Shown: positions 1 through 35,593 of the stretch, piece after piece
Layout of the letters: every line of letters begins with the position of its first letter
Position numbering within the stretch: the stretch's first letter is position 1
DNA from: Chiloscyllium plagiosum
Taxonomy: Eukaryota
NCBI RefSeq assembly: GCF_004010195.1
Contig: NC_057760.1
Coordinates: 2,798,413 to 2,834,005, forward strand
DNA length: 35,593 bases
Direction: 5' to 3'
The notes under the pieces: generated by a model
Seen by the model: only the letters and a program-made list of their open reading frames with translations
What the model was told of the DNA's origin: nothing
Database searches by the model: none
Made by a program: the position numbers and the translations under genes

Positions 1-784
1 GCACTGTCGCAGGGTCAGTGCTGAGGGAGTGGGCACTGTTGGAGGGTCAGTGGTGAGGGAGCGGGAAATGTCGGAGGATCAGCGCTGAGGGACTGTTGCA
101 CTGTCAGAGGGTCAGTGCTGAGGGAGTGGGCACTATCGGAGGGTCAGTGCTGAGGGAGTGGGCATTGTCGGAGGGTCAGTGCTGAGGGAGTGCCGCACTA
201 TCGGAGGGTCAGTGCTGAGGGAGCGAGCACTGTCGGAGGGTCAGTGCTGAGGGAGCAGGCACTGTCGGAGGGTCAGTGCTGAGGGAGTGCCACACTGTCG
301 GAGGGTCAGTGCTGAAGGAGCGCTGCACTGTCGCAGGGTCAGTGCTGAGGGAGTGGGCACTTTCGGAGGGTCAGTGGTGAGGGAGCGCCGCACTGTCGGA
401 GGATCAGCGCTGAGGGAGCGGGCGCTGGTCGCAGGGTCAGCGCTGAGGGAGTGGGCACTGGTCGGAGGGTCAGCGGTGAGGGAGCGGGCACTGTCGGAGG
501 GTCAGTGCTGAGGGAGCGGGAAATGTCGGAGGGACAGTGCTGAGGGAGTGCTGCACTGTCAGAGGGTCAATGCTGAGGGACTGTTGCACTGTCGGAGGGT
601 CAGCGCTGAGGGACTGTTGCACTGTCAGAGGGTCAGTGCTGAGGGAGCGGGCACTGTCAGAGGGTCAGCGCTGAGGGACTGGGCACTGTCGGGGGTCAGC
701 GCTGTGGGAGTGCCACACTGTTGGAAGGTCAGTGCTGAGGGAGTACTGCACTGTCGGAGGGTCAGCGCTGAGGGAGCGGGCGCT
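1..784. repeat. ~30-bp minisatellite (GCACTGTCGGAGGGTCAGTGCTGAGGGAGY) running into an assembly gap
   Basis: About 26 tandem degenerate units are visible. The ORFs here are translations of the repeat. Confidence 0.95.
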
Positions 785-1284
785 NNNNNNNNNNNNNNNN
801 NNNNNNNNNNNNNNNNNNNNNNNNNNNNNNNNNNNNNNNNNNNNNNNNNNNNNNNNNNNNNNNNNNNNNNNNNNNNNNNNNNNNNNNNNNNNNNNNNNNN
901 NNNNNNNNNNNNNNNNNNNNNNNNNNNNNNNNNNNNNNNNNNNNNNNNNNNNNNNNNNNNNNNNNNNNNNNNNNNNNNNNNNNNNNNNNNNNNNNNNNNN
1001 NNNNNNNNNNNNNNNNNNNNNNNNNNNNNNNNNNNNNNNNNNNNNNNNNNNNNNNNNNNNNNNNNNNNNNNNNNNNNNNNNNNNNNNNNNNNNNNNNNNN
1101 NNNNNNNNNNNNNNNNNNNNNNNNNNNNNNNNNNNNNNNNNNNNNNNNNNNNNNNNNNNNNNNNNNNNNNNNNNNNNNNNNNNNNNNNNNNNNNNNNNNN
1201 NNNNNNNNNNNNNNNNNNNNNNNNNNNNNNNNNNNNNNNNNNNNNNNNNNNNNNNNNNNNNNNNNNNNNNNNNNNNNNNNNNNN
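785..1284. other. Assembly gap (500 N)
   Basis: Run of N. Confidence 1.
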
Positions 1285-1851
1285 AGTCAGTTTCAGCAGT
1301 GAGGTGGTTGCCTGCGTTGTGATTATAGGAAAGCCTCACTGTTTTGAGTGTGACTCAGTTGCTAACTTCAGTACTTGCAGATAACTGGGTGTTCATATTT
1401 CTTCCGAACAGCTGAAACAGTAGGAATTATGGTCTGCAATGGATTTGGTTGTCCCTCGTTCACCAACCACAACAAATCATTAACAGTGTGTATAACATTG
1501 GAGTATTTGGAGGAGCTGAGAAAGAAACTTTGCATCCAGAAGCTGTGGGTGCAGTATCCTCAGCTGCAGGGCTCTGGACCAAGACCTGGATAGTGGGATG
1601 AAGCTGGAGACATTTCTTCAATTTTGCGATTGTAGATCTTTGGAATTTGTGATGCCACAGAGCAGTGGATGCTCAGTCATTGAGTATAAGGGATTCAGGT
1701 GACTTGATCACTTTTGAATCTTGGGGATTTGAGGCCCCTGGGAATTTTGTGGGAAAGTGGGCTTGATTAAACATGACTTTATCGAATGACGACTTTCCCT
1801 CTTGCCGGGGTTATTGCTACCTCCTCGTGCTGACCCTTCTGTTGTTTGCAG

Positions 1852-1986
1852 GCAACCCTTCCTGTGAAGAGTGTGGCAGCAGCTGCTGCGAAAAACAAGG
1901 ATGACCTGGTGGTCGCTGAAGTCGAAATCAATGATGTTCCCATCAACTGTCGAAATCTGCTCACCCGGGGGCAGACTCAGGACGAG
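1852..1986 (+). CDS. KHDC4: KHDC4 coding exon (human exon 3 equivalent), start of KH domain 1
   Basis: ttgcAG|GCA...GAG|GTgaga. Encodes ATLPVKS...[30 protein letters not shown], matching KHDC4. Upstream exons are outside the window or in the gap. Confidence 0.95.
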
Positions 1987-2420
1987 GTGAGAGAACTATT
2001 AGGAGGAAACTGTCCACTTGGAGTAGGGGCAACAGAGCTCTGTGGGGGGGGGGGCTCTGACCAGAGCAGCCCCTTCGTGGGAAGGGAAGGAGCTCTGACT
2101 GGAGTATAAGGGTCTCTGATTCTCTACATTGGTCGTGGAGAGGTCTATGCTCAAGCTCTGGATTCTTCATTTAACTGACTCCGTTTCAGGTTTCATATGC
2201 AAGGTGTAAGTTGCAGCATATCCTTGTATGTGGTGTGACTCTCGGTCTTGAAGGGGTGCCGCCTACTCAGAAAGGTTTCTTGTCTCTATATTTGCTTCCT
2301 TTACAATTAAAGTTTCCTCCATGGCATCTACTCAGATTTTTCAAACTGTTTATTGATGACATTTCTCTTGAGGGATCAATGGGGTTTTCATTTTAAAGAT
2401 ATGATTATGAATATTATAAA

Positions 2421-3010
2421 GGGCAGCACGGTGGCTCAGTGGTTAGCACTGCTGCCTCACCACACTAGCAACCGAGTTCAGTTCCACCCTCAGACGACTG
2501 TCTATATGGAGTTTGCACATTCTCCCTGTGTCTGCGTGGGTTTACTTCTGGTGCTATGGGTCTGGTTTCCTCCCACAGTCCAAAAATGTGCAGGTTAGGA
2601 TGGAATGGCCATGGGAAATTGTCCCATAGTGCCCAGGGATGTGCAGGTTAGGGTGGATTGGCCGTGGGAAATTGTCCCATAGTGCCCAGGGATGTGCAGG
2701 TCATGGTGGATTGGCCGTGGGAAATTGTCCCATAGTGCCCAGGGATGTGCAGGTTAGGGTGGATTGGCCGTGGGAAATTGTCCCATAGTGCCCAGGGATG
2801 TGCAGGTTAGGGTGGATTGGCCGTGGGAAATTGTCCCATAGTGCCCAGGGATGTGCAGGCAAGTAATTAGCCATGGGAAATGCAGGCTTATGGGGACAGG
2901 GTTGTGGGAGGGAGGGTAATGGTGAGCCTGGGTGGGATGCTCTTCAGAGAGTTGGTGTGGACTCAGTGGGCAGAATGGCTTTGTTCTACACTGTAGGGAT
3001 TGTATAATTC
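2421..3010 (+). mobile_element. HE1-type tRNA-derived SINE with internal 53-bp tandem expansion
   Basis: Has an A-box head (GGTGGCTCAGTGGTTAGCAC), a V-domain-like core (TGGAGTTTGCACATTCTCCCTGTGTCTGCGTGGGTT) and a CR1-like 3' tail. About 5.5 copies of a 53-bp unit lie at 2588-2880. Confidence 0.85.
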
Positions 3011-3061
3011 TATTCTATTTGAAATAACATTTGAGATGATTCTAAGTTTGTTTTTATATAG

Positions 3062-3141
3062 GTCAGCCGGCTGACTGGAGCAGCTGTGTCTACACGAGGG
3101 CGATTCATGGCACCAGAGGAGAAAGTACAGGCTACCCCAGG
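3062..3141 (+). CDS. KHDC4: KHDC4 coding exon (exon 4 equivalent)
   Basis: tatAG|GTC...GG|GTatgt, 80 nt. Encodes VSRLTGAAVSTRGRFMAPEEKVQATPG. Confidence 0.95.
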
Positions 3142-3630
3142 GTATGTCCTTGTTCATGAGCACTCTCTTCCTTCCTTTCCTCAATTTACTCATCCAGATC
3201 TGGGAGTTTACGCCATCCAACCTTTATTCTTCTGGCTGGTCTCAGCTGTGGTTGGTGAGTAGCAGACTCGCTCGCATCTTGGAATCAGCTCATTGTTCAA
3301 GACCTAATCCAGAAACAGAATCCAGGTTGGGACTTGCAATAGAATACTGAGGCCTCTTAATGAGGTGTTAGGCTGTAGCTCCGCCTTAACATATGAATGT
3401 CATCACGCCCCTGTCAGAGCCTGTTCTTTTGCCTCTTGTGTCCTTAATGGGGCACTGAGGCCAGTTGTTGTCCTGATGGAGCAGTGCCTTCTCTGGAAAC
3501 TCAGGGTTACTCTGTCTTTGAGCTGCTGCTGCTGTCCAGTTTGCGGCACCAGACCCTTTTGGATTGTTTTTGTTCCACATTAAGCTTTCAGAAAGATTCT
3601 TACTTATGTTTCTTATTACACCCCTTGCAG

Positions 3631-3683
3631 CGATCGTGCTCTGTATCTGCACATCCAAGGGCAGACTCGGGATGTTGTTGACA
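3631..3683 (+). CDS. KHDC4: KHDC4 coding exon (exon 5 equivalent)
   Basis: ttgcAG|C...A|GTaagt, 53 nt. Encodes DRALYLHIQGQTRDVVD; phases are compatible with its neighbours. Confidence 0.95.
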
Positions 3684-3761
3684 GTAAGTATAAAACTGTT
3701 GAGTCTGGCCTCTCCGAAGTTCAGGCCAGCTTTAATTTCTGTCTTCTGCCGCTTTAGTAAA

Positions 3762-3998
3762 TGAGCCAGGCCAGCATTCTGTGCACCGTGTTATCACAGC
3801 CTGTGTGGGTGATGGGCTGGTAATCAGCCATTAGTTAGTGAGCCAGGCCAGCATTCTGTGCACTGTGTTATCACAGCCTGTATGGGTGATGGGCTGGTAA
3901 TCAGCCATTAGTGAGTGAGTCAGGCCAGCATTCTGTGCACTGTGTGTTATCACAGCCTGTATGGGTGATGGGCTGGTAATCAGCCATTAGTTAGTGAG
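3762..3998. repeat. Tandem repeat, 3 x ~77-79 bp
   Basis: TGAGCCAGGCCAGCATTCTGTGCAC...GGTAATCAGCCATTAG recurs at 3762, 3839 and 3916. Confidence 0.9.
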
Positions 3999-4112
3999 GA
4001 TGTGAACACATGCCTCTGTTTTTAAGTCCATACAGTGCCTGTGCTGGGAATGTTTGATGGGTGATAGTGTAGAGTGTTCTGCCTTTTGCACTCTGCTTTT
4101 GTACGTTGGGGA

Positions 4113-4245
4113 TCAGGAGGATGAAGAAAGTGGAACATGTGCAGTGCTGGTGGTTCTGCTGATACTGTCCTCCAATAGAAACTGGGCTGAGAGAACGACC
4201 CCACTTCCAGTGAAAGTCGGGGGTTCACTGTACAGCCCAATAGTT
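4113..4245 (+). ncRNA. SCARNA4: Second SCARNA4-like scaRNA copy with variant AUA box
   Basis: Identical to 5983-6110 except for 2 substitutions. It ends CCCA-AUA-GUU instead of CCCA-ACA-UUU. Confidence 0.7.
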
Positions 4246-4399
4246 AATACAGTGCCAACCTTTCTGCTTCAAAGAGTTGTGGATTTTAACCATACGTTAG
4301 ATGTTAACCCTAACCCAACGTTTGAGAAGATGTTCTCTGTGGAATACTGAGAAAGCAATGAGTTTTCAAAAGGTCCGGTATTGAGGCTTGCTCAGTACA

Positions 4400-4660
4400 A
4401 TGGGGACGCTGCATTGAGGGAGTTAGCACTGTCAGAGAGTCCGCGCTGATGGAGTTGGCACCGTCGGAGGGTCAGCACTGAGGAAGCAGGCACCTTCGGA
4501 GGGTCAGCGCTGAGGGAGCGCCGTACTGTTGGAGGGTCAACACTGAGGGTGCATGGCATGTTGGAGCATCAGTGCTGAGGGTGTGTGGCATTGTTGGAGA
4601 GTCTGCACTGAGGGAGCGCTGCACTGTTGGAGGGTCAGTGCTGAGGGCGCACCACGCCAC
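4400..4660. repeat. Degenerate copy of the 30-bp minisatellite
   Basis: Same unit as 1-784. Confidence 0.85.
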
Positions 4661-4809
4661 GTCAGTTTTATTTTTATACATGCCATGATACACTGGCAGT
4701 CTTGGGTGGGTGTGTGATTGAGAGCAGGATTAGGCTGATATGCTAACCAAGCCCATGGTTGCTTTTGGGAATTGTTAAACCTCCCCTCAGCAAGTATGTG
4801 ACACTTTGA

Positions 4810-5365
4810 GTTGCATTGAATTGAATTGATTGTCCCATGTACCGAGGCACAGTGAAAAGCTTTGTCTTGCGAGCAATACAGGCAGATCACACAGTTAAGT
4901 AGCATAGACAATAAATAATAGGCAAACAGCAGCAAAAACACAGGTACAGGTGAATGTTAAGGGTTTCTGAGTCCATTCTAACAACAGTAGAAACTGTTAT
5001 GAAACCGGCTGGTGTGTGTGTTCACGCTTCTATACCTTTTCCCCGGTGGTAGAGGTTGTAGAAAAACATTGCCAGGGTGGGATGGATCTTTGAGAATGCT
5101 GGCAGCCTTTCCCTGACAGCGGGCCTGGTAGATGGATTCTATAGATGGGAGGTTGGCCTTTGTGATTGTCCGGGCCGAGTTCACTACTCTCTGTAACTGT
5201 CTCCGATCTTGAATGGTACAGTTGCCATACCAGGTAGTGATACATCCAGACAGAATGCTCTCGATGGCGTACCTATAAAAGTTGGCAAGGGTATTTGCCA
5301 TCATGTCAAATTTCCTCAGCTGTCTGAGGAAGAAGAGACATTGTTGGGCCTTTGTAACCAGTGCA
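4810..5365 (-). mobile_element. 5'-truncated non-LTR retrotransposon (Rex1/Babar-like) 3' fragment
   Basis: The - strand ORF reads KAQQCLFFLRQLRKF...FYRYAIESILSGCITTWYG...LQRVVNSA, a DUF1891-like LINE C-terminus. It ends in a (CAATT)n-type tail. Confidence 0.8.
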
Positions 5366-5470
5366 GAATGGAAAGGAGGAAAGCTGAGACAGTTATAGAA
5401 TTGGTCTTTTGATTGTACCTGATAAGTCAATAGTTAAGTTTCATCATTTATACTTTGGATTTCTTTGCAG

Positions 5471-5625
5471 AGGCTGTGAACCGGATTAAAGAGATCATTG
5501 CAGGTGGAGTTATAAAGGCTGTTAGTGCTTCCGGCTCGCAGTTCAATGGTCCAATGGTTACTGTCTATCACCAGCCAGCCCCTGTTACTCATCCTACAAC
5601 CACCACAGCGAAATCACAAGCTGGG
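5471..5625 (+). CDS. KHDC4: KHDC4 coding exon (exon 6 equivalent)
   Basis: ttgcAG|AG...GGG|GTaagt. Encodes [37 protein letters not shown]... Confidence 0.95.
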
Positions 5626-5982
5626 GTAAGTACAGTATCTTAAAGACCATTTAGGTCTGAATTAGTCCCTCGATCCCCTCGCTCTGTGGCTCTGAATAGC
5701 GGTGTGCGTGAACTCAGCTTTCTGTACCTCTGCATTACTCAATTAGAAGGAATACCATGCAACTACTGTACACCATTGATAACAGTTTTCAATGCACTGG
5801 TGACCATTCGGAGCCCTGGGAATATAACCCTGTGCTGTCCATGTCTTGGGAATGTTGGTTGAGGGACAGTGTAGAGAAAGCTTTTACTCTGTACCACCCT
5901 GTGGTGTCCCTGTCTGGGGAACATTTGATGGGGTTAGTGTAGAGTGTTCTGCCTTTTGCACTCTGCTTTTGTACATTGGGGA

Positions 5983-6115
5983 TCAGGAGGATGAAGAAAG
6001 TGGAACATGTGCAGTGCTGGTGGTTCTGCTGATACTGTCCTCCAATAGAAACTGGGCTGAGAGAACAACCCCACTTCCAGTGAAAGTTGGGGGTTCACTG
6101 TACAGCCCAACATTT
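5983..6115 (+). ncRNA. SCARNA4: SCARNA4 (ACA26)-like box H/ACA scaRNA, intronic in KHDC4
   Basis: Structure is hairpin GGAGGA...UCCUCC, H box AUAGAA (6045-6050), hairpin GGGCUG...CAGCCC, then ACA (6110-6112) plus 3 nt. Pocket 1 (AAGAA/GAUACU) is complementary to U2 snRNA around U41. Pocket 2 (GAGAACA/ACUGUAC) is complementary to U2 around U39. Human SCARNA4 is hosted by KHDC4. Confidence 0.85.
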
Positions 6116-7597
6116 TTCACTCTTAAAACCTATCACTCTGTAACTTGTCTTCCGCACGTCAAGTTTGTGAATGGCCACCTGTCACAGGTACTCTGCCATT
6201 CCTTGTGCCTGAGCTGGAATCTCGAATGAATGTCTGAGGTGAAAGTGTTCTCCCGGTCCTGTGTAATATGTATGTCTTCAAGATAAATCAACCAGTCTTT
6301 CGCAGAAACCAAATCCCTGTTTGGTGACTCCTGGTAAAGACCATTGACTTGAGTGTGGGATTGCGCAGACCTGTCAGATAGCCTGTCACCTGCTTCTTGA
6401 GAAATGTCATGGCTGTAGTTGGTTGAGAGACAAATCCTAATTGTGTGACTGCTACCAGTGAAGGTTTTCTCTATCTTAACCATTAATACTGCTCACTGAC
6501 TGTTCCATTCAAACGCTGGAGTGGGATGGGGCATATGAGAGATATGTGGGAGATTCAAGTTTGACATCCCTGAGAACATAAAATTGGAAGCAGGGCTCGG
6601 CAGTTCAGTCCTTCAAATCTGTTGTCATTTAATGTGATCATGGCTGATCTCCTCTAAGCTTCAACTCTACGTTCCTGCCTGCTACCCATAACCCTGTAAC
6701 CCATTGCTAATTAAAAATCCTTCTTAAGTTTATTTAGTGTCCTGGCATCCACTGCATTGTGGGACAGTGAATTTTGAGTTAAGCAGTTTCTCGTCTGTTT
6801 TAAATCTACCATCTCTTAGCCTCTTGTTCTAGATTGCTGCACAAGGAGAACCATCTGCTTTGCATCTCTATACTGTTTGTTGCTTCTGTGTTGTTCTGAT
6901 AGTGTTGTACCTTTAGATATTAGAATTGTGCGCACTCATTTCCAGTTACAGAAGTTTGATCAGAAAAGACCAATGCACATACCTCCTTGGGGATCTACTT
7001 GTGTTACCTTCTCTTCACCTTCCTCTCCTCAGAAATTACCCTGAATGTGTGTTTCATCATCCTGGTTGTTCATTCTCTGTTACCTTTTCTCACCTTCTGC
7101 AGTGTTACCTTACTGCTTCTGAACAGTGGGACCTCATTATGAGGGTAAACTGAAAAAAGGCTTCTGACCAACAGAAATAGTTTCTCTGTATACATCCTGC
7201 TGAATCCCTTAATTATCTTGATCAGACTACCCCTAATTCAGCTACAGTTGAATGATTCCATTTGGTTTGTTTTTAATGAATTGTTTTCTTGCTCTGGGGA
7301 GTTTTCACTGAACCTCTCACCCATTCCTGCCCTCTCAAAAGGTTAACATCTCTCTCCTGAGGTGTGGCCCCAGAACCAAACAGACGAATAAAGCAGTGTG
7401 AAAGCTGCCTCACCACTCCACACATCATGTGGCACCATTGCTCAAACTGGCCCAGTGTTTTCTTTCTCACCCAACGTCAATCACTTCAAATACCACTGGC
7501 TAATGCTGCACCTGCAATGTTGACGGAGTTGCTCCTGCTTCACTATTCGCGATTCTTGGTGCCTGATGTATAGTCTGTTCCTTCCTTTACTCCACAG

Positions 7598-7809
7598 ATG
7601 CATTATGTTCAGGATAAAGTTTTTGTGGGTCTGGAGCAGATTGATCCAGCTTTTAACATTAAAGAGAAAGTGGAGGGGCCAGGCGGATCCTACCTGCAAC
7701 ACATTCAGGCTGAGACTGGTGCCAAAGTTTTCCTGCGTGGGAAGGGTTCAGGCTGCCTGGAGCCTGCCTCTGGGAGAGAGGCCTTTGAACCAATGTACAT
7801 CTATATCAG
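7598..7809 (+). CDS. KHDC4: KHDC4 coding exon (exon 7 equivalent), KH domain 2
   Basis: ccacAG|ATG...AG|GTacta, 212 nt. Encodes [13 protein letters not shown]...[48 protein letters not shown]. Confidence 0.97.
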
Positions 7810-8114
7810 GTACTAACAATTATTGCCAGAAGGTTCCAATGGGTTACATGTTCTCTGTTTAGATGAGACGTGTCAGTGCACCACGTCCATGCCAGTCTTT
7901 GACTTGATTTGTTCACTGCCACTTGCACACTGAAGCCATTTTACAATGCATGCACAAACTAGCACAAATACATAGCGAGGAACAATGACTGATGTAATGG
8001 CCATATATGTATAATATATATATCAGTGGCAATAGGATAGACTGAGCATTCACTCTTTCATCAGGAGTCTCCGCCATCTGCAGCTGATGTGAGTCCATCT
8101 CCTCACAGCATGGA

Positions 8115-8765
8115 GTAGGAGTGTTACTCTGTATCTAACCCTGTGCTGTCCCTGTCCTGGGAGTATTTGGTGGGGACAGTGCAGAGGGAGTATTACTCTG
8201 TATCTAGCCCTTTGTTGCCCTACCCTGGGAATGTTTGATTGGGGGATAGTGTAGAGGAAGCTTTGCTCTGTAATTAATGTTCTGTCCCTGTTTTGGGACT
8301 GTGAGATGGGGCACAGTGTAGTGGGAGCTTTACTCTGTATCCAGCCTTGTGCTGTCACTGTCCTAGGAGTGTTTGATGAGGAGGGGGGATATGGGAACAG
8401 TGTAGAGAGAGCTTTACTCTGTCTCTAAAGCAGTGCTGTCCCTGTCCTGGGAGTGTTTGGTGGGAACAATCTAGAGGGAGCTTTACTCTGTGTCTAACCC
8501 TATGCTGTCCCTGAGCCAGGGAGTGTTTGATGGGGGACAGTGTAGAGGGAGCTTTACTGTGTATCTAATGCAGTGCTGTCCCTGTCCTGGGAGTGTTTGA
8601 TGGGGGACAGTGTAGAGGGAGCTTTACTGTGTATCTAATGCAGTGCTGTCCCTGTCCTGGGAGTGTTTGGTGGGGACAGTGTCAAAGGAGCGTTACTCTG
8701 TCTCTACCCAATGCTGCTCCTGTCCTGGGAGTGTTTGGTGGGGACAGTGTCGAGGGAGCTGTTCT
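8115..8765 (+). repeat. ~61-bp satellite (GGGACAGTGTAGAGGGAGCTTTACTCTGTATCTAACCC...)
   Basis: About 10 degenerate tandem units. Short copies also occur at ~4030-4075 and ~5820-5945. Confidence 0.9.
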
Positions 8766-8819
8766 GTCAGGGTGCTGAGTGTGATTCCTCTCTAATGAAT
8801 TGAATTGTTTTGCTTGCAG

Positions 8820-8880
8820 TCATCCCAAACCAGAGGGTCTTTCAGCTGCAAGGAAACTTTGTGAGAGCTTGCTGCAGACT
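8820..8880 (+). CDS. KHDC4: KHDC4 coding exon (exon 8 equivalent)
   Basis: ttgcAG|T...ACT|GTgagt, 61 nt. Encodes HPKPEGLSAARKLCESLLQT. Confidence 0.95.
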
Positions 8881-9306
8881 GTGAGTATCACTTCCGTAAT
8901 GGGCTTAATCACTCCAGTGTTCCTATTCCTCTCCCATCGCCGTTAATCCCCAATCCAATGACGAGCCAGTTTCTACCAGCTTTGTGATTTGTCATTGTTG
9001 GCTCTGGCAGTGTAGTCGGATGTTCGGCTCTGGGCGGAATCATAGTGAACAGCTGGGTTTATTGTCTTCTGACGGCTGGAGTGATTCAGGAGCAGGAACC
9101 TGAACTCTTGGGACTGAATCCAGGTGGAACTGTTGACTCCTCATTCCAGTTGGAATCAGCATAGACTGTATACAGAAGCTGAGGCCCTCTGGTTTGCTTC
9201 AAGATGGCAGCTTCTCTGGGATACTTCAATATCCTTTGAGTATGGGCTTGATGCAGACTGGCTAAAGTGTGATAACTGAATCCATTTTCTTTCTTACTCT
9301 CTGTAG

Positions 9307-9367
9307 GTCCACAGTGAGCATTCCAGGTTCCTAAGTCAAATGAATTCATCAGTCATGCCACCACAAG
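9307..9367 (+). CDS. KHDC4: KHDC4 coding exon (exon 9 equivalent)
   Basis: ctgtAG|GTC...G|GTacgt. Encodes VHSEHSRFLSQMNSSVMPPQ. Confidence 0.92.
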
Positions 9368-9697
9368 GTACGTTTTGGAATAAAAAGGTACTTGGTTAGA
9401 CCTGAAGCCTTCGACCCCTGCTCAGAGACTTGGTCACTTCAGTAGTCTATTACTGTCTACCCATGCAGTTGGCTAGGCACTGGTCCCCTGGCTGAGAGTG
9501 ATTTCAGCTGTTTTCAGGAGATTACTGTTCAGGTTTGCAGATGTGCTGAAGTGTTTATCTCAGTGAATGTTTCTGACCGTCTGGGGCACGTCTGCGAGAT
9601 GTTTCCTCGTGTACTCTGAGCAGTCTGTACTCAGTGCCTCAGCAGCTGTGTGTCTAGCACTCACTGTCTACTAACCTGTATATTCTCTGTTTTAAAG

Positions 9698-9885
9698 GTT
9701 ACCAGCAGGTACCTGGAGCTGTGCCCCAGCAGCATTATTACCCTGGCCAGGGTTACCAGGCCAGGTACCCAGTGGGCCCTATTCCGCTACAGTCCTCACA
9801 GAGTTCATATCCCAGACCATGTGGTCCTGAAGCTGCACAGTTCCCAGTGTCGGGAGCAGCACAGCCCCTGGCTGTGCCTGGGCAG
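9698..9885 (+). CDS. KHDC4: KHDC4 coding exon (exon 10 equivalent), Pro/Gln/Tyr-rich
   Basis: ttaaAG|GT...CAG|GTatgt. Encodes GYQQVPGAVPQQHYYPGQGYQARYPV...PGQ. Confidence 0.9.
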
Positions 9886-9986
9886 GTATGTTTCCACCAT
9901 CATTTGTGGATGCCCATAGTCATCTAGAGATATCTGATACAACTTGTACTTGGGTGGGTAAATGAGGGGGAGAAGTGTCTGATGAG

Positions 9987-10103
9987 TGTTATAGCTGGGT
10001 CTGGGCTGGGTTAGTCAGGGGGGAGGTGTGTGTGATACTGGTTATACCTGGGTCTGGGCTGGGTTAGTCAGGGGGAGGTGTGTGTGATACTGGTTATACC
10101 TGA
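9987..10103. repeat. Short tandem duplication (~52 bp x 2.3)
   Basis: GTTATAC/GCTGGGTCTGGGCTGGGTTAGTCAGGGGGAGGTGTGTGTGATACTG is repeated. Confidence 0.85.
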
Positions 10104-10472
10104 GTTCTGGCTGTTAGCCAGCTTTGACTCTGTGTTTCTGAGTCAGATTATTGTTCAAACCATCCTGTTTAGAAAGCTGTTGTTTATTTCTGAATGTCAT
10201 ATTTTTGCATGAGAGTGCTGGGAATCTGCACTTTCCAGTGGGCTGTCCGACTACTTTCAGGGTGGGAGTGGTTACTGTCTTCCCTGGTTGATGAATGATG
10301 TGCTCTGACTGTGTTGCAGCAGTAAGACTTGATCACCTCAGTCAGGGTCAGATGGATCCTTGGTTCCTGAGTGCTTCTGCATGAGAAGGAGTGAGCTGTA
10401 TTGCTGTGGCTCTTGTCATGGAGCACATATTAAAGTCATGTTTGTTCTAATTTTAATACCATTTGTGTGCAG

Positions 10473-10640
10473 CAAAACCCTGTGGTTGGCAACTACGCCA
10501 CGCCATTACCTGTGAATACACCTGCTTATGATGGGATGATGGGTGCACCGAGACCCTCCACTCACCTCCCTCCACCTCAGGGCCACAAGAGACGCTTCAC
10601 TGAAGAGAGTGAAGAGGAATCGGCACTGCTGGGCTACCAG
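10473..10640 (+). CDS. KHDC4: KHDC4 coding exon (exon 11 equivalent)
   Basis: gtgcAG|CAA...CAG|GTggga. Ends in the conserved KRRFTEE...LLGYQ. Confidence 0.92.
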
Positions 10641-11494
10641 GTGGGAGATACGCCCTTACTCACTACAGGATTGTGAAAGGCAGCAGGACAGAAGGGGTTT
10701 TTGGGGTTCAGAGTGAAGTCTGGCTGACTGTCACCAGCCTGTATTTGTTATCTGGCCTTCAATGCCGTTAGATCCTCCAGGCCAAATTACTTGTTAATGT
10801 TTTCTCCCACCACATGGCATCAGCTAAGTGTACTAGATTGGCTCAGTAGAAGCTCCATTCTGAAACCAGAACCTATCGTCTCTGCACTTCTCTCCAATGC
10901 TGGCCTGTCAAAGGGACGAGTTATTGGACAGTTCCTCGTATGGAAAGAATCCTCCATCAATTCTGTCAGAGTCAGCCTTCCTGTGTATATGTGCTTTTGG
11001 GGATGGGTGTTGGGGCTCTGCCCATTCTGAAGTAGCTACAGGAAGGCAGCTTGTAACTGCCCTCTTGTTTCTTGGGTGCTCCCTGAGGCATTTTACACAT
11101 TCCATGTATTTTGTACAGTATAACGTAGACAGAATTGGAGTCCCTGCTGTTGTCTGGGCTGTCCGAATTTGCCAAGAGGTATGTTGTTGAGTATCACAAG
11201 ATGGCTATTCTAACTGGAGAGGTGTCACTCCGAGAGAAGGGGGCACAGAACTGTTTAGGATTGTTCTCCTGTCAGGACAGTACTTGTGCTGAAATGCTGC
11301 GTCCTTTGTCAACGTAGCCAGCTTTGTATTATCCCGGAGTTCATGATGTTAAAATTAATCACTGCGAAATTATCTCCGAGATAGGAGTCAAGCTTTCAAT
11401 CAGGAGCTGATACATCTCCACTAGATCTGGTTCATGGACTGGACACAGAGCAGTGATGAGCAATGTGCTCAGCTTTTGTTTTAATATAAGCTTA

Positions 11495-11770
11495 ACTTAG
11501 ATACAGAGTAAAGCTCTTTCTAAACTGTCACCAGCAAATACTCCCCAAGACAGGTATAGCACAGGGTTAGATACAAAATAAAGCTTCCTCAATACTATCC
11601 CCATCAATCATTCCCAGGACAGGGACAACATGGGGTTAGATACAGAGTGAAGCTGCCTCTACACTGTCCCCCCATCAAACACTCTCAGGGACAACACAAG
11701 GTTAGATACAGAGGAAAAGCTACCTCTATACTGTCCCCATCAAATATTCCCAGGGCAGGGACATCCTGGG
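11495..11770 (-). repeat. Same ~61-bp satellite in inverted orientation
   Basis: GGGTTAGATACAGAGTAAAGCT... units, the reverse complement of 8115-8765. Confidence 0.88.
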
Positions 11771-12277
11771 ATAAGATAAGGCAATATTTCAGATAGCCTT
11801 CCTGTGATGTAATGGTTTGAGATTGCTGCTTTGTTTTGTGGTCAGTACACTTTAGAAAGTTCTCCAGCTGCATTTCATGGCTTGCTATGAAAGAAATTTG
11901 GAGAGTTTTTATACGTAAGCAGATTGTTGAGCATTGCTGAAGCTTGGGCTTCATTCAGCAACCCGGAACGATCAGGGCTTGTGCCACTAGACTGGTCTCT
12001 GCTGAAAGATCACTGAGGATGGGAAGGTGCTGTTAGCTGCATTCATTGCCAACTGGCTTCCCAGCCTCTGCAGTGACACGGTCCCAGAGTACATGGTGTG
12101 GGTCACCAGATTGTGAAATCCCAGCTCGTGCTTTGTTTCAGCTGGTGCATTGCTGCTGCAACTTTGAAATAGGCATAGGTTAGTGAGTATGTATTCACAA
12201 CTGCAACCTAGCAACGGGATGCTGCAGTAGGAAGCATTGTTACTGCTGCTAATGCTGCTGCTTTTTTCTGCTCATAG

Positions 12278-12387
12278 CATGGACCCATTCATATGACTAA
12301 TTTAGGTACAGGGTCCTCTCAGACCGGACGGAGTGGAGCTGGTATGGTCTTCGCTGATCCCTGCGGCAGAGCCAAGGAGAGGGACAG
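12278..12387 (+). CDS. KHDC4: KHDC4 coding exon (exon 12 equivalent)
   Basis: tcatAG|CAT...AG|GTgggt. Encodes HGPIHMTNLGTG...KERDR. Confidence 0.94.
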
Positions 12388-13055
12388 GTGGGTTTCTTCC
12401 TGCGTTGTGTTTTATTTGAGCTACCACCAGGATACATTGCCATGGTGCCCCTCTGATACCCACTGGGCGGTGTGGTGCCAATCCCCTATTGAGTGCCTTT
12501 GTCTATCAGTTCAGCTTAGCCAGTACCCCACTGTAATACCTGAGACCTTTCCTGGTGTGAAGATCAGAAACCAGATCTCAGCCTTTTCTGAGTTTTAGCA
12601 ATCAGATCTGGGCGACCTAGCCACCCCTAGATAAAACGGAGGGAATCCATAAGGACCCCTCAGCTTTGAGCATTCGGTCTGAACTGTTGATGCTTCAGTT
12701 CACCACTCCAAACTCTCACGGGGTGGGGCACACAGCTTCAGATGCCCTGGTCTAATCCCTTTGTGCTCCAGGGTTAGATTCGCTGGTGTTAGAGATGGTT
12801 CCATCCTGAGATTCATTCAGCTGGTAATTCAGAAGACCTTTTGTTTAGACTCTGCTGGATGGAGTGTTTAGCCTGGAGCTGTACAGACAGACTGCATTTT
12901 GTAAAATGTGAATGCTTGGTAGGGACTTCAGGGCCGATTCCAACTCTCTCACTTTTCCTCAAAAGGTCAGAGCTAGCCGGTCACCCCAAACCCTGGGTAT
13001 GGACCCCTGGGAGATCAGTGACTTTCTCGTTGTTTGGGAATGGCTCAGTGCTCTA

Positions 13056-13378
13056 GGTAGCGGTAACTCCACGCAGGGATGTGATCCCTCTATCCCAGGT
13101 AGCGGTAACCCCATGCAGGGATCTGATCCCTCTATCCCAGGTAGCGGTAACCCCACGCAGGGATCTGATCCCTGTATCCCAGGTAGCGGTAACTCCACGC
13201 AGGGATGTGATCCCTGTATCCCAGGTAGCGGTAACTCCACGCAGGGATGTGATCCCTGTATTCCAGGTAGCGGTAACTCCACGCAGGGATGTGATCCCTG
13301 TATCCCAGGTAGCGGTAACTCCACGCAGGGATGTGATCCCTGTATCCCAGGTAGCAGTAACTCCACGCAGGGATGTGA
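13056..13378. repeat. 42-bp minisatellite, ~7.7 copies
   Basis: Unit GGTAGCGGTAACTCCACGCAGGGATGTGATCCCTGTATCCCA. Confidence 0.95.
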
Positions 13379-13617
13379 ACACTATCCTAGAGTGAGAGCT
13401 GGTGGGTGGAATTCTGTGCTCCATGTGGAGCCTCACCATGAATAGCTTTAACGGAAACTCTGTTGTAGCTCCGTTGTTACCCCAGTACAGAATTGTCATG
13501 TTGATTTTGTGGCGATTATGTTTCCATAAATCTCCACCTGTGAAATATGTTTGTGCTTTGTTGACTGTCCCAATGTTAGATTTTGTTATTCATGTTCTCC
13601 TCTCTCCCCCCACCCAG

Positions 13618-13709
13618 GCAGCTGATGCCCCCACCACCACGACTTCTCAACGAAGGATTCGTGCAGCCAGAAGATCAGTGTGGGATGTACAGACCTCCAG
13701 CGTCTCTGG
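13618..13709 (+). CDS. KHDC4: KHDC4 coding exon (exon 13 equivalent)
   Basis: acccAG|G...G|GTgagt, 92 nt. Starts with the conserved QLMPPP. Confidence 0.9.
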
Positions 13710-14899
13710 GTGAGTGGGCTACTTAGTCCCCAGCACAAAATTGCTGCAAGGTCATGATGGGTGTGAGAGCTGGGATTTCTAAGGAGCTCTCTGTTCACCC
13801 TATCTCTTGAGAGGCTGCTGTTTCCTTGCAATGACTGAATTAATTAGTAGGCCCTTTTCACCAAACCTAACTTGTCTTGCTGTCAGGACCTTAGTTCCAC
13901 TTTTCTAGCCCAGTAAGGGTTTGTTCTTTGAAATGTAGACTTGGGTTCCTGAAGAGAGATGATAGGAGATGATTCTGACTGCGTACTCCATTAATAGTGC
14001 ATCTCAGTGACCAGCGTTATGGCCAAAGGCTGAGATTCTCCCAATCTATTACACCCACGATTCTGAGGGATCACAGCTGACCTGGGTCCCAACCCCAACT
14101 TGGTTTTTGAAAGCTGTCAGGAATTATGGGGCCACTGCCATTTTGTTGAAAGGATATTTCTAATTTTATGTTAGCCTGTTAGTGAAGGAGCATTTGTATC
14201 TTCCTTCCTGATAGGGTGGCTCCACTTTCAATCTAAACTTTACCCTTGACTTGCCAACCACCAGAAATGATTCATTCTATCTGTTCCCATTCATATTCTG
14301 ACAACTTTAATCAATTCACTGTTAAACTGCTGAAATTTCAAGGTATGCAATCTTACTTTGTGTCATCTTCCTGGGTAAATTCAGTCCCTTTGAGACCTGG
14401 TGAATCTTCCAAAGGCATGGAGCCCAGGATTGCATACTGTGACTCAGGGCTCTGTATCATTGTGGTGTGGTACAGGATATGCCTCTGTATTCCAGGTCAG
14501 TCGACATGAAGGCTTGCACTGGATTATTGCCTGTATCTGTTCACAATTTATGGATCTGTCCTTGGGCCTTGTTCAGTCTCTCTGAGCCTCCACTGTTATT
14601 AACAGAGTTTGAATTGCTTTTGGTTCAAATTTGGTTGGAATCAGTTTGCTGCAATTCTGCCTATTCACTGGACCCATTGTTTTCACTTTGTCATTCATGG
14701 TGTATCAACACTGCTCAGAGTGCAGCTTACTGTCACATCCACAAATCTGGACAGGAGACTTCCTACCCCTCCAGAGTGATTCACTGGCACCCCAACACTG
14801 AGCTGTTTGGGAAACCACTCGTCTACCTGTCAGTTTCAGAATTTACCCAATCCCCAACTCTGTTCCCCGTCACTCAACTAATTTCCAACATGGTAATAA

Positions 14900-16310
14900 C
14901 ATTCCTTCAGGTCTCTGAGCAGCTCTGTGCTGACTCAGTGTCAACACAGGCTATACCTGACAATGTGGAACATTGCCCAGGTATGTCCTGTATACAAAAT
15001 CCAACCCGGCCAATCACCACCCATCAGTTTAGTCTCCATTAGTAAAGTGATGGAAGGTGCCATCCACAGTGCTATCAAACAGCACCTTGCTCAGCAATAC
15101 CCTGCTCAGTGGTGTCCAGTTTGGGTTCCCCCAGGGTCACTCAGCTCCTGACCACAATATAGCCTTGAGTCAAACATGGACAGAAGAACTGAATTCCAGA
15201 GGGGAAGGGGAGAGGGACAACCCTTGATATCAAGGCTGCATTTAACTGAATGGCACCAAGGAACCCTGGCAAAACTGGAATCGATGGGGATTGGAGTGGG
15301 GGCAAACTCTGTGGTGGTCAGAGTCATACCTGGCACATGGGAAGATGGTTATAGTTTTAAAGGTCAGTCATCTCAGCTCCACAATATCTCTGCAGGAGTT
15401 TCTCAGGGGAGTGTCCTCGGCCCAACCATCTTCAGCTGCTTCATCAATGACCTTCCCTCCATTAGAAGGTCAGAGGTGGGGATGTTTGCTGATGATTGCA
15501 TAATTTTCAGTGCCATTCACCACTCCTACAGATATTACTAATACAATGCTAATACAGCAAGATCTGCACAGTATTCACGCTTGGGCTGACAAGTTGCAAG
15601 TAACATTAATACCTAACAGGGCCAGGGAGTAACCATCTCCAATAAGAGAGAATTTCCACTTGACATTCAGTCTGATTGTCATTGCTAATCCTTTACAACT
15701 GTCCTGGGGATTGACTAGGAACTGATATATAAATAAGGAACTTATATAAACAAGTCATATAAATACTGTAGATGCAGGAATAGGTCAGAGACTGGGAATT
15801 CTGTGCCAAGTAATTGCCTTTTGATTCCCTAACATCTTTCTACAAAGCACGAGGTGAGTGTGATGGAGTGCTCTCAACTTGCTTGAATGAGTGCAGCTCC
15901 AACAGCACTCGAGAAACTTGGCATAATCCAAGACCTAGAAGCCCGCTTGATTGGCACCACATCCACATACGTTCCTTCCCTTCACTACTGACGTTCAGTA
16001 ACAGCAGTGTGTACCACCTACAAGATGCACTGGAGCAATTCATCGAAGGTCCTTCTCAATCTGTGACCTCTACCATCTAGAAGGACAGAGGCACAGCATC
16101 GCCACCTGCAGGTTCCCAGTACCATCTGGACTTGGAAATATTGCCATTGTTTTCAGTCAAAGTTCTAAAATTCCTGAACAGTATTGTGTGTATGCCTACA
16201 TCACAAGGATTACAGCAGCTCAAGGCAGCTCACTACCACCACCTCCAGGAATGGGTGGGCAATAAATGTTGGCCCAGCCAGCGATGCCACACCACATCCC
16301 CTGAAAGAAT
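14900..16310 (+). mobile_element. Decayed CR1/L2-clade LINE (RT fragment and 3' tail) in the last KHDC4 intron
   Basis: Contains the RT motifs GVSQGSVLGPTIFSCFINDLP...MFADD with frameshifts, and the 3' tail GGGCAATAAATGTTGGCCCAGCCAGCG. Confidence 0.85.
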
Positions 16311-16350
16311 TTAAATCTTAAACAAAGGACCAAGGGTTCCTTCTCCCATT

Positions 16351-16506
16351 CACTGTCCAGTGATCCTTGGGTCAAGGAGTGAGAGGGGGTGTAAACAGCC
16401 AGAGTACCTGCTCCTGTTCACTGTCCAGTGATCCTTGGGTCAAGGAGTGAGAGGGGGTGGAAACAGCCAGAGTACCTGCTCCTGTTCACTGTCCAGTGAT
16501 CCTTGA
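16351..16506. repeat. 68-bp tandem repeat, ~2.3 copies
   Basis: CACTGTCCAGTGATCCTTG recurs at 16351, 16419 and 16487. Confidence 0.9.
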
Positions 16507-16818
16507 GAGAGTCAGCCAGGGAACTTGCTCACTGACTGGTGTCCAGTATTTAGAGATGAGGAAGTAGAGTAGGAGTTAGTTTGAGGTACCTGATTCAGAG
16601 GAGGGGGGGTAATATTGAGATACCGATTTAGTGAGGGGACAGGTACAGAGAGACCTGATTTAGAGAGGGGGCAGGTGTCCAGGTGAATTCTGACTGACTG
16701 ATCACCTGTGTTAAACGCCAGTGTGAAGCGAGAGTTTTTGTCAGTCTCATGGGTTATTTTGTAAATCTCCTCGGTCACCCAGCCTGACAAATGGCACGTT
16801 TATCACTGATGGATTGTG

Positions 16819-16872
16819 TTCTAACATCACCTTTTCCTTTTTTGTGTTTCTCTCTCTCTTTCTCTCTTTTCC
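16819..16872 (+). promoter_or_regulatory. Candidate distant branch point (TTCTAAC, A at 16824) and polypyrimidine tract of the last KHDC4 intron
   Basis: Consensus CTAAC is followed by a ~45-nt pyrimidine tract. Only one AG lies between 16783 and the 3' splice site at 17126-17127. Confidence 0.65.
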
Positions 16873-17042
16873 ATGGTTCTGCTGTTGCCGTGGCTGATGA
16901 AACATTGGTTGGCTGGCTGCTCTGTGTGTTGGACAACTGTGGCCCGTGTGCCAAACCGTCATCACATCGACAACTACAAATGGTTCCCAATAACAAACCC
17001 TTTTTTCTTCCCGAGCTTTTTTTTTGGGACTGTTTATTCTAC

Positions 17043-17087
17043 TGTGTGTGTGTGTGTGTGTGTGTGTCTGTCTGTCTGTGTGTGTGT
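17043..17087. repeat. (TG)n/(TGTC)n microsatellite upstream of the last 3' splice site
   Basis: Seen directly. Confidence 0.95.
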
Positions 17088-17127
17088 TTTTGTTTGTGTC
17101 TCTTGTTTTTGTTTTGCCTATCTCTAG

Positions 17128-17333
17128 ATCGTCTTGGGGAGCCCTCGATGAAGATGAGGAGGATGAGTGAGAGGGGATCGCGGCTTGTGTCCTACGGTGG
17201 GGATTCGTCGGATGAGGAAGAAGAACATTCCAGAAGGAGGCAGAGTATGGTGCAGGGCTGGAGTGCAGAGTGCCGGTACACACTACCTCCTCAGCGAGCC
17301 CAGCAACAGATGCCCTTCTGGATGGCACCGTAG
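17128..17333 (+). CDS. KHDC4: KHDC4 terminal coding exon (exon 14 equivalent)
   Basis: ctctAG|AT. Encodes ...LVSYGGDSSDEEEEH...QQQMPFWMAP* (TAG), the conserved KHDC4 C-terminus. Confidence 0.95.
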
Positions 17334-19019
17334 TTGACTGGTTCTTGGAAAGTAAGACTGGGCCCACACTCACCTGAAAGATCACGACGGCCCTCAAAGT
17401 TAATGTGAACTATTGGCATGCAGATTGGCACAAAGACTCTTGGCTGAGTGGAACAGAGCTTCTACCTATGTGGCCATTCTGATGCTGCACGGTTAAGAGT
17501 GTTAGAGCTTCAAACATTATGCTTTTCTTTGGGAGGGAGGGCTGGGAATGTTTACCAAGAAATTGCTTTATTCTCAAAGTTTGAAGTTGACTTCTTTTGT
17601 TTCCCTTGCGGTTTCCCAGGAGTCTCCGGGACTCGTGTAGCAATGTGAGGGTTGGTTTCTGCACATGGGATTGTTGGGTTTGTGTACCTAAGGTTGGAAT
17701 CTCTCTCATTGCCAAGAGGGAGCTGACTCTCGGCAGGGGAATGGATCAAGCTGCACTGACTGACATTAGGGATGTACTTATCATTTTTGCCTATGAGTGT
17801 CTGATCAGAGGCCTTCACAGATTACAAAGTGGGCCTGTAAATGTTGGAAAGAGCGAGAGAGACAGAAGCTCTGGGATGAAGCTGAACGAATAACTAGAAC
17901 TCTGGAGCAGTGGGCAAACTCTTGCAGCTGTGTTCCTTCTTGCTAAGAGTTCGCTTGTTTATTCCAGGCCTTATTCCCTCTACCTATCCAGGTGTGAGTT
18001 TGTAGAGTACATTCCAATCAAAGTTGCTGCTGCCCCGCTAATGTGTCTGTGTATTGCAGGAAGCCTGCTCCTCAAACTCCCTGTCCTGCACCCCCAGTCT
18101 TGCAGATAACAGCTTCTGCGTCGTGTTAGTCTGAGTGAGGTGCCCTGTTCGGTTCACATGAGGTATGTGGCAGCCAGCTGTCTCTGGAGCCCCATCTGTG
18201 ACACAGGAACCCAAACCCATTCCTTCCCTCCTTCTGTTCCCCAGGTTGGATCTGAACACTGCCACCATCTGACCTGAACAGTCTAATTTTATAGACTGTA
18301 TGGTAGTTGGTAGTGCCCTGGCACAGGGCTTAGCCTAAGTTCATAAGAAATAGCAGGTGTAGGTCATGTGCTGCGGAGCCTGCTCTGTCATTTCAGTAAG
18401 GTCACGGCTGATTCATCTGTGGTCTGAATCCCACTTTCCATCCTCCCCCTGTTATCTTCCAATCCCTCATCAATCAAAAGTTTGCCTTTGAACATTTTCA
18501 AACCTCCATGCTGTGGGGAAGTGTTCTACAGACCCAACAGCCCATTGAGAGTAGAAATTATTCTGAAACAAGAATGCCAAGTTTGAGGTTCCCTCCAAGG
18601 GGGAATATTGTCTCAAGATTTGAGGGGTAGATACTGTGTTCTCATAATATCATCTCTTTCTTCTGAACTCTAATACATACAGGTCCTAACGTTTCCTCAT
18701 AAGTTTCATCCCTTGATGTGTCCTGATGGTCAGCTCTGCTTCTCACTGCTGGCATTTAAAGGGCATCACAGCTGCCAGACTACATCTGTTTTGACAGATG
18801 CTGTAGAGCAGCCAGGCAGAGTATTGTACACAAACCCAAGAAACTTCCTGTAGCCCTTCTTCGCAAGGTGGTTGTTTTAAGAGTTATACACAGGGACTGC
18901 TATTGTCAGCTTCTGTCTGTCTTATATTTATCTGTCAAAATGCACCTTCCTCTCCCTACCCTGAATTAGTTCAGACTCGAGCTAATGTGCAGGGCCAAAG
19001 CCAATCTATGAACTCTGCC

Positions 19020-19430
19020 GAGAATGCATTGACAGCTGGGGTCTCTTCTATGAGTCAAGGGGCCTGAAATCCATTCCCTGGAGTGCACAATGTAGGTTGA
19101 CACAGCAGGGGAGCAGTGAGAGGGTATTCTGTACTGTTGGACAGTCAGTACCGAGGGAACACCATGCCGTTGGATTGGTCATCATTTAGATGAGATGTTA
19201 AACCTAACCCCTTGGTAGTAATCTTGAAGATCAGGGAGTTGTCTCTGATGTCCTCAGTCGACATCACACACAACTTAACTTGCCATTGTGATCTTGCTGT
19301 GTACAAATTGGCTGCTACGTACAACATTGACCAGAGTTCCATAAGTACTTTACCGCAGCAGCCAGTGATGGATAATGCTATTGATTTGCATGTTGCCATC
19401 TGGATTTGATCCATTACCTGAGTATGGAAC
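19020..19430 (+). mobile_element. Decayed Deu-domain SINE (SacSINE/AmnSINE-like) in the putative 3' UTR
   Basis: Motifs TTTAGATGAGATGTTAAACC and GATCTTGCTGTGTACAAATTGGCTGC resemble recalled Deu-SINE consensus. Confidence 0.55.
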
Positions 19431-19716
19431 TTTAAACTGTAATGGATTAGGAGCAGCTGTACCTGCCTAACTCTCAGCTAACGCCTTTCCGTTGAGAGTT
19501 GAATTTGAGAGGAAAATGATTATAAAAGTTGTGATTTTTGAACCTGTGTGCACTCCTCTTACCTGCATGCGTGCCACATGCCTTCAAACGGTAATGTTGA
19601 TTAAAAACCTGGGAGTTGGAATAATGAACATTAATTTCTGGCTGTTATAGCCGTGTTGGTTATAGTCTCTCACTTTCTGTAAATATTATGACAAAGTTCT
19701 TACCTTGCCCTTTGTA

Positions 19717-19722
19717 AATAAA
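19717..19722 (+). terminator. Candidate polyadenylation signal (AATAAA) for KHDC4
   Basis: AATAAA in AT-rich context, ~2.4 kb downstream of the stop codon. I saw no earlier AATAAA after the stop, although ATTAAA occurs near 19600. Confidence 0.5.
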
Positions 19723-21325
19723 GTCAAGCTGAATATTATTCTCTAAATTCCTCTTGAACCACTCAGAATCTGCTGAACAGCTCCAACTCGTCTTGAACGA
19801 CACAAAGCAGAGCTTTAATCAGTTGAGTCAGTCAGGTGTTGGGGAAGTTAGAACCCAGCTAATGAGCTGAGTTCAAGTGAGAGGTTAGAGCAGCTTTGCA
19901 GATACAGGAGCAGGGTTCACTTTGGAACAGAGGTAAGTGTGTGTTCCAGAGTTTGGTGAATGGCAGTGGTATGGATTTGTTGGAGGCACTGACCTCTTAA
20001 GTTGCAGTCGTGGCTTGCTGCACATGGCTTTAATCAATGATGCATGTTTTTAATCTGCTGTTCATAGGATATGGGCATTGCTGGGTGGGCCAGCATTTGT
20101 GGCCCATCCCTAGTTGCCCTCATGGTTGGCTGCTACCTCGAAGCTGCTGAAGTCCATGTGGTGTGCAGCTACTCTCATAGTGAGCTGCCTTAACTCCAGT
20201 TATTCAGTAACTGCCCCAACCATTGAATTGAGACCAGCTGCCGGAACTGGCAGAGCAGGGAGTGGTTCCTTCACCCAGCTAACACTGGAAACATCCAGGC
20301 ACCTGTTAGTGAACATCAGGCTGCTCAAAGTGAAGTGTAACAGGTACAGATTGCTATTTTCAACTGTGTAGTGAATTGTTAAATATAGCCACATTATGTT
20401 CTGACAGAATATAGTCATAACCTGCCATGCTGTAAAGTACTTAGTACAATTAGCATCTTCAAGACAGGGTGCTTTTTCCAAACAATTTTATTTTACCAAA
20501 GGAAAATAATCTAGATGAAGATAATTGAAGAAAGTGATTCTAATTCTAGTAGATAAGTAAATGTTGGCAACCCTTTGTTTTGCTGCAAGTGTGTCCACGT
20601 TAAGAGCCACTGTTACCTGGGTAGAAGTAGAGCTGGATTCCTTACTTCATCCATTAAATTAGTGGAAATGAAACTAGTGCAGAGGGATTATGAAGCCTTA
20701 CTGAGCTGTTCCCCAGGCCAGAGAGGGTGGCTCACATAATAGGAAGAGATTTGTTCTGTTCTGGCCATTCAAGACTATGATGGTTCATCTGATGCTGTGA
20801 CTTTCCAGAAACTTTTCCTGTGAGATCTGTGGAATAGACTGGACACTTCTCCCATTTCTGTACACAGCCAGGGAAAGTGAGGGGTAAATATGCAATAAGT
20901 AAAACAATTGTTTGCTAATTCAGCTCTGTCCCTGCAACAAGCTTCATTTATCTAGCACCTTTGGTCAACGTCCTAAGGCACTTGAGATGTAATCAAGGTT
21001 CAAAGAATGATATAGCAAATGTGGTCAATAAGATAAATTTTTAAAGAGGTTCTTGGCGTCGATGAAGCAGTTTTGGCTGGGAGTGGCTGCAAAGAACTTC
21101 AGGGGAGGTGAATGCATACAAACAATTGGGAGCCAGCGTTGATTAGGCTGCTTAGGAATGATAGGTGAGTGGGATAGGACATGAGCAGTAGGGAGGAGCT
21201 AAAGTTTATAGGAGGTCTAGACTGAGAGAGATATGGCTCCTTGGCTTCAGAGCAGATAGGCCAAGACTGGGTGTGGTCTTGTCACAAAAAGAGACAGTAA
21301 CCAGTGCAAGGAATGGAATCAACTA

Positions 21326-21519
21326 GGAGAAAGTGAGGACTGTAGATTCTTGAGATCAGAGTCGAGAGTGGTGCTGGAAAAGCACAGAAGGACAAGCAGC
21401 AGGAGAATTGATGTTTCGGGCATAAGCCCTTCAGGAATGAGGGGCTTATGCCAGAAACATCAATTTTCCTGCTCCTCGGAGGCTGCCTGACCTTCTGTGC
21501 TTTTCCAGCACCACACTCA
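21326..21519. mobile_element. Palindromic non-autonomous element, probably derived from Penelope-like terminal repeats
   Basis: Arms GTGGTGCTGGAAAAGCACAGAAGG and CCTTCTGTGCTTTTCCAGCACCAC are inverted around ~21436. Each arm has a decayed hammerhead-like TGA.GGGCTTATGCC.GAAAC.TC. Confidence 0.7.
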
Positions 21520-22714
21520 ACAAGGAATGGAATCAGTGGAGAATGTACTGCTGTCTATTGACAGGGAATGTAGTGGATTAACTGGAGGAACATGCAGATT
21601 ATCCATTCTTGAAGTTCCTAGCAACAGCTGGTATGGAAGTAGAGGTGAGAGTTGTCAGTGTACAGGGAATCACATACTAATTTCTAGATTAGTTATGGAT
21701 TCTAATGTTCCACTTTGCACTTCCACTAATTAAATCCAACTGGGGTTTGATGCATTAATCTTGCAGCAACTAGGGCCCAACAACAATACAAAGGCTTGAA
21801 ACATAAGGACTTCCTGCAGAATCTTGAGATCAAAGTTGACAGAAAGGAAAAGTTCAAACATCTGACAAGCATCTTTTACAAAAATACACACAAAAAGCTT
21901 TTTAATTTCATTGGTACTAGCTTTTTTTCCTAAGTGTGACTAAAGACTTCACTGAATGGGACAGAGCTACCTGGACTGCGGCTTGTTCCAGGGCAGGGTT
22001 AGGAGGTGTGTATTAAGCCATTGGGTGGTTAAAGCTCTGCTGTTTTGTGGTGAGGTACTTAGACCATTTGCAATCCTGCAGAAGAGCCAGGCTTAGGTGA
22101 GACTTTGCTGCATTATGGACTAGTGAACTGTGATACACGTGCAAACAAATCACTGAAAATGTTGGAAATCAGAAATAAAAACAGAAAGTGACTCAACAGA
22201 TCTGGCAGCATTCGTTTTTCTGTCTTCACAGATGCTGCCACACATTGCTGAGTATCTTCAACACTGTTTTATCTGAGCTGTGACACAGCTGGTAACCCAC
22301 ACCACTCCAGCAGAAACTTCCTGTTAGTTCCACACGTGTATTAATTAGAACATTGTTTTTGGCACATCACATGTTGAAATAACAGTCCAATGGCTCAAAA
22401 ATTGTTAATGGTGTTTCTGAATTCTTTCAGCATCTTTGGGGAAACTATCATTTTAGGTGTTCATCTGCTGACCCTGCACCCATTAATATTGGCTTCACGA
22501 AAGAGAACCTCATCAACATGATTTCTGCAAGTTTGTTGTAAATCCCTCAATCTCTAGAAACCAGGTGTGATATAGAAATCTGGTTTGAATGGTAGCCCCT
22601 GCTGTTTCAAGGTGTTGCAGGGAATGTTATTTGGGGCTGCACATCAAGTCTTACATAATGGTACTTAATCTCAGTCCAAAAGTGACCTGTCTTGACACAC
22701 TGGTGACGCTAACA

Positions 22715-23097
22715 GGTGGCTCAGTGGTTAGCACTGCTGTCTCAGCACCAGAGACCTGGGTTCAATTCTCGCCTCAGACAACTGTCTGTGTGGAGTTTGC
22801 ACACTCTCCCGTGACTGCGTGGGTTTCCTTCTACAGTCCAAAGATGTGCAGGCTAGGTGAATTGGCGATGCTAAATTGCCCGTAATGTTAGGTGAAGGGG
22901 TAAATGTAGGGGAATGGGTCTGGATGAAGGGCTTTTGCCCAAAATGTCAATTTTCCTGCTCCTTGGATGCTGCCTGAACTGCTGTGCTTTTCCAGCACCA
23001 CTCTAATCTAGAATCTGGGTGGGTTGCTGTTTGGAGGGTTGGTGTGGATTCGTTGGGTCAAAGGGCCTGTTTTCACACTGTAAGTAATCTAATCTAA
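22715..23097 (+). mobile_element. HE1-type SINE interrupted at ~22922-23015 by a Penelope-like repeat fragment
   Basis: Has an A-box head, V-core and (AATCT)n tail. The inserted GATGAAGGGCTTTTGCCCAAAATGTC...CAGCACCACTCT matches the 21326-21519 family. Confidence 0.8.
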
Positions 23098-24939
23098 TAA
23101 AACAGGAGACCACCACCCCTTGCATCTGTTCTAACATTTAATTTATATCGGCTATTCTCAAACTGGAGTCCATAGTGGCTGTCTAGACAAGTAAGTGTTT
23201 ACTGAGGGAACAGACACTGCCTGTCACCTGTGTAGCACAGAATGGACTGGCTATATCACCTAGGATGGCAGCAGGAAAAGATAAGCATGGCAGTAAGTAA
23301 TTAGTGCATTATTATAAATCTGCCTGCAGCACTGTCACTTTCTGTGTATTATAGTGGGTTTTGGGAGTGGGCAGGATATGGAAGAGGAACGGTTCATGGT
23401 TGCTAAGCCAATGGAAGTCAAACTTCATGAGCTGTGACTGTTAATCAAGGTAACAGGAAAGATCAGTGCTGTAGGCAGTGTGCAGCGGTGAGAGCAGTCC
23501 CTCACTCATTACTGTCTGTGAATCAGTCTCAGTTCGGTCTGACAGAGTGGAACTGCCTCACACAGCCACTGCTTCTGCTGATGAGAATCTCTTGCTCAAA
23601 CCAGAGGGTTTTTTTAAAAATGAAAATTCACAGTTTGCATTTCAACTGATTTGTTTCAGAAACTTGGTAAAGCTGAAGGCAATAACAGGATGTTTGTGCA
23701 GTGAGTCTTAGTCACACTAATCTCCCTCCCACCCCACAAACATTTAACTCTAGTTCATTTGACTTATTTTGTCCTAGGATTAGGAATAAAGTACTTGGGG
23801 AGAATTGGATAGCTAAAAGCATCAAAATATTAATGACTGAGCATCATTCAAACTCAAAGCTAAACATTTAATCTGTTACAAATGAGATCTTGAAATAGAT
23901 ATAAGCACCCTGAATGGTCAAGGACTGTAAACAGGAGGGTGTAACAAACAGGAAGATTTTAAATGAGGCGTAGTGGTCCCAAGTCAGATTGTAAACACAA
24001 GGTAAATGCAGACATTGAGACTAGATGGATGCATTGGGGAATGATTCCTTCCCCAGCCAGCTTGCACAGGAAAATAAGGATAATAAGGGTGTGAGGGGCA
24101 AGAATTTTCAGTCACTAAGCCATTGCACAGGATATTTCCTCCAGAAAAAATTTCTCAAAACAATCTGTAAATATAGGGGAACTTTGGTATCAAACTCATC
24201 CATGAGTGTGTGGTGATCTTATGAATGTTTTTAAAATAAGGAAATCAGCTGTTTTTTGGTTTGTTTTCAAATCAAGTAGCTTTTCAGATAGAATTCACCA
24301 TCCCTAGTGCAGCCAGGGGCATTGAGTGTTTATTTGGTGTTACGCTGATAAGTTGAAATGCATGCAAGGCTACAAGTCATGTCTGGGAAATGGGATTAGA
24401 AGATAGATTCTTGATGGCCAGCATAGATATGTTGGGATAAAGGGTCTTTTTCTATGCTTTAAAGGCTCTGACTGTAGAAATGGGAAGATGAGGATGGCAG
24501 GTGTCATACTAAAGACTGGTCTTGGGCTGACAGTGGTTACATTTCTGATAGCTCAGGGGAACACTAGATTGCCAGTTCTGCTCCTTTACATAAACAAAAA
24601 GTCTAAATTTTCCCGAAATCTTCCCACTCCCTCTGTTTTGGCTGGCAGTGTAGTTCACCTGATGTGATCTCAAATTGCTGCCCTGATCTCAGAACTACAG
24701 AGGTAACAGGGACAAGGCTACAGCTGAGCTCTCATTGCACGGAGATTAATAAGGGCAAGATCTGCTCCTCATCCCCATTCGACAGAAACTGCTGGAAGAT
24801 GAGGAAACAATTGGTGGTCACTTCCTCACTGATCTAACACAAAGGGAAAATAGGACACATCTGGAAAGGAGTGAAATAAGATGTGGATTTGGTGGTGGGG
24901 TGAAGGAAGGTGGTGAGCAAGGTGAGTCTATCAGTAAGC

Positions 24940-26500
24940 AGTGCAAGCTCTACCTGGAAGGTTAACGTGGCTAGGTTGGCAGGGGGAATTATCCACCTTG
25001 AGTGGATTAGGGGCTATGACCTTAGTGATTGATTGGGTCTGACTGAAATTCAGAGTGCAATATACCAACTTAACAGTGCACCAGCAGATAAGGCCAAATT
25101 TTTAAAAAATCAAAACTGAAGGTTCTTTATCTGAATGTGTCTGGCATTCACAAGACAGAAATTGTTAGCTCATGTAGAAATAAACTATCCTCTAATACAG
25201 AGATAAAGGGTTGCAAAGTGATTAAAGCTGACATTTGAATAGTTGATGTCATTTGGATGAGCTGGAAATTAGAAAAAGGTGGCAGGATAGCTCTTAATTA
25301 AGGATGGCATTAATACAAAAAAAAGGACCATAGACAGGTTATGAGATTAAGGCAAGATAGTTGAGTTGAAGATCATCCAATCAGCCATGATCTCTCATAA
25401 ATGATGGATTGGATTCGATGGGTTGAATGGTGCTCCTGTGTCTTACTGTGTAATCATCAAGAAGCATTTTGGAAAGGCAAATCAGGGCAGGACTTACCAT
25501 TGTGTGTATAAGGTCCTGGGGACTATTGCTGAACAAACAGACCTTGAAATACAAGTTCATAGTTCTTTGAAAGTGGAGTTACAGATATAAGAAGGTGTTT
25601 GGTATTCTTGCCTTTATTGGTCAGTGCATTAGGTATAGGAGTTGGGAGGTCATGTTGCGGCTGTACAGCACATTGGTTAGACCACTTCTGGAATACTGTA
25701 TGGTATTCTGGTCTCCCTGCTGTAGGAAGGATCTGAGGAAACCTGAAAGGATGCAGAAAAGATTTACAAGGATGTTGCCAGGGTTTGAGCTCGAAGGAGA
25801 AGCCAAATAGGAAAGGGGGGGGGGGGGGGGGGCGCGTCAGAGGCTGAGGGATGACCTTAAAGAAGTTTATAAAATCATGAGGGGCATGTATACTGTGAAT
25901 ATCCAAGATTATTTCCCCAGGATAGTGGAGTCCAAAACCAGAGCACACAGGTTTAAGGTGAGAAGGGACCTAAGGGGCAACTTTTTCATGCAAATAGTGG
26001 TGCATGAATGAGCTGCCAGAGGTGGTGGTGGAGGCTGGTACAATTACAATATTTAAAAGGTATCTGGATGGGTACATGAATAGGAAGGGTTTAAAGGGAT
26101 ATGGGCCAAATGCTGGCAAATGGGACTAGATTAATGTAGGATATCTAGTCAGCATGGATAATTTGGACCAAATGGTCTGTTTCCATTCTGTTCATTTCTA
26201 TAACTCTTATGAGGAATCAGTTTAGGTAGAAGGTTAAATAGCAAAGTTAAGATATTACTTGTGGATGTAGATTATACTTTCCCTAACTGTACAACTCAAG
26301 GACAGAGTGTACAGGGAAAAATAACAGGCTTGTAAGAAAGCATTATTGCAAATTCCGGGTAATTTTAATCTTTACATCGATTGAATAAATCAAATTACGG
26401 CAGATAGCCTGGGAGATGGGTTCATGTAGTGTTTAAGGAAAGTTTCTTAGAGCAGCACATTGTGGAGCCAACTATCAAGGAAGTTACTCTTGGCATTGAC
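24940..26500 (+). mobile_element. Old CR1 LINE 5' ORF2 remnant with a nested CR1 3' fragment (~25470-26205)
   Basis: The nested piece encodes YRSWEVMLRLYSTLVRPLLEYC..FWSP..RMQKRFTRMLPG and ends in a CR1 tail. The flanks resemble CR1 endonuclease sequence. Confidence 0.75.
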
Positions 26501-27501
26501 ATAATTAATTAATCCTGCTTATTTGTACATTACAAAGTAAAGGGCTGTGTCAGTCAAAGTAGCAATTATCTGTTCACATTATAGAGAATATAAATAACAT
26601 TTCACTTCTTGATTTACATGTACTTGTGCAAAGAAGAGAGGAACTTAATTCTCTCAGTCTCCTTTTCCTGGTGATTGTAATTGTTTTATTAGTGATGAGG
26701 TCCTGCAAAGGGTGTTCAGGGAGTTAAGTAGTAAATTGAAAAGGAGGACGTCCAGGATTGTAATCTCTGGATTTCTCACTCTGCCATGTGCCACTGAAGT
26801 GTGGACAAGGAAGATAGTACAGTTAAATATCTGGCTAAAGAGCTGGTGGAGGAGGGAGGGCTTCAGGTATGTGGATCATTAGGATGTCTTCCAGGGCAGG
26901 TGGGATCTATACAGGAAGTACAGGCTGTACCTAAACTAGAGGGGCATCAATATCCTGGCTAGTGCCAGTCAGGAGGGTTTAAACTTGTGGGGACTCAGAG
27001 CAGGACGTTGGCAAGTGAAATGACTGAAGGAAACTCAGTGACTGAGGGCAGTAAGGCCAAGAGGAAGAACAGACAGAGAGGGGATACTGAATATGGCAGG
27101 ACTGATGGTCTGAGGTGCATTTGCTTAAACGATAGGAGTATGACACGTAAGGCAGTCAAACTTAACTATATTCTTGTTAAATGTATTCATCTAAGCTCTA
27201 ATACAGAGACTTCGTTTAGAGAGGGACATGATTGGTAGCTAAATGTTCTGAGGTGTAGATGTTTTAGATGAGATAGGGATGTAAAGGAGGTGTTACTGAT
27301 TAGGGAGAATATCACAGCTGTATGGGGGGAGCAGGGAGGATGCACCTTGGAGGGTTTATCTAACGGAGCCATATAGGTAGAGGTCAGGAATAGGAAAGGT
27401 GCAATTACTTTGCCTCCAACAACAGATATGTGGATGGTTTATGGAAAAATGTGACAACAGCTGGGTTATTGTGGTGAGCAATTTTTTAACTTCCCCATAT
27501 A

Positions 27502-27739
27502 CACTTCTGATATAACATGATCTGTTTCTGTGCGATCCTGTGTTATAAACAAAATCGCGTAATAGCAGCCCCATTTAAACCAATAGGACTTGAGTCGTGT
27601 TATAGCCAACAACAGGAGAGTCGCGACATGGCCAACAACAGGTAAAGGTGGTTGCTTTCTACAAATAATGGTCGAAATTTTTCAATCAAATTATAATCAA
27701 TTCACGTTGAAGAAATGTGCGTTAAAGCAGAACCGACTG
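27502..27739. mobile_element. Tc1/mariner-pogo (Tigger-like) MITE inserted at a TA in CR1
   Basis: Flanked by TA on both sides (27500-01 and 27740-41). The 3' end is GTTAAAGCAGAACCGACTG and the degenerate 5' end is CACTTCTGATATAAC. The host CR1 motif DFNFP.IDW is split at this point. Confidence 0.6.
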
Positions 27740-27785
27740 TATTGTCTGGGACTCCGAGTGCCAGGGGCTTGGATGAGGGAGAATC

Positions 27786-29282
27786 GTTGAAATGTGGAAT
27801 GTTTTCAAGGAACAGATACACGTGTCCTTGATATGTATGTACCTGTCAGGCAGGAAAGAGATGGTCGTGTGAGGGAACCTTAGTTGACGAGGGAGGTTGA
27901 ATGTCTTGTAAGAAGGAAGAAGGAGGCTTACATAAGGTTGAGGAAACAAGGTTCAGACAGAGCATTGGAGGGATACAGGATAGCCAGGAGGGAGCTGAAG
28001 AAAGGGATTAGGAGAGCTAAGAGAGGGCATGAAAACTCTTTGGCAGGTAGGATCAAGGATAACCCCAAGGCACTTTATGCATATGTGAGAAACATGATCG
28101 GACCTCCCTCGTTCTTGTCATTCTCAAGGACAGTAGTGGGAGAGTGTATTGAGTCGGAAGAGATAGGAGAGGTCTTGAATGAGTACTTGAACGAGAGGGA
28201 CCGTATTGTTGAAGAGGAGAGTATGAAATGGACTGGTAAGCTAGAGGAGATACATATCTATCCTCAAGTTTTTCAAAATGCCCAACACATCTTCCTTTCT
28301 AACAAGTCCCCCGGGCCTGACGGGATATATCCTAGGATTATGTGGGAAGTAAGAGAGGAAATTGCAGAACCGTTGGCAATGATCTTTTCGTCTTCACTGT
28401 CAATGGGGGTGGTACCAGGGGACTGGAGAGTGGCGAATGTTGTGCCCCTGTTCAAAAAAGGGAATAGGGATAACCCCGGGAATTACAGGTGAGTTAGTCT
28501 TACTTCGGTGGTAGGCAAAGTAATGGAAAGGGTACTGAGGAATAGGATTTATGAGTATCTGGAAAGACACTGCTTGATTAGGGACAGCCAGCACAGATTT
28601 GTGAAGGGTAGGTCTTGCCTTACAAGTCATATTGAATTCTTTGAGGAGGTGACCAAACATGTGGATGAGGGTAGAGCAGTGGATGTAGTATACATGGACT
28701 TTAGTAAGGCATTTGATAAGGTTCCCCATGGTAGGCTTATGCGGAAAGTCAAGATGTACAGGACTTTGGTTAGGTCACATTTGGAGTACTGTGTGCAGTT
28801 CTGGTCGCCTCACTTTAGGAAAGATGTGGGAGCTTTGGAGAGGTTGCAGAGAAGATTTACCAGGATGTTGCCTGGAATGGAGAATAGGTCGTACGAGGAT
28901 AGGTTGAGAGTGCTAGGCCTTTTCTCATTGGAATGGTGAAGGATGAGGGGTGACTTGATAGAGGTTTATAAGATGATCAGAGGAATAGGTAGAGTAGACA
29001 GTCAGAAACTTTTTCCCCGGGCACAACCGAGTGTTACAAGGGGACATAAATTTACGGTGAAGGGTGGAAGGTATAGGGGAGATGTCAGGGGTAGATTCTT
29101 TACCCAGAGAGTGGTGGGGGCATGGAATGCGCTGCCTGTGGGAGTGGCAGAGTCAGAATCATTGGTGACCTTTAAGCAGCAATCAGATAGGTACATGGAT
29201 AGGTGCTTAAGCTAGGACAAATGTTCGGCACAACATCGTGGGCCGAAGGGCCTGTTCTGTGCTGTATTGTTCTATGTTCTAT
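27786..29282 (+). mobile_element. Younger 5'-truncated CR1 LINE with internal deletion of the RT core
   Basis: ORFs encode KSPGPDGIYPR, DWRVANVVPLFKKG, VDVVYMDFSKAFDKVPH and LEYCVQFWSP, and the element ends in a (TTCTATG)n tail. Confidence 0.9.
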
Positions 29283-29713
29283 AATTTGTGAGGTATGTCC
29301 AAGAGAGTTTCTTGAAGCAATATGTAAATCTTCCAAGTAGGGAAATGGCCATACTAGACCTGGTATTGGGGAATTAGCCAGGCCAGGTTATTGAAGTTTC
29401 AGTAGGGGAACATTTGGGAACAGTGACCATAATTCTGTAAGTTTTACCTTACTTGAGGACAACAGTAATCCTCCAGTGAAAGTTCTAAATTGGGAGATGG
29501 CTAACTACCACAATATCAGGTAGGAATTGGGGAATGCAGATTCGGGGTGGTTGTTTGAGGGTAAATCCACATCTGGTATATGGGAATCTATTAAAAGGTC
29601 AGATGATTAGAGTTCAGGACTATATGATTCCATGAAAACGAAGGATAAGGATAGCAAGATTTGGGAACCTTGGAAAGACACAAGAAATTGAGAGCTTAGT
29701 CAAAAGGAAAAAG

Positions 29714-29915
29714 AAGTAGGCAAGCAGGAGGCTGGAGAGCATGGCAAGCCAGGCAGCATCAGGAGGTGCAGAAGTTGATGTTTTGGGTTTAACCCCTAAA
29801 GAAGAAGGGTTATACACAAAACATCAACTTCTCCATCTCCTGATGCCGCCTGGCTTGCTGTATTCTTCCAGCATCCTGCTTGTCTACTTTGGATTCCAGC
29901 ATCTGCAGTTTGTTT
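29714..29915. mobile_element. Palindromic Penelope-like-derived element inserted in CR1
   Basis: AAGTAGGCAAGCAGG... and ...CCTGCTTGTCTACTT form ~85-bp inverted arms. A decayed GAAGAAGGGTTATACACAAAACATC hammerhead-like motif is present. Confidence 0.7.
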
Positions 29916-30094
29916 GTATCCAAAACAGAAAAATGGGGTATACGTAAGATTTAGGAAACTGAAGACATACAGGCCCTTGAAAAATACAAAGATAGCAGGA
30001 TAGAACTCAAACAAGGAATTGAGAGGCTAAAAGGGACCATGAGATTTCCCTGGTGAACAGGATTAAAGAAAATCCCAAGGCCTTTTATACAAAT

Positions 30095-30290
30095 GGAAGT
30101 CTAAAGATGTGCACATTAGGTGGAAGGGCCATGTTAAATTGTCAACAGTGTGCAGCGACGTGCAGGCTAGGTGATTCATCCATAGGAAATAGAGGGTGAC
30201 AGAGATAGGGCAGTAGCATGAGTTTGTGTCATCAGAGGATCGGTTTGGACTTGATGGGTTAAATGGCCTGCTTCCACACTGTAGGGATTC
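30095..30290 (+). mobile_element. 3' fragment of an HE1-type SINE inserted in CR1
   Basis: AAAGATGTGCAC.TTAGGTGGA...GGCCTGCTTCCACACTGTAGGGATTC matches the 3' half of the SINE at 2421-3010. Confidence 0.75.
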
Positions 30291-31950
30291 TCAGGAGCAA
30301 GAGGTTAGCTGGGGAAAAGGTAGGTCCACTCAAGGACAAAAGAGGGAATTTATGTGTGGAGCTGGAGGAAGTGGGTGGGGTCCTAATTAAATACTTTGCA
30401 TCAGTGTTCACCAAGGGGAAGGATCTGGTGGATGGTGAGTCCTTGGGGCAGGTATGTCGACATAAAAAAGGTGGTGGTGTTGGGTGTTTTGAAAAGTATC
30501 TGGACCAGGACCTGATGGGATCTGTCCCAGAATGCTGAGGGGGAAATTGCTATGGCCTTGAACAAAATCTTTGTATGCTGTTTAGTCACAGGCAAGGTCC
30601 CATGGAATAGCAAATGTTGTTCCTCTGTTTAACAAGGACATCAGGGATAATCTGGGAATGTACAAGCCAGTGAACTTTATGTCAGTGGTAGGGAAGTTAT
30701 ATGAGAAGATTCTTAGGAACAGGATTTACTCACGTTTGGAAAAATATGGGCTTATTAGCAAGACTTCATGCGGGGAAGGTCACGTCTCACAAACTTGATT
30801 GTGCTTTTTGATGAGGGCGAGGCAGTGGCTGTTGTCTACAAGGTCCCTCATGGCAGGCCTGCACAGAAGGTGAAGTCCTATCAGGTCCATGGTGAGCTGG
30901 TAAGATGGATACAGAACTGACTTGGCATAGAACACACTGTAGTGGCAGAAGGGTGTTTTTCTGACTGGAATCTGTGACCAGTGGTGTTCCACAGGGATCA
31001 GTACTGGAACCCCTGTGGTTTACAATACATATAAATGATTTGGATGAAAGTCTGACTAATAGGTGTGTAGACGATACAAAGATTGGAGGAAGCTTAGGTT
31101 AGTGAGGAGGATTGCCAGACGATACAACAGGACATAGACAGGTTAGAGACTTCGGTGAAGAAATAGCAGATGGAGTTTAATCCAGACAAATGTGAGGTGA
31201 TGCATTTTAGAAGGTCTCATGCAGGAGAGAGGTACAGTATACAGCAAATAGCAGAACCTTTAGTAGCATCGACATACAGAGGGATATAGGTGTACAGGTC
31301 CACATTTCCCTGGAAATGACAACACAAGTGGATAAGTTGGTCAAGAAGGCATATGGTAAGCTTGCCTTCATCAATCAGGGCATAAATTATAAAAATTGGT
31401 AAGTCATGTTGCAGCTGTATAGAACTTTATATAGGCCACAGAAAAGGTTTACCAGGATGTCACTTGATTTGGAGAGAATTAGCTATGAAGAGAGGTTGGA
31501 CAAACTTTTTGTTTTCATTTGAACATCAGAGGTGAGCTGATAGTTTACAAAATTGTGATAGGTGTGGATAGTTGGAATTTTTTTCCCAGGGCAGAAATGT
31601 CAATATCTTGGAGACACAGGTTTAAGATAAAAGTTGGAAAGTTTAAAGCAGATGTGAGAGGCATTTTTTTCCAAGCACAGAGGGCGGTGAGTGCCTGGGA
31701 TGTGCTATCAGAGGAGGTGATAGAAGCAGATACGATAGCAATATTTAAGAGGCATTTGACAGAAACATGAATAGCAGGATATGGACTGCAGATTTTAAAG
31801 AAGTGTTTGTGATTTTCCCAAATTTCCCTGGATTCTGGGAAAGCCACATCAGATTGGAAACTGGAAAATATAGCTCGTGTCTTCCAGAAAGCTGTAAACT
31901 ACAGGCCCATTAGCTTATTCATTGTGGGGAAAATGCTACAATCTGTTGTT

Positions 31951-32200
31951 TAACTGGAAGCACACTAGCTTTCGGAGTGACACTCCTTCATCAGGTGGTA
32001 GTGGAGGGCTCAATCCTAACACAGAATTTATAGCAAAAATTTACAGTGTGATGTAACTGAAATTATACATTGAAAAATTGATTGTCTGTTAAGCCTTTCA
32101 TCTGTTCGAACAGATGAAAGCTAGTGTGCTTCCAATTAAACCTGTTGGACTATAACCTGGTGTTGTGTTGTACACCCCAGTCCAACACGGCATCTCCCAA
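31951..32200 (-). mobile_element. Penelope-like element terminal-repeat fragment with a partial inverted copy
   Basis: 31951-31973 is the near reverse complement of 32116-32138 (GAAAGCTAGTGTGCTTCCAATTA). The fragment contains a hammerhead core and interrupts CR1. Confidence 0.7.
31963..31997 (-). ncRNA. Minimal type I hammerhead ribozyme motif
   Basis: The - strand reads CAC-CUGAUGA-A-GGAGU-GUC-ACUCC-GAAA-GC-UA-GUG. This gives a complete core, a 5-bp stem II, a palindromic AGCU stem III and a 3-bp stem I. Confidence 0.7.
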
Positions 32201-33682
32201 TCAATGAAATCAGGCAGAATCAACATGGTTTTGTGAAATGAAAATTGTATTTGACTGAAGTCAAGGCAACTAGAGTCAACAAGCAATGTGGAAAAAGGGG
32301 ATCTTCACAGATGTGGTGTGCTTGGATTTCCAAAAGGCATCTGATTTGGTGCCACACTGAAGTTTACTCACAAAATGTGAGCTCATGGTAAAGTGGGTGA
32401 AAATGGCTCGAGGATTGGCTAACTAATGTTGAAGCAAAATAGGGCTAAATCACTCATTGCAACTTATTTTTTGCTAACTTAGAAAAGTGTCGTAGGGATC
32501 TATGCTGGAGCCTCTTTTTAACCATCTATGTCAATAGCTTGTATGAAAATGAGGGGACCAAGTGCACCATTGCTAACTTTGCTGATGACAAAGATAAAAG
32601 AATAAGTTGTGAGGAGGACAAAGGGATTTGAACAGGTTCGATGAATGGGCAAAAATGGAGCTCTCGTGCCAAACTCTGAACTTGTCCACTGTAGGAGAAC
32701 GAATAGAAAGGGGATGAGATTACAAAAATGTGTGGTACAGTGTCCTAGTACATGGATCACAAGTTAGTATGCAGGGACATTAAATGATTGGGAAGGCAAA
32801 TTGAAAGTCTTTGTTTATTGTAAGGGGAATGGAATATAAACGTAGGTATGTGGTGGAGGCTGGTACAATTACAACATTTAAAAGGCATCTTTTAAGGATG
32901 GGTATCTGAATAGGAGGGGTTTAGAGGGACATGGGCCAAATCTGGGAAATGGAACTAGATTTATTGAGGATATCTGGTTGGCATGGACGAGTTGGACTGA
33001 AGGGTGCGATTCTGTGCTGTACATCCCTATGACTTATGTTTTATTGCACTTGGTGACACCACATCTTAACTACTATGCACATATTTGGTCTCCTTACTTA
33101 ATAAAAATGATTAATTGTATTAGCAGTTTAGACAAGGCTCACTTGACTGGTTCCTCTGAGGGAAGGTGGCATTTTACAAGTTACAGAGGTGATCTTATTG
33201 AAACATATACAAGCCGGAGTGTATTTGACAGGAAGCACACTGAAAAGAATGTTTTGTCTTGGATAGTTGAGACAGGAGAAATCTTTTCTGAGGATTGCTT
33301 ATAGTAGAAGTCTCTTCCCAGGGGGTAGGGGAGTCTGGATCATTGAACATTTTTAAAGTCAGGTTGCCAATGTATTGTTGAATGACAAAGGGAATCAAAA
33401 AGTGGACAGGAGAGAGGAGTTGAGGCCACAATCAGATCACCGTCAAGCTACCTCATCAAACAGCATAATAGGTCCAAGAAATGAAATGGCACACTCCTGC
33501 TTTGAAATTCTAATGTGCAAGCTTGCCTTCCTCTGTTGAAAGAGATTACTGAGAAAGATGAGGAAGGACAAAGAGAGAGAGGGGAGATTGTGGGCCATAA
33601 TTGAGTACAGTGAAATTAGCAGAGATGCCCAGGTTAGGTGGCTGGTCTGCATCTTTGGTCTGAGGGGTGTAAGGAACACCTT

Positions 33683-33706
33683 TCTCTCTCTCTCTCTCTC
33701 TCTCTC
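33683..33706. repeat. (CT)n microsatellite
   Basis: Seen directly. Confidence 0.95.
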
Positions 33707-34316
33707 ACATCAGACGCTGAGTTTTCAGGCCAATGGATCAATAAGAGCTCTGGGGGGGGTGCAGAAGTGATTATGAAACCTCAGGAGTCAGAACTCCAAA
33801 GAGCTTTGGAGGACACAATGAATATTCACTGAAGGACTTGGAAGCTGAAATACAGAATTACTGGATACAAAATATGATAAATTCAGTTTCTCCTAAATCT
33901 CTAAAATCTTTGGATGCTTTTCAGCCAGCTTAAAATATTTGGATGTATAGAATATTTAGTTCTAAACTAGGAGCTGTTTAACTCAGTCTGCAGTGAGACA
34001 GTTTGAGAGGGTTTCTCTCACTGCGGTTCGAACCAATGACTCTTGAGGTAGTTGTGTCAGTCACTGGATGTGGAGAACTTACTAAAAATGGCTCACATTT
34101 AAAACATTCATGTCAGTTGAGGTAGGAATCTTTGGAGTGTCCGACTGCATTGGGTTAGTACGAACAAATTCAGTTAAAGCTGGTTCTAGACTTGCTAAAA
34201 TTCCAGGTAAACCCGATTTTTAAAAATCCGGTCTCAAACCCACATCAGATCTTTGGTTCAGAGGAAAATACAAAGAGGAAATTGAAATGGTGGAGCTGTG
34301 TCTCTGCTGGAGGTTC

Positions 34317-34424
34317 TCAGGGTTTGGGTCCTGTTGGATGTTGCTCAATCACGACCTGAAGCTGACTGGAGGAACATTCTCGATCATGACCATTCTCTGA
34401 AACTGCATCTCCGTTCTGAAACTT
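34317..34424 (-). CDS. IGDCC3-like: IGDCC3-like probable terminal coding exon
   Basis: Polypyrimidine tract then ttaAG|AAG (a NAGNAG acceptor). Encodes KFQNGDAVSENGHDRECSSSQLQVVIEQHPTGPKP* (TGA). Confidence 0.65.
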   Translation of the reverse strand, partial: KFQNGDAVSENGHDRECSSSQLQVVIEQHPTGPKP

Positions 34425-34522
34425 CTTAAAAAGTGAGAGGAGAGTGGCGTATCAGGGTAATGCAAAAATATACACGTGATGGGTAATTACTGATGCTGCA
34501 ATTATTATGAAATTGGTCTCAC

Positions 34523-34670
34523 CCCACTGACAAACTCCGTCATCTCCATCACTCTCCCAGCTTCATCCTTTTTATCCAGCTCCACGTGGCCATTCTGTCC
34601 CTCTTGGCTCAGGCTATGTCCAGCCTGTGGGACTGTCCAACTCTCCTTGATACCCTTACACCCAAACAGA
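34523..34670 (-). CDS. IGDCC3-like: IGDCC3-like cytoplasmic exon
   Basis: ttttAG|T...GGG|GTgaga, phase-compatible with the preceding exon. Encodes SLFGCKGIKESWTVPQAG...VMEMTEFVSG. Confidence 0.75.
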
Positions 34671-35063
34671 CTAAAAGACACGGAGACAGAGTGAGCACAT
34701 CAGCTAATCTCTTACATGTCCTCTACAATTCTCTTTCTCTCACCAAGCTTGGGCAGGAAATTTGAGATGAGCTGAAAGGTCTGTTTGTGTGCTTCATGAC
34801 TCTATCACCTTTTCAAAGGTCCCCTCCTCAACTGTCACTTCCTTTTTCTCCCTTTCTTCATCCCTCCACTCTTCACCCCCCCCCCCCCAACATTATCCTC
34901 ATACTTCCTTCTCTTTATCCCTTCACCCTTCTCCTTTCCTTCACTCTCCCCTCCCACTTCTCCTCCACCCCCTTGCCTCAGTCTTTTCCCAGCCTCCTTC
35001 TTCAACCCTTTCCGCACTGTGTCTCCCCATCCTCCACTCCATCCTCCCGCCACATCCCATTAC

Positions 35064-35196
35064 CTTCTCTGGTACCCCAGCATGAGGATGAGAACACAGA
35101 AGATGATGCAGGCCATTCCAATGTGGATCCCGACCACTATGCCGGTCAGTGGGCTCTCTGTTGATGACTTACAGTCACAGGGGGGAGTCTGTGGGG
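35064..35196 (-). CDS. IGDCC3-like: IGDCC3-like transmembrane exon
   Basis: ttacAG|CC...AG|GTaatg. Encodes APQTPPCDCK...TGIVVGIHIGMACIIFCVLILMLGYQR, similar to IGDCC3 PPCDC...[21 protein letters not shown]. Confidence 0.9.
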
Positions 35197-35279
35197 CTGT
35201 AAGCATTGACATGGCTGTTAGTGAGTTGTCAGTGTACAGATACGCAAAATAGATGCACACACAATTACAATACACATGC

Positions 35280-35384
35280 CTGGCAACTCAGTATTCTCCC
35301 TCAGAGACACGTATCGCTCCGTGCTGTTTCCATCTCCATGCTGGTTGAAGGCTGACATCTTAATCTCGTAGAGTGCCGAAGGTT
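35280..35384 (-). CDS. IGDCC3-like: IGDCC3 (PUNC)-like exon, end of last fibronectin type III domain
   Basis: ttgtAG|AA. Encodes EPSALYEIKMSAFNQHGDGNSTERYVSLRENTELP, similar to IGDCC3 [24 protein letters not shown]. The donor is probably GC (G|GCATGT), so the 3' boundary is less certain. Confidence 0.85.
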
Positions 35385-35514
35385 CTACAAACAAAAACCA
35401 AAAGCCCAGCTCAAGCAGACCAAAATAATTCAAAATGCTACCAAGCAGGAAAGTACTCTAAAGTCCAGGCACCATCAATCTTAAATGCACTTCTGTAAAG
35501 GCATGTTCTGCTGA

Positions 35515-35593
35515 TATAGGGTCAATGGTGAGGGAATGCCACATTGGTGAAGGGATAATGCTGAAGGAATGCCACACTAGCGGAAGGGTCAGC
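35515..35593. repeat. Degenerate start of another 30-bp minisatellite tract (intronic)
   Basis: GGGTCAATGGTGAGGGAATGCCACATTG units resemble 1-784. Confidence 0.7.

Follow-up and report, generated by a model that had tools for sequence, protein, structure and literature searches.

Whether a short sequence that resembles a hammerhead ribozyme is a genuine member of that class, what it derives from and whether it acts where it now lies are the questions raised by one locus in the genome of the shark Chiloscyllium plagiosum. The window analyzed here is the whole stretch of 35,593 nucleotides (contig NC_057760.1, positions 2,798,413 to 2,834,005), and all coordinates below refer to it. It is very probable that the motif is a minimal hammerhead from the pseudo-LTR (pLTR) of a very high-copy shark Penelope-like element (PLE) family, carried in a dead, ORF-less remnant and probably inactive at this position.

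Architecture of the hammerhead motif

31963..31997, minus strand, minimal type I hammerhead (sequence; descriptor scan with shuffles; match to the published consensus)

Read from 31997 to 31963, the minus strand is CAC CUGAUGA A GGAGU GUC ACUCC GAAA GC UA GUG. Stem I (CAC/GUG) has 3 bp, the core elements CUGAUGA and GAAA are intact, and the 5-bp stem II (GGAGU/ACUCC) is opened by G10.1-C11.1 and closed by a 3-nt loop, with stem III reduced to the palindrome AGCU at 31970-31967. An extra A, a trait of PLE minimal hammerheads (min-HHRs), is present at 31987, before G10.1. A17 lies at 31966, and the sequence predicts cleavage 3′ of this residue. In letters, strand, core, stems and A17, the motif is as a preliminary description of the DNA had read it.

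A type I hammerhead descriptor applied to both strands of the window returned one site, which was this motif. In 200 dinucleotide shuffles, sites fitting the relaxed descriptor occurred at a mean of 0.065 per window and strict sites did not occur. The hammerhead searches that had been suggested at the outset differed in outcome: the descriptor found the motif, but Rfam yielded no hammerhead, with no matches over the window at gathering scores and with none of the nine weak matches in 31700-32400 at E ≤ 10 being a hammerhead. The folding energy of the 35-mer alone was no better than that of shuffles (z −1.03).

A second hammerhead-like family is represented by four decayed copies, with sites at ∼21432, 21439, 22926 and 29804. 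These have a stem II of the GGGC/GCCC type and lie in 21361-21521, 22915-23004 and 29714-29889, two of them arranged back to back as inverted pairs. At each of the four sites the core or the palindrome is damaged, in many cases at a CpG.

Anatomy of the insertion

31948..32107, minus strand, copy A, a putative 5′-truncated PLE end
32108..32200 (end approximate), plus strand, copy B, an inverted piece
32095..32120, no strand, perfect 26-bp palindrome at the junction of copies A and B
31949..31954, minus strand, decayed poly(A) hexamer of copy A, GTTAAA (ATTAAA in copy B)
31825..31952, plus strand, left flank, decayed LINE reverse-transcriptase (RT) sequence up to the insertion
32209..32384, plus strand, right flank, the same LINE RT resuming in order (IRQNQHGF, then VCLDFQKA)

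The motif lies within an ORF-less insertion of ∼255 bp, from 31948 to about 32200, which consists of two pieces arranged head-to-head. Copy A, delimited by self-BLAST and by family reads and contigs that align and then diverge beyond 32110 and 31948, comprises the full ribozyme between ∼110 nt of body and a 3′ flank of 15 nt; its tail is gone after 31948. Copy B, delimited by self-BLAST and by loose ends at 32126 and 32168, begins with ∼12 nt of body, jumps at a shared GAAAG to the 3′ half of the ribozyme only (32116-32126) and then runs into the 3′ flank. It retains the poly(A) signal and the tail; a short stretch is deleted after 32168. Self-BLAST aligned copy B with copy A in opposite orientation at 25 of 26 identical nucleotides, and the palindrome at their junction was predicted to form a hairpin. 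In the window the motif occurs once in full and once as an inverted half, and there are no tandem direct pLTRs; the lack of a partial tandem in the insertion is as expected of a truncated copy.

A second LINE RT segment of the window, at 28300-28900, was compared with the flanks by tblastn. The left flank matched from 31825 (E 3e-6), and the sequence resumed in order in the right flank (E 0.12 and 1e-5). By these alignments, the insertion splits a decayed LINE reverse transcriptase, which we take to be of CR1 type. Fish RT-containing proteins gave no significant match to the flanks, and Pfam returned nothing for the 31-amino acid left-flank peptide. The copy would have entered this old LINE as a 5′-truncated insertion accompanied by a second, inverted piece.

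At the 31952 junction, part of the LINE seems to be absent from the window. A contig from a related species (run X14) departs from the window at 31952 and continues with 58 unlike letters, which would suit an empty site as well as a tail that was not deleted. Elsewhere in the window, tandem minisatellite-like arrays, some with inverted copies, occupy 1-784, 4415-4650, 8104-8767, 11497-11778 and 13052-13378, and there is an assembly gap of 500 bases (a run of N) at ∼785-1284.

Abundance and consensus of the family

Four of the 24 sequencing runs listed were aligned to 31500-34800 at 85% likeness. Two DNA runs, one from each of two species, gave a summed contig depth of 1.1-4.0 million over the element, compared with ∼8-17 on the unique flanks; this depth is not a copy number, yet a value of that size indicates a major repeat. 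The loose ends that extend 5′ from copy B, in 535 contigs of run X4 and 609 of run X14, give a majority consensus that keeps the whole core in both species. The motif is, accordingly, a member of a dispersed family whose consensus keeps the core. Conservation across genomic copies, the lack of which had been named at the outset as grounds for giving up the reading, was thus found at the level of the consensus rather than copy by copy.

The family consensus of stem II is GGAGC/GCTCC, and copy A differs from the 30-nt family consensus at four positions, all at the stem II tip. An interpretation of the change from C-G to U-A in stem II as compensatory or selected was rejected, since CpG decay yields the same pattern. 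The family variants of stem II include decay forms of CG-N-CG, and two neutral CpG transitions would therefore explain the change. At 3-10% divergence, all 15 core positions are expected to remain intact in 0.63-0.21 of neutral copies, and the copy has probably been drifting neutrally since its insertion.

Another very high-copy repeat was observed at 32850-33040 and 26025-26205, with copies 80% alike and many RNA reads in run X21. This is presumably the 3′ tail that LINEs and SINEs of sharks have in common.

Relationship to Penelope-like elements

Minimal hammerheads in the pLTRs of metazoan PLEs were described in 2014 by Cervera and De la Peña (PMC4209133; cited, like all papers below, from the portions of the source available). 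The shark motif fits their consensus of a 3-nt stem I, CUGANGAH, G10.1-C11.1 and GAAAN-palindrome-NUH, and shares with the published min-HHRs the type I form, the absence of a helix III loop, a palindromic 15/16, an extra nucleotide at 9/10.1, the G10.1-C11.1 pair and a short stem I. Among the individual entries, Xenopus(2) resembles the shark motif in having a stem I of 3 bp, a stem II of 5 bp and A17, and the CAC/GUG stem I recurs in Lottia(2). This kind of motif has been known since 2014, and the shark copy adds to it. No shark is included in the 56 motifs of Fig. S3, the terms “shark” and “cartilaginous” are absent from the available main text, and no paper on shark PLE hammerheads was found in a literature search outside which most subscription papers and repeat databases lay. 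The preliminary description had assigned the motif to the PLE-type minimal type I hammerheads that need dimers. The class is borne out by the fit to the consensus, whereas the need for dimers is taken from the literature, in which cleavage of min-HHRs was absent from monomers and slight in dimers (PMC4209133).

The layout of the insertion, with its 5′ truncation, inverted adjacent copy and tail, also counts in favor of a PLE, because 5′ truncation and an inverted neighbor are typical of these elements (PMC8557442). EN+ PLE insertions described by Craig et al. in 2021 likewise show 5′ truncation, an inverted truncated copy at the 5′ end and a tail at one end only, whereas in the shark only ∼255 bp survive and the window gives no clade. 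The min-HHRs of PMC4209133 were mostly solo copies from truncated elements, with some opposite-strand pairs 100-700 bp apart, as at the shark locus; unlike in those pairs, the opposite-strand partner here is half a ribozyme only.

A descriptor scan of metagenome contigs gave two matches, L001 and L002, and a scan of viral contigs gave none. The two contigs, from a marine metagenome, belong to one family and are 99.6% identical. Their motif is identical to that of the shark at 31 of 35 positions, with 23 positions fixed by the search pattern, and all seven free stem I/N17 positions agree; stem I in L001/L002 reaches 5 bp. The flanks do not align and the likeness extends only over the 35 nt, so L001/L002 represent a different family from the shark element. 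An RT fragment is present in L001 (RVT_1 at E 1.5e-5, which falls short of the curated cut-off). In L002 there is an ORF that is GIY-YIG-like (Atlas 0.97; nothing in Pfam) and has a CX4CxxC linker, which is of the CX2-5CxxC form of the Neptune and Nematis types (PMC8557442). Taken as they stand, L001 99-449 and L002 48-581 and 738-1414 resemble a rearranged PLE with a GIY-YIG-like ORF, an inverted internal segment, an RT fragment and the hammerhead. No PLE ORF was present in the remnant or the window, and tblastn with the L001/L002 ORFs gave no match in the window. From these likenesses of sequence, we strongly infer that the shark family is Penelope-like. The insertion, which the preliminary description called a Penelope-like fragment, would then be a remnant of that type, but the inverted piece at 32108-∼32200 was missing from that account.

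Polyadenylated RNAs of the family

32135..32155, plus strand, poly(A) signal of the family, ATTAAA (32135-32140), with the addition site at 32153-32155 and a GU-rich stretch behind it (family RNA reads)

Family RNAs were observed in run X21, a single-cell poly(A) run with the same species label, of which about 2 in 100 was read. Here, 321 reads switch to poly(A) behind 32155; these are family reads with no source locus assigned. In 431 reads, a set that may overlap the 321, a junction with a poly(T) tail precedes 31948. The poly(A) tails of family RNAs start 13-15 nt behind ATTAAA, which is 30-32 nt downstream of the cut site. At this position the family sequence is not A-rich, and 275 reads continue past the site. 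In the bin containing the ribozyme, first mates gave depths of 684 on the plus and 157 on the minus strand, a bias that points mainly to ribozyme-sense family RNA. Family reads also extend 5′ beyond 32110, which makes the parent element longer than the fragment at this locus.

The cut site is spanned by at least 105 reads, with 34 start positions, and read ends did not accumulate there in the X21 library. A poly(A) library loses both cleavage products and is nearly blind to them, so the lack of such accumulation says little about cleavage.

In copy A, the signal is mutated to GTTAAA and the tail is missing; in copy B, the signal is intact, on the other strand, beside half a ribozyme. In L001/L002, AATAAA occurs 18 nt after the cut site, and inspection by eye of the published motifs located AAUAAA or AUUAAA in 11 of 56, within the ∼15 nt printed after the cut site (PMC4209133). 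The literature search described above, with the same scope, found no paper on a poly(A) site just behind PLE hammerheads, and term searches of the available portions of PMC4209133, PMC8557442, PMC11167929 and PMC2377424 found no mention of polyadenylation.

A comparable arrangement is the Clec2 3′ UTR hammerhead of rodents, in which the cut also lies upstream of the poly(A) signal (PMC6765202); in both layouts, cleavage would therefore remove the tail. The Clec2 sequence differs in being a split ribozyme that cleaves and lowers expression, whereas shark cleavage is only predicted and the poly(A) signal of the copy is lost. Use of the poly(A) site is observed for the family. It is very unlikely, on the other hand, that the hammerhead and poly(A) site of PLE pLTRs form one conserved 3′-end module, donated by scattered copies to many shark RNAs, in which palindrome pairing of two RNAs, or one RNA together with PLE protein, could cut off tails. 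The copy at 31963..31997 would take no part in such a module.

Predicted folding of the copy

In the parent element, two copies would pair via the palindromic AGCU to form helix III, as tandem pLTRs of one transcript. The ribozyme, which precedes the poly(A) site by ∼30 nt, would cut only as such a pair and probably with the aid of the element's own protein. The hammerhead of Poseidon PAc of Anolis carolinensis cut only with its protein and was dispensable for insertion in vitro (Frangieh et al. 2024, PMC11167929). Like PAc, the shark family has a minimal hammerhead, in a putative pLTR, with a tail extension downstream and no RNA-seq ends at the cut site; PAc, however, is an intact element with cleavage shown in the presence of protein, whereas the shark copy is ORF-less and known from its sequence.

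In any minus-strand read-through RNA, antisense copy B would sit ∼120 nt upstream of the motif and pair over the cut site. The predicted duplex of 26 bp (−42.1 kcal/mol) covers the 3′ half of the ribozyme. In both 291-nt and 801-nt contexts, U16.1 and A17 were paired with copy B at a predicted P of ∼1.0 and stem I had a P of 0.0; even without copy B, the predicted probability of stem I was only 0.04. The active double-hammerhead fold was calculated at −12.9 kcal/mol versus −27.3 kcal/mol for the dimer minimum, a weak test in that the active fold of L001 was also not its minimum. Nearest-neighbor energies leave out the tertiary contacts of the core, and the active-fold comparison therefore discriminates poorly. 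Given that there is no partner in cis and that the inverted piece is predicted to lie over the cut site, the copy most likely does not cut, and the folding models make its activity at the locus unlikely.

The neighboring IGDCC3-like gene

34317..35194, minus strand, last three coding exons and stop codon (34319-34317) of an IGDCC3-like gene (protein match)

A 44-amino acid exon peptide of this gene is 98% identical to the Chiloscyllium punctatum IGDCC3-like protein, and the last two exons are 100% identical. As had been described, the gene is on the strand of the motif and ends ∼2.3 kb upstream of it, the distance from stop to motif being 2,319 nt. Between the two are AATAAA hexamers at 33045, 32965 and 32819. 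By comparison with the protein, the exon before the transmembrane exon (35280-35380, minus strand) appears to have a GC rather than a GT donor.

Contigs from run X17 at 34047-34275, 32620-32770 and 31579-31750 have no differences from the window and a depth of ∼3, like the exon contig of this run. They may represent read-through or DNA, the RNA nature of X17 being a guess. Runs X17 and X14 share an organism code, yet the X17 contigs are identical to the window where X14 differs, and one label may be off.

Alternative explanations

A random fit to a short hammerhead consensus would agree with the lack of an Rfam hammerhead match at the motif and with the unexceptional folding energy of the 35-mer. 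This is hardly credible against the zero strict sites in 200 shuffles, the retention of the motif in a two-species family consensus and its presence in a homologue with unrelated flanks beside RT and GIY-YIG sequence; the family data effectively refute a chance origin. A genuine hammerhead could instead belong to a non-autonomous repeat, a non-LTR retrozyme or SINE-like unit, derived from a PLE end but with its own cycle. Such repeats are non-coding, carry type I hammerheads and are kin to PLE pLTRs; animal retrozymes have been proposed to derive from these pLTRs and were present in the single chondrichthyan examined (10.64898/2026.07.22.740005). The missing ORF, the very high abundance and the polyadenylated RNAs would all suit this explanation. 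It is nonetheless very unlikely, because retrozymes are tandem arrays of direct units that each contain a ribozyme, unlike the one full motif and inverted half found here, and because family reads go on 5′ past the truncation point at 32110.

The preferred assignment to a dead PLE remnant must also be weighed against a function of the copy in host RNA, in which an IGDCC3-like mRNA with a long 3′ UTR, or a transcript reading through the end of that gene, would be ended or destabilized by cleavage as a trans dimer or with the aid of protein. The strand shared with the gene, the position 2.3 kb past its stop, the intact core and stems and the sparse X17 contigs on both sides of the motif are consistent with this, abundant family RNAs with the same palindrome are possible partners, and the anole PLE hammerhead cuts once its protein is added (PMC11167929). 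Against it stand the predicted antisense block by copy B, the three AATAAA hexamers after the stop and the poor cleavage of published min-HHR monomers and dimers (PMC4209133). The zero X21 depth in 31833-31943, 32277-32720 and 33498-34496 also speaks against it, but weakly, since the gene itself is barely seen in that run (0.77, one exon bin). Taken together, these points make a role in host RNA very unlikely, and the function at the locus that the preliminary description implied is unsupported for a solo copy whose cleavage site is predicted to be under antisense cover.

Implications

Rfam misses the minimal-hammerhead class, and such motifs will therefore keep seeming new in scans. Were the 3′-end module described above to exist, it would amount to a transposon-derived, dose-dependent deadenylation switch, Clec2-like and genome-wide. 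Use of a poly(A) site 30-32 nt past the cut makes the family arrangement testable, because cleavage would part the body of the RNA from its tail. The single copy itself matters little, being one relic among very many, and the result at the level of the family is of modest use: a very abundant shark family whose RNAs are polyadenylated and uncleaved lends itself well to cyclic-phosphate sequencing.
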